Made by a program: the position numbers and the translations under genes
Notes under the pieces: model-generated
What the model was told of the DNA's origin: nothing
The model's database searches: none
What the model saw: only the letters and a program-made list of their open reading frames with translations
Source of the DNA: Fistulifera solaris
Lineage: Eukaryota
Direction: 5' to 3'
Length of the DNA stretch: 64,000 bases
Assembly (NCBI GenBank): GCA_030295235.1
Contig: AP026134.1
Coordinates: 186,001 to 250,000 of the forward strand
Part shown: positions 1-64,000 of the stretch, piece by piece
Layout: each line of letters begins with the position of its first letter
How positions within the stretch are numbered: position 1 is the first letter of the stretch

Positions 1-265
1 TTATAGCCCTATTAGCATCCTGAATTAAACCTCGTTTTCCTTTTGTTTAGAGTTGCTGCTGATCTTTTGCAACTTGCACTCGTGCGTTAAGATTTGCCGA
101 CGCGTACAAATCTGATGTACATACATGGCTTTTCCTTCCTCGAAAGTAAAAGGAGGATCTATTGCAATAATCTCTTACTATCATTTGGATGAAACTGATA
201 GTTAAACAGGTTTATTCGTCTATTTTGTGTTTTTGATATTCGGCGGGAAAGAAAATGAGATTCAT

Positions 266-879
266 TTAAGATAAAAGATACTTCGCAGTTGTTTGTTCCA
301 AAAGTAACTTACCGTCATCTTCGTCGTCTTCCTCTTCGTCATCATCTTCTCCGAATTTCAGAGACTTCACTGTAAACGTATCCCAACCTCCACCTTGAGT
401 TCCTTTCGTAGGTTCAAACAAAGGTTTCGCTTTGATTTCCTCTTCTTCCTCTTCGTCTTCCTCGGCGTTCTCGCTTTCTTCATCTCCGCCATCTTCATCA
501 GACTGTTCCTCTTCTCCATCATCTCCAGATCCTTCCCCTTCGTTTGCTTCTTCTTCGGCGCTTTCTTCCTCTTCTTCTTCTTCTTCATCATCATCCTTCG
601 CTGTCGAGCCACCGTGTTGCTTTTGGTAGGCCTCCAAACGCGCCATTCGTGCATTGTGAACGATCGTCAGATCCGCCTCCGGATCCGGGCCTAAGCCTTT
701 TCCAGTAGCCACTCGGGGTCTAGAGCGGGCCAGATCACCCAGGTAAAGCCCACCAAGACGGGAAAGGCCCAAGTGACAACAGCACGAGCACCGGCGCCGA
801 CTTTGGGGATCTGCGTCGACATGGTTCGACTGGCGACGCGCGGCATTTGCGCCGTTACAGCTCGTCTCACTCCAAACAT
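266..879 (-). CDS. Putative mitochondrial single-pass membrane protein with a very acidic C-terminal tail (ORFs 691..900 and 266..772 joined across a 1-bp indel near 698-701)
   Basis: ATG at 879 gives an Arg/Ser/Thr-rich presequence-like start (MFGVRRAVTAQMPRVASRTMST), then a hydrophobic segment (VVTWAFPVLVGFTWVIWP). Adding one A in the AAAA run continues the frame as LEKGLGPDPEAD... into an E/D-rich tail. Confidence 0.6.
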
Positions 880-1119
880 TGTAAATATTTTTAACTGCAC
901 TGATATTCGAACAAAGAAACGCTCAATGAGGCACCAACTGAGCGATCCGTCGAAAGCGAATAATCATCGTCTCCAATCGTCGCGTCGCGCGCTCAACGAC
1001 GAACAAGGAACAAGACGTACAGCGGAAGAGAAGATTCTGTAAGGTTCAGGTTTTGAATTTTTGAGGATGACGTTCAAGATGACGTAAGCCGTTTTTAAGA
1101 CGACTTTTTGTCTTCCACG

Positions 1120-1450
1120 TAGACCTCTGTCCGTTCTCCGTTTAACAGGGAATTCCCAACTGGGATCCCAGTTCAATTCCCTTCCTCGTTCATTTTCCCA
1201 ATTCCCTGTTTAACAGGGAATGAGTGGTGGACGTCTGACCGGCAATCAGAGACCTTTATTCCTTTGTTTGCGCGGTAAATCAACAGAAAATCTCTAATCT
1301 AAAGCGTTAAGGATTAGGGACTGACTACCATATTTCGTAAACGGGACTCATTAATTTGTACAGGGAATGCTCCCAGTTCACTCCTTGTTCGATCAAAATC
1401 CCTGTTCACTCCCTCCCTGTTGGAGTGAACTGGGAACGGACAGAGGTCTA
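1120..1450. mobile_element. Non-autonomous DNA transposon (MITE), hAT-like by 8-bp TSD
   Basis: Perfect 17-bp TIRs TAGACCTCTGTCCGTTC (1120-1136) and GAACGGACAGAGGTCTA (1434-1450). Direct repeat CTTCCACG at 1112-1119 and 1451-1458. Repeated subterminal motifs and no transposase ORF. Confidence 0.93.
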
Positions 1451-2607
1451 CTTCCACGTGACCACAAGACGCCGAAACGCGATTGTTGACGATCTTACCA
1501 AAGCTAGAAACATCGGCATGGCTTTAAGACTGACTAATAGGTTAACTTGTAAGCGACGGGATATCAATCACTGGTTACAACTCAATCAGGTCGTACAAAT
1601 TCGGCGTTACTGTATAGGCGAGTTTTTAGTCGGCCCCATCAACAAAACACCTCGACTTTTTGTTCATCTAGAAATCATATTGTTTGTATTTGCGTCCATG
1701 CACTCTGCGGCTCTTCGGTTACAAAGTAAACTTTCTTGAATTGGCTTCTGAGGTAGCTAAAGCTACAGTGCTGGGAGCTGACTGGTGCATTGTCTGCGGG
1801 AGAAGTGAGCAGAATTGCATGCATGGGGAGTAAGGACTGACGAAATCATGGATGCCGTAGCTGCAATAACTTTCATGCTCTACTGCTCTAACATTAGCCG
1901 TTCGAATTTTCGCAACTCGCATTTTTTCAATTCTCATCGGCTCATCGCCCAATGATCGCCCTATTATTTACAAAGTACTTGGCTGCTTATCACCTACTTT
2001 GTAGTTTCAAGTAGCTTGTGACAACGAAATTTGCGCAAGTTGAACTGAAATCAATATTGTGAAACAAAACAGAAAATGTATTTCATTCGAGCGAACACAG
2101 AACACGAACGGACGAATGACCTAGGACCTTAGACCTTAGACAATCATCCATCAAACGCCACACACACGCCGCAAACCGATTTTCACAATAACACCAAAGA
2201 AAAAAAGCGAAGGAGAAAGAGTAGCATGATTCTGATTCTTACTCGAGGAGCACCGATCAACTCAGATAAACCAGCATCGCCGACGAAGTCAAGCAATGAG
2301 GAGTCTTTAAGAGTACTGATGAGTAAGACCTGGCAAGACGTTTAAACGTGGGCAAGCCGCTCTAGATCAGTCGTCCACCACATCGACTGTTCAAGGCAGC
2401 TTAGATGGCAAGGAGATACAGGAACAACCTTTATTGTCTGAACAGTTGCATCACTCGCTCGATGGCAAGACGTCTTGATGAGGTTTTTCAGTCTATGATG
2501 ACACTGAGGACGATCTGCACAACGATAAAGAAGCAAGCACTGGTGACGTGCCCAGCGAGCGATACGAAAACAAGGAGAAGGATGCTGATGGAAAGGGAAA
2601 CCCTTGA

Positions 2608-3207
2608 ATGCGCAGCACCATGAAAAGACAAGATAGCCAGCGCATCGTACGGCGAAGAAATTCTATCACTGTCACGTCGACAGGGAGTTTTGAGTTTGAA
2701 TCCGAGAATAGTAATTCTCGCCACGATCTCGATGCAGCTTCACAACACAGCTTCACTAATGAGGCTACAAGTGATCGACGCCGAACCACAAGACCTCACC
2801 GGCATTCATTGGGATACGGAACTCCTTCACTGATATTGTCAACTGAACCTTCAGAATTCAAAGATATGATGCAAAAACGCTTAGATCGCATCGAACAACA
2901 AAAGAACAATTCTGATCTTTCCTTCGATTGTAGCCAATCAACTTTGAATGGATATGAAGGCGAAAGATGGCATGATTCGAGATCGAATTTGAATTCGAAT
3001 CGCATGGAAAGCATCGATGCGGTCGCCGGGGTTGTCGGCATTCGATGGGTAATGTTTCTACAAATGAAGGGAACGCTGCAGTGTAAAGGAACCACAAACG
3101 TCGGTCCTGGTGATGGTTACAACGATCCGGATGCTTCGCCAATAGACTATGACAATTTCGCACCGACGGGCGCCAGGTGCCGGCATGTGCCCAGACGAGT
3201 GAGATGA
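2608..3207 (+). CDS. Hypothetical Ser/Arg/Asp-rich protein fragment, possibly a degenerate gene spanning about 2200-3400
   Basis: 199-aa low-complexity ORF. Flanking sequence looks coding but has stops or frame breaks. No recognisable domain. Confidence 0.3.
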   Translation: MRSTMKRQDSQRIVRRRNSITVTSTGSFEFESENSNSRHDLDAASQHSFTNEATSDRRRTTRPHRHSLGYGTPSLILSTEPSEFKDMMQKRLDRIEQQKNNSDLSFDCSQSTLNGYEGERWHDSRSNLNSNRMESIDAVAGVVGIRWVMFLQMKGTLQCKGTTNVGPGDGYNDPDASPIDYDNFAPTGARCRHVPRRVR

Positions 3208-3943
3208 TTGTCTGTAGGGCACACCGTCGAGAAGAATGTGGAAGACGACTCATTTTTGCATTCCGTTGTTGATCAACAGAGAGTAGCGGTGCCGAGAAGA
3301 GAAAGAAGATGTTCAATGCACTTTTAACTCCATGATAGCCAACGTTATGATCGGAGTTCGGAACAAACTAGATCCATGCGAGTGTGTCGGACTGTGAATC
3401 TTTATGACGCCCCTGACCTAAAATATACACATTGACTTAGAGCCACTATTCGTAGACTAGCTGCTAGCAATCACACGATCAAAAGCAAATTTAAATGGCA
3501 CAGAGTTGAAAATACAGTCAATGTACTCGGTTCTGTTTGCTTCTTCGCAGATAAGAGAGTCGTGGATCTATTCGTGACAAGAATTCTTTTGTCGTTCCGC
3601 CGCAAAATCACGATCTAGCATCTATCTAGATAGTGGACTTATCACTTTTTGTGTACATCAAAGTAAGTAGTAACCTTTTATCTATTCGCAAGAAAGTACA
3701 CTTATTTTGTCGTTCCTTCGGACGAGTTCGAGATGATTAATGATTATGCAATTATAGCGATACAAAGCGAAATCGGTTGTTAATCAAGGGATTCTATGTG
3801 ATATCCGCCTCTGATCAGTAATAAGCTAATCTCGCCAGCTCTTGCGACAGAATTGTCATCCATCCGGAAGAAGCGAACGCAGTCACAAACTTAAATGATG
3901 ATCATTCTGATCGACCGGCCAACATGTGTCAAAAGATCGCATC

Positions 3944-5053
3944 ATGGCTTTCGCCATCCCAGCCAATCCAATGAATCGTCTTCGCGAGAAAGGAGAATTT
4001 CTCTCATGGAGTGCGCATGCACGTGAAATCAACCTTCGTTCAATATTGGTTCGAACAGTTTCGTGGAGGCGATCGAAAAAGCTCGAAGACGAAAGCGGCG
4101 ATGTTAAAACCGAGGATGATTCGGTGGATGTCGACACGAACGACAATGCAACGAAACAGACCACAATCGATCACACTCTATCCTCAGTTGACAACACTGT
4201 GAACTGGGAATGCTCGCTGATCAAAACGGCCAAAATTTCGTTTCATAGCTCTTCGTCGGACGAGAGCTTTGCGGATGACGATAGTCTTGCTTTTGGCTGG
4301 TCATTTGATGACCTTTCTGACGAAGAAAGTGACCAGAAAACAAAGCTATCTCTTCGTGAAAACGATTTGTACCCAAAGCAGAATGAGAGCGATGACAATA
4401 AAGACAACTTATTCGATCAGGCTCGTCCCCGAACGAGTCGGGATCTCAAGCGGCAAACCAGCAGGAGACGAAGAAAACAAAGCAGGGGTCAGAGTTATAG
4501 CTTGAGTTCAGCGCTGGATCTTTATGCATCTTTTGACAGTCTGGATTCGGTTTCCTCTCGCGACGAACTTCTGGATACTACGAGTGACTCACTGGAGCTA
4601 GGGTCATCTCGTCACAGTGTTGGTCGATGCGCTCGACGTCGTGCTATGCACAATCGTCATCTACATCAATTACCCCGACACAGACAGCATTCATTTTCGA
4701 CATCTTCCGATCCCTCGGCAAATTATTCTCGTAAGTCAGCGTTGCAGAAACGAATCGACAATAATCTTAAAGCCCAATCCCAGCATTCGGTGTCAAGTCG
4801 CGGAAACCCAAGGTACCTTGTGGTGACATCGGATTCATCCGGACAAGATACACTTAATGGCAATCAGGGCTCATTGCGCGAAGCCCGATCAAAGGAACAA
4901 CCGGTGACAGTCGAGAAGACCGATCAAACGTATCCTCGTTTCATCTTGGTGGAATCTGATCCCAGAGATGATCATGAGAGGGGCGATAGACAACGCAGCC
5001 GGCGCGGTCGACGAAGGAGATCTATCACTGGAGAGAAGTCTCACAGTGTTTGA
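3944..5053 (+). CDS. Hypothetical Ser/Asp/Arg-rich disordered protein (paralog of 5253..6125)
   Basis: Long ORF with first ATG at 3944. Shares the blocks SDSLE-GSS-RHSVGR--RRR--HNRHLH, STxSDP, LxKRxxxNLKAQSxHSVSS and PRY/F with the next ORF. Confidence 0.65.
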   Translation: MAFAIPANPMNRLREKGEFLSWSAHAREINLRSILVRTVSWRRSKKLEDESGDVKTEDDSVDVDTNDNATKQTTIDHTLSSVDNTVNWECSLIKTAKISFHSSSSDESFADDDSLAFGWSFDDLSDEESDQKTKLSLRENDLYPKQNESDDNKDNLFDQARPRTSRDLKRQTSRRRRKQSRGQSYSLSSALDLYASFDSLDSVSSRDELLDTTSDSLELGSSRHSVGRCARRRAMHNRHLHQLPRHRQHSFSTSSDPSANYSRKSALQKRIDNNLKAQSQHSVSSRGNPRYLVVTSDSSGQDTLNGNQGSLREARSKEQPVTVEKTDQTYPRFILVESDPRDDHERGDRQRSRRGRRRRSITGEKSHSV

Positions 5054-5252
5054 CTGCATTTTGCCAAAAAAAATCGTCCGCAATTTGGGCAGTCGGTGTT
5101 GTGGTGAGGATCAAAAGCCTGGGTTCCTGTTCATCAATACTGTAGACCGGAAAAAGGTAATCTAGGTATTAAGCAAAGTTAAAGCTTGACACTTTTTTTA
5201 TTGCGTCATACAAACATTTTTCCTTGGAGAAGCGAGTCACGTTGTTCATAGC

Positions 5253-6125
5253 ATGGGCTGGCATTTGGCATTTTGTTTCTTGTCTGAAGAAAGCTTTGCC
5301 TTAGAAGATGAAAAAGGACTCGAATGGAGAAAAGAAGATTCTTCAAGCGACGAAGATAACGATGACGTTGATGATGATCATAGTATTACGTATCACTCCA
5401 AGCTAAACGACGATGGAGATGATAACGACGGTGGCACCAATGATTCGCTCAATCAATCAGGGTACTGCTCCCGTTCGATTCGACCTTTAGATCGATGTGA
5501 GGGTAGAAGGAGAAGACGATTGAGCACAGGTCGAAGTCATGGCTCGAGCTCCGCCCTTTCTTTGGGTAGCTCTATTTGCACGTACGACGAGTCCATCGAC
5601 AACATCAGCGATTCCCTTGAGATTGGATCATCATCGCGCCACAGTGTCGGGAGAAGTGGTAGACGTCGTACCACACACAATCGCCATCTTCATCACCAAG
5701 CACAGTGGTCGAGACCAGTCTCTATCTCGACGGCGTCCGATCCATTATCTCACTTTTCGAACACGTCTGTATTGCACAAGCGCCTCGAGATCAATCTAAA
5801 AGCACAATCTCACCATTCTGTATCGTCTTCGCAAGAAAATCTTCGATACATCGTGATGAAAGCCGAATTAGATGATGGTGTCGATACTAATAAGAAGGAT
5901 CTTCCTCCGCAGACACGAAATAGTGACGTGCCAGCCATGCCCAACGTCAAACATCCCCGCTACATCGTGATTCGTGATCCAATCGAAAGACAAAGAAGAG
6001 GACGACAAGGATGTCAAGCATTGCTCACGACGAGGTCGACGCAGAAGAGGACACAGCGTCGAGGAAACCACGCAAAGTGTCTAATCCCTCGTTTCTTTCT
6101 TTTTGACGGTCTAATTTTTACTTAG
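5253..6125 (+). CDS. Hypothetical Ser/Asp/Arg-rich disordered protein (paralog of 3944..5053; 5' end uncertain)
   Basis: 290-aa ORF with the same conserved blocks in the same order as the upstream gene. Confidence 0.6.
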   Translation: MGWHLAFCFLSEESFALEDEKGLEWRKEDSSSDEDNDDVDDDHSITYHSKLNDDGDDNDGGTNDSLNQSGYCSRSIRPLDRCEGRRRRRLSTGRSHGSSSALSLGSSICTYDESIDNISDSLEIGSSSRHSVGRSGRRRTTHNRHLHHQAQWSRPVSISTASDPLSHFSNTSVLHKRLEINLKAQSHHSVSSSQENLRYIVMKAELDDGVDTNKKDLPPQTRNSDVPAMPNVKHPRYIVIRDPIERQRRGRQGCQALLTTRSTQKRTQRRGNHAKCLIPRFFLFDGLIFT

Positions 6126-6149
6126 CATTATTCTTTAACGCACCAAGCT

Positions 6150-6890
6150 CTACTCTTTCTTCTTTTGTGATTCCAGCGCACTGATTGTTTCTTTCCAAGC
6201 ACGACGAATGCGTAGTAAAGGCACCACGCCCCAGATCAAATTACAAAACCAAAAGCCGAACCAGTAATACACCAAATGATCGAAATCCAGAAACTTGACG
6301 TTGGCCCAAGCATTCCCCGGAATACCGACCGGATCACGTGCAGGCACGTTGACTTGTTCGTCCAAGATCACTTCCGTTAACACAAAGAGCACCATACCCA
6401 TGAAATGAAAGGAACTGGTAATGATTTCGAGCGGATAGCGTTGGGGACGATTTTGCAAAATGGCATAACACGATGCCAAACTGAGTGGTGCCATCACAAA
6501 GAGTTCATAAAAGCCCACCGCCCAGACAATGGGATGTCCTTGGGCGAATCTTCGATCCAAAATATCGTACTGTTGCACTACCACAGGAATACGTCGAAAA
6601 GTACCCGAAGCTCCGTCCATGGTGGCGTGATACAACCACGCATTCCAGTAATACCATTCAGCGGCCCAACGATCGTGTGGGGCAAGTTTCTGTTTCGGAT
6701 TGTAACCGAGATACACGGTCAAACAAGACAAGGAGAAGAAACTGACAACATAGGGAGAAGCAAAGAAACCCCAAAACAGTTGTGATGCGTCTCGAGTCGT
6801 GATGAAGAAACGGAGCCACAAAATACCCAACACCATGGCCGAAAATACGCGTGTTGGGTCAGGAAGTTTCTCGTATATTGTGTTTGCCAT
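6150..6890 (-). CDS. EBP/EXPERA-family membrane protein (sterol delta8-delta7 isomerase-like)
   Basis: Multi-TM protein with W...H..MDG, YxxLDRRF, E..VMAPL, RYPLEIITS and YYWFGFWFCNLIWGVVP motifs, and a C-terminal KKKE ER-retention-like end. Confidence 0.8.
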   Translation of the reverse strand: MANTIYEKLPDPTRVFSAMVLGILWLRFFITTRDASQLFWGFFASPYVVSFFSLSCLTVYLGYNPKQKLAPHDRWAAEWYYWNAWLYHATMDGASGTFRRIPVVVQQYDILDRRFAQGHPIVWAVGFYELFVMAPLSLASCYAILQNRPQRYPLEIITSSFHFMGMVLFVLTEVILDEQVNVPARDPVGIPGNAWANVKFLDFDHLVYYWFGFWFCNLIWGVVPLLRIRRAWKETISALESQKKKE

Positions 6891-7290
6891 TATAGAAATG
6901 CGAAAGCGTGTTCAGAAGCCGTGAAATGTTGGAATGCCGTTCAATACGCAGATCTCTTTGCAAATGAATGCAGGGCAATGCGATTTTCGTCTTTCAACCG
7001 ACAGACGGGAAACACAAAGAGCGTGGTATACTTGTATTCATAGTACAGTCAGTACCACATGCTTGTTTCGCACTTAGTATCGCTTGTTACCATGTTGCTA
7101 AGGTGGCGGCTTTACATGATTGGTGATCGCGTTAGCACAAGACTAGTTGCAAGACGGGCTTGATCTGAAGGCTAGACGCTAACTAGCTTCGTTCTACTTC
7201 TAGTTTTGGGGACGGTTTGTCCTTTGAGTATGCAATTGTAGTAAAAAAACAAAATTACTATCATGAAACAAAATTTACTATCACCTCGAC

Positions 7291-9863
7291 TCACAAAATA
7301 GACCCCCTACTTGCAACCAAATCGGTTCTTCTTTGTCCTCGAGATGTTCCACTTGTTGCAAAAAAGACGCCAAAAGTTAAAGGGCCGCGAAAGCTGCGTT
7401 GATTCTGATGATACTCGGCTAAAGCCCGTAGTGTACTACCACCTTTCGTGCCACTCGTTGGATCCAAATCCACCATATTACAGCGTGCACAGGGACCGAC
7501 GACTTGCCAGCAAATCGTTTGCTTGTACCACCAGTGCTTATAATTGTCGCTGTCATCCTCTTCACCGCCTTGCACAACAAAATTGGGTCGAAAATGCTGG
7601 GATGATACTGGAGACTTTCCTTGTTGTTGCAGAATACTATTGATTGCATCCACAGCGTTTTGACGAATCATTAAAATCGGCTGTTCGTTAACAAAAGATG
7701 ACACTTTGGCAGTAGTTACTGATGAATGTCGTGCCAGCCAGCAAGGTACTCCCAAGAATGCGGAAAACCAGCGAGCAGCAACCGTGTCTCCCCAGACGAC
7801 GCCTCGACATTCATGACTCCCGCACACGCGAATTGCGTTACTATCCTGTCCATGATCATCTTGTTGCGACAAAGAGAGTATCAAGGGATCCATACCGGGT
7901 GCTGTCACGGTCATTTCATTCAATTCGAACGAGAGATGGGGACGTATGCGCGCCATTTTTGAGTGTGTTGACAGTCGCAAAGCTTGTCCCGATTCATTGA
8001 CCAAACAAAAGCACGATCCATCCACAGTTGACCTTGTACCACCGGCCAACGCTGCACTCGTTGCGCGGCACAGCTTTTGATCGGAAAAACGTACAGTTCG
8101 GTCAGCACCAAATCAGGTTTGAGTTTCTCACTGCGGGCGTTGTGACGATTTTCATGTTGTTGTTTCCGTTGTACGTAAACGCGGTCCAAAAAATCCAATT
8201 AAAACGTCAATATCCTCCCACATCGAGTCCTTTCCCAAGCTAATCCTCACTGCACCAGTTGGTTTCCCTTCTATTAAATCCACATCATCCCCGCACACAT
8301 GCCCCATTTGCTCAAAATTAGATATAATCTCCTCGTCACTCCATCCCAACGCCTGTTGACAGCCACCGGGATTGCAAAAACATCCCACACGGAATTGGAT
8401 GGGTGGCGTGTGGAGGGCTGCCAGCTGGGCGATTTCGTGATATCCAACGTACGTCTTTCCATCCTCGCGCAGCACATTAAAGGTAACCGTTGGGCCCGGA
8501 CTATTGGCACAAGTGAGCGTTTTGGGGTCGGCCCAAGCGCCGTACAAGACAATAGCCGATTGACCTGTCGAGGCATGTCTCAATAAGCACAAACGACGTA
8601 CCAGTTCACGAGTTAATACTCGGGTGTGATCTCGTATAGCCGCCATACCTCCCAATTTCTGCAGAGTTTGCAGCCCATACGCTAACTCGCAAATACCCCG
8701 AAAATGGCTCGTACCGCCACGAAGACTGTATTCGGTCGCTTTGCGCACGATATAATCACGCGACGGCGTTACAACTTGCACGGTACCACCACCAAAATAC
8801 GCATGTGGGACCGGCGAAAGAAGCATGGCCGCCAACGCACTTTGCTTCTTGACCAGCAAGGCTCCCAATCCCGTCGGGGCACCAAATATCTTGTAAAACG
8901 ACACGACCGCAAAATCTGGATCCCACGTTTTCAACGAGATGGGTTCCGTGCACGCGGCTTTGGCCATATCCAAACCCACACACCAACCCGGTTGTGTTCG
9001 AAATGCTTCGTAAACGTGCGAAAGTAACCGATCACCCGAAAAATTGCATTCCAAGGGTAAAACCACCAAATGTTGTGTCGAGTTCGGTGCTGTTTGCAGA
9101 ATATCATCAACATCTTTTGATTGCTTCCACACGCGAAACGACGCTCCCGCTCGTAAGGCACATTCTCGCATCCCCAATACCGACGTATGTGAAGTCGCCG
9201 GACACGCAAAGAACGATTGATGCGGCGTGAAATCAAAGTGTTCCGCTACCGTGTGTAACCCTTCCGTCGTCCCCGACGTGAAGAACAAATGATATCCCGG
9301 ATGCTGCTGCTGCTGTTTGTCAGTTGATCGTGGAAATCCAGCCAACAGATCGGGTGTTGCATCCCACAATTCCAGTAATTGTTGTCGGACACGTTCGATT
9401 TGTTGGAGCGTACGACTGGCGGTCGGTCCGATGTACGAATGCGGATTGCCGAACACTAGGTGACTCGATGCCTGTAGTTGTGATTGCCACGGCAAGGCAC
9501 TGCCGGCGTAATCCAAATATACTTCGGATGGCTGACCATTCTCCGCATGGTACAAACCCGGCAATTCGCGAGGACGCCACGTATCAATGTGACCCATTAT
9601 AGACGAAGGGTAGCCGTAGTGCGATCCAGCACGACGAAGAAAGGATTCTTTTCCGTATTGAATATCCTTGGTTCTTGCAAGGTGTTACTCGAATCATTCT
9701 TGGAGTAATATTCTTTGTCATCTTCGTTCGGTCTACGAGCACGCGCCCAGGGTCGCATGCAAAAAAATGAAGGAAACCAACGCCATGTCGTCCATATTGT
9801 GATCACTGCAGGGATCCCATAAAACCCCAACGCTGCTATTGCATTGCTTATCTTCCAGTCCAT
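7291..9863 (-). CDS. ABA3: Molybdenum cofactor sulfurase (NifS-like PLP domain plus MOSC domain), split by about three indels
   Basis: VYLDYAG, FTSGTTEGL, SFYKIFGAPTGLGAL and RVGCFCNPGGC in the PLP domain; LYVFPIKSC, FRPNFVV and CARCNMVDLDP in the MOSC domain. Frame breaks near 9650, 8190 and 8010. Confidence 0.9.
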
Positions 9864-10601
9864 GGTTGGATCTTTCTATGCATGTATTCGAACGAAAGAA
9901 CTTTCCTTCCTATTGGTTGACAATAATGGCGTTATTGTTGCGAGTGTCGCGAAGTTTCGATGTGTTTTTGATTCAGTTCCATTCCCCCAAAAGGGTTAAA
10001 GGTATGTCGTCCACAACTCGGGATTTATCAATCCGGTCCGGGATTCTCTAGATGTCGACGGCGGAGAAAAATCGCAAATCCTTCATGACCACAAAACGGT
10101 ATTACGACATTACGACCTCCGATGACTGTTCTAGTCGGACGAGAGAAGAATCACTGTAACATTCACCCACACACAAAACAAGACACAGCGAAAACAGAAA
10201 CTCCGTAAAAAATAATGTCACTGACTATGATATTTACTGTGATGGTCATCGGTCTTTGCTCGAACCATTTAAGATCCAAGAAAATCTTTCATCTCCAACA
10301 ACCAGTCAATGTATGTTAAAAGACTCGGGAGTAATGACTCATGACTCTACACTCTGCACTATCAGTGAATAATGTCATGAAGAAGCTCGATTTAGGACCA
10401 ATAGAATTTCACTTTTGTCTGACTATCAACAATCTGAATCGAGTGGGCTGAGTGTTCGTATTTATTTGTACAAGTAATCATCGCTTTGCCTTTCGCCGGC
10501 GATCGGATAAATCGTTGCCTTTTTTCTCAATTCTCACAATTCATTTTTGCATCATCATTATCACACCAGCAAAAGGATTTCCCTGGGATTATCATCGTAC
10601 C

Positions 10602-11926
10602 ATGACAAACACATCCAAGTGCTTCGCCTTGATCGCCTCGCTTCTCCTGGCGTCGCCTTGCGTAGACGCCGGACAGGTTATCCGAGGACGCTTCTTCGAT
10701 CGAAACAAGAAAGACACCCAAAACAAACAACAGCCCGTTCAAAACAGCACCGTTATCGATGTCCCAACCACTGCTCGAGCCCCCCGTGCCATCCCCAACT
10801 TTGCCATGGCGGAGATGACGCCGGAAGAAATCGCCGAGGGCATTGCGTCTCGTACTTGGGCCGCCCAGTGCATCAACAGGTGAGTCGTCACACTAAGCTA
10901 TCGTTGTCATTTTCACGCGCCCACCAAAAAAGTCGTCAACTCACTTTGGTTTGTCTTTTGTAATTTTCTTCTCACTTCAGTGGCGACTACGGGAAGGCCG
11001 ATGTGGGTTGTGACGCCGGTTCCAAAATTTGTGGCTTGAACAATCAATTCATTCCCTTGAATGACGTGGGAAACTCATGCGCCCGTTGCATCAACTCGTT
11101 CGATACGATCGAACAAATCGACTACGGTTGTGATGCCATCTATCGCCGTTGTTTGAATGGTGAGAATCTAGATCCGGCGCTTTGGGCCGGCGGCACCAAA
11201 TGCGGACTCCCTTGCACCTTTTACTCTACCATTGAAGGAGATGTCCAAGACAAGATTACGTGGTTCAACGGTGGAAATCCTCTTCCTGCCGGTATGTACG
11301 AGATCAATTACGTTGGAGGATGTCACAAAGTCACGTATGATCCAGGATTCTCTTGGTGCGTGCACTCGAACTTTGAAAGTTACCGCAACTGGTATATTGT
11401 CGATGAAACTTATGACAGGGCATATCCGGGCAATGTGCTCGCACCTGGTATCGTTGGACATGAATGGGGCAAGGGAGGTGATTCGGACTACCAATCCTGC
11501 GTGGAACAGAACCTTGCCGAAGCCAAGCCACTAGTGTACCAGCACAAGGGCGGAAAATTAGGAGTCTACAACTTTGATAAGGATCCATACTCGCAACCCA
11601 CCATCATGTTGTATTACGACAATGTTGCAGGACTTATTCAAAATCCCACATGGAGCTTGAAGGTAGTTCAGTGCCCCAATGCTCCGGACACGCCCGTCGA
11701 CGTGCCCACGACCCCGGAACCCGAAGACTCGGGTACGAAAGCCCCGTGCTGTGCAGCTGGTGAAACTGGTTGGCGCCCTTACAAGGGCTGCAAGGAGTAC
11801 TACTACTGCATGAATGGAAAAGCATTGGCCACCCAGAAATGCGGAGCTGGTACGCTTTTCAATGGAAGCGTGTGTGACTGGGCCAACAAGGTTCAGTGTG
11901 GGAAGATTCAAACAAAAAATTGTTAG
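10602..11926 (+). CDS. Secreted Cys-rich protein with C-terminal chitin-binding type-2 (CBM14/peritrophin-like) domain; intron 10880-10980
   Basis: Signal peptide MTNTSKCFALIASLLLASPCVDA. A GTGAGT..CAG intron joins the two ORFs in frame. A Pro/Thr linker precedes C..C.EYYYC.NG....KC..GTLFN..VCDW...VQC. Confidence 0.8.
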
Positions 11927-12150
11927 GTTAGATAATTAAACATTATGTAAGATATAGAGTTTATGGCATAGGTTCATCAGATAGGTCTCGCATTTTTTGT
12001 CGCCGTCGGCTTACAAAAGCCAATCCAATGTACCACATAATATCCGTATCAGGGTGTTCCCAGATGATGATCGAGCCACATTCGAAAAGAAAACTTGTTC
12101 TCCTTGCGAAAGAGATGCAGCGTACGCAATCGCTTGCCACGTAAGCAAAC

Positions 12151-13629
12151 CTAAATCATTTCATTGTCATCAACGTCACGTTCCCCTACCGACCGCTGTC
12201 GCAAAGTAAGATCCTGCGGAATCGATGATAAAGTAGTACTATCACCAGTACCATCTTCCTCCGTTTCGTAATCTTCGTATTCGCCACTTTCTTCTTCTTG
12301 CGAGGTCAGTCGCCTTGCCTTACGGCGTCGGCGCGTTTGTTCCACAATGTCACTCATATCCGACACAAAATCACGAATGCCAAATCCCGGCGTGGCCATG
12401 GCTTCCCGTTGCGTATCACGATAATTTGGTTGCCATTCTTCCCACGGAAAGACACACCAGTGGGCAATCGAAAAAAATAACATTTCCAGACAAATCAACA
12501 CATTCTGTATTTGTGTGGCGTGTTCTTGGGGAGTCATAATGTCGTTGTCGTCGACCGGCACGATGTTCGTGCTGTTGCCATTTTGTATAATAGCAGTTGT
12601 ATTCTCATCGTCGCCGGACTTTTGCATTTGCACGAGAATACTAATGAGCAAACCTTGCCAAAAGGTGAGAAAGACTACACCCTTGATACTCATAAACTTG
12701 GCGAACGGCTGTAGCCATTGTAAATCATGTTCACAGGCGTGATAAAACTTGAGTAGACCCCGAAAGGCAAAAAAGACGGACACATTCATAATCATGCTGA
12801 CTAAAAGGACGGACTGATCAAATACTGCCACCACGTCATTTCCACTTCTTCGTCTTGCACGAGAGATAGCACCAAATGAATCAACGCGGTCAAGGGACGA
12901 ATGAGAACGAATTGCAAACAGAGAATTTGGCATTCCGTCAACACGGCATTCGCTTTCGCGGCATCACTGACTTCCGGGGGCGGATCGTAATAACTGCGCA
13001 ACCACCGGGTCGGTGCGGGCAACTTTGAGGCGTGTTGCGCCAGAACTTGCACTGCGGCCGCCCGGTCTCCCCTTTCCCAAGACCAAGATCAAAAAGGCCA
13101 AGAAATTGTAAATGACGTACGCCTCATAAAAGTCTTTAATAACCATCAAATATCCGTCGACGGCTGGCACCAACAGACTGACACACGACGTGACACTGTA
13201 AATCGGTGTCATCCACAAAATCACCAACACTTTGCGTTGAATGATGGGTTGCGCGTAATTTCGTAAATGCGTTGTCATATGAAACATGGTAATGAGACCC
13301 GTCAGTAAAGTTAACGTAATGCCCATTTGAAAAATGGTATAAGATTGATTCTTTTGCACTTGTTGCGTCAATTGTTGTATTTGATCTTGCTGTTTTGTTT
13401 GTACTTGAATTTGTAGTTTTTCGATGGTATCATTCTGCTGTTGCAATTCAACATTGAGCCATTGCACTTGTAACAACAAAAAGACCAACGCAGCCGTCAG
13501 AAAACACAACCACCAAAAGGTGAACCGCAACCACCAAGGACGACGTGTTTCAGTACTCCGAAAGAGACCGCCAGGAGGAGTCGTCGTCGAATCGTAATGC
13601 GCGGGTGTCGGATTCGAAGATAAAAGCAT
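12151..13629 (-). CDS. TMEM184/organic solute transporter alpha family protein (two indels near 13070 and 12805)
   Basis: HLRNYxxPxxQR, ILWMTPIYS, KDFYEAYVIYNF, LQFVLIRP, PFAKFMSIKGVVFLTFWQ and QNVLICLEM..FSIAH motifs. Confidence 0.88.
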
Positions 13630-14174
13630 CTTTTGACTGCCTTTTGAAGTAGGGTTTAATATTGTTATTTGTGAACGATAATAACAAGATAATGAAAGAT
13701 TTGACTGCATGAGCAATGAAATTAATAGGAGTAAAACTACAGCGGCACACGACTGCAATTGTAATTCGCTCTTAAGTCGTGAATCGCGTGCGTCGTACAG
13801 ACTGACAATTAAAAATGGCGCGCCAAGCTAATTACTTTCTGAACACGTTTCGCTGGTTATAGACGAGAAGTATTAACCCCGGATATTTGATAGCGGATAA
13901 TTCGCAGATATCGCGCGAGATCGCGCGGTGGGTGTGACGTAGAAAAATCGTTCCGGTACCCTAAAAAAATTTTTCTCTGGTTATAAACAAATTCTCGACT
14001 TTGATTAGGTGACGCACTAAACGTGACGTACAGACTCCTGACTCCTGTCTTATTAATTAGGAATCGCGGTCGCTTCATTTTTTTTTCTTTTTTTTTTTAC
14101 TTTCGTAGTGCTGTTGTTACATTGGAAGCCATCATACTTCTTTCTCTCTCTCTCCCAGAACAAATGCTGTTCAT

Positions 14175-15821
14175 ATGTATCCAGACAGGAAGCTTGTTCT
14201 CCTTTTCGTAGCCGTAACAAGGAGCCGTGCCGCCGTCGATTGTGACGCATTCTCCTCCTCGTGTAAGTATATTCCTTGGACGCGTCGATCCCTTCGTTTC
14301 CCTACTGATGGTGCGTATTTTCCAGGCGCTGCCTGTACGACGGCACATTACGATGCTGCGTTGCCTTTGTCGTGTTCTTGGAATCCAATGAAATTGAGCT
14401 GTATCCGATCGACCAAGAATAACGACACCCTTCATTACGAATCCGAATGTCCTCTGGGACCGATCCCCTATCCCCCAAATCCTCCCGAGTTTCTCCCCGA
14501 TTGGATGTCATTTTTTCATCAAGCGCAACTGTTCGACGAGGTTACCTTACTTGATCTATGTTTGCCCGGAACGCACGATAGTTTGTCGTACGATTTGTCG
14601 TTGGTGATCTCCGCCGATGGTTCTGGGACACTTCAGCGGTGGGTAGCTTTCCTCAAAAAGTTGAGCCATCCGGGAGAGTTGGAAGATTTCTTTCGGACGC
14701 AAGCTAAAACGCAACAATTGTCAATCACACAACAACTCGACAATGGTGTACGGTTTTTCGATTTGCGCATGATGCGACAACCGGTCAATGGACGATGGTA
14801 TTCCGTGCATTTCATGCAATCGCAGCAGACCATAGAAACATATTGGCACGAAATTCGAAATTGGCTCGATTTACATCCTCACGAAATCGTCGTGTTGTGG
14901 TTGTCACGGGACGGCAATCCTGCCGCCACCGGTCCAGATCAATATCCCAATGTCACGTCGGAACAGAAACAGGCCATTTGGCAGAATTTTACCACCATTT
15001 TTGGTGACTTGTTGATTCATACGGATGAAGTGAATTTGTGGACCGATTCTGTGACGTTCTTGATCCAGCGCAACTATCGCGTCGTACCATTCGTGTCCGA
15101 CTATCACGATTTTTCCCAATCTTCACCGTTGGCACTCGATGCGGCTCGCATTCAGAATGTATGGAACCTGGGAGACGTCTTTGATGCCGAGGACATGACC
15201 TTCCATTTGAAGGACTATTTTCAGAATGCCAAGGTCAACAATGTGGCTGTGCATAAACGACATGGTTTTACTCTTCTGGGTATGAATACGGCATCACCCG
15301 AATGGCAAGTAGTGGCTTCAGCCGAAAAACGTTTTCTGGGATGGAAGCATGATCGAAGATGCTCATCTCATTTTCAAACACCCGAAGCAACGCATTGGTG
15401 CCCCGAAACGCTTCTGGATATTGTGCAGTTGTCATCTTATTATGCGCAGTCCGTCTTGGAATACGCGTATGATGGCATCGAGTCGAAGCAACTTGCCTTT
15501 CCCAACGCTATTTATCTAGATGCATTGGATTGGGGAGGCACAATTCGAACGGGTTCACAACTTCTCAATGGTCACGATCGAGGGGGTGCACATGAGAATA
15601 AAATTTCCACTTACGGCTATGTCGACACGGTCCTTTCTTACAATGCACAAATTGCTTGTGCAAATGATTCACAGAATCAGGGATGTGCCTTGTTTAGAAA
15701 AGAAATGGCGCGGAGGAAAGAACTACATCCACATCGGCTGTGGGACGACCCAAACTTTGCAAGGTATTCCTCTTGGCCATCTTTCGACAGTGGGGAGCAA
15801 TTAATTAATACATACAGATAG
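14175..15821 (+). CDS. Secreted PI-PLC X-domain (PLC-like phosphodiesterase) protein
   Basis: N-terminal signal peptide, then LPGTHDS, Q..SITQQLDNGVRFFDLR and WLDLHPHEIVVL. Confidence 0.85.
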   Translation: MYPDRKLVLLFVAVTRSRAAVDCDAFSSSCKYIPWTRRSLRFPTDGAYFPGAACTTAHYDAALPLSCSWNPMKLSCIRSTKNNDTLHYESECPLGPIPYPPNPPEFLPDWMSFFHQAQLFDEVTLLDLCLPGTHDSLSYDLSLVISADGSGTLQRWVAFLKKLSHPGELEDFFRTQAKTQQLSITQQLDNGVRFFDLRMMRQPVNGRWYSVHFMQSQQTIETYWHEIRNWLDLHPHEIVVLWLSRDGNPAATGPDQYPNVTSEQKQAIWQNFTTIFGDLLIHTDEVNLWTDSVTFLIQRNYRVVPFVSDYHDFSQSSPLALDAARIQNVWNLGDVFDAEDMTFHLKDYFQNAKVNNVAVHKRHGFTLLGMNTASPEWQVVASAEKRFLGWKHDRRCSSHFQTPEATHWCPETLLDIVQLSSYYAQSVLEYAYDGIESKQLAFPNAIYLDALDWGGTIRTGSQLLNGHDRGGAHENKISTYGYVDTVLSYNAQIACANDSQNQGCALFRKEMARRKELHPHRLWDDPNFARYSSWPSFDSGEQLINTYR

Positions 15822-16016
15822 AAGACTGACAAGAGGGTCGGAAAAGAGTGCTTTTGTTATGATTGTGATTATTGCGTAATTAGCGGATAACACTGCCAGA
15901 AACGATTTTAGATAAGTATGGAAAACTTGGCAGAGCGAGACGGCGGGCGGCATGATAATGACGATGCGAGTTGGAGGCCTCCCCAACCAGAAGCTTGCCA
16001 CTGGTTTCTTTGGCTG

Positions 16017-18880
16017 TTACGACTCGTGGATAAAGAACTTCCTGACGATTTTTTTATCAGAACTACTTCTCGAGCCGTCTGGCACAGCCACAGTCGCGTC
16101 ATCCATTTGACTCGCCCGGTTGTTTCGTGGAAGGTTGCGACTTAACGCCCAGCGGACCCTTTGTGTCGCAGTTCTGCTTTTCTCTCCTCCCTCGATCTCT
16201 CCCATAAATGTGGGTAGAACATCAACTAAACCCCCGTTCAGAAGATTTTTACGACTCTTTTTGGCAGCTTGTCGTTTCATATATAGATTTTGTAAGGCAA
16301 CAGGTCCTCCACCGCCTATCACGCGAAGGACATCACCACTGGAGCTTTGACTGATTTTGTCATAAAGCTCTAACAATGACTTGTCCAGTTCCGCTGGGGA
16401 TAACTTTACCTTTAGTTTTGGAGAATCAAACATTTCGTCGATGTCGATATCTAAGCGTTTATTGAGTTCAATCAGAAGTCTTTCGCGAACTGGTCTTGGT
16501 AACACTGCACACTACTTGTCAGAACCTTGATTCGTCGACGGCGGTTTACAATGAATACATTGTTAACGTACCTCTACTCTGCTCTATTTCGCTTGATAAC
16601 TTTGTTCTAAAAAGGCGAAAACGGCGTCTTGTATTTGCAAATGTGGTTGCAAGTACCTTTCGGGTCTTCTCGTCCTCCACCAAAGGAGGTAGCGAAATCT
16701 AATGTGAATTGTGAGTGTCCTTGTCGGTTGAGCAAAAATTTAATCGCAGTAGCTTACCTCAATTTCAGCTTCTTCCGCTATTATTGCTTGAGAAAGCTTG
16801 TGCGCTTCCTCCTCCGGTATACAAGCGGCGGCCTTTAATCGATCTGTGGCAGCTTCCCATGATAAGGCATATGAATACTCCTCTGTGAGCGGTTCAGGTG
16901 CATGAGTCAGCGCATAGTAAAGATTTCCAACAAACTCTTCTTTGGTCGTATATGTTAGGCAGTTGGGAAATTGAGCAAAGAAATCGTTCGACGGATGAGA
17001 AGGTAGTATCACAAATTTCCCCATCGCTAGTGCTTCCGCTGAAGTAGTACAAAGAACCTCCGATGTGGATGGATTAACAAAGATCTAGTTCCAGGAGTCA
17101 AACACGGAATATGAGCTTATGGTGCGGCGGTCTCTCAGAATAAAGTGAAAAGTGTAGAACTTACCTTGTGAGTAGAAGCCAGTTCCGCGTGGTCAACCGG
17201 TCCGTGGAAAGGCATGTCTAAATCCAGTTTTTTCGCCTTTACACTAGCCGCTTCTTGATCAGGCCCACCACCATACATGTCAACCGAGACCCGAAGGTCT
17301 GCAGACTCTTCAGCATATCGTAACAGTTCCATGAGTGAGCCTAAACCCTTCGACCATAGCATTTTCCCGATAAAGTAAATAGAAATCTCAGCCGTTGCAC
17401 CAAACACAGGGTCGTTTTGTTTTCCGTCATCTGTTTCTAGTCGTCGACTGACTTCTACACCGGCGTCTAAGAACGTTGCTCTCACACCGTGTACATTTTC
17501 TACCAGTTCCTTCTCTGGTGCTACTTTATCCAAAGTTCCGGAAAGCTTGATGACACGATGGCAGTGTGCGCGGCACATCCACGAACAGAGCAAACGCATT
17601 GCTGGGGCCTACCAAGAATGTAAGCAAAATATATAGTACACATATAGTCAGGAATTTCACAATAATCTCGACCTACCCGAATCAAAGCTGCCGGCTGATC
17701 CATCGCATACTGGAAGTAATTGGTATGAAGGATGCCCACAACATGCTTAAACTTTTTCGTCCAACTTTCGCCGGGTGCCCGGTACCTATAGAAAGCCAGC
17801 ACGCATGTCAGGTTGATCCTATACAAGCCCAATGCGCGCGCATGATACATACCAGTTGAGATGTTCGGGCTCTTCCAAGATGCAGATATCAATGGAATCA
17901 CCGGGTATCAAAGACGTGATATCCCCCATACTGTACACGGAATTTTCCACCGGGTTTTGCCACGCCGTATACCACGCAATGATCAATTCCTCACTTTCTT
18001 GTGGCATATTTGCCGACTCGCGCAACCAGGTCCGTATATTGGCTTCCTGATCCTCCGGGGTCTGGAAGGCATTGTTTTCACCATACACACGTTTTTGGTC
18101 CTCGGGTCGTTCCAACCACGGCAGCATGAGTGTGACACTGCCTCCAAAGTCCTTGCGTCCGCGGGTCAAATACGCGGCCCGCAACAAGGGATTGACCGCG
18201 GTACCCGTCTTCCATGGCAAAGATGCGGTCGTGACAATGAGAATGCGTTTTGACGGATCGGCCAAATCGGTTTCCGGCAAAACGGCTTCTCCGGGCTTGG
18301 CCGGTTGCGGGATCGGCATGGATGTCGTCCGTGATTTCTTGGTTTCGGTAGCGGCAATCGTAGCGCTGGAATCGACTCTTTCTTCGGTCAGGGTAAATGA
18401 GGTGGATGTCTTTGTTTTTGTGGTAACGTTCGTTTCACTGGACGAAAAATTCATAGGTCGACCGTAATTACCAAACGAATATCCATCGGCCGATTCCGCT
18501 TGCGCTTTATCTAAATAATCTTGTACATCATCGGCCCAATCCTGCAACAAACGATCCCACGAAGGAAATCCTTCAAACCGTCGTTTGCGCGTGGCGGTTT
18601 TGGTCCGATTATTCGTATCAATAATAATATCATCCTCCAACAAGAGTTTCCATTGACTCGGAAAGAATCGCGATTCGCTCGTCATGGCCCCTAGGTTACG
18701 AATTTCGCGAAAGGTATCTTCCCAATACTGTTTCCGTAAGGCTTGAAATTTCGGATCCCCAAATTGTTCTTTGGCTTTTTTGAAGTCTTCTTCTTCTTCG
18801 TCTTCGTCTGTGGTTGTATTATGACATTGTGTCACACGAACATAGATACTGCAAAGAACGAGGAACGGAAGTATCCGCAT
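16017..18880 (-). CDS. DGD1: Digalactosyldiacylglycerol synthase (GT4), multi-exon
   Basis: TTASLPWKTGTAVNPLLRAAYL, LEEPEHLNWY, VVGILHTNY, HCHRVIKLS, ENVHGV, YFIGKMLWSKG and LSWEAATDR. GT-AG introns include 17852-17786, with an extra short exon at about 16698-16572. N-terminal signal peptide. Confidence 0.92.
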
Positions 18881-19542
18881 GTTGTCGTGTGTTTGTATTG
18901 AAAAAAAGGAAAATGAATTTGCGGGGTGTTGCGTCACTCACACACACAAATATTGCCAACAAGTACAAAGTAGGAACGCCAGTGAAAACCTTGTCTACCT
19001 TTTTTTTCACGTGCCTCGACGCGATACAATAGAAACTCTAGAGAATGGATTGTATGTCCTATCCAGTATGATTAACACAATCCACAAAATAATAAAATCG
19101 AAAGGGCCATGCATCATCATCATCATCACCATCATCACGCCATCACAAAAATTCACGTCTCCGATGAAAGATAACCCGTGTCGGGTGTTGTGTGTCGAAC
19201 GTCATTGCTGTCCGCTCAATTCAAGATACTAAATCTATGTCGTAACGGGATAGTTTTTGGAGAGAAAAACGGGTCTCATAGTTATAAAACATGCTAGGTA
19301 AGGTTACGACATGTAGCTGATATCTATTTGGAGCTGTCGCGAGTCGCGAGATGCACCACTCCGAGAGTCATTGCACACGACAAATACGTAGTAATAATGA
19401 CGACAAGGACATTTTTTTTTACCCAACACGCAACGAGATGCAACAGAGAAGTCACTTCCCCAGAAGAAGTTATTATCTATTGCTGCTAAACCTTGTCTCG
19501 TTCGTTATTGCTTCAGATCATCGTTATTGGGATCACGAAACC

Positions 19543-20233
19543 ATGTCTTGTTATAAGCCGGTCGTCTTTTGTGGCCCGTCGGGGGTCGGCAAAGGCACTC
19601 TCATTGCCAAACTGATGCAACACTTTGCGAATGAACCCTTTGGGTTTTCTGTATCGCATACCACACGATTACCGCGGGAGGGTGAAATCGATGGTGTTCA
19701 CTACAACTTTACGACCGTTGAACAAATGAAACAAGAAATTGAGGAAGGAAAGTTTATTGAATATGCCGAAGTGCACGGTCGTTATTATGGTACAAGGTAC
19801 GTCTCGTGGCGATGAACGGTGTGAGTGTGTGTGTGTGTGTGTGTATATATACACATCCTTTCCTGGTTCTTACACATACACACACTCTTTCAGCATCGCC
19901 GCCGTCGATGCCGTCCAGAAAAGTGGGAAAATTTGTGTCTTGGACATTGATGTGCAAGGTGTCCAATCGGTCAAACAGAGCAGTCTGGAACCACTCTATT
20001 TGTTCATTGCTCCACCTTCGATGGCCGCTTTAGAGGAGCGTTTGCGAGGAAGAGGGACCGAAACAGAAGAACAGATGCAAATTCGATTGGGGAATGCGGC
20101 CCAAGAATTGGCGTACGGACAAGCGGAGGGTAATTTTGACAAGATTTTTGTCAACAACGACCTGGAAACCTGTTTTGCCGAAATGGTGCAAGCCTTCCAA
20201 GAATGGTATCCTCATTTGAAGCCAGTTGTATAG
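19543..20233 (+). CDS. GUK1: Guanylate kinase; intron 19797-19893 (possible upstream start at 19438 with a targeting peptide)
   Basis: [11 protein letters not shown]-loop, SVSHTTRxPRxGE, YYGTS restored by splicing, LDIDVQG and RLRGRGTE. Confidence 0.95.
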
Positions 20234-20334
20234 AAACTTTTACAGTGAAAGATAGCATGAAACCGTTGAACGCTGGATGACACATCCAACTTGCTCGCTT
20301 TCCGTTGAAATAATCTAGAATTACAGCAAAAAAT

Positions 20335-21039
20335 CTATCCCAATGAATCTGGTGAATTCGAATCCTTCGCTCTAGGACATTGGAAGGATTGTAATGTATC
20401 ATCTTCTAGTAATTGCCGCAATTGTTCGATCAAAGCTGCCGGTGATTCGGCTTGAAGTTCCAATTCGACTTGTCGAAAACATTCGGCATAATCGCATTGC
20501 CGGAACCCCAATTTCGTTTGAAATAACGCCAAGGAGGAACTATTGTCTTGATTGATTTTACAAAAGAATCGACAAATTTTGGGGATGTGTGTCGCAGCAT
20601 ACAACATCATGAGACTGCAAGCTTCTCGACCGATTCCTTTGCGACGTGCCTTGGGTTCCGCTATCATGATATCGATTTCAGCTTGTCGAAATAGTGCAGG
20701 ATTTGTAGGATTATTATTATTGTCGTCGTCAGCGTCGAAATCGGAAAAGAATAAATTGACATCCCCCACCATGGCAGATACATTTCGTTTCACAAAATCG
20801 GTATCGTGGGCACCGATTATCTGAGAAGCATCGAGTACAATAAATGTACATTTCGTTTCGTCGGTAAACCACGTTTGTTGCATCTCGTATTCTTCTTGCA
20901 GAGAAAGTGGTTCCGAACCAGTGGCTTCCAACAAGGCCGGATCTTGCATCCAGGAGTGATATTGGAGGACATGTTCGTGGCGATACGGAACTAAACAACA
21001 GTGTTTGCCGATCAAAACAATTTCGGCGTTCAACAGCAT
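20335..21039 (-). CDS. NAT9: N-acetyltransferase 9-like GNAT protein
   Basis: LVPY..EHV..YH.WM, T.SEPLSL.EEY.MQ..W..DE.KCTFI, MVGDVNLF and AEIDIMIAE...RRKGIG. Confidence 0.92.
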   Translation of the reverse strand: MLLNAEIVLIGKHCCLVPYRHEHVLQYHSWMQDPALLEATGSEPLSLQEEYEMQQTWFTDETKCTFIVLDASQIIGAHDTDFVKRNVSAMVGDVNLFFSDFDADDDNNNNPTNPALFRQAEIDIMIAEPKARRKGIGREACSLMMLYAATHIPKICRFFCKINQDNSSSLALFQTKLGFRQCDYAECFRQVELELQAESPAALIEQLRQLLEDDTLQSFQCPRAKDSNSPDSLG

Positions 21040-21131
21040 AAGGTAGACGATGACAGTAATAATTGGGTGATGGTTCGAATGTTTGAATGTTGTCGAGAAG
21101 ATATCGTCCGCCTTTTCGCATCGGCACGCAT

Positions 21132-21391
21132 TGTTGAAACTACGCTATTATTCACAACGAGTTGCAATACTATTACGATTGGCTAACCATTAAAACAAAA
21201 GTGAGAAGAGCGATGCGTCGTTCTCTTCCCTCATCATGCTCTTTCATACGTATTCACTGACGCGATAGCTTTTCGTGGTTTACGTTTCTTTCCAACTACC
21301 GTCCATCCATCCGTCTCACCATCGCATGCGTCATCCGATGTCGCACCTCGAAGAGGATCCCAAGATTCCGTTTCGCGCTGCTTTTCCAACA
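21132..21391 (-). repeat. 3' LTR of the copia element
   Basis: Direct repeat of 26219-26478, differing only by two 1-bp homopolymer indels. Confidence 0.97.
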
Positions 21392-24300
21392 CACTCCCGC
21401 GATCGTGAAGTTCTTTAATGTGACGATCGAGATTGAGCAGCACATCGCGGAAACGAATGAAATGGCTTCCCCTGCAGAGGTTTGGTAAAGAAATCTGCCA
21501 ACATTTCTTCTGTAGGGCAATATTTGACCACGACTTCGCCGCGCAACTCGATCTGTGATGTGAAAGTAGCGAATGTCGATATGTCGAAGTTCTTTTACTG
21601 CTCGAGGCTTTTCCGTTCTTTTCCAATAGAATGGCGCTGTCGTTGTCTTGATACACAATTGATGCTTTGGTGTTATATCCCTGGCAATCCATGAATCTTT
21701 TTGTCCATAACATTTGGCCGATGACTTCGCCGACTCCGGCGAGCTCCGCTTCAGTCGAGCTCGTGGTGTTGATTTTCTGTTTTGTTGACGTGCTGTAAAC
21801 AGCTCCTCGCCTAAGCGTCAAGATTCCACCGGTGTGACTCCGTTTATCAAGATGAACCGCAAATGATGCATCGACCCACCACTGGAGCTCCTCTAAGTTG
21901 TCCGCTTCTAGAGTTAAAGACAATTCACTTGTCGATTGCAGATATTTGAGCACACGGGTCAGCTTTTTCCAGTCGTCCTCATCAGGCGCCTTCACTCTTG
22001 TGCAGAGGAACGCTATCGCAGTTTGCAAGTCGGGTCGTGCTCTCTTGCACAAATATAACATTTTTGCTACCAGGTGCACAAACCGCTCTCTATCCTCTTC
22101 ATTCAGCAACACCGGGTCTTCTGTGTTCACCTCAAATAAATGTGCTGCAGCTGGTGTGGAAGCGTGTCCAATCATTTCTGGTGGCAGCTCGTCAATGATG
22201 TTCTGGACATATTCGGTCATGCAGATTGTTACTTTCCCTTCATCTTCATAATTTATTGTCATGCCAAGATATTCATGGACTTTTCCTCGCGAAACACTAA
22301 GCGGTTCTTCCTTCCCAAATTCCGCATTGAGCTTTGCAATCACATCAGTTACAACTTCCCGGCCGACACGTGTGAGATCTTTATATCATCGACGTGCCAA
22401 AGGATTGTGCATTGGTGTCCGTCAATCATCTTGTTTGCCACACATCGGTCATAAGGGTTGATCACGAAACCCCATTTCTCCAAAGTCTTGGTGAGTAATT
22501 GCCAGAAAAGGTATGCTGCGCGAAGTGTCCCATATAGTGCTTTCTTCAATCTCACATACAGCACAGGTTCTCCCCTTTCCGTAACGACGTATTTCTCATA
22601 TTTGGACGGGTTAATATTAGTGAGGATACGGACCATTTCTCCTGAGATTCTCATTCGAACCAGTTCATCCATGAATGCGTGCATGAAAGCTCCTGGCACG
22701 TCCACAATGCCCACATCACGTTTTTTCTTTTGCATCAATTAGGAACGAGAGGAACACTGCCTCGATGGAAGCGGTTGGTGAGCTGGCATCTTCTTTATTT
22801 ATGTAAGTTCGCTGTTTCCTTCCATCAGCACACCCTCTTCCTTTAATTTTGCCGCAGCGTTTTCTTCTTTAGGTACATCAAATATCGGAGCTTTGAAGCT
22901 TTTCCTCACGTGTCAGTGATCCAGGGTCTTCCGGTTCAATAACATCACGCGTGTCTAACTGTCGGAGTTCTACGTCCACAGCATTCATTCCAGGATCACC
23001 AAAGATCTTAAGGCCTTTTTCCACGGGATATTGCGTGAACATGACAGAGTTGACTACTTCGGCTAGTTGATGGAATAGGTGTCCGTAATCACGTGTGGGT
23101 TTGGCGAAGGTTATAATTGTGAAGGCGTGGGCCATATCGCGCATCCATTTCGTCCTCAGCGGCGTCATGACCTGGATTCTCGTCATTTGCATCATGTGAC
23201 TGCACGCTTTCTTCATCAGCAATCTCTTCATTTGCTTCGGGCTCCACTCCTGTATCATCCACTCCTGGGATCTCCAGTTGGTCAGCATTGGCGGGATCGT
23301 CCTCATCCATGTTACCAAGATTTCCGTCTTCGTTGCTGTTTTCAATTTCAATTTCATTGTTTGCAACATATTCTGCCTCCTGTGGGTCCTCGAATCCAAC
23401 TGTTTCAGTCACTCCTGCGGCGTTGGGATATTCGGGAATGCTAACGACGTCATCATTGTCGGGATGGGGCACCACAGAGGCATCGTCCACATGGTTCAGG
23501 ATCGTAATGTTCACTATGGTTGTATCGATCGGCAAATTCGAGGCCCTCATCAATTTGTGTTGTTTTTGCAAGAAGGTGAACTCGTTCAATAACTTCGTCG
23601 GGCATGGCCACCTTGGTCCAGCGATTGCGGTGGAGTCGTTTCCCAGTAGCGAGGCTGAAGAAAAAATAGGACCCTTGAGCGTTTCCAGTAGGGGCGCAAT
23701 GCAAGTGCACCAACTGTTCGTGGGGCCATTGAGTTATCATGCTTCTCATGTGTCTGCACGCATTACTCCCCAAATTCAAGTTGACAGTGCTTGGTGTAGT
23801 CAATCTGCTGCCCAGAGATCAGCACGCGAGGGCTCAGTGTATCAGAAACCCCATCTCGAGGTGGGAAACAGTTCAGCCAGAAAACATTAAAATAGACCAT
23901 CTCAATTATCAGACGTGGTGGCATGTGTTTGAAAGGAAGACCATTGTATGTAGAGCGGGTACGTTCTTTGACCGTGCGCACATGTCGCTCAATTTCAGGA
24001 ACATGTTCATCCGCAGCAGCCGCATTGAGCTCAATTTTCATTGATGAAGCAAGGTCCCCACGCAGCGGCTCAAATTCATTGTCCATTAGAAGGTGTGTGA
24101 TCTTGAATCCGCGTTTCAGATAGTGCCCATAGACCTGTTCTATCCCATTCAGAAGCGTTTTAGCTGTTCGATTCGAATCATTTCCACCGTTCGAACTTAA
24201 TGTAGCGGGAGATCGTAATTAGAAACGGGATTCGGTTCACAAACATGACGTCACCAGCTAACGTTACTTCATGATGCCGTTCCATGATTTCAACTGGAAC

Positions 24301-26193
24301 ATTCACAACATTGAAACGGACTGCAATTGGAGTGCGGCGAACTGTCTTCCCTTGCAAGGCCTGGACATCAGTCCCAAATATATCTTCCGCATTTTGTATA
24401 TCCTGAGCAGTGATGGGACAATTCGGGATTAAGTTTGCATTCACAAGGCGTTTCATTTGTTTTGTTGTGTGATTCCCTGTACGCCTTTGAATGCTCCGAG
24501 CTAATACAGCACGAGAATACTCTTCATTGGTGTATCTAGATGCATTATCGGCTACTGTGTTTACCATCACCGTTCCATGCATCGGGACTTCCAGATAATA
24601 CAGTCCACCGTCTGACTCCTGGAATTGGCGCGTCTCACCATCTTCCTTGTGAAGAATGAATGCATTTCCATCTCCGCTATCAAAGGTTACCCGGAACTTC
24701 TTCTTCACCAAGGCCAACGATAAGATGTTCGCAATCCCTTGCCGGTAGAACCACACACTGCCGTAACCTCTCAAGTCCGCCATCATGTTGGTCGTTGCCA
24801 CTCCTGCGTTTGTATTGATCCGTAGCGTCCTGTTCACCTTGGCGTATGTTAGTGACCAAACCTGGGTTGCAAAACACGTCCACCGTGGACTGGTTGTCCA
24901 GCAGAATCCAATTTCTCGGGATGCCATTGTATCGTCCTTGCTCGTTCAGCAGTTGAAATCCGTAGTCACCGTCGTCATCGGGAGAATAGTCATCAAAAAT
25001 TCCTCCTGCAGTAAAAAAGCTGTGCTCCATCATCATTTTTATCATTGTCAGCGGCTGGTTTATCATCAGGAAGTATCTCGCGGCAATTTGGAGCAGTGTG
25101 TCCTGGCTTATTGCAGCGGTAACAGGTTCTCTTCTTTCCTTTTCCGTCGTTATTGACCAATGCCACACCGTCTTCAGTGTTCTCTCCATCCTGCACAAAT
25201 ACGGCACCGTCGTTTGCTGTTCCGTATCGTGATGTGTCTTCACGGTCCGGAGTCCATGCTGTCAGTAGCTCATATGCAGCATGCAAAGTCCTCGGATAAT
25301 TGTCCATGCCTTGTAGAACGTCACCATCCAGTTTGTCTTGTAAACGCTTGTATCGAGCTCTGTCTGCACCCTTGATGAATCTTGTTGCCATTGCTTCTTC
25401 CGATGCCTCCATGGCGCTTGCAAAATGCCTCGCTCGACAGAGACCCCACTAATTCATTATTCCGACGGCAGACTTCATTGATCAACCCAATATCATCTCC
25501 AATTGTACCTCCGAGGTGCTTTAACACATCCAAGCGATTCTGAAAACCTTCAATATATGCTGCAACAGAGTCTCCTTTCTTTTGGTAGTAGGTCCAGAAT
25601 CGATGGTGGGCGTTGTCAAGCCGGAAGCGACTCTCTTTTCTGTCTTGTCACTAAAAGCAATCTTCCTGATGAGCTTTAGGAGCTCGACTCCATTACGAGA
25701 TGCTTTGATGCTTGGAAAAGACGCATCTGCTGAGAAGCGGTTAATCAGCATTGGAGTGCACTGTCCCTCAACAAGCGAATAGAGCTTTTTAATATTCTCA
25801 ATCAACTCCATTCTCTGATCCGCGAACGGCATCAACCATTTTGTCCCAAATTCGCTGTTCCGATGCTGGCGATTCGGCTGGAAGTGGATCTGGTGCCGGT
25901 ATTGTTGGAATCTCCAGAGTCTCAACAGCCGCCACCACGTAGCTTGAGTTTTTGAACTTATTATCACTTCCAATGTAAATCGACAGGGCCTTCTGTGATT
26001 TCACAAAGAGGTCGGCTTGGTTGATGATGCCGCAGTCAAAGATGTTTCCCTTCAATGCCTCACAAGCCCCAGTAAACTTAGAGCCGACTGCTGGAGCGCC
26101 GCGGTTGCCCTTCTTCATGTTGTTTGGCTTTCCCCCTCCTGGTTCGAGCTTGTGTCCCCCACTGCCCGTCTTGTCGGGCTTTTCTGAGGACAT
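21234..26193 (-). CDS. gag-pol polyprotein of the copia element (many frame breaks)
   Basis: Successive ORFs from ATG 26193 carry the gag, PR, INT, RT and RH motifs in copia order. Confidence 0.88.
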
Positions 26194-26204
26194 GACACAG
26201 TTTC

Positions 26205-26218
26205 CTTTTGTTTTAATG
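26205..26218 (-). promoter_or_regulatory. Primer-binding-site position (CATTAAAACAAAAG), complementary to LTR segment 26275-26288 rather than tRNA-like
   Basis: Immediately follows the 5' LTR on the element strand, lacks the TGG start, and is a perfect 14-bp inverted repeat of an LTR-internal segment. Confidence 0.75.
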
Positions 26219-26478
26219 TGTTGAAACTACGCTATTATTCACAACGAGTTGCAATACTATTACGATTGGCTAACCATTAAAACAAAAGTGAGAAGAGCGA
26301 TGCGTCGTTCTCTTCCTCATCATGCTCTTTCATACGTATTCACTGACGCGATAGCTTTTCGTGGTTTACGTTTTCTTTCCAACTACCGTCCATCCATCCG
26401 TCTCACCATCGCATGCGTCATCCGATGTCGCACCTCGAAGAGGATCCCAAGATTCCGTTTCGCGCTGCTTTTCCAACA
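26219..26478 (-). repeat. 5' LTR of the copia element
   Basis: Direct repeat of 21132-21391 with TGTTG...CAACA termini. Confidence 0.97.
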
Positions 26479-26733
26479 CGCATCATCACATCATCATCGT
26501 ATCGTCGTCGTCGTTCATTTTTGTGATTTGATTGGGCTTATTGGGCGGGGTCTGTCTTCGCCCGTTCACTTTTTGGCTCGTTTTTTTGTGCACATCATTA
26601 TTTAATTCTGGTTCGTTTCCAGTTCCTATTCAAATTCAAGTAGGAGAGTTTTTTCTAGTTCCATCTATTGTGGCAAAAATCTTTCACTCCTATTTTGATC
26701 CTTTGCTGAGTCGACTTGCTAAGCTACGTAAAA

Positions 26734-27022
26734 ATGACAGGCAACAAACCCACCAATGTCGTATTTTCTGCCGGCTTGGGTCCCCGAGGACGAGCGGGTG
26801 CTTGGGTGGCGGCTCTTATTGTGGCGGTACGTTTTCCGCGAACCAAGAAAAAAAACAAGATGATTTTTGGATCAAAAAAAAATTGGATGACGACTCACAC
26901 TGTTGCGGACAGGCCGGATGGATGTATATTGAGAATTCGAAAAAGCAAAGGAACTGTCAATCAATGATGTCAATGCATGGAATGAAAAGAGAAAAAAGGA
27001 AATGGACGCGAATGCGAAATAA
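26734..27022 (+). CDS. Small single-TM protein (about 67 aa); intron 26827-26912 and one indel near 26940
   Basis: MTGNKPTNVVFSAGLGPRGRAGAWVAALIVA spliced at GTACG..CTCAC..CAG to AGWMYIENSK. Adding one A gives KAKELSINDVNAWNEKRKKEMDANAK*. Confidence 0.6.
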
Positions 27023-27149
27023 GAGCAGGAATGAATGATAATTGATTTCTAAAATGCATAATATTTGAACGTAACAGATACGGGAATATCTTCCACGATG
27101 CTTCACCCAGATACTTTTCAAAAAATGCGTGGATCGAGAGCTTTGAAAT

Positions 27150-27979
27150 AGTGTTACAACTTCTTTTGTAGGCCTTCGTGAAACCTTTTATGACCCCCCC
27201 TCACAATCAGCACACCCCAATAGATTTGTAGTACGAGTAGAAAAAGGAACTGGCTCCACAGGTGGCCATGAAGATTCGGTAAAAAATGTTCGGATGTTGC
27301 GAATACAAGAGATAATGATCACGCAGATACAAAACAAGCGCGGTACGAATAGAATGATTCGTACCAACAGAAAAGGCCCCCGCAAAGACTAAACGGATCG
27401 TATCGTACCAGCCCGGATATTTTGCAATCAATGACGGATTCTCCTTGAAATAATTCATGATCGACAAGGGTAGACTGCTCAATTCGATCACGCCGTAAAA
27501 GAACGCGGTCCAGTACCGAAAACCATTGCGGAGAAAGCCGGACATGATCGCAACCGCAATGACAGTAAAGTGATGCGCCAGCATGGCGGGACTTTCATTG
27601 ACATAAAAGAAACCCACGGGGATCGCCCAAAATTGAAATCCCAATTGGAAGCAACTTAAAAAGACCAATGGTTCGTATCCTTGTGTCTTTTCTTCTTCCG
27701 TTGCGGAACTCCCCATGATGTAACGGAATTCATAATAAAAGCCGGCACAGGTCAAAAATCAAATTGGCGACGAAATTAGTGGCCGTGTAACAATTTTTCC
27801 GCGTGACTCGTAAGGATGCTCTGACGGCGCCCAGTAAAGCGCAATGATGTAAAGCGTTGATAACAGCAAATACGAAAAACAATTTGCGGAAACACAACCG
27901 TTTGCAGAAATTCGGTCGGAAGAAAAATGGGACCTTCATTGAGGGATCCTAATCGTTCGGCCAACGTGACCGCACTCAT
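27150..27979 (-). CDS. TLC (TRAM/LAG1/CLN8) domain membrane protein; several indels, 3' end approximate
   Basis: MLAHHF, FFYGVIELSSLPL, RLVFA..F...R and multiple TM segments across consecutive ORFs. Confidence 0.7.
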
Positions 27980-28502
27980 ATCTCTCTCAATTGACGCTCA
28001 ATGAAATGATGCAGTGACTCGCGGAGAGGTAGTTGATTGCTCGGTTAGTTCTCTGACAGAAAATTGCTTGTGTATTGCAGTCCTGTGTATTCTGTAGCGA
28101 AGGTTTGAATTGCTTTTTTAAATAATTGGTAGGATGGCAAAATGGAGTAGACAAAAATTTTTCTTTGGTTGTTCGCTCCTTGTTTCGTCGTTAGTCGTTA
28201 CTCCATTTATTTCTCGTCGTTTTTTCGTCTTGACGTGCTTTTTGGGGAATAGTAAACGGGGAAACAATGACGCACTTTCTGCGGGATACAAACTCAGTCC
28301 AGTCATGAGCGTATGTGCGTCGCTCGCAAACAAAATAATAATGAGAGCCTTTTCCTTTTTCTTTTCTATACCGCGATTTTTTTTTCGATCTTGCACTTTT
28401 ATTATTGGCGACGGTGTTATAACGAGAGGCTAGAGGCTGATTTCTCTCTAGACTCTGTCACCATTGTGAGCGCTCTTTGTCACAGTTTTTCCACTATCTC
28501 AA

Positions 28503-29129
28503 ATGCCGACACAACTCGAAATTATTCATGCCTGGGACGAATTGGCGGACGATTGGGATGACATGGCCGCGGGGAGTGCCAAAGGATTTTTCCGTCTTCT
28601 GCAGGAGCATATCCCGCTCCAATCGGATATGATAGTGCTGGATTTTGGTTGCGGAACCGGCCTCATCGCAGACCTACTGCGGCATCGCGTGAAGCATGTC
28701 GTAGCTGTCGATGTCTCTCCGGTCATGGTGGAAATTTTGGAGGAAAAAATGCAAGCACAAGAATGGGAAAATGTCCAAGTATTTCATGCATTATTGGGAG
28801 ATCATGATGATGAGGAGACTCAACAGATATTGAAGGAGTATGAAGGCCAAATCGATCTCATTATCGCCAGTTCCGTGCTGGGTTTTGTTACTCCGGAGAC
28901 AGTGGGGACGACTATGGAGGTTCTGGGTCGTCTGTTGAAACCCGGCGGCTCGTTTTGTCATACCGACCCGCCACAAATGGAACAACGGAATCATTTTACA
29001 AGGCAAAAGGCTGAAATCTACTACAAAAAGGGCGGCCTGGAAATCGTTTCGACCAGCGTCGAGAATCTCGATCTAGGACAGGGTCAGTCCTGTAATGTAT
29101 TTCTCGGTATTGCTCGGAAGCCGTTCTAG
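28503..29129 (+). CDS. Class I SAM-dependent methyltransferase
   Basis: VLDFGCGTG motif I, VAVDVS..MV, DLI and LLKPGG. Confidence 0.88.
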   Translation: MPTQLEIIHAWDELADDWDDMAAGSAKGFFRLLQEHIPLQSDMIVLDFGCGTGLIADLLRHRVKHVVAVDVSPVMVEILEEKMQAQEWENVQVFHALLGDHDDEETQQILKEYEGQIDLIIASSVLGFVTPETVGTTMEVLGRLLKPGGSFCHTDPPQMEQRNHFTRQKAEIYYKKGGLEIVSTSVENLDLGQGQSCNVFLGIARKPF

Positions 29130-29767
29130 CCAAGGATGATTGCCCAATCGATGCTAAATCGGACGGAAAAGCGAGTGCTTTCATAGGGTAGATCCCAACC
29201 CGTGGCAGCGACATTGAGAGACAGTGATTTCCCCGCCACACGATGAAAGCAACTTAATATTAAACATAGACGTCAATGTTGCTTTCCTCCTTTTGATAGT
29301 CTAGACGCATATGTGTTCGGCAACATGGCAGGAGTGCGGTTCTGTTCGATTCATAACCACGGCCGCTCGTGACTGCGCGGGAGGATGTCTTTTTCGGACG
29401 AATTTTGGTGGCAGATGATTCTGTACCGGTACTCACATATAGAATTCCTCTCGTCTAAGTATCTTTTCCTTGTAGATGAAAAGAGTATTGTGTTGCAGCA
29501 CGGTTGGCGCGCAGCTCTGGGGGGAAATTCCCATCGTCGCTCGTAGAGACTGGTACATAAAATTACGTAGGAGTGAGAAAAAATAATACTCCGGGGTAAT
29601 GTTGTTCGAGAACACCCTTTTTCCCGCCATAGAAAACACTCTCATTCATCTCGTTGCGCGGGTGTCAACAAATAATAACGAAGGTCACATGCAACGAAGA
29701 GCATCCTCAGTGATAAACTTCTTCTTCTTCTTCGCTTCTACTAGTCACTCTCATTCAAACAAACAAT

Positions 29768-31841
29768 ATGTCGACGACTAGCAAATCAAAACGACAAAGT
29801 CCTCGATCGGATAAAGAACTTCTTGTCGAAACGATGATCGAGGCGGCCGACGATGCTCTCTTCCTCCAACGAGGTGCGGCGGATGAAACAACCATCGAGT
29901 TCGGGCACAGTGACCATGATGAGGATGACTTGCTATCCTTCGATCACAATAATCCCATGTTTCATTTGAAACGAAATTTAGATCAAGACTTTTGCGATTC
30001 TTCGACCGATTCGTATTGGGAAGACGAGAAGAAGTCCGCAGGCCCCAAATGGGATGTCACACTCGCCAACAGTGTCGAAGTCTTGAAAAGCCATTTGCGG
30101 GAATCGTCCGAGTCTCGATGGACGGGAAAGACTGTACCCGAATCTCCGAAATTTCACGAAATCAAACCACGGCCTTTACCGAAAAGTACTCAAGAACAGG
30201 AAGAAGAAGAAATGAAACAAATCAAGCCGTTTCAAGCGAGAAACGCGCCCCGTTTCGAGAAACCAAACATGGAAACCAAACCTTCACCTGCCACGACCCC
30301 TCAACCCTTTCATTTTCATTCGACGACTCGCAAACGACCCATTTCGGTTCCTCCATCGAAAGAAGATGTCGATTTGCAGGAATGTCAGCAGTTTCGATTC
30401 AAAGCGCGTCCCATCCCAAAATCAGTGCTTCTAACTTCCACGAAATCACCGGAAGTATCCCGTATTCCTCGACTATCACTGCCATCGGCTTCCCAGAAAT
30501 CAGCATCGCGCATTCCTCGATCATCGCACTCGCTGCAACTGGCTCCTAAGATAACGTCGAAACCATCGCGCATTCCTCGATCGACGCCGTCGTCGAAAGT
30601 AGAAAAGATATGTGTCGAAATGGAGATCAAGACGATGCGTGTGGAGTTTCACATGACGAGTAACGAACATGCGGAACGTCAGCCAACAGCAAGGAACGTC
30701 GCTTTGCCGTTGCAATTGAATTGCCTGGAACGTCATGAAGCATTCAAGCAGAAGCAAGCCGAGAAGTTACGCGAAGAAGAAAAGAAAAAATCGCCAAATG
30801 GCGTGTTTTAAGGCACGTCCGCTTCCGGCGTCCATGCAGAAGCGACGGGTGGTTTCTCAAAGTCCAAAAATTATCGGTAATGCACCTAAAGTCATTGCCC
30901 GCATTCCAAAGTCTTCGCCGCGGTACTCCATCAAAAGTCCCTCCAAGCCGGTCGAAGAAACAAAAGCTGCCGAGGAAGAGGATTTGTTTTTTGACACGGA
31001 ACAGTTTGTGCCGAAAGCGCATAGTCGAGCGGTAGTGGTTCGACTCATTCAAATCACGTCCACCGTAGTGATTCTTCATCTTATTGTGTGGTATGGAACG
31101 TCTCCGGAGTATCTTTGGCAGATTCATCGCCAATTCCGCGACGAAACCGTTAACAGTGCATCGTTCGATGGATGGCCGCAAGTGACTTACGAGACTGAAA
31201 ATGTGCCTCAGTACCTCGCAAAGGCAACCGAAATTTTGCATCCATTCGCCTCACCAATCAACGAAGCACCAAGATCAGAGGATGTTTCCTTGACTGCAAA
31301 CAGTGACGTGGCATTGAAGTACGTTCTGAATGTTGCTGAAAACGATGTTGCGTTCAATCAGTCTATTGACACTGCTGAAAACACAGGGCTTGTTAAAGAG
31401 GCTCAACGGGGAATTCCAGCACAAGATGATTCTGTCGAGCGTCTCAAGCTTTCCCACAACGACGTGTCACCCGAGAAAACCAAAGCAAAGGCTGCTAGGG
31501 CAAAAGTTCAGCACTACTTCGAAGGCCTTACTTTAGCAGATCCCGAATCGATCCATAGAGCCGCCCTACAAAGAGTGACATCCCAGAACACAAAGGCTCA
31601 CATCGTAGGTCCAAAGACACGTCTTGAAGACGAAGATCATGCTCATGATGTAACGCTGGATCATCCCGAAAGCAGTGCAAAACTACCAGATGAAGCTGAA
31701 CCAGTCCGTAGGAGAGCTGGTATCTATTTTGACTTTTTGCAAGGCTTTATCACTCCCGACGTTCCACAATCAAAGAACGTAGGATTCGTCCCCAGAAATC
31801 CGCGGGTTCCGACTATCATGTTCAACGATGGCTCGATTTGA
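29768..31841 (+). CDS. TPX2-like microtubule-associated protein with SxIP motifs and a TM segment (indel near 30785)
   Basis: FQARNAP, TTPQPFHF, FRFKARPIP and FKARPLP repeats, three SRIP motifs, and hydrophobic VVVRLIQITSTVVILHLIVWYG. Removing one A from the run at 30785-30790 fuses the two ORFs. Confidence 0.6.
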
Positions 31842-32389
31842 GTATCGACGAGCTGATGGTCTTGAACGGGATGTTTGGAGTCCGTCTCGATAGTTCGTTC
31901 CAGAAAGATGTATACCGCTTGGAATAGATAGAAAAGGTAATATTCATGGATTTTTTTCTGCTACACAGGGTTTCCTATCGTTTCCTTCTATTTTTCACCC
32001 GTCGATCATCGCTTACCTGAAGAATCTTGTCGGGTGATCTAGTTCCGAGTAATGATAGTGATTAAAAACGTTGGATTCACGTCCATAACAACTCTAGACG
32101 AGCAACACGGATCCAAGCTCTTTTCGTGACTGGACTTCAGTCATGAGTCTTGGAAGACGCCAGTACCGTTTCCTTTGTATCAATCCTTGTAGTGAATTAC
32201 CTTTTGTCTTACCAGCACTGATGGATGTGAGAAACCGATCGTTTGAAAAACGCAGCAACTGCATGTATACCAATTAACAAACAATGCGAAGCGCATTGTT
32301 TGTGAAAGTGATTCGCACAAAGAAAAAGCACAACATCATTATCGCGTGGTCTTGTTAAGTTTCCAAAGATAGAAGACGACTAAAGAAAA

Positions 32390-34279
32390 ATGACGGATAG
32401 ACTGCCCGGATGGCCCCTGTTTCTGTTGTTGTGCGTGTTTCGTATATTCAATGTATCTTGGATTGAAAGTTATTTCGATCCGGACGAATTCTGGCAAACC
32501 CTGGAACCAGCGTATTGTACCGTCTTTCAATCCCCGTGCGTTTGGACGTGGGAATGGACTCGTCGTCCTGTGAGCGAAATGAATCTGATCGAAAGTAGTC
32601 TGTGGGGTCCGGCGCGGAGTTTCGTGTCGGTGGTTCCGACCATTGTCTTTTATCGAATCCTGCAATTTCTGGGCGTGCACAGTCATTACTGGATTTCCCG
32701 TGGACCTCTGATTTGGAATGCAGTTCTCGTGGCGGCGCCGACAGATTGGGCGATTGCTTATACAGGGGTCTGGTTGTGGGGCAACTATTGGGCCTTGTTG
32801 GCGACTTTGATTTCGTGGTTTCAAGCGTATTCGTTAATACGGACCTTTGCGAACAGTCAAGAAACCATGCTACTCAGTGTGGCAGTGGCGTTGGTGTGTC
32901 CGGAATTGTTTGGCAAAACCGCCGGGGGATTTCAAAGGCGGTCTTCGTTGGCGTTTCTGTTGGGGGGTCTTTCGGTCGCCATTCGATTCACCTCATTGGC
33001 AGCCTTTGTTCCGCTCGGTGTCCTTTTGGCACTGCAACAAACATCCTTCCAGTCGAAAATTATCGTTTTGTTCATGCCCTGTGCTTTTTGGGGAGTCCTG
33101 GGTCTGCTGGTGGGCTTGGTAATCGATCGTTGTTTTTACGGTTTCTGGACCATTCCATTTTTGGGTAATTTTCATTTCAATGTCATTTTGGATCATGCTA
33201 GCTTGTATGGATCACACCCATGGCATTGGTATTTCACGATGGGTTTGCCGGTCGTTGCGGGACTTTTGTTGCCCATGATACTCTTCATGAAGACGGGTGT
33301 ACCGGCTGCTCGCCCCAGCGTGCCGTCTCCACGCAACACGACGAATACTGCTGAACCGGTGAATTCAGAAGGGGATCCGGTAGATACACTGAAAGAACTA
33401 GAAAAGCTACATAAACAACTGGAGCGTGAAAAGCAGGAAGTGGAAGAGCGTCTCCGTTCTCTGGAAGCTCATCGCATCATGGTACAGAATGCCGACTCGA
33501 GACAACGTATGGCCGTCCGAAGTTTATGGATTATTATGCTTTCCTATCTGGCTATTATGTCTCTGAATGACCACAAAGAATTTCGTTACATACACCCGGT
33601 CTTGCCTCTGGTGTGTTTGCTGTCCGCTCCCTACATTCAGCAACTGGTGGTCGATTTTGGGTCTCGCACGATTCGTCAGTCGGCTATTCTACTTTTGGTG
33701 ATTCCTAATCTGCTCGCAGTCCTTTATTTAGGCCGTTTTCACCAATCGGGTCCAATTCACGTCAACAAAGCTATCCTTGAGGCTGCGTTGAAAGTACCCA
33801 GTCAAGCACCTTTCTCGATTCATTATTTGACGGGAGCCTGTCACTCGACTCCACTCTATAGTTATCTGCACTCGCCGCAAGTGCAATTTGATACCTGGAC
33901 GTTGGACTGTTCACCTTCGTGTCGTGCGGACCCCTCCCAGATTTGTGAATATGAGCGATTCGATCGCGATCCCGAAGCCTTTGTCGACGAAGCCTACCAA
34001 TTAACGGCATGTCAAATGCGAGAGGATGAAACGTGCGAGAAGGTGGACAAGATTCCCGACTTTATCGTCACATTTACACGGTATGCCGAAGACTTGCACT
34101 TGTCATCGTTAGGACTTCATGCCATGGCACGATTCCCCCATCATTTGAAAGGTGTGCAATTGGGTGGTTGGAGGTTCGGCGATACGGAACCTAAATGGGC
34201 TCGCTATTTGCTCACGGATTGGTTGCATCTGTCGGTCGAAGAGATGGTAGTTTATGCTGGAGGAAAGTTTGCATCCTAG
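32390..34279 (+). CDS. PIGB: GPI mannosyltransferase 3 (GT22)
   Basis: SYFDPDEFWQTLEPA, TWEW, RTFANSQE, YGSHPWHWYFT, HKEFRYIHP and CHSTPLYS. Confidence 0.93.
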   Translation: MTDRLPGWPLFLLLCVFRIFNVSWIESYFDPDEFWQTLEPAYCTVFQSPCVWTWEWTRRPVSEMNLIESSLWGPARSFVSVVPTIVFYRILQFLGVHSHYWISRGPLIWNAVLVAAPTDWAIAYTGVWLWGNYWALLATLISWFQAYSLIRTFANSQETMLLSVAVALVCPELFGKTAGGFQRRSSLAFLLGGLSVAIRFTSLAAFVPLGVLLALQQTSFQSKIIVLFMPCAFWGVLGLLVGLVIDRCFYGFWTIPFLGNFHFNVILDHASLYGSHPWHWYFTMGLPVVAGLLLPMILFMKTGVPAARPSVPSPRNTTNTAEPVNSEGDPVDTLKELEKLHKQLEREKQEVEERLRSLEAHRIMVQNADSRQRMAVRSLWIIMLSYLAIMSLNDHKEFRYIHPVLPLVCLLSAPYIQQLVVDFGSRTIRQSAILLLVIPNLLAVLYLGRFHQSGPIHVNKAILEAALKVPSQAPFSIHYLTGACHSTPLYSYLHSPQVQFDTWTLDCSPSCRADPSQICEYERFDRDPEAFVDEAYQLTACQMREDETCEKVDKIPDFIVTFTRYAEDLHLSSLGLHAMARFPHHLKGVQLGGWRFGDTEPKWARYLLTDWLHLSVEEMVVYAGGKFAS

Positions 34280-34477
34280 TTTTGCGCTGACGGTGGCGTC
34301 ATTCATTCTACACTGATAGATAGCTACATATAGATAGGTTTGTCAATGCAAGTATTTGTTCGTTGGCCCTTTCCAGCTTGACTAGCAAACAGACAGAATA
34401 AACAGTCTTTTGACAAAACACATGTCGCTCCTCCGATAAGTTCAGGACATACTATTTTTTTAGTGAATGAAAAAAGT

Positions 34478-35070
34478 TTATTCGCGACTCGATTGGTTCA
34501 CCGCAACTCCATTCAAACTTCCAAAGCCCAGACTTTCCAACATATCTCGGGTATCCGGATCAATCTGGATGGTCTCCGCCTCCAAGGCCGACACTTCGGG
34601 CACGAAATCCAATCGTCGCTCCCGCTCTTCTTCTTGCAATTTGAGAGAAATACCACGAACCGGTCCCTTGGCAATTCGGCGCATCAAATGCGTGGTGTAA
34701 CCAGCAATCTTGTTGCGCATGCGCTTGGAAGGCAAGATGGCCACATCATCGACAACGCGCTTGTTGGAGTGAAAGTCGAGCGTCAAACGCGTGTAATACT
34801 TTTCGACAATCGTACGAGCCGATCGCTTGACAGTTTTAGTACGAACACCCTGTGTGAAGAAAAGAAGGAATCATTAGAAGACAGAGTTAAAAGTAGAAGC
34901 AATGCTTTTTCTCGTGTAAAATAAAATTACAGCCAGTGCAACTGTAAGAACCAACTCCATTAGACAAAAGGAGTGTCCTTCCTTTCTATTTGATACGCTC
35001 CTTCAAACGCACTATGCTGCTACGAAATAATCCTCCCTGTTTTCTTTTCATTCCGCATCTTACATACCAT
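34478..35070 (-). CDS. RPS17: 40S ribosomal protein S17; ATG-only first exon, intron 35067-34850
   Basis: VRTKTVK..., [21 protein letters not shown] and [18 protein letters not shown]. Splice sites are ATG|GTATGT and CAG|GGT. Confidence 0.95.
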
Positions 35071-35353
35071 TGTTGTTGATTTATTATTCGGCTTTACAAC
35101 GAATTTCTCGTACACTTTTAGCCTTGCAACAACGTTGCCCGCAAGTGAGCGCTGCGGCGTTTTTAGTAAATCGGTAAACTTCATACACGAGGAGTCACGA
35201 ATGAGATGACCGGACAGACGACTTCCCGGCGCGATTTTTTTAGATTGACTCCTCCTCCTCAACACTATCAAATCATGTGCAGATCACTCGGTACTGGAAG
35301 TACATTCTTTACGAGAAGCCATATTCATACGGTACTGATGCAAAACCTGAACT

Positions 35354-37204
35354 TTGTTCGAACATCATCCTCGTTGTTCCTTCCTACATTTTCGTTACTA
35401 CTATTATCACTTCATTTCATTCATTCACAACCTTTCACGTCTGGAGGACTATTATTTATTCAATACAAGATCCGCAAGACGCATTTTTTTCTCATATCTA
35501 GAGAAGAAACCGCACGAATCATCAATGACGCTGGCACTGCATACCGAGGAGTGTCAACTGCTGTTGCAGCAAGCATTGGAGGTTGCCGCATTAGGAGATT
35601 CGACCGTTCCGAAACATCCGAAAAGTCGTTATGCCGATTCCTCTTCGGACGACGAAGACATAGAAGATTCTTCTTCCTCGTCTGAGGAGGACTTGGGTGA
35701 TACGAAAGAAGCCGACACACCAGAAACGGAGCCGCCAAATCTAGTTGTTGAACATGTTCCGCAAAGACCCCAACGAGAAAAGAAAAAGAAGAAACACACC
35801 AATCTCGAAATGAGTCAGCGACAGCGCGAGCAAATTATTCAAAAGCATTTTGAGTCTCTTACTTGTGAATATTTCCCACTTTTCAACGACAAGCAACTGA
35901 AAATACCTTCGATTCTATTTCCCAAAGACGAGACAACAGTGTCATGGATTCACCACTTATCCCTTCAGTTGCAGGAGCAACCGGTCGTGGTTCTCGCGTT
36001 GCGTTCCGGCCGTTTTGCCGGTGCGGTTTTTTTAGAGGAAAAATGTGTCGTGCATACCACCAGTCAACGATACACCGTCCGCAAGGGACAGGGCAAGGCC
36101 CAGTCCTCACAAGACAATGCGGGAGCGGCACCGAAATCCATGGGAGCCCAATTACGGCGGCATGGAGAAATGCAATTGCAACAAGATATTGTGCAAACCT
36201 TTAAAAAATGGAAACATTATTTAGAGACGGCTGCTTTGATCTTGATTTCGTCTCCCAAAACCATGAAGCGACAACTGTTTGTCGAAGCGCTGCAATCGGA
36301 AGATCGACGTATCCGGAGGGTGCCATTGGATATGGGACGGCCCAGTTTTGAAGCAGTGTCGCTGATATACGCTATTTTGACACGAATCAAAGTAGAAGAC
36401 GCTCCATTGCCTTTGAGCAACCATTTGTCCGAGAAACCACTTGTGGATCACCCTGAGGAATGTGCGCCCGACAATATCGATGAAACAATAAGTATTTCAC
36501 CGCAAGTTGAAATAATTACGTTGACCCGATTGCATGAAGCGGCTCGGGATGGCAATGTCGAATTGTTGGAAGAGCTGCTGGAGGCGGAGTCCAGTGACGT
36601 GAATTCTGTGGCGGGAGAAGATCTCATGACTCCACTGCATTACGCGGCTCAATCAGACGCCCTAACGGCGTCCGCTTGCGTCGCGCTATTACTCGAAAAA
36701 GGCCGAGCGAATCCGTGTCAGTTGGATCGGCGAAATCGAGTTCCGTATTATTTGTCTTCTCACGATAAAGTACGAGATGCCTTTCGAATGTGTCGCGCAG
36801 CGTTGGGCGAAGAGTATTGCTCGTGGGATGCGGGGGCCAAAGTCGGCCCTCCCTTGACGGAAGACGACCTCCGTACCCGAAAAGAAAGGGAAGCCGAAAA
36901 GCGAAGGCGGAAAAAATCGAGGCAAAAAGAAAAAGCAAGCCAAAGAAAAGGCCCATGTGGCACAAGCGGAACAAGCTCGGCAGGAGGAGGAAGCAAGGCA
37001 AAAGAAGAGGAAGAAGCTAAACGCGTACGAGATGGATTGGCTCCGAAGAAAGGAGGTGCCAACGCATGTGATTTTGCCAAACCGTATGCCGAAAGAAAAA
37101 GTCAAATGTTTCAGCGCCTCACTTATTCATACTGTAGTACGGATTGTGTAAACAAGCATAAGCGCGAGCTCATGGCATCCGCTGCACTAGCGCGTTTCGG
37201 CTGA
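35354..37204 (+). CDS. ANKZF1: Vms1/ANKZF1-like protein (VLRF1 domain, ankyrin repeats, coiled coil, C-terminal treble clef); start uncertain
   Basis: SGRFAGAVF, RYTVRKGQGKAQSSQD, KSMGAQLRR, ankyrin LHEAARDG and TPLHYAA, and YCSTDCVNKH. Confidence 0.88.
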   Translation: MFEHHPRCSFLHFRYYYYHFISFIHNLSRLEDYYLFNTRSARRIFFSYLEKKPHESSMTLALHTEECQLLLQQALEVAALGDSTVPKHPKSRYADSSSDDEDIEDSSSSSEEDLGDTKEADTPETEPPNLVVEHVPQRPQREKKKKKHTNLEMSQRQREQIIQKHFESLTCEYFPLFNDKQLKIPSILFPKDETTVSWIHHLSLQLQEQPVVVLALRSGRFAGAVFLEEKCVVHTTSQRYTVRKGQGKAQSSQDNAGAAPKSMGAQLRRHGEMQLQQDIVQTFKKWKHYLETAALILISSPKTMKRQLFVEALQSEDRRIRRVPLDMGRPSFEAVSLIYAILTRIKVEDAPLPLSNHLSEKPLVDHPEECAPDNIDETISISPQVEIITLTRLHEAARDGNVELLEELLEAESSDVNSVAGEDLMTPLHYAAQSDALTASACVALLLEKGRANPCQLDRRNRVPYYLSSHDKVRDAFRMCRAALGEEYCSWDAGAKVGPPLTEDDLRTRKEREAEKRRRKKSRQKEKASQRKGPCGTSGTSSAGGGSKAKEEEEAKRVRDGLAPKKGGANACDFAKPYAERKSQMFQRLTYSYCSTDCVNKHKRELMASAALARFG

Positions 37205-37329
37205 TTCGATAAAAAATATAAAACTTTGGTTTGAACTAGATTGGACCACTCATATTTACAAGAAAAATTTCGTTTATGCTTTTTTATGATCAAGAGTAAA
37301 ATGCTGTCCCTTTATGTACAACTGCAACA

Positions 37330-38513
37330 TCATCCTATTACCTCGAAACTTCCATGATGCGATGAACTTGGCTGGTCGATGTAATTAGATGGAATACCAA
37401 CCATTTCGCATGATAAATTCCAAAGTTGAGTCCTCTGTTCTGGCTCGGCGACATCATCGCTGATCGGTACGGGGCAAAACTCATCACCGTACGCAGCCTT
37501 GGATGCAGCGAATGACTCGGCGTCTCTCCAGTACAAGCCACCATCACGACCAGCTTCGTCGGAAATTGCCATAAAAACTAAGGCCCCAGCACCCCAAAAG
37601 ACTGTCTTTTGTCTTCGAAGAGCATCCGCATTATGAACAGCTATTAACTGTTCAACACCGTCTGGTTGGTGCCGGAACAAGCCAGACATGAGCATCAGAC
37701 CCGGTGAAAAACACGTCGCAATTACTCCCGAACTTCTTAGTTTTTCATTCAACTCGCGGCAGATAGCAACATTACAAAGTTTCGACAAAGAATACACCTT
37801 TTTATAATGATAATCCGATCCATCCATCATGTCGAAGCCTTTGATGATTGCTCCAGTCGTTGGGTCCGCCATACCTGTCATATCCAGCTTGCAGCTCGTA
37901 TGAAGACCACTCGTTGAAAAGATTATGCGACCACCAGGATTCATCAAGTCATGTGTTAAGTTAGTTATCAGGAATGGCGCAAGGTGGTTCGTTTGAAATG
38001 TCACTTCCAATCCATCTTTCGTGAATTGAGGCAGTGATTCTGGAGCCTGCAGAACGGCCGCGTTCAAGCAGAGTACGTCAATGCCATTGAATGCCCATTT
38101 ACTCGGGTGATATGTTTCGTCAAGTTGCCGTCTTAATTCTGCGTTGAACTGTCTGATACTTTCAAAGGAACAGTGATCGCAAGCAAGAGGTATCCAGTTG
38201 CAACGATATTGACTCGCATCCGCGAAAACGGAAGCCACGGATTCTTTGGCGGCCTTGGCCTTTTCTAGCGTCCGACAAACAAGTACAATTCGATGAATTG
38301 GGTTGATAATAGCAAGTAACTTTGCCGCTTCCAATCCGATTCCACTGCAAAGGCAGCATAGTATTAGATTCCGAAAGAAAAGTTATGATATTCTCGCAAG
38401 AAAGAACGCACATACCTACTGGCGCCTGTGATTACTATGGTCAGGCCGGGGTTGGTTGAACGCCTCTCTCGTAATCTGCATGCTAGCGCCTGTAGTTCTT
38501 GCATGGTTGCCAT
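37330..38513 (-). CDS. Short-chain dehydrogenase/reductase (retinol-DH/POR-like clade); intron 38415-38345
   Basis: TGASSGIG restored by splicing, then DVLCLNAA, FQTNHLAPF and the YSLSK catalytic motif. Confidence 0.88.
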
Positions 38514-39207
38514 GAATTGTGATTAGAAAATGCCGATGATGTACCATTGTAATGTCCCTCGGCGAAGTGCTGACTCTGTCGGCATTTCGTGGCTGACTCC
38601 ATGCAAGAGAAAAAAGCGGCTGGTTTTTGCCTGCGTCACATTTTGTCCGCTCTGCAAGCTGTTTTTCAGCAAAATGTTGCCCACATCACTCAACTGCTTA
38701 CGACTACTGCAATACCACGTCCGGTTTTCTTGCTGTGACTGTGCTGTTTATTGTGTCGTTTTTCGGGGAGCCTGACTCAGGTACCGGATACATATTTCTG
38801 CAAAGGACAGTACTCTTTGTGAGTACACAATAATTTGCTTGTGTGTTGTGTGGTACTCCGACAGAATATTTCTGGGTCTTTCACCTGACGCACTACAGAC
38901 CCGTCTGACCGAGCACCTACCGTACCTAACCTCGCTGACGATCTAGGTCATGGTGAGTCACGATTGAGAGAATGATTCAGCCCACGGGACAACTGGCGAT
39001 TACGATGATTCAGTTACAGTTACGGTCTTCTGACGCAAAAACAATCGAAAATGGATTGGAATAGTACGGACTCAGCCATGCCGCAGATTCTTTAAGCGCT
39101 AGCGCAGTTCGGAGGATTCAATCAACCTGTCGTCGTGGCAACGTCAACTGAAAGCATTGCAATCGTTAAGGATAACAATTAAAGCCTCACAACTCCAAAA
39201 TCTGAGT

Positions 39208-40223
39208 TTATCGTTTCCCTACATTCAATGCGTACATACACACATCTTTTCGCGGTTGTACAAAATTCATCGGAAACACAATCGGCAATTTGGCACAATA
39301 ATCCCCATCCGCGACTACTTTGCACTCTATCCCTTTTCCTTTCAATTCGTCTTGTAGTACAGCGAATGTTTCTTGTCTCCTCATCGTTGATGCCAAAAGA
39401 ATTGTTTTCGAATCATCTTTGACATCTGAAAAGAATCGTTGAAATGTTTTCACGAGAGAAGGAATGGCCCACACATCGTAAACGACATCGGCCGCTATCA
39501 ACAAATTCGCTTGTGCTATCCTTTCGCAGCTTTCTTGCAACCGCGGGTCGGCCTTTTCTTGATAATTACCAAAGGCTTCCCATTCCAAATAGCCACACGA
39601 GATACAGTCTAGTTGGTTCCGTTCGATATTGTGCTGCAGATTCTGCAAACACATTTCGGTAAAATCGGTACAATAGACCTGTGTCGCGGGACCCGCCGCC
39701 ACGACCAGACTGGTCAAACCGACACCGGCGCCCAATTCGACGACCTTCCGTTGGGCCACCCATTCGGGATGTTGGAGCAAAATTCAGCCAACGCCGCACC
39801 CGCTTCCCAAATCCGCAGTGCTACATCATTGTGGTAAGGATAGATCCGGACGGTGAGTTGTTTTTGTTGAGTAGGAATGAAAAATTTCAAATAACAGGAT
39901 TGATGTGGATCGGGTATTTCGTGATGGCGTTGTTGGAGTACTTGTAACAGCAGATTCCAGAGTGCTTCGGATTGCACATTGTGTTCACCCAGTTGACGGA
40001 TATAGTTCCGTACAAGGGAACACAAAAATCGCCTCGATGGACCGGCTTTCCAATACTGCTGTATTGTATTGGCGAACGATGTTTGTTCCTCTTCCGATGC
40101 ATCTTTCGTTCGATCCAAAATGTCGTTCTCCGAAGCCATGCAAGCAATTAACTGAGAAACGGTGAATGGGCATTCGTGTTGCGAGCATTCCGTCGTGTCT
40201 GAAGTCGTAAACTGGAGAGTCAT
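39208..40223 (-). CDS. Methyltransf_16-family protein-lysine methyltransferase (FAM86/EEF2KMT-like; indel near 39775)
   Basis: LRIWEAGAALAEF, VVELGAGVGL, TDF and LLIAADVVYD. Confidence 0.82.
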
Positions 40224-40766
40224 GGAAATGACGAATAATAGTAAAAGGAAATGAAGAAAAGGAAAGGAAGGATCGTGGAATAAAGTGTTTCGTATGTTTG
40301 CATTTTTGCACTTATGTGTGTTTTTCGTTTCCGGTGTTTCGTTTGGTTTTTGAGCGTACTTTGTAGTTGGAGGCGACGGACAGGGTGTGGATTTCGGACG
40401 ACCCTCTACTTCTTTGTATCTATAAGCGGATTCACGAATTCGCAGTCTTGTTTGAATCATTCTGTCTGTCGTCTGTCTTTACACCTTCACCGCAAATTCC
40501 CTATGTCTCAATAATAATAAACCTCCAAACTCCAAACTCCAAACGACGACATCAAGATGCGTCAGTGATGCTGGTTGATTTTCTGTTGATAGTTGATACT
40601 GAAGTAATAAGATCTGTCTATCCAAAATTACCAGCCTCAACATCCCGCTCTTGGTTGTACCTCACTGTTGTTGAAAGGGGGTGGTCGATATAGATAGCGC
40701 GAAAAACTTATTTTGCAGCAGCGCGTCTAAAATACTTCGTTTCTTCTTCTTGTTGAACGTTTCGCA

Positions 40767-42568
40767 ATGTATCTCTACTACCCGAGGAGTGCCGTCATGC
40801 TCCTCTGTTTCTTCACGCGATCTTCCTTCGGATTTGTCGCTCGTTCTGGAACGAAAGGATGGCGTTCGTTGGCTTCCGCGACGACAGAGACAGCCCCCAC
40901 CGTTAAAGAGTTGCCCGTCAATTACAGTATGGAAGAAATTGTGTCACTCTGCAAGCGCCGCGGTATCATCTTTCCTTCTTCGGAAATTTACAATGGTTAT
41001 GCCGGATTTTATGACTACGGTCCGTTGGGATGTGAACTCAAAAGAATGTCAAAGATGCTTGGTGGAGATTCTTTGTGACCAGTCGGGAAGATGTCGTGGG
41101 GTTGGACAGCAGTATCATTCATAATCCGGCCACTTGGAAGTCCAGCGGTAAGTTCGATGGTCCGTTGATCGTCTCAGAAAAGGAAAATGGCGCTAATGTT
41201 TTACCGCTCAGGTCATGTGGATGGGTTTTCGGATCCCATGGTAGATTGCAAAGAAACGAAATTACGATTCCGCGCCGACCAATTGTTCTTTTCGCCCGTC
41301 ATCAATGAACAAAATGAGATTTTAGGCTATGCTTGTGTTCAAGAGAATACAGACGAACAAATGGTCAAAGATGCCAAAAAGCAAGTCAAGGACTTGCTCA
41401 AAACATTGGATAAGGCCGGTGAAGCCATTCAGGCTTTTTCGTTCAAAGAAGTCAACGAAGCAACCGAAGAGGAAATGAAGCAAATTCCTTCCCCGGCTTC
41501 GGGAAAGCCAACACTTACCATGCCACGTGCGTTCAATTTGATGTTCCAAACGCAAGTGGGAGCCTTGTCGGATGAGTCGTCAACGGCGTATTTACGCCCG
41601 GAGACGGCGCAGGGAATTTTTCTCAATTTCAAAAATGTCCTGACCACCAGCCGACAAAAGATACCCTTTGGTATTGCGCAAATTGGAAAAGCCTTTCGAA
41701 ATGAAATTACGCCGCGTAACTTTATTTTCCGAAGCCGTGAATTTGAACAGATGGAAGTCGAATACTTTATTCCACCGGGCGATGATGTGTGGCCGGAGTT
41801 TCATCAAAAGTGGATGGACGATTCGCGGGAATTCCTGCTGTCAATTGGTCTACGGGAAGACTTAATGGGGTGGGATGTTCACAAAGGCGACAAGCTAGCT
41901 CATTATGCTCAGGCTTGTACCGATATTACATTTAAGTTTCCGTTCGGTGAGCAGGAACTTATGGGTATTGCGGCGCGTGGTAACTACGATTTGACCCAGC
42001 ATACCGAAGGTTCCGGAAAAAGTAAGTTCATGTTTGAGTGAAGTTTCGCTATTATGGATTTTTGAGAAAACGCTAATACATTCCGGTACGGTCCAAAGGT
42101 CTTGACTACTTCGACGAGCAGACTAAGGAAAAATACATTCCGCACTGTATTGAACCATCTCTTGGTGTGGATCGTTTGATGCTAGCCTTGATCTGCTCAG
42201 CATACGCAGAAGATGAAGTTGGTGGCGAGAAACGCAGTTTACTCAAATTCGATCCGAAGGTGGCACCCATCAAAGTTGCCGTTCTGCCGCTCGTAAAGAA
42301 CAAAGAAGCCTTAGTCTCGGTGGCCCGCGAACTTTTTGATAAGCTTCGTGTTCGATGGAACTGCCAGTGGGATGCCACTGGTGCTATTGGACGAAGATAC
42401 CGTCGTGCGGACGAAGTAGGCACTCCTTTCTGCATTACAGTTGATTTTGATACAATTGAGAAAGATAACTCTGTAACGATCCGCGACCGTGACACAACGG
42501 AGCAGGTTCGAATTCCAATGGACGAGGTGGTATCGTATCTAAGTAAGCAAATTGATGGGTACGCGTAA
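40767..42568 (+). CDS. Glycyl-tRNA synthetase (homodimeric class II, probably organellar); two introns and one indel near 41040
   Basis: [51 protein letters not shown] and [14 protein letters not shown]. The N-terminus resembles a targeting peptide. Confidence 0.93.
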
Positions 42569-42684
42569 GAACTATGTCAAACAACGCATTTTTAAATAGG
42601 CACTGGCCTTTCACTACAAAGGAACACGGTGTTTTTTAGTTATGTAATCACGAAATGCTATTGAACATGGAGTATTGTGTATAA

Positions 42685-45600
42685 CTAGTTTGTGGAGCGC
42701 TCAATCATTTCCATATCATATGCAGTCTTTGCTAGGCCATCGATCAGCTCACGCAAATCAGTGTCGATGGGGCCGTTTCCCTTTCCAATTTGTTCTTTGT
42801 ATCTTCAATGCGGCCCATCAAAGCATCTAAAGCTTCGGATTCTAGCGACACCACGCCACTACTAGATCCTTGAAGCTCTTCAAATGACAGCTCGTGAAGA
42901 GCAATGGCATCTTCACAAGTACCAGACCCCACTGATCTAGTTGAGCGGGGAGGCCAAAACCGCTTTGCGCTAGTTTTCGTATGGCTTTTGCTGGAGGGAA
43001 GACTTGTGCTGTGATTCGTGTTAGCCGACCTTTTCATATCGTGCACTGCACCAAATCTGTCTGCTCCGCTGAATGGATGTTCATTGAACGTGGATACCGA
43101 AATAGTATCTTTCGAAGCACAATACATGAGCCCGCTTCCTTTTGGACGTGGTGCCGTTTCAGGAGTGATTGGTGGACGGGGACCGCATTGGTGAAAGCTC
43201 TGTGGTGAATGAATACCGGGAACTTTTGCATATTCCATACCAGGCGAAGGCTGAGGCTTTCTCACACCAAGTAACGAACACTCCTCAAAATCCGGGGCTG
43301 TTTTTGCTGCCTCAATAAGGTCCCGAAGGCTTTCTTCGTCACCAAAGTCGAAAGTATTGGGTATCTCGAGAGTCAAAATACCAGAGCGTTTCGGTGATAG
43401 CGGCGCTGGTGTGACCAGATTTTCTTCGTCGTCGCTTTCTAACTGCGCTTCTTCTTGCTTCAAATAAGAAGGTTTTTGTTCTTCTGGCTCGCGTCTGTCC
43501 TTTCTGGTGTAACAAGCACCAATCGATGCCTGAGGGTCTCGATTTTTCGCACTTGATTCTTTCTGGTAGTCAGGAATCTCGATGGATCGTCGAGTTAAGG
43601 AGTGAAGAGGGCAATAGAAAGAACCTTCGTGTGCCTCCGGGGGGTCGCTTCTCAGCGGAGTATATGATGAATTACATGCCTTTGTTTCACTCTCTGTTTC
43701 AGAGCCAGCTTGCTGTACTACATCAGCATAGCCAGTTTTTGGAGCGTCTTTACATATGACTGGTGCCTCTTTACTCGCCGTGGGTTCTATTTTGTTCGTG
43801 TTTTCAATGACTATTTCTTTTCTCTTTCCAACTACACCGCATAAAACACAGATTTCGTCCTTTTGTTTCTTGTTGGTCATTAGTGGCATCACGCAGTATG
43901 GGCATGCCTTGTCCAGAAGCGTCCATCCTTTCAACAGCCTTTTGCCCACTTCTTTGCTAACAAGCTTTCTTTTTGATTCGAAGTCGCTTTCGGCTTCGTT
44001 TCTAAAAATGTGCGAGTCTGATTGGACCTTATCAGAACTTTGGCTCTCTTTGGGCTTATTCAAATGATACTCAGGGTCAGGAAAGCCTTTCTTACTTGAA
44101 ACACTGCCTTCATTTTGACGATAAATTCCGTCAAACCCTGTACCAGTTCCAGCGCATACCATGCACTCATTTTGTGTTCCGTTGGTGATGAGAGGAAAAC
44201 CATAACAATCTTTCCCGGCACACAATGTTCCTGTCTCCTTCCATCCTTTCAACAAACGCCTAGCCTTTGCTAGTCTTCCTTCAGAACGCAATAATTCCCA
44301 TTGTTCCGCGTGAAGCACTTCAGCAGCTGTATCGTATGATCTGACAGACTCGACCCTATCAAGTTGACAATTGCTATCATGGCTCTTAGATAGCTCTGGC
44401 TCGAGCAAGTTTTCGTTTCGTGTTACTTTGACTTTGTCCAGGACTTCTCGGGCCTTTTCCATGGCTTCTCGGGCTTCTTTCTTCATATCTGTTGCTGCGC
44501 GTTTCTTCTCAAGTTGCTCTTCGATATCAGCAGCTTTCTTATCGACAATTTGATTAGACTTATCGCCTTCATTCTCATTATTTTGCGTTTCCAATGCAGC
44601 TCGCCTTCTTAGGATAGGACAAACGACGCAGGTGATTTTCTTGTCAAAGTCCATCATTGGCATTTCACATGTTTCACAAATATCTTCTTTCAACGTGTAC
44701 CCTTGAAGCATCATTGCGCCAAGTGCTTTCGTGGCTATTTCTCGACTGTGGCAAAAACGAGCCTGTTAGACGTTGCAAGAATATTGAATACGACAATACA
44801 AATGCATCTACTCACCGCACACTGTATTCCGGGATATCGAAGTCGTTTCCTCCCTCTGAACTACTGGCGTCACTTTGAGAGCTGTTAGACGAGGACGAAG
44901 GTGCTCTGAAATTTCTGGCATTCTCCGTAATCTCGACCACTTGTACTTGAACACTTGCTGTGGCTCTTGTCGATTTGAATTCTTCATTGGACGCTGCTTG
45001 GCCTTCACAGTGAATGAGTTCGATCGTTTCAACCGTTTTTAGTCCACCCACTGGTTCTTCTTTCGATCCGAACAATTGATCGATGTCGTCGTCCTCGGTA
45101 TGGGTAGCACCAAGAAGATCCATTTCATCCATTGTGTTATGGACCTCACGCGTTTCCTCCGGCTCTTTACGTTCCACATCGTCAACGCGAGCTTCGTCTT
45201 CGGAGGGCAAACACGCATTGCATGGAGAGATCTCATGTTCCGTCAAGAACCTGAGTGGGGAATTTGGCGCTGTATTACTGTCACTCTCTCTGACAGTACT
45301 TGGCGTTATCGTCAAATAAAGATTATCTTCGTCTGGAATCAACGCCATCTCCACTTCTTCCGTCGATAAATTCGATGCCGCTTGGAAGTACTCAATCATG
45401 AGCTCATGTTCCTCCTTCAATTTGGGTGACGCGGGCCAGGCCTTGTTGTTATTCCGTTTGAGCTTAATGTTACTCGGTGTAGCAACAAGAATTGCTCCTT
45501 TGTGGGCAATGCGAGTATGACCCGACGCCCCAAGCTGAATCAACGTTTGAACTTGTTCGGCATTGCAGACCACGTGCGCCTTGCATCCGAAGCAGAATGG

Positions 45601-45786
45601 TACTTCGGCAATTGGAGCGGTTCCCTTGGGTGATGAGATACTGCTATTGATGTTCTTGGAATGGTCTATCATGACCAGATTCGTCGAACAGGACGGGCAG
45701 AACACTTTATCGATCTCCATTCCGTCATCAAATTGATCGTCCGTCTCAAGGGATCGGGGGGATGTCCTCAGTGATGTAGCCACCAT
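42685..45786 (-). CDS. Large protein with repeated SSSCA1/ZNRD2 (autoantigen p27)-like zinc ribbons; intron about 44815-44746
   Basis: Three (M/L)L(Q/K)G(Y/W)..C..C..P(L/M)...CxxC modules plus an N-terminal CPSC...CFGC. The C-terminal helix is restored across an indel near 42775. Confidence 0.72.
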
Positions 45787-46333
45787 TGTTTCACGAATGT
45801 AATACTTTGTCAATGGAAGACGTTGCGGTAATGATGCAAGTGGACGCTTTTTCAATGTAAAATGGACTGCGAAGCACTTTATTTGACAACGTGCTCGAAG
45901 AAATGTGGGCACTTGCACCACCAGCGATGTGATGTCGTCGCTCGCGCTTTAAGTAACTGTATCGGTCATTAAATAAAAAACGACAGAATACTAAGCAGAT
46001 CTGTTTGTCTATTGTACAATGTAAGCCGCGCAGAGCCTGCGATTCTTGCGACTAATTTATATACGAGATCGTGAAATTTAGTGCTAAGTTGATATTGCGT
46101 TCGGTACTCATTCCCTCCAACATCCAATATCCCACAAGCATGCGCGATGCGCGATGACGCTGTCCTGCTTTCAAGGAACCGTCTGTCGTCCGAACCATTC
46201 CATTTACCGCTCTACTACTTTCCCAGCGCCGCCGTTCAGCAAAACCGACAACGACATTGCGGCATCTGTGTGGGAGATTGAAATTGTTTCTAAGCAATCT
46301 TCTCTTGTCCTAATCAACAACTTACAATACATA

Positions 46334-46944
46334 ATGGAAAGGTATGTTTCATCGATACCTTGGTTCGGGAAAAAGCTGCTTTTCGGCCTCATTCCGTGCG
46401 GAGAGGAGGACTTCAAAAATGAAAGCTTTAAAAAAAAGACGGATTTTCCTTGTGATTCGACTTAATTCAGATCTAACACACTCTTCTCTATGATTTATTG
46501 GTATTGATTTACAGTGAAGGAAAAACCCAAATGATGGGCGGCATCAAGCTGCTCGAAAACGAGGATGTTTTCGGTGTGGCTCACTTGTTTGCCTCATTCA
46601 ACGACACCTTTGTGCACGTCACAGACTTGTCTGGACGCGAAACTTTGGTTCGTGTGACCGGAGGAATGAAAGTGAAGGCGGATCGCGATGAAAGCAGCCC
46701 GTACGCTGCCATGTTGGCCGCGCAAGATGTTGCGGCCCGATGCAAAGAATTGGGCATTACGGCCCTGCACATCAAGGTCCGAGGGACCGGCGGAAACAAG
46801 AGCCGATCCCCAGGCCCCGGTGCCCAAAGCGCTCTTCGAGCATTGGCCCGAAATGGATTGAAAATTGGACGTATTGAGGACGTAACACCTATTCCCAGTG
46901 ACAGCACTCGTCGTAAGAGTGGTCGACGTGGTCGCCGCTTGTAA
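46334..46944 (+). CDS. RPS14: 40S ribosomal protein S14; intron 46342-46514
   Basis: [39 protein letters not shown] and [22 protein letters not shown]. Confidence 0.97.
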
Positions 46945-47151
46945 ATTTCAAGATTATTCAATAAAACTAATAAAACAATATCTTAAAGCGGCGCCTTGTG
47001 TGTTTTGAAAGGTGGGAAGGTGGTTGTAGACTGAGTGAAAGAGCCAAAATGTTAGTGCTTGGTAATTTTGACTAGTAGGTAAAAGTTTTAAGAAAAAACT
47101 TGCTGCATAAATATTACATGCAATACAAACTATTTCCGCAAGGACTGCTTT

Positions 47152-48010
47152 TTAACCCGCATAAAATGAACTATCATAACGATCATCGACAACATCCGTC
47201 AACGACACCTCACAATTGAGTGTATCCCCCAATTCTTCCATCTCCTGTTTGATTTTGTGGGCATCGAATCCGGCCGCCAAGGGTGCTGCGGCCGTTGCCA
47301 CACCGCGCATTTTGAACAACATGGAACCACCGTAGGGTGCAATCTCTTGATCGGTTTCCATTTTATCAATGGAAAGACCCGCCTTGGCGAGTGCTGCCGT
47401 GATTTTGTGTACAATACCGGGATGATCGGCTCCTTCCAGTGTAAAGTACGCGGAGTCTAGCTCGATTGTCAGAGTGGGGTGTCGAAAGAAAAACGATAAA
47501 GATATGCCAACAAACTTACATCCAATTTGGGGAGTGAATTGGGAAGAGCCTAGTTTGGATTCAAATACGGTCGCATTCATGTCGGGCATGGACTGAAGCC
47601 TGGATTGCAAACTCGTCAACTCTTCCGTCGGTACCGATACCATCATCATGAGAGAAAAATGCGGACCCAATTTCGCCGCTTGTGAATCACCGACATTGCC
47701 ACCGGCATCGATTACTATACCGGTAATATCGGAAACAATCCCAAGACGATCTTTTCCGACGGCATTGATGATCAAGTCCGTCGATGAAGAGAGCCATACC
47801 TATATTTTGTGGTGTTGTGGTGTGAGAATAAAATGATCACTAACACAATCCAACGCTTTGCAACACAGAATGGTACCGGGCAAGTCTTCGGAAAGATTTG
47901 TGAAGTAATTGTACTTGTAAGTTTCAGTCGTGAAGCAACAAAATGTTTCTTACCCTCTTCAAGGCTGGCTGCCGTTGCCAGTTTCGAGACAATGTGCGAG
48001 CCGTAAACAT
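47152..48010 (-). CDS. Tandem ACT-domain protein (GcvR-like), multi-exon, presequence-like N-terminus; start approximate
   Basis: VGKDRLGIV...GGNV.DS and LEGADHPGIVHKIT...GLSI ACT repeats. Confidence 0.75.
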
Positions 48011-48787
48011 ATCGAGAAGTTGCTGCAAATTATTGAATAACAACAAGAAAGAAAGATCTGACAACTATTTGAATCGACAAGAAAGAGAATGAATTGATGT
48101 GAAATTCTTCAAGGATACCTCCTCGACGTCAAGATGACGTATGTCGCGTGTTCTTTCGCGATATTTTTTCAAGCGTACGAACACCGGACGGACTACGGTA
48201 TGACAACGCACGCACGGCTATCGAACTCTGCAAAGGTTCAATGTTTGCAGTCTTCTCCTTCTTTGACTTCCTTATTGACCATCATGATGCATCTTAACTT
48301 TTAGCAACATTTGTTGCGAGCGCCTCGACTTCTTAACGTCGAAATTCATGCGGTATATATTGTCCTTCCGTTTGACTGTAGGCCCAAAATGTGGAATGTA
48401 GACGACCCTTTCCCACGACCGCATTTCAGTCATGAATAGGAAGACTGCTGCCTAAATTTCACGCTCGTTCTGCCAGCTAACCTACATCAGTCCTTTTAAG
48501 CGATGCAATAAGCTAAAAGAGCACTTACAATGCACATTTCAACTGGTGTTGACGAAAATTTGTTTTATCCGATTGTCTTTGGCCCCTCTCTACAGGGCTC
48601 TACATTACCACGATTTCAGTCATCAGGTGGTGGCGGCACACACGGTTATGACGTCAGGCGTACGCGCTCGCAGTCCGATCGATTTTATTGTTCCTAAATA
48701 ATTTCCTCCAACCACTTCGTTTCATCGGCAAAAGTGGGATGCGAAAACTGTTTCGGGGTGTAACGAAAGGGAACAGTCACCCAAAGC

Positions 48788-49891
48788 ATGCCGCGGTGCT
48801 TTGTTGGTAAATGGATACGGCGCTTCGCAATAGCTACCCTTTTCGTTCACATGACGCCATGTTCATTGGCCTTGCTCCGATGTCGGCCACCTTCGCGGCA
48901 GTTTCGGTGCTTTTCTTCCATGACGAACTTTCCATCCGATAACTCAACAATACCTTCCTTTCATATGTACTACAACGACGTGTACGAAGTTCCATTGCCT
49001 CCCAATCATCGTTTCCCGATGGAAAAATACAAACGAGTCCGACAATTAGTACAGCAACAATTAGCCGGATCGGACAAGCTACAATTCCTCGTATCACCCT
49101 TGGCCACGATGGAAGAGTTGACGACCACACATGCTTTCGAGTACATTCAAAATTTTGAGAAAGGCCATCAAACACCCCAAGAACTCCGCAATGTGGGATT
49201 TCCCTGGAGTCCGGCGGGTGTCCTGCGTGCGTTCAGTTCCGTCGGTGGAACGGTGGCCGCCGCGTGTCACGTTTGTGAATCGCCCAACCGTTGGGCGGCC
49301 CATTTGGCCGGTGGAACCCATCACGCCTTTTACGATCGGGGAGAAGGATTTTGTGTCTTTTCCGACATGGCGGTTGCCGCGAATGTCGTATTACAGCGTT
49401 ATCCACACATTCAGCGCATCCTCTTGTTGGATCTTGATGTGCATCAAGGAAATGGGAATGCGGTATTGTTTCAAAACAATTCACAAGTGTTTACATTTTC
49501 GTTGCATTGCTCCGCCAATTACTTTTCGGCTCAACAAAGATCGGATCTCGATATTGAATTACCACCTAACTGTTCCGACAATACGTATTTGGTGACATTG
49601 CGTTATTGGTTACAACAACTCGAACAGCAATCATTTGATTTGATATTCTTCCAAGCGGGTGTCGATGTACTAAAAGAAGATCGATTGGGACGCATGGATT
49701 TGTCCTTAGAAGGTGTCCGACGACGCAATCGGTTGGTGTACGAATTTGCGAAGCGCCATCAAAAACCGTTGGTGGTTTGTATGGGTGGTGGTTATCCGCG
49801 CAGTGAGGACTGGGAACCCATTTTAGAAGCACACGCGAGTGTGTACCTAGATGCTTACGAATTTTGGAAGAGTCATGTTGCGGCGTCATGA
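48788..49891 (+). CDS. Histone deacetylase-superfamily protein (HDAC11/AcuC-like)
   Basis: HRFPMEKY, GGTHHA, GFC, DLDVHQGNG, AGVD...DRLG and GGGY. Confidence 0.9.
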   Translation: MPRCFVGKWIRRFAIATLFVHMTPCSLALLRCRPPSRQFRCFSSMTNFPSDNSTIPSFHMYYNDVYEVPLPPNHRFPMEKYKRVRQLVQQQLAGSDKLQFLVSPLATMEELTTTHAFEYIQNFEKGHQTPQELRNVGFPWSPAGVLRAFSSVGGTVAAACHVCESPNRWAAHLAGGTHHAFYDRGEGFCVFSDMAVAANVVLQRYPHIQRILLLDLDVHQGNGNAVLFQNNSQVFTFSLHCSANYFSAQQRSDLDIELPPNCSDNTYLVTLRYWLQQLEQQSFDLIFFQAGVDVLKEDRLGRMDLSLEGVRRRNRLVYEFAKRHQKPLVVCMGGGYPRSEDWEPILEAHASVYLDAYEFWKSHVAAS

Positions 49892-50335
49892 GATGCGCGT
49901 GGCGGAGGTTCCGACCGTGGCTTACATAATAAGAAAGCCGACAATCCTATCGACTTGCTTTTGCAGTCCTCTGGTTAGTCTTCTCAAAACTAGCGAAATC
50001 AAAAAGTCACAGAAAATTTCCCTGACAGGTCCTTTGAAGTGTTGTTGCGTAAAACCATTCCTGCCCAGTAGGCAAACTCTACCGAAAATCTGTTTTCGTT
50101 GCGGAGACTTTAGTGGAACGATGAATGCACTTGATTACTTGGTAGAGGGAGTGATTTGGAGCAAACATTCACAAGTTCTCTTTGTACTGTAGGGCGCATA
50201 GCACGACGCAAGACCGAATAATTGGCCAGTCGTGACTGCTATGCCGATCGGAATAAGTCATAATTAAAAAATCAGTTTCTTTATATTTCACTCGCTTGAT
50301 TTCTAACGATTATCAAATCCAAATAAATCGAACAA

Positions 50336-52317
50336 ATGGTGCGGCAATTGTTGTTCCTTTTCCTCTTGCTGAAAAGTGCAACGGCACGAGACCGGACGGT
50401 CATGAAATTGCAAGCCGATGGGAGCGTGTTAGAATGCACGATGACGAAGAATGGGAAAGAACGTTGTATCGATACGATGAATCCCATGATGGTGTTGGGG
50501 AATGAAGAACACATTTTGCGACAACAAACGAAGGAACGAGAGAAGATGAGAAAGGCGGAGGAGGAAATGAAGAAAGAAAAAAGAGAACCAACGCAACGAA
50601 GCAACCGATGTAGACGAAGAGGAATCGTCTCCTCCGAAAAAAAGGAATGGATTTAAATGCACTCTTGAATTCACCCGAAGCCAAACGACAAATCAAACAA
50701 GCACTCGATTCGGGAGAACAAGTTGATTTGAGTGCAATTGTCGGTTCCACGATTTCACGGGCCTTTGCCAATCTGGGGAAACCTGCTGTACAAGAAGAAG
50801 AGGATGACGATGACGGACCTTCAGGTGTCGAATTGTTGATGAGTGCCGCGTTACGAGCCGCGGCACAACATGCCTCCGGGGATCCGTTTCAAAACCTCAG
50901 CAATCACTCCCGTACGGATCAGTGTGAATTCTTTAACAAAGTCGCCAAAGTACTATCTCGATTCAATGATCCGGATCTGGATATGGAATTGTTCTTACAA
51001 GATCTCATCTCGATTGCGACACCCGATCATGTGGAAGGGGACCCGATTGAGTTGGAGAATATTGTACGGACCAAGCAGAAACTGAAAGATACATTGCAAC
51101 ATCTGTTGGGTCAATTGGGATTGCAGTACTTTCATCCCCTACAATTGTATTATTACATGATCGATGAGGAAATACGCAAGAATTCGGTATGGAAACGTCA
51201 TCGACATCGTTATTTGCCGCCCGTTTCGAAAGAAGAAGTACTTCAAATGATAGATGGATTATATCTGTCGCAGCTCGCTTACAGTAAGAATTGTAATACT
51301 ATTCAAAGGCATGTGGAGCAATTTCAGATCGATCCCGTCTCCGGTAATAGTCTGTGGACGTTGCGTAATTGTTCGGTGCACTCGGAACGCTTTCATCCAG
51401 CGCATTATATGATGGTGCAGCATTCTAAAAGCTCGATGCCACTGGAGGTTGCCTTGATCATTCGAGGATCACAACAACAGGCCGATTATCTATCGGCCGG
51501 AGCGCTCCATGCTGTGCCGTACCGTGGTGGATTCGTCCACGAAGGTGTACGGAACAGTGCACAGTGGATTCGTGGAACATACGAAAACGACTTGCAACAG
51601 CTCTTACAGGAACATCGCCAGACACAAAGCAATAAAAAGGTACCACTCAAGTTGTATCTCATGGGTCATTCGTTAGGAGGAGCTACAGCATCTGTAGCTT
51701 CGATGGAATTTAACGACGTGGCTGAATTTGAAGCCTTCGCAGTTGGCTTCGGAAGTCCGGCGTCCTTGTCGCCAAATCTGTCGCGGACCATGAAAGATCG
51801 GATCACCTCGGTGGTGAATGACGCAGACTGCGTACCCCGTATGTCGGCAAAATCCATCGTGGATGCTTGGAAGAGAGTTTTGCAGTTTGATTTCACCAGC
51901 CTGTGTCTCGATGATGTGAATCAGTTGGAGCCGATTCTCCGCAGCAAACTTTCCATACTTGGGAATTGGACCGAAAGCATGCTAAACAGTATGCAGACGA
52001 CGGTGGAAGACAAGATCCGAAAGGAGGCTAAAAAACAGTTAAGTCATGCCCAGAAAGTTTTGGTAAATGCGAGCAGCGACCCGTATGAATCGTTAGTTCC
52101 GGCCGGTGATTGTGTCCATTTCTACCGGGATGGGACGTCGTGGCAGAGTGTTTACATCGATTGCCAACAATTTTACGAAATTGAAGTTGTCCCGCACATG
52201 ATTGACGACCATTTAGTTGCAGGAGGCTATTACCATGGAATGCTCGCCTATTTGAGAAAGCTTGATAAGGACACAAACTTCAGGCCTTTGCATGAGGTAG
52301 ACAGTTTGCGCGTCTAA
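50336..52317 (+). CDS. Secreted class 3 lipase, copy 1 (indel near 50590-50640)
   Basis: Signal peptide, IRGS, VHEGV, GHSLGG, VVNDADCVPR and DDH. Confidence 0.85.
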
Positions 52318-52384
52318 AACTTTTGCTTTTGTGTCCTTTGATTAATTTGTTAAATGATTATTACCATATTTTATTTTTGACCAA

Positions 52385-52482
52385 GATGCTTCGACTTGAA
52401 CTTTGTCTAGATCTGACCATGGGTGTGCTGCGTTTGGTCCCGATTCGTGCTTGTTTGGAACGAGCATGCGGTGGGCCTCGTC
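52385..52482 (-). pseudogene. Degenerate duplicate of the 3' end of the Sec7 ARF-GEF gene
   Basis: GATGCTTCGACTTGAACTTT...CTGAC...TGCTGC.TTTGGT...CGAGCATG.GG.GGGCCTCGTC matches 55460-55568. Confidence 0.75.
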
Positions 52483-53022
52483 ACGCATCGGCGGCGGATG
52501 AAATAGAGTGTCGCTAGAACGCTAGAACCAATTTCTTTCTGTCATCCATTGGTACTTACGTAAACTCTCTGCTTTGTATTTCTGTTGAGTATTTGGCGAT
52601 CGCTTTGTTGTTGTGATAGTTCGGCAACAACGACAAAGTCGCTTTGCCGTCCGCCGATGGTGGGAGAAATGGTACCTGCGTACAAAACCTAGGGAGTGCT
52701 AATTGCTAATGGACAAGTTTTTAACTGTACGAATTTGACCAGTCACTGGTCACTGGTCACTGGTTAACCGTTAACTAACTGTTCGTTGTTCGTTTTTCCA
52801 CCGTCAAAATTCCTCTGGGATAACAACTTATGTATCCTATATCATATATCATAAATCCCAAGCTTGCATTGTAAGTTAATTGTTAATTGATACGTAGTAA
52901 TTGAGAGGATAACTCGCTTCTTTGGACATAGGAAATCAAAACAAAACATAACCCACGGTGTAACATTACACGCTGTGCAGTTTATTTGTTACTGTATACA
53001 GTCTTTCAAAGCAAACTGCAGA

Positions 53023-53057
53023 CTGCCATCTGCCATCTGCCATCTGCCATCTGCCAT
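53023..53057. repeat. (CTGCCAT)5 tandem repeat
   Basis: Five perfect heptamer copies. Confidence 0.95.
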
Positions 53058-53383
53058 GCTCTCATGAGTGATGAGGTGATGAGAACGTGAATCACAGGCG
53101 CGAATTGCGAACGAATGGATCACCTAATCATGTATCAAAGAACAAATAGATCAGGATATTTCAAGGTTGAAGGCAAACGGATGATTCGATTCCATCTCAA
53201 ATAACGTCGTAGATTTTGTCAAGAGGAATTTGGGAATAATAGACATGCGGCTCAAGATTTTCCCCCTTTTTTGCCCACAAAAATTCTGTTTCTCGCCAGA
53301 GACTCTCTAGCAAAACGATTCATTTACAAACGTAAACTTATTTCTATTCCATTTTGGCAAAATCCTCTTCTTGTCGTTTTGTC

Positions 53384-55393
53384 ATGGTGCGTAAGATATG
53401 GCTGTTTTTTCTTCTCCTTCACAATGGGAATGCTCGAGATCAGACCGTTATGAATAATATACAAGCCGATGGCACCGTTTTGGAATGCACTGCGATGAAG
53501 AATGACGACAATCGTGGTATCGATGTCATGGATCCAGTTCTGAAGAACGAAGAGAACAATTTGCGGCTACTAAAGCCGGAGGAGAAACGTCGAGCAGAGG
53601 AAATGATGGAGGGGAACCAAGTGAAACAAGAAGAAGAAATGAAAGACGATTTAGAGGAGGAGGAGGAACAAGCCTCGGAAAAGAAAAAGTCGGAAGGAAT
53701 GGATCTAATTGCTTTATTAGATACACCCCAAGCCAAACGACTAATCAAGCGAGCGTTGGATTCGGGCGAACAAGTCGATCTAAGTGCCATTGTGAGTTCC
53801 ACGTTATCGCACACCGTTGCCAACCTCGGCCAACCGAACCTTGGTCAAGCGAAACCAATGATCGCACTGACAGAAAATAATGAGGAAGATAAACTTTCGG
53901 GTGTGGAATTGTTAATGTCCGCGGCATTACGAGATGCGGCGCAACAAGCATCAGGGGATCCATCTCAAAATGTACGTCCCGAGCAGAACAATTTCTTTCA
54001 CCAAGTTGCCAAAGCCATCTCCCGAAGCAATGATCTTGGTCTAGATACGGAGTCGTCTTTACAAAATCTCATCACCATTGCCGCACCCGATCATCCTACG
54101 GAAGGGGAACCGATTGGATTAAGCGATATTGTGCGGGGGAAGCAGATACTCCTAGATACATTAAAACATTTACTCGGTCAGTTGGGACTGCAGTATTTTC
54201 ATCCCATACAAGTGTATTACTACATGATCGATGAGGAAAACAGAAAAGATCCCATATGGAAACGTCATCTTCATCGCTATTTGCCACCAGTTCCGAAAGA
54301 AAAAGTACTACGTATGACGGATGGATTATATCTGTCACAGCTCGCCTACAGCAACAATTGCACACAGATTCAAAGCCATGTTGTTGGAGAATTTCAGATC
54401 GATCCCAACGGCCATAAAGGTCTCTGGACCTTACGAAATTGCTCTGCACATTCCAAACTTTTTCAACCAGCGCATTTTATGATGGTGCAGCAGCCACTAC
54501 CCAAGAGTTCGGTCCCACTCGAGGTAGCCTTGGTTATTCGAGGAACACATCAGCCAGCTGATTTTCTAACGGACGGAGCTCTCAATGCCGTTCCTTACCG
54601 CGGTGGGTTTGTACACGAGGGTGTATGGAACAGTGCGCAGTGGATTCGTGAAACATACGAAAACGATCTCAAAATGCTCTTGCAGCAACATCGAAACACT
54701 CAAAAGAATGCCAAATTACCACTCAAGGTGTATCTCATTGGTCATTCGTTAGGTGGAGCTGCAGCATCTGTAGCGGCTATTGAATTCAACGACGTGCCCG
54801 GATTCGAAGCATACGCAGTCGGCTTCGGGAGTCCATCGTCATTGTCGCCGATTTTGTCTCGGGCCATGAAAAATCGGATTATCACGGTGGTGAACGACGC
54901 TGACTGTGTACCCCGCATGTCGGCAAGATCCATTGTTAGTGCTTGGATACAGATTCTGCAATTCAATTTCACGGATCTGTGTCTAAATGATCTAAATCGG
55001 ATGATGCCCATCATCAAAAGCAAATATGCTGTTTTTGGACCTTTGACCGAAGTCATGCTAAATGATTGGCGTTCGAAAATGGAGGACCAAATCCGGAAAG
55101 AAGCGACAAAGCAATTAAGCAGGACCCAAAAAGCTGTAGCAAACGCGAGCATTGACCAGTATGAAATGTTGATTCCTATTGGTGACTGTGTCCACTTCTA
55201 CCGGGATGGGACATCGTGGCAAAGCGTTTACATCGACTGCCTACAATTCCAAGAAATTGAAGTCGTTCCGCACATGATCGATGACCACTCTGTTTCAGGA
55301 GGCTATTACCCTGGAATGCTCGGCTACCTAAGAAAGCTTGAAAAGAATTTAAACTTCAGGCCTTTGCATGAAGCAGACAAATTAAGTGTATGA
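53384..55393 (+). CDS. Secreted class 3 lipase, copy 2
   Basis: Signal peptide, GHSLGG and VVNDADCVPR. Colinear with copy 1 along its length. Confidence 0.88.
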   Translation: MVRKIWLFFLLLHNGNARDQTVMNNIQADGTVLECTAMKNDDNRGIDVMDPVLKNEENNLRLLKPEEKRRAEEMMEGNQVKQEEEMKDDLEEEEEQASEKKKSEGMDLIALLDTPQAKRLIKRALDSGEQVDLSAIVSSTLSHTVANLGQPNLGQAKPMIALTENNEEDKLSGVELLMSAALRDAAQQASGDPSQNVRPEQNNFFHQVAKAISRSNDLGLDTESSLQNLITIAAPDHPTEGEPIGLSDIVRGKQILLDTLKHLLGQLGLQYFHPIQVYYYMIDEENRKDPIWKRHLHRYLPPVPKEKVLRMTDGLYLSQLAYSNNCTQIQSHVVGEFQIDPNGHKGLWTLRNCSAHSKLFQPAHFMMVQQPLPKSSVPLEVALVIRGTHQPADFLTDGALNAVPYRGGFVHEGVWNSAQWIRETYENDLKMLLQQHRNTQKNAKLPLKVYLIGHSLGGAAASVAAIEFNDVPGFEAYAVGFGSPSSLSPILSRAMKNRIITVVNDADCVPRMSARSIVSAWIQILQFNFTDLCLNDLNRMMPIIKSKYAVFGPLTEVMLNDWRSKMEDQIRKEATKQLSRTQKAVANASIDQYEMLIPIGDCVHFYRDGTSWQSVYIDCLQFQEIEVVPHMIDDHSVSGGYYPGMLGYLRKLEKNLNFRPLHEADKLSV

Positions 55394-55455
55394 TTGTGGT
55401 CTAATAACCTTGGTGTGTCTTTTGATTGTTTACTATGTACTACCATGATTTTTGT

Positions 55456-58400
55456 CTACGATGCTTCGACTTGAACTTTTTCTGGTTCTGACATTGGGGG
55501 TGCTGCTTTTGGTGCCAAATCGGAGTTGCTTTGAGTAGGACTTACACGAGCATGAGGAGGGCCTCGTCCCTGTTGTGGTTGGCCTCGTCCTTGCAGATTA
55601 GGAGGTACTCCTCGTCCACGAGCATTGAGAACATGAGGTGGGGGCCCTCCTGGACCTCGATAGTTGGGCGGTGGCTCACCACGCCCACCGCGAATGGGAC
55701 CGCCGCGGACGGGCGGTGGTGCATTCCGAAGATTTGGTGGAGGAACGGATCGCGCGTTGGGAGAAGGGCTACCTCTCGCATTTGGAGAAAGGCTTACTCG
55801 TACATTTGGAGGAAGGCTTGCCCGTGGTGGTTGCGTAGGGCTCCCTCGGACGACCGGAGAAGACGGACCTTGAGCACTTGGTGTGTTGACGGTTATTGGT
55901 GTCGGTTTCGGTTTTGTCGCCTTCTGATTGTGCACTGATGCTCCTGCTGCTCCAACGCGCTCGAGCTCTGAAAGCAATATTTCGCTGGCCCATGAGCTGA
56001 ACTCAGTGTCACCCTTCCACTCTTCGGTAACCATGAGGTTCGATAAATAAGTCACCGTCTGTAGCGTTTTTTCGAACAATGGAGACACTTTACCCCGACG
56101 TCCCTGTCGTAAGTTTTCTCGTGCGAGTTGGGCAAACTGTTGCATAATATCAACCAAATCGTCGCGGATTTCTTTGTCGTGGCTCAAATGAGGTAAAACG
56201 TGCGAAGCAAGTTGACCGAGTAACGAGAAAGTAGTCCCACGACTCGCGTCCGCAGTCACCGGGGTTGTTTGTTCGCCATCAAATACATGATGTCAATCCA
56301 CTTATCTCCGTTAATCTCACTGATATCGGTTCGAATCACCACACGTCTGAAACATTTAGCACCTTCTGAGGACAGTTCAGCATCGGAAGATCTGCAGACC
56401 GTGTAAATTGCAACAGCCATATTCTGGAAAAGCTCTTCGTTCGGAGCTGCTTTTGTGGCGTCCTCAACCTTTCTCTCAGTCTGTTGCAACTCCAATTCGA
56501 CGATGTGACGATATACTTTCTCCAAACATAGCATGGCAGGTACCGAAAAAGCGACATCGCCTTGATAGAATGCGAGGACGAAACGTATAAGAATTTTGGA
56601 GATTTCGATCGAAGCATCCATGGTCAATATAGAATGCTCTTCTGTATTGGTAGTATCCTGAGCGTCCACCTGGGAAAGAGCGTATTCGACTGTGGATGCT
56701 ATTCCATCGAAAACAAACACTCGAGAATTGTTGAAATGAGCTAGCGTGTCCATCGTATCACCAAGGAACGTCCAGTCATTCGGCGTGTCGAACAAGAAGT
56801 AGCTGTTTCGTAAAACAATCGCAAGACCACAAGCCATGCGGTCGGCAATGACCTTGATGAAATTTTTGGGTAAAGACATCATTACGAGATGCAAAGAAGC
56901 TTTTAGCTGGCCTCGTGTCTAAAGCAGATATGACGTGTTAGATCAATTGCCCAAAAACGCCTGCCTCCGAGAACTCCTTAATATCCTCTAGCTTACCTCT
57001 TCAATATCATATAAATGTATACAGCATCGGAGGATCGTAACCACAATTCTTTCGATCACAAACGGAGCAGGTACTTTGGTCGAAGTAACAGTGCTAAGCA
57101 CCACTTCAAACTTGTTCAAGAAAGGTATGAACCACTCGAGTGCATGATCTCGGTTCGACAACAGGGCTCTTGTGGCTAATTCAATACTAAAGATTGCATG
57201 CTGTTCACCCACAGGATCATGTTTAAATGGGAAATCATCCAAGCAGTCGATTTGTAGCTGTATTTTTCGTTTCACATCTGACTGGCCCGTTGCAAGATGA
57301 ACGACAGCCTCAACATCGGACGCTTCTGCTATTTCCAAGAGAGCTTTCGCAACCTTTGAGAGCTTGTTTCTTCTTCCCGGTAGTCCCAGTTGATCTGCCA
57401 GCTCGTCGGTGTCTTTGGAAGTTCTTCTAAAAATTGACCGAAGCCATCCTTTATTCTTTGCTGCCTTCTCTTCTTCGCTGTGGGCACGGTATACTTCTTC
57501 TAATCGCCTCTGCGAAGTTTTTGCAAAGGTAGATTGAGGTAGAACGTTGCCATTACTGTCAGCAAAATCATCCAAGTCCGTCATCCCACCAGGCAGCGCA
57601 TGTGCGTCTCGAAGGGCGCAAATACATTCGATAAAAGACGGCCAAGCTGATACAACTCGAGCAGTATATTTCCGGACGACAATGAAACCGCAGTCCAATG
57701 CAAGTAGACCTCTATGATATGTGCTTCCAGTGATGTCGACGTCCTCCTTGCCTCCGTATGAACAAAGTAATCCATAGGGAATTGGGCGCCCAAGTCCATC
57801 ACTGTCGAAGTCGTCGTCCCCCTCCTTGCCAAGATGCGAATCGTTGGCAGTTTGGCTACCTGAGCTGTCTGTAACTATTGCGTTCATCACATAGTCCGTA
57901 CCCATAGGGAGTAAAATATTTAAAACTTCATCAAGAATAGAGCCGCACTCGAAATATGCCGCAACCTTACAGATTGTTTGAAGACCATTGAGTGCCTTCA
58001 CCACCAAGCCGTCATCCCAAGAGCGCTGAAAAATCCCAGCAAAAGCTTGAATGGCTGGCTTTGCGAGTCCAATGAACATCTCTTTGTGGTGGAATCCAGC
58101 GACCTGACTTGTTGAACGTGAAACACCAGCTTGTGAAAAGAACGGCAACGCTACTTCCCCTTTCTTCGATATCATGTTATCCCAGACCTTACGGAAGTCC
58201 TCTTGCTCGCCGTGCTGTTTAATAATATCACCCAATTCCTTTCGTACTTCGATTTGCTTGTTTTTGATCTGGTTATAAAGTTCTACAAGAAAGTCTTCTG
58301 GTAGATCTTCCCCGTCATTGATGCCACGGTTATTCTTTATAAATTGCTCCAATGTCATGCGATTTTCTTGTTTGATCATCGGATTGTGCAGGTCAGTGTT

Positions 58401-61214
58401 AAGCATAATTGTGGAAAATGCTAACACAAAAACAGCATCTGCACTTTTAAAGAAAGACGTTTCTCCTTGTTGCCTGTACAGCTCCTTAGAGAACGACTCC
58501 ATGATTCGGTCGATACATTGTGCTTCACCTGGCAATCGAAACTTGGACAAGAATTTGCGCAGCGCTGCGTCAAATGTCATATCTGAAAAGTCATACCTTC
58601 CGACAAACGCATGCCGAACGGCGGCGTTAAACGGATACGCATCATCAGGTCCCTTGCTCAGATAAATGCCTACTTTGGCTTTGTCTAGCATTGATGCTGT
58701 GAACAAAATATCAGCGACACCCTCGACTGATTCTTTGGACCCTAAGACACCCTCTTTGACCGCAAGATCTAGCCACTCCGAGCTGGAAGATGAAGAATTA
58801 AAGACACGAGCAATTTTAACCAGTGCATGCTTTCGGCGCTTTCTTTCGTGTAACTCCTCGGTTGTTATTTGGCTAGCGTCATTGGGATCCCACGAGCGCG
58901 ATGATTCCGCCTCTGAAATACCGCTATCTGCTCTTGATGACTCTTTGAATGCAGCTGCTTTTCCTGTACATCGTTTAGCAATCGATTCAAGAACGGACAA
59001 CAATCCCTCCATAGAGAGACGGTGGAGGTGGGTGACGGGCGAGACCTGGTTACTAACTGCGGGGTCCCGGATGCTAGCGATGACCGACTCAGTAGCACTT
59101 GGCTTTTTCGAAATCTTGCGGCTCGCCATACCTTCGTCGGAGGGAATCGGAGCGCTGTGCTTTGAAGCCATGTCAACATCCTCGTTCTCCGTGTAGTCAG
59201 CGTTGCTTTCATCCGAAAAAATACCTTCTTCCTCCCATCCAACTGGCGTTGCCGCCTTTCCTAACGCGGTAACGATAGCTTCGTATAAATTACTACAAGC
59301 CACATCGCAATCGTAGTTCAAATAGATATCCTGCACCATATCTGGTTCTTGGCAGAACTCCACCAGCGACTCGAGGGCGACTTCTCGTTCTTCCGGCGAG
59401 TGCCGTACACATGCATCATCATTAATGATTCGCATATGAATCGACGTCAAGAAAACTTCTAAAGGTACTTTGAGCTCATTTCGGATGGACTGAAATAAAT
59501 TGAAAATCACACGCAAAGTCAAAGAGAGCAGGGATAAATCATGACTCGAATGACTCCATTGCAACAAGTATCGACAAACGTCATTCTGCAAGATTTGAAC
59601 TTCTTCACGGGTCAAAGGTTCACGACACGCTTCAAGAGCAATGTTTACCAACGTCAACCCATTGGTCACGACCGAATGATTGACTTGCTTCAGCTTGGAG
59701 TCAGCACCCTTGAACTTCTTTCCAGGATTCGAAGTGGCATCTCCATCGGAGGTTACTTCGGTATGTTTGGGATTCAACAATGTAACGAGTTTTTCCAGTA
59801 TTTCTTTACGCGCTTGCATCACGGGTTCATACCCGGGGGCGGCAAAGACTTGGAGTACAATTTGCGAAAGAGCGGAAAACGCTGCGCTCTTCAAGAGCGG
59901 AGTGGCCTTTTCCGCTCGGTGACTCACGTGCAAACACGTGTCCATGAGTCGAGAAATGGTACGAGCTTGGACCAAGTGGACGGCATCGTCCTGCATGGAC
60001 GTTCGTACAACGAGAGCGGCTACGTCCAAAAGTTTCAAGACAGTCTGCTCATCGTCAAATAATAAATCATCCTTGGCACCAGACTTGCGACGACGAAGAT
60101 GCGCGAGGCTGCGATTCTAACGGGCCGCAAATGACTACCACCCGAATCGGAGTTGTCGGCATCGCCTTGATTCGACATAACACCGGTGACTGTTTCTTCG
60201 AATGTGCAACTCAAGAGGGCTTCGGCTATGCGCATAACCGCACCCAAAGGTTCTTTGTTATCTTGATACGAAATCGAAGACGACGACGGAGACACAAAAC
60301 CATACAACACAAATTTGTGCAGCGACCCGAGTGCTTTCCCTGTAACGATCGCGGAAATTTCCGGCAACTCAATACATTGACAAAAGGGTTCCAAGTAGTT
60401 AACATCAATGACCAGATCCGGTTGCATCGCCACGAGCTCTGCCGCCGCTGTCACCTGCGTATGCAGATCTTGTAGTGCTTGTACTACCGGGTGCGAGGTA
60501 GAATTGAGGTCTTCATCGTCATCGACGATTTCTTGCGTGAATCGCGATCGACTGACGTACCGCTGATCCCGAAGAACTGTCAGTACATTGTGAATCTCAC
60601 CCTTGATGACCTTGATAGCCGCACGAGAAGGGATGCGATGCTGAGACGTCTGGAGGGGAGATACGTGCCACTGGACGCGTTACTTCCTTCTCCGCGCACG
60701 GATTAGCTGTCTCTACTGGCTCCGCGTCTTTTTTATGCTCCAGTTCTTCGTTCCGATCCTCAAATTGCTCTGTAGGCTCTCGATCGTCGATACTATCTGG
60801 CACTGCAACCTCGGAAGCATCGATCGGAAAAGTGGTCTCTTCCTTGCAGGGGCTAGCCTCTTTATCCGTTTCAACCACATCTTGAGATGATTCCGCATTC
60901 TCATCGGTAAGTGGATTATCCTTGTTTGAGCCGTCGGTGTGCGTACCATTGCTTCGGTCCTCGACGAGATTTTCATCATCAACAGCGACATCGTCTGAAT
61001 TTAATTCTCCTTCACGTTTGTTGATCAGGTCATCAGCTTCTTCTGCCGGTACCGAAACTCTGATATCCTCGGGCGCGTCCGAAACGGCTGTTTCATTTTC
61101 ATCTGGATTGCTGCTGTATTCACCATCCGATGTATCGACTGTATCCATAGTACTCGCGCTCGTTCGTTTCGTTTCAATGCTAAACAATCCCGAGACAATG
61201 GTGCTGGTGTCCAT
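55456..61214 (-). CDS. GBF1: GBF1/GNOM-type Sec7 ARF guanine-nucleotide exchange factor (intron near 56920-56995; indels near 60600, 60100 and 56258)
   Basis: DCB region YLEPF...TGKAL.SL.KF, HUS box YLNYDCD, Sec7 motifs FRLPGEAQCIDRI and IMLNTDLHN, and a Pro/Gly/Arg-rich tail. Confidence 0.9.
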
Positions 61215-61703
61215 GCCCAACAAACGATACTATTGCCACGTCGCTGTCCGAATCAAGAAGAAGATCAAGTCAATTGTATATTCGAGTTAGAAAGTCACTT
61301 TTTGTTTTCTATTTTAATTCGCAACAACAAAGCCGGGTAACAGAACGGCTTTCCTCTCATGTGGTCTTTTTTCTCCACCATTTTGGGGTTTTTGTTGTTT
61401 CGCCCCCCATCCCCCATCGCAAATGTCTCTTCCAAATGTATGGAGAAAGAAGCCGCAGACAGTTGGAACTGAAGTACATTATAGACTATACTGGCTCCAA
61501 AAAGGGCTTCTTTTATAACCACTAAAAGTACAATCAATGACCCTTTCAGAAAGTGATTTGGCGAAAGGTCATTTCGCGGGGTTTTGGGTCATTATTTGTA
61601 GAGTTTATGCGTTCGTCACAAAATTCCAGTCACGAGCTCGTCACCCGAACTGGGAGTTATAAGATAGATAGTTCGTTTCGACTCTTTGTCCTCTACCATG
61701 ATG

Positions 61704-62665
61704 TCATATCCGAATGCCCTGATGTTGCACATCCACCAAAAAAAAGACCGTGCGGTGGAGCCATGCCAGGAGCCAACGCGCGATTGCGGGCCGCCATCAA
61801 GGAAGGAATGTCGTGTGGGCGCAAACGTCCCTTCCCCACTTGGACCAAACAGCCGGTCAGATTGCGGACCTGTCGGTATACGAACGAATTTCCTTCAAAT
61901 TGAATGGTGATGAGTTGACAACGGGAACTCTTGTCAATGGTTGTACCCCATAGCAATGGTTCGAAATCATTCAAATCCCTAGCATTCACCCGCACTGCAG
62001 ATAAATTCACTATAGGAGATATTCGTTGACACCCTTTGCCCCGAAAGGACGAAAAGTCATGTTCTCCTACCAGCATATCGGCAGCTTGTTGCATGGCTTC
62101 AATGTTGAGAGGATTCTGGGAATGAATTCTCCAAGCCCGATCCCATTCAAAAGGTACCATCCAATCCAAATCACCGTCATGCGAATGAATGATGCGATAA
62201 ACATACGTCCGTTGGGTGGCACTGAAACGAGCATTCCAATCCACCAGCAAAGGTTGTGTCGGATCTTGTTGTGCCCATGGATTGGGCATTTGTTGCGGGG
62301 CTTCCATGACACGGAGAATCCGTACATCACGATCGATGCGTTCTCGGAGGAGTCGTCGTTTCCCTTCCTCTCTTTCATGTAGTCGTTGCAAATAAAAATT
62401 TAAGCCCCTATGAATTTGTTCACACGTCCATTTTTGATGTCGAAGATCGACATGAAACGTATTTTGAGGGCATGCACGCCCCGATCGGTGCGACTACTGA
62501 CTTGGAGGTTTTCCCAGGTAGTACCCGCCAAGGATTGCAACGCTTGACGTACACAGCCTTCGACGGTGCGATGCTGCTCTCCTTGATACGAGAATCCCAA
62601 AAGGAGGATCCATGGTATTGGAGACTCAAAAGGTAACGCTGAAACCCTCCCCGCACGGCTGCCAT
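61704..62665 (-). CDS. tRNA pseudouridine synthase, TruA family (several indels; possible upstream exon)
   Basis: LQYHGS, SSRTDRGVHA, ARFSA..RTY.Y, GEHDFSSF, SFVYRQVR and APPHGL. Confidence 0.88.
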
Positions 62666-63040
62666 GGTCGTTTGGGATCTGAAAAAAAATGAAGGAACAA
62701 AAACAACTAATCTCATCGTCGTTCGTCGTGTGGACCGTGTGGACGGACAGAGCTAGCGAGACGATGGACAGACACACTATTATTATTATTATTTGAAGTT
62801 TTGGGTTTTGGGGGTACCAGTAAGGTTTACGGGGTATTTCCTTCCAACGACGACTCGAACCTAAATCCAGTCCCTACCTGGAAATGACTAGAGGTCCGTC
62901 CTTCACACGCACAACAATAGATGAACGAGAAACGGTTGCGACACAAAACAGCACCAAAGCGATCATTTGTTGGCATTCAATCCGTCATAATTCACCAGAA
63001 CAAAGGCATTCGTTCATTCGTTCAACTATTTCTCGAAAGA

Positions 63041-63804
63041 ATGATACATGTCGTTAACGATTGGTTGGGAACATTCGTTTTCTGGTCGGTAATTCTCGTG
63101 GTTTGTTACATTGTCCTAGCTTTGCTCATACACATTCCCAGTCTTCTTCGTCCTACTATCATTCATTATCCGTGGCCTTTGCTGAAAGAAAAAGAAGATG
63201 TTAAGGTCGCATTGGCGGGTTCCTACAATCCACCGCATCGGGGACATTTGGCGATGCTTCTGTATCTTTCGAAACGATACACTCACGTCCTGGCCATCCT
63301 GGGAGTCAATCCTGTCAAACAGTATCAGGTTTCTCCCGAAACACGGGCGGCCTTGTTACGAAAAATGTTGCAGGAGGCGGGCGTGACGAATGTACAAGTA
63401 CAAGGTACGTTACGACCGTATGTGTGCGGAACAAAGCCGGAATGGAGGACTCAACCGACGTGTGTATCCTTCCAGTGGTACAAGGATACATATGGCGAAG
63501 TGCCAAACGACAAGGCGTCCGTCTCTTCTTTCGCGGCATTCGTAGTTGGTCACAGGATGGTCGGGAGGAACGACACTTACAGTTTTTGAATATTTGGGGA
63601 CCCTTGTTGTACGGACCTTTGGTTTGGCCCATTCCGACCCGTTATTTGGAAGGGAAACCGGAATACAATCACGTGAGTTCGACGTTGGTTCGTGACATTT
63701 TGGGGCGGAATGATGATTCGCAAAAGCCAGCGTTGCAACAGTTGGTACCCGACTGTGTAGTTCATGACATTACGCGCTTGTATGGTTCTATCAAAGAATC
63801 TTAG
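63041..63804 (+). CDS. Phosphopantetheine adenylyltransferase-like (CoaD-type HxGH nucleotidyltransferase) with N-terminal TM; intron 63405-63475
   Basis: AGSYNPPHRGH, NPVK, FFRGIR and HVSSTLVR. Confidence 0.72.
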
Positions 63805-64000
63805 ACAGCAACAACCACACACAACAAAAACGGCGATTCATGCGAGGGAGAGACTTGTGTTGGCATGAAAAAGATGACGATCATCCAGCGCTTTCCGTTA
63901 CTCTTGATGCACTTTGCCTCTACTATTGCGATTTTACTATGCAACAAAGGATGGAGTGTATGATTGTATTCTTTGACTAACAGATGGAGATCTTGATCCA

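Follow-up and report, generated by a model that had tools for sequence, protein, structure and literature searches.

A diatom Ty1/copia lineage in which the element's own RNA 5' end probably primes reverse transcription

What primes reverse transcription in a Ty1/copia-type retrotransposon when the bases that follow its 5' long terminal repeat (LTR) do not begin with TGG, and are the exact reverse complement of a segment within that same LTR? The question is raised by an element on the minus strand of a 64,000 nt stretch of the Fistulifera solaris genome (contig AP026134.1; the whole stretch is referred to here as the window, and coordinates are those of the window), for which a first-pass annotation had proposed that a diatom copia lineage is self-primed in the manner of Tf1. 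The element is present as a single copy in the 64 kb window, and its parts are as follows.

26479..26483, minus strand: target-site duplication (TSD) ATGCG, upstream copy
26478-21132, minus strand: LTR retrotransposon, 5,347 nt
26219..26478, minus strand: 5' LTR, 260 nt, TGTTG...CAACA, a direct repeat of 21132-21391
26191..26193, minus strand: gag start codon (ORF 25798-26193), 25 nt past the LTR
21234..26193, minus strand: gag-pol with zinc knuckle, RVT_2 reverse transcriptase and RNase H, about 11 ORFs, frameshifted as assembled
21392..21398, minus strand: polypurine-like tract GGGAGTG, abutting the 3' LTR and within the pol reading frame
21132..21391, minus strand: 3' LTR, TGTTG...CAACA, in which CTCA and the LTR arm (see below) occur again at 21205-21188
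21127..21131, minus strand: TSD ATGCG, downstream copy

Where the LTRs begin and end is set independently by the LTR pair and by the 5 bp TSD, an identical 5-mer outside both LTRs. The two LTRs share 99.2% identity and differ only by two 1-nt homopolymer indels. The element is a recent insertion of the Ty1/copia type, and the traits of that group that are present include the TG...CA LTR ends, the 5 bp TSD (ATGCG) and a gag CCHC knuckle.

The CCHC zinc knuckle is encoded in the ORF 24993-25412 (zf-CCHC, 22.9 bits against a cut-off of 20.8 bits). The ORF covering reverse transcriptase (RT) and RNase H (21234-22343) is 88% identical to P0001, a 1651 aa protein of the diatom F. solaris, which is also the closest named protein to it. 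Pfam RVT_2 is found at residues 1103-1334 of P0001 with a score above the cut-off (59.6 bits); the window fragment 22349-22738, whose reading frame is broken, for that reason falls short of the 31.6-bit cut-off with 22.7 bits. In P0001, about 730 aa separate the zinc knuckle (356-372) from the RT, and the C-terminal remainder is too short for an integrase. Pfam integrase models gave no match at E ≤ 1 to the intervening 600 aa of a related locus (L005), and a PDB profile search for an integrase returned the zinc knuckle as its sole match. Of three public runs compared, X1 alone contains the element, and 1-nt indels (e.g., at 21228, 21469, 21587, 22360, 22721 and 24841) set its contigs apart from the window; among these contigs are also copies that are 10-15% diverged. 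The near-identical LTRs and these indel differences suggest that the frameshifts are assembly indel errors rather than decay, and the frameshifts and diverged copies together probably reflect long-read indel errors plus related families in the same genome. Since the coding region is frameshifted as assembled, the competence of the window copy itself is only putative.

The polyprotein ORF extends about 157 nt into the 3' LTR (21234-21391, minus strand), as also seen in L005 and L006, so that U3 encodes the C-terminal tail of Pol. TGTTG, where the LTR starts, is part of the codons for a conserved ..RSVL.. motif, and the polypurine-like tract also belongs to the coding sequence; in relatives AGGAGTG is found just ahead of TGTTG, within the codons of this motif. 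The polyprotein stop codon lies about 50 nt upstream of the CTCA motif described below. Elsewhere in the window, on the plus strand, are two ORFs in tandem, 556 and 669 aa long (50647-52317 and 53384-55393), that match Pfam Lipase_3 (E values of 1e-16 and 8e-18); these class-3 lipase ORFs occur within a duplication of about 2.1 kb, the copies of which are 72% identical (50384-52482 and 53432-55568).

The features on which the question of priming turns are clustered around the point where the 5' LTR stops.

26289..26292, minus strand: CTCA, initiator-like, directly 5' of the arm; inferred start at 26288
26275..26288, minus strand: putative self-primer CTTTTGTTTTAATG, the exact reverse complement of 26218-26205 and the inferred RNA's opening 14 nt
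26219..26274, minus strand: 56-nt loop (remaining R + U5), forming an internal hairpin inside the panhandle on folding
26205..26218, minus strand: putative primer-binding site CATTAAAACAAAAG, starting at the first base after CAACA, not tRNA-like

The 5' LTR terminus reads ...AGTTTCAACA (minus strand, ending at 26219; also given as ...TTTCAACA), and CATTAAAACAAAAG follows without a spacer. The site and the LTR arm are complementary at 14/14 nt, with an offset of 0 from the LTR end, and a second copy of the arm 14-mer is found in the 3' LTR (21201-21188). At up to one mismatch the 14-mer occurs at three places in the 64 kb, both strands counted, where shuffles lead to an expectation of 0.09. When the LTR was shuffled 20,000 times, the longest complement to sites beginning 0-5 nt past the LTR was 11 nt. 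Another primer site would have no space, as the gag ATG (26193) is 25 nt past the LTR. The first-pass annotation had described a site abutting the LTR with neither spacer nor TGG (26218-26205, minus strand), its exact 14-nt reverse complement in the LTR, 56 nt before the LTR end (26288-26275), and an initiator-like TCA directly ahead of it, and each of these was found as described, the TCA at 26291-26289.

Whether this arrangement is peculiar to one copy was examined among relatives of the element. A protein search returned 1,392 long relatives at E ≤ 1e-10; 30 full-length polyproteins were aligned and 74 loci were then retrieved from metagenome contigs, while a scan of the polyprotein alignment against viral contigs found no relatives. 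All 318,228 nt of the loci were scanned, blind to position, for exact inverted repeats of at least 13 nt with loops of 15-450 nt. Gag 5' ends are present in 42 of the 74 loci and the junction in three more (45 in total), the other 29 being without a gag 5' end. In 31 of the 45 junction loci an exact inverted repeat 14-17 nt long shares this geometry: the 5' arm follows a TCA-like triplet, the 3' arm lies at the ..CAAC(A) end of the LTR, and the loops are 39-191 nt long. In two others (L015 and L023) the site lies beside a truncated 5' LTR and its complement is found in the 3' LTR copy, and in a further two the repeat is imperfect (L026, with 12 nt and a 3-nt spacer, and L062, with one 1-nt indel). 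The LTR is too short to judge in L012, L027, L028, L033, L055, L061 and L074. Three loci (L034, L048 and L052) have an LTR-gag junction without a complement, and these have no intact gag start; there is no ATG, and homology begins only from query residue 29-72 on. As a background, 207 further 800-nt windows were taken from the same set of loci; an inverted repeat of at least 14 nt was detected in 3, and 170 had none of 10 nt or more. The Tf1-like geometry that had been read from a single copy is real and is kept in 31 relatives, besides the four split or imperfect cases, and the loss of complementarity in relatives that the first-pass annotation had asked after was not seen.

Several loci have unusual structures. 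Contigs of about 5.1-5.9 kb (L005, L006, L014, L019, L029, L049, L056 and L063) have terminal overlaps of 104-278 nt, which are coding, and carry one LTR. These one-LTR contigs of about 5.3 kb are circular permutations, as expected if assembly collapses the two LTRs, and one-LTR circles are a possible alternative to such collapse. At L044:2161-3443 and L058:3323-3673, beside or within element sequence, are large nested palindromes whose arms reach 86 and 56 nt, respectively. L058 is atypical: its LTR end is unclear, it sits in a large palindrome, and its LTR leader region seems to be present as an inverted duplicate. In L011 some 700 nt separate the arm/site pair (2241-2379) from the first ATG of the gag-homologous ORF downstream (3084), which suggests that the leader is long, or that an N-terminal extension or an additional ORF has gone unrecognised.

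The arm and the site vary in sequence between relatives and they vary together. RNAalifold, applied to 11 loci of similar loop length, predicted one helix only, a 15 bp duplex between arm and site. For 14 of its 15 pairs, at least one sequence differs on both sides and still pairs, so the compensatory changes that had been suggested as a check across related copia elements were found in this 11-sequence alignment. Pairing cells amount to 99.3% in the same alignment, compared to 62.3% when shuffled (0/500 shuffles as high), and sliding the partner by 1-3 columns leaves 39-48% of the cells paired; the covariation score is 0.851 against 0.197. These counts come from 11 of 16 leaders aligned with MAFFT, the remaining five (L002, L006, L019, L054 and L060) having been dropped for misplaced arms and not for absent pairing, as exact arms occur in all five.

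The edge of the arm distal to the site is marked by a motif. In the 31 elements, the bases at -4 to -1 relative to the arm are CTCA (C in 27, T in 29, C in 30 and A in 31), Y and W come next at +1 and +2, and over the 60 nt that precede the arm no motif other than CTCA is conserved; no TATA-like or other promoter motif is conserved from -60 to -5. Of 32 elements, 27 have the base that immediately follows the TCA-like triplet as their first paired base, and 28 fit TCAHW. An initiator-like motif of diatoms, TCAH+1W with +1 after TCA, was put forward by Kadono et al. in 2015 (PMC4686930). CTCA|YW fits this motif, which would make the first paired base the 5' end of the RNA and bears out the earlier description of the TCA as initiator-like; this pointer to the start is indirect but pointed. 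With a start just after CTCA, the RNA would open with the putative primer, 14 nt long in 21 elements and 15 nt long in 8. Contig ends were used as a proxy for transcript ends, and no metagenomic locus starts at the arm or ends in poly(A). The reading of CTCA as a poly(A) cleavage site was rejected, as it would leave no R after the cut, making strand transfer impossible for any primer model that uses the CATTAAAACAAAAG site.

Downstream of the arm, a semi-conserved CTAG, CTGG or TAGG was noted, with CTA, CTG or TAG among the next six bases of about 22 of the 32 elements (counted by eye), and this may mark the cleavage site. GTT occurs after the arm in about 10 of 32 elements (also by eye) and could base-pair with AAC where the LTR ends. 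In the window the bases after the arm are GTTAGCC (26268-26274), and its predicted fold includes a short GTT/AAC extension beside the LTR end.

Taken together, conservation and covariation among relatives support the earlier proposal, and it is probable that this diatom copia lineage primes minus-strand DNA synthesis with its own RNA 5' end, as Tf1 does. Transcription would begin at the base after CTCA in the 5' LTR (26288), and the first 14 nt would fold back across the 56-nt loop to pair with 26218-26205. A cut at the 3' end of the duplex, made by the RNase H of the element or by another nuclease, would then free the 3'-OH of a G that is paired to the first post-LTR base. Extension from this G would copy ...ACAAC as its first bases and so recreate the LTR end. 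The strong-stop DNA would transfer via the R that lies between the cut and the poly(A) site of the 3' LTR. If the self-priming model holds, the poly(A) site must lie within the 56-nt loop, in the 3' LTR copy.

An alternative that retains self-priming is that the primer acts in trans, a 14-nt 5' end being supplied by a co-packaged second RNA or by a short LTR transcript. Complementarity and covariation are compatible with cis and trans annealing alike, and pseudovirid particles contain two RNA copies according to the ICTV profile (PMC8515867). Against this, the arm and the site always occur within one LTR-leader unit, 39-191 nt apart, and all 12 of 12 arm-to-site RNAs adopt a cis panhandle when folded, at lower energies than their own shuffles (z-scores of -2.5 to -5.1), including the window RNA from 26288, in which the arm/site duplex closes the panhandle (z = -4.3). 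The priming of Tf1 is likewise described as intramolecular, and trans priming is considered unlikely.

The duplex could also be a structural stem of U5 and the leader, with a role in packaging, in dimerisation, in the control of translation or in masking the site, while another RNA acts as primer. Functional U5/leader structures near the primer site are found in retroviruses and reportedly, from an RNA-structure study, in Ty1 as well, and the arm is only a presumed free 5' end. The register of the helix argues against such a role, however, because its 3' arm begins at the first post-LTR base in 8 of 31 elements, or one base inside the LTR in the other 23, and position at the LTR end is what defines a primer site. 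As the pairing takes in the last A of the LTR in these 23, the position of the cut is not fixed by sequence. At the opposite edge, pairing ends exactly at CTCA in the 27 elements mentioned above. There is, moreover, no other primer sequence in the space before the gag ATG of the window, and the AT-rich sites, of which 29 are distinct, cannot all match a single host primer. A purely structural stem therefore appears quite improbable, and self-priming is still preferred.

The conventional possibility is that a host tRNA, half-tRNA or tRNA fragment is the primer and that the match to the LTR is incidental. Host tRNA priming is the norm for the Pseudoviridae in the ICTV profile (PMC8515867), and half-tRNA primers exist in copia lineages (PMC6317226). 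The sites do not resemble such targets. Site diversity was assessed in the window and 30 loci, the 31 elements whose LTR end is defined, and no site starts with TGG (0/31); the 29 distinct sites fall into 21 groups with a mean GC content of 18%. Host tRNA sites should stay constant among relatives, whereas here the site changes together with its LTR complement, for which a tRNA primer would have no need. No Rfam family, tRNA-like families included, was matched within the element at E ≤ 1, and no tRNA genes were found in the 64 kb window or in 12 long related loci. Host tRNA priming, a trait of the Pseudoviridae, is thus not seen in this element, the site being AT-rich, without TGG and complementary to its own LTR, and the hypervariability of the sites argues, though only indirectly, for rejecting a tRNA primer, which is very unlikely here. 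Such priming is a usual property of the family and not a phylogenetic criterion. Lastly, that the match arose by chance or as an artefact of a single assembled copy has a negligible likelihood, for even though the assembly has indel errors or differences, none of the 20,000 shuffles reached 12 nt, the arm is present in both LTR copies, and the same architecture recurs in 31 independent metagenomic loci, which refute it.

To our knowledge, experimental proof of self-primed reverse transcription exists only for gypsy elements of the Tf1 type. The maintenance of a perfect 14-17 bp duplex by compensatory change in 31 independent elements is strong comparative evidence, and it indicates that self-priming probably operates in Ty1/copia too, in a major group of marine algae. 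The elements provide a natural series of primers and sites with which the recognition and cutting of an RNA-RNA duplex could be tested. Self-primed elements would not depend on the host tRNA supply, and would escape silencing that is based on tRNA fragments. Pipelines that retain only LTR candidates with a tRNA-type primer-binding site would discard such elements, so that the copia content of diatoms may be under-counted; the LTRdigest filter applied to Cyclotella cryptica may be of this kind, as far as its description goes (PMC7466962).

Among known systems, the diatom Ty1/copia-like elements of CoDi groups 1-7 were described by Maumus et al. (2009; PMC2806351). The present elements resemble them in size (about 5-6 kb), in having short LTRs (163 bp in Blackbeard), in the 5 bp class of TSD and in their occurrence in ocean metagenomes (PMC2806351). 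The main text of that paper never mentions tRNA, priming or a primer-binding site, and 'PBS' is used there for a wash buffer. In openly available full texts, including a 2025 preprint on diatom transposable elements, no report of self-priming in diatom copia elements was found.

In the fungal GalEa copia elements a Conserved Hairpin Site replaces the primer-binding site (Donnart et al., 2017; PMC5445492), and GalEa belongs to copia 'branch 1', which is also home to the diatom CoDi clades (PMC5445492). Both GalEa and the diatom element are copia elements without a tRNA-type primer site, and both have a conserved structure in its place. The GalEa site is a local palindrome or hairpin that includes the last A of the LTR, and as its authors report finding no LTR complement it does not fit the Tf1 model (PMC5445492). 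The diatom elements differ in having the complement in the LTR, 39-191 nt upstream.

Self-primed reverse transcription was described in Tf1 and Tf2, of the Tf1/sushi group of Ty3/gypsy chromoviruses (Levin, 1995-1998; PMC10085805), and Tf1 requires a three-duplex 'pretzel' according to the same source. As in Tf1, the site of the diatom element directly follows the 5' LTR, within which lies the segment that it complements (here the presumed transcript start), there is no complementarity to tRNA as judged from the site sequences, and a fold-back panhandle surrounds an internal hairpin. As in the Tf1 group, the duplex is kept among relatives while its sequence varies. The two differ in duplex length, which is 14-15 bp here and 11 in Tf1, and cleavage by RNase H is proven in Tf1, whereas it is a presumed step in the diatom element. 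The additional 'pretzel' duplex adjacent to the primer-binding site was not found: a comparison of the 14 nt past the site with the loop gave a mean complement of 5.03 nt, versus 4.70 nt when shuffled, so that in having no conserved third duplex the structure looks like a simpler panhandle with internal hairpins. Unlike Tf1, the element has an RVT_2 (copia-type) RT near the C-terminus, and no chromodomain match was found in it; membership of the Tf1/sushi clade was rejected on these grounds. The element works like Tf1, to the extent that the self-priming model is correct, and stands outside the Tf1 clade.

The first-pass annotation had stated that copia elements are normally primed by tRNA, which agrees with the family description by the ICTV, but self-priming had already been predicted for the TAR lineage of plant Ty1/copia elements by Neumann et al. 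(2019), who also cite an earlier proposal of self-priming for Houba/Osr-1 (PMC6317226). Self-priming in Ty1/copia is therefore, as a prediction, not new. Their criterion was a stretch of at least 10 bp of the 5' LTR that is complementary to a region starting 0-5 bp past the LTR (PMC6317226), and the diatom element, which is Ty1/copia like TAR, falls within it. It differs from TAR in its host and lineage (diatom and environmental), and in that covariation statistics and an initiator motif at the edge of the arm are available here, neither of which is given for TAR in the text of that study (PMC6317226). A broader reading is slightly favoured, in which a large, mostly marine clade of diatom copia elements does without host tRNA primers, a promoter-coupled self-primer of 14-15 nt is set by CTCA|YW, and a pretzel-free panhandle suffices. 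On this reading self-priming would have an independent and simpler origin (or an ancestral form) in the Pseudoviridae, and LTR annotation filters based on tRNA would systematically miss the clade. What is new is a lineage-level case of the self-primed class, in a superfamily where it has so far only been predicted.
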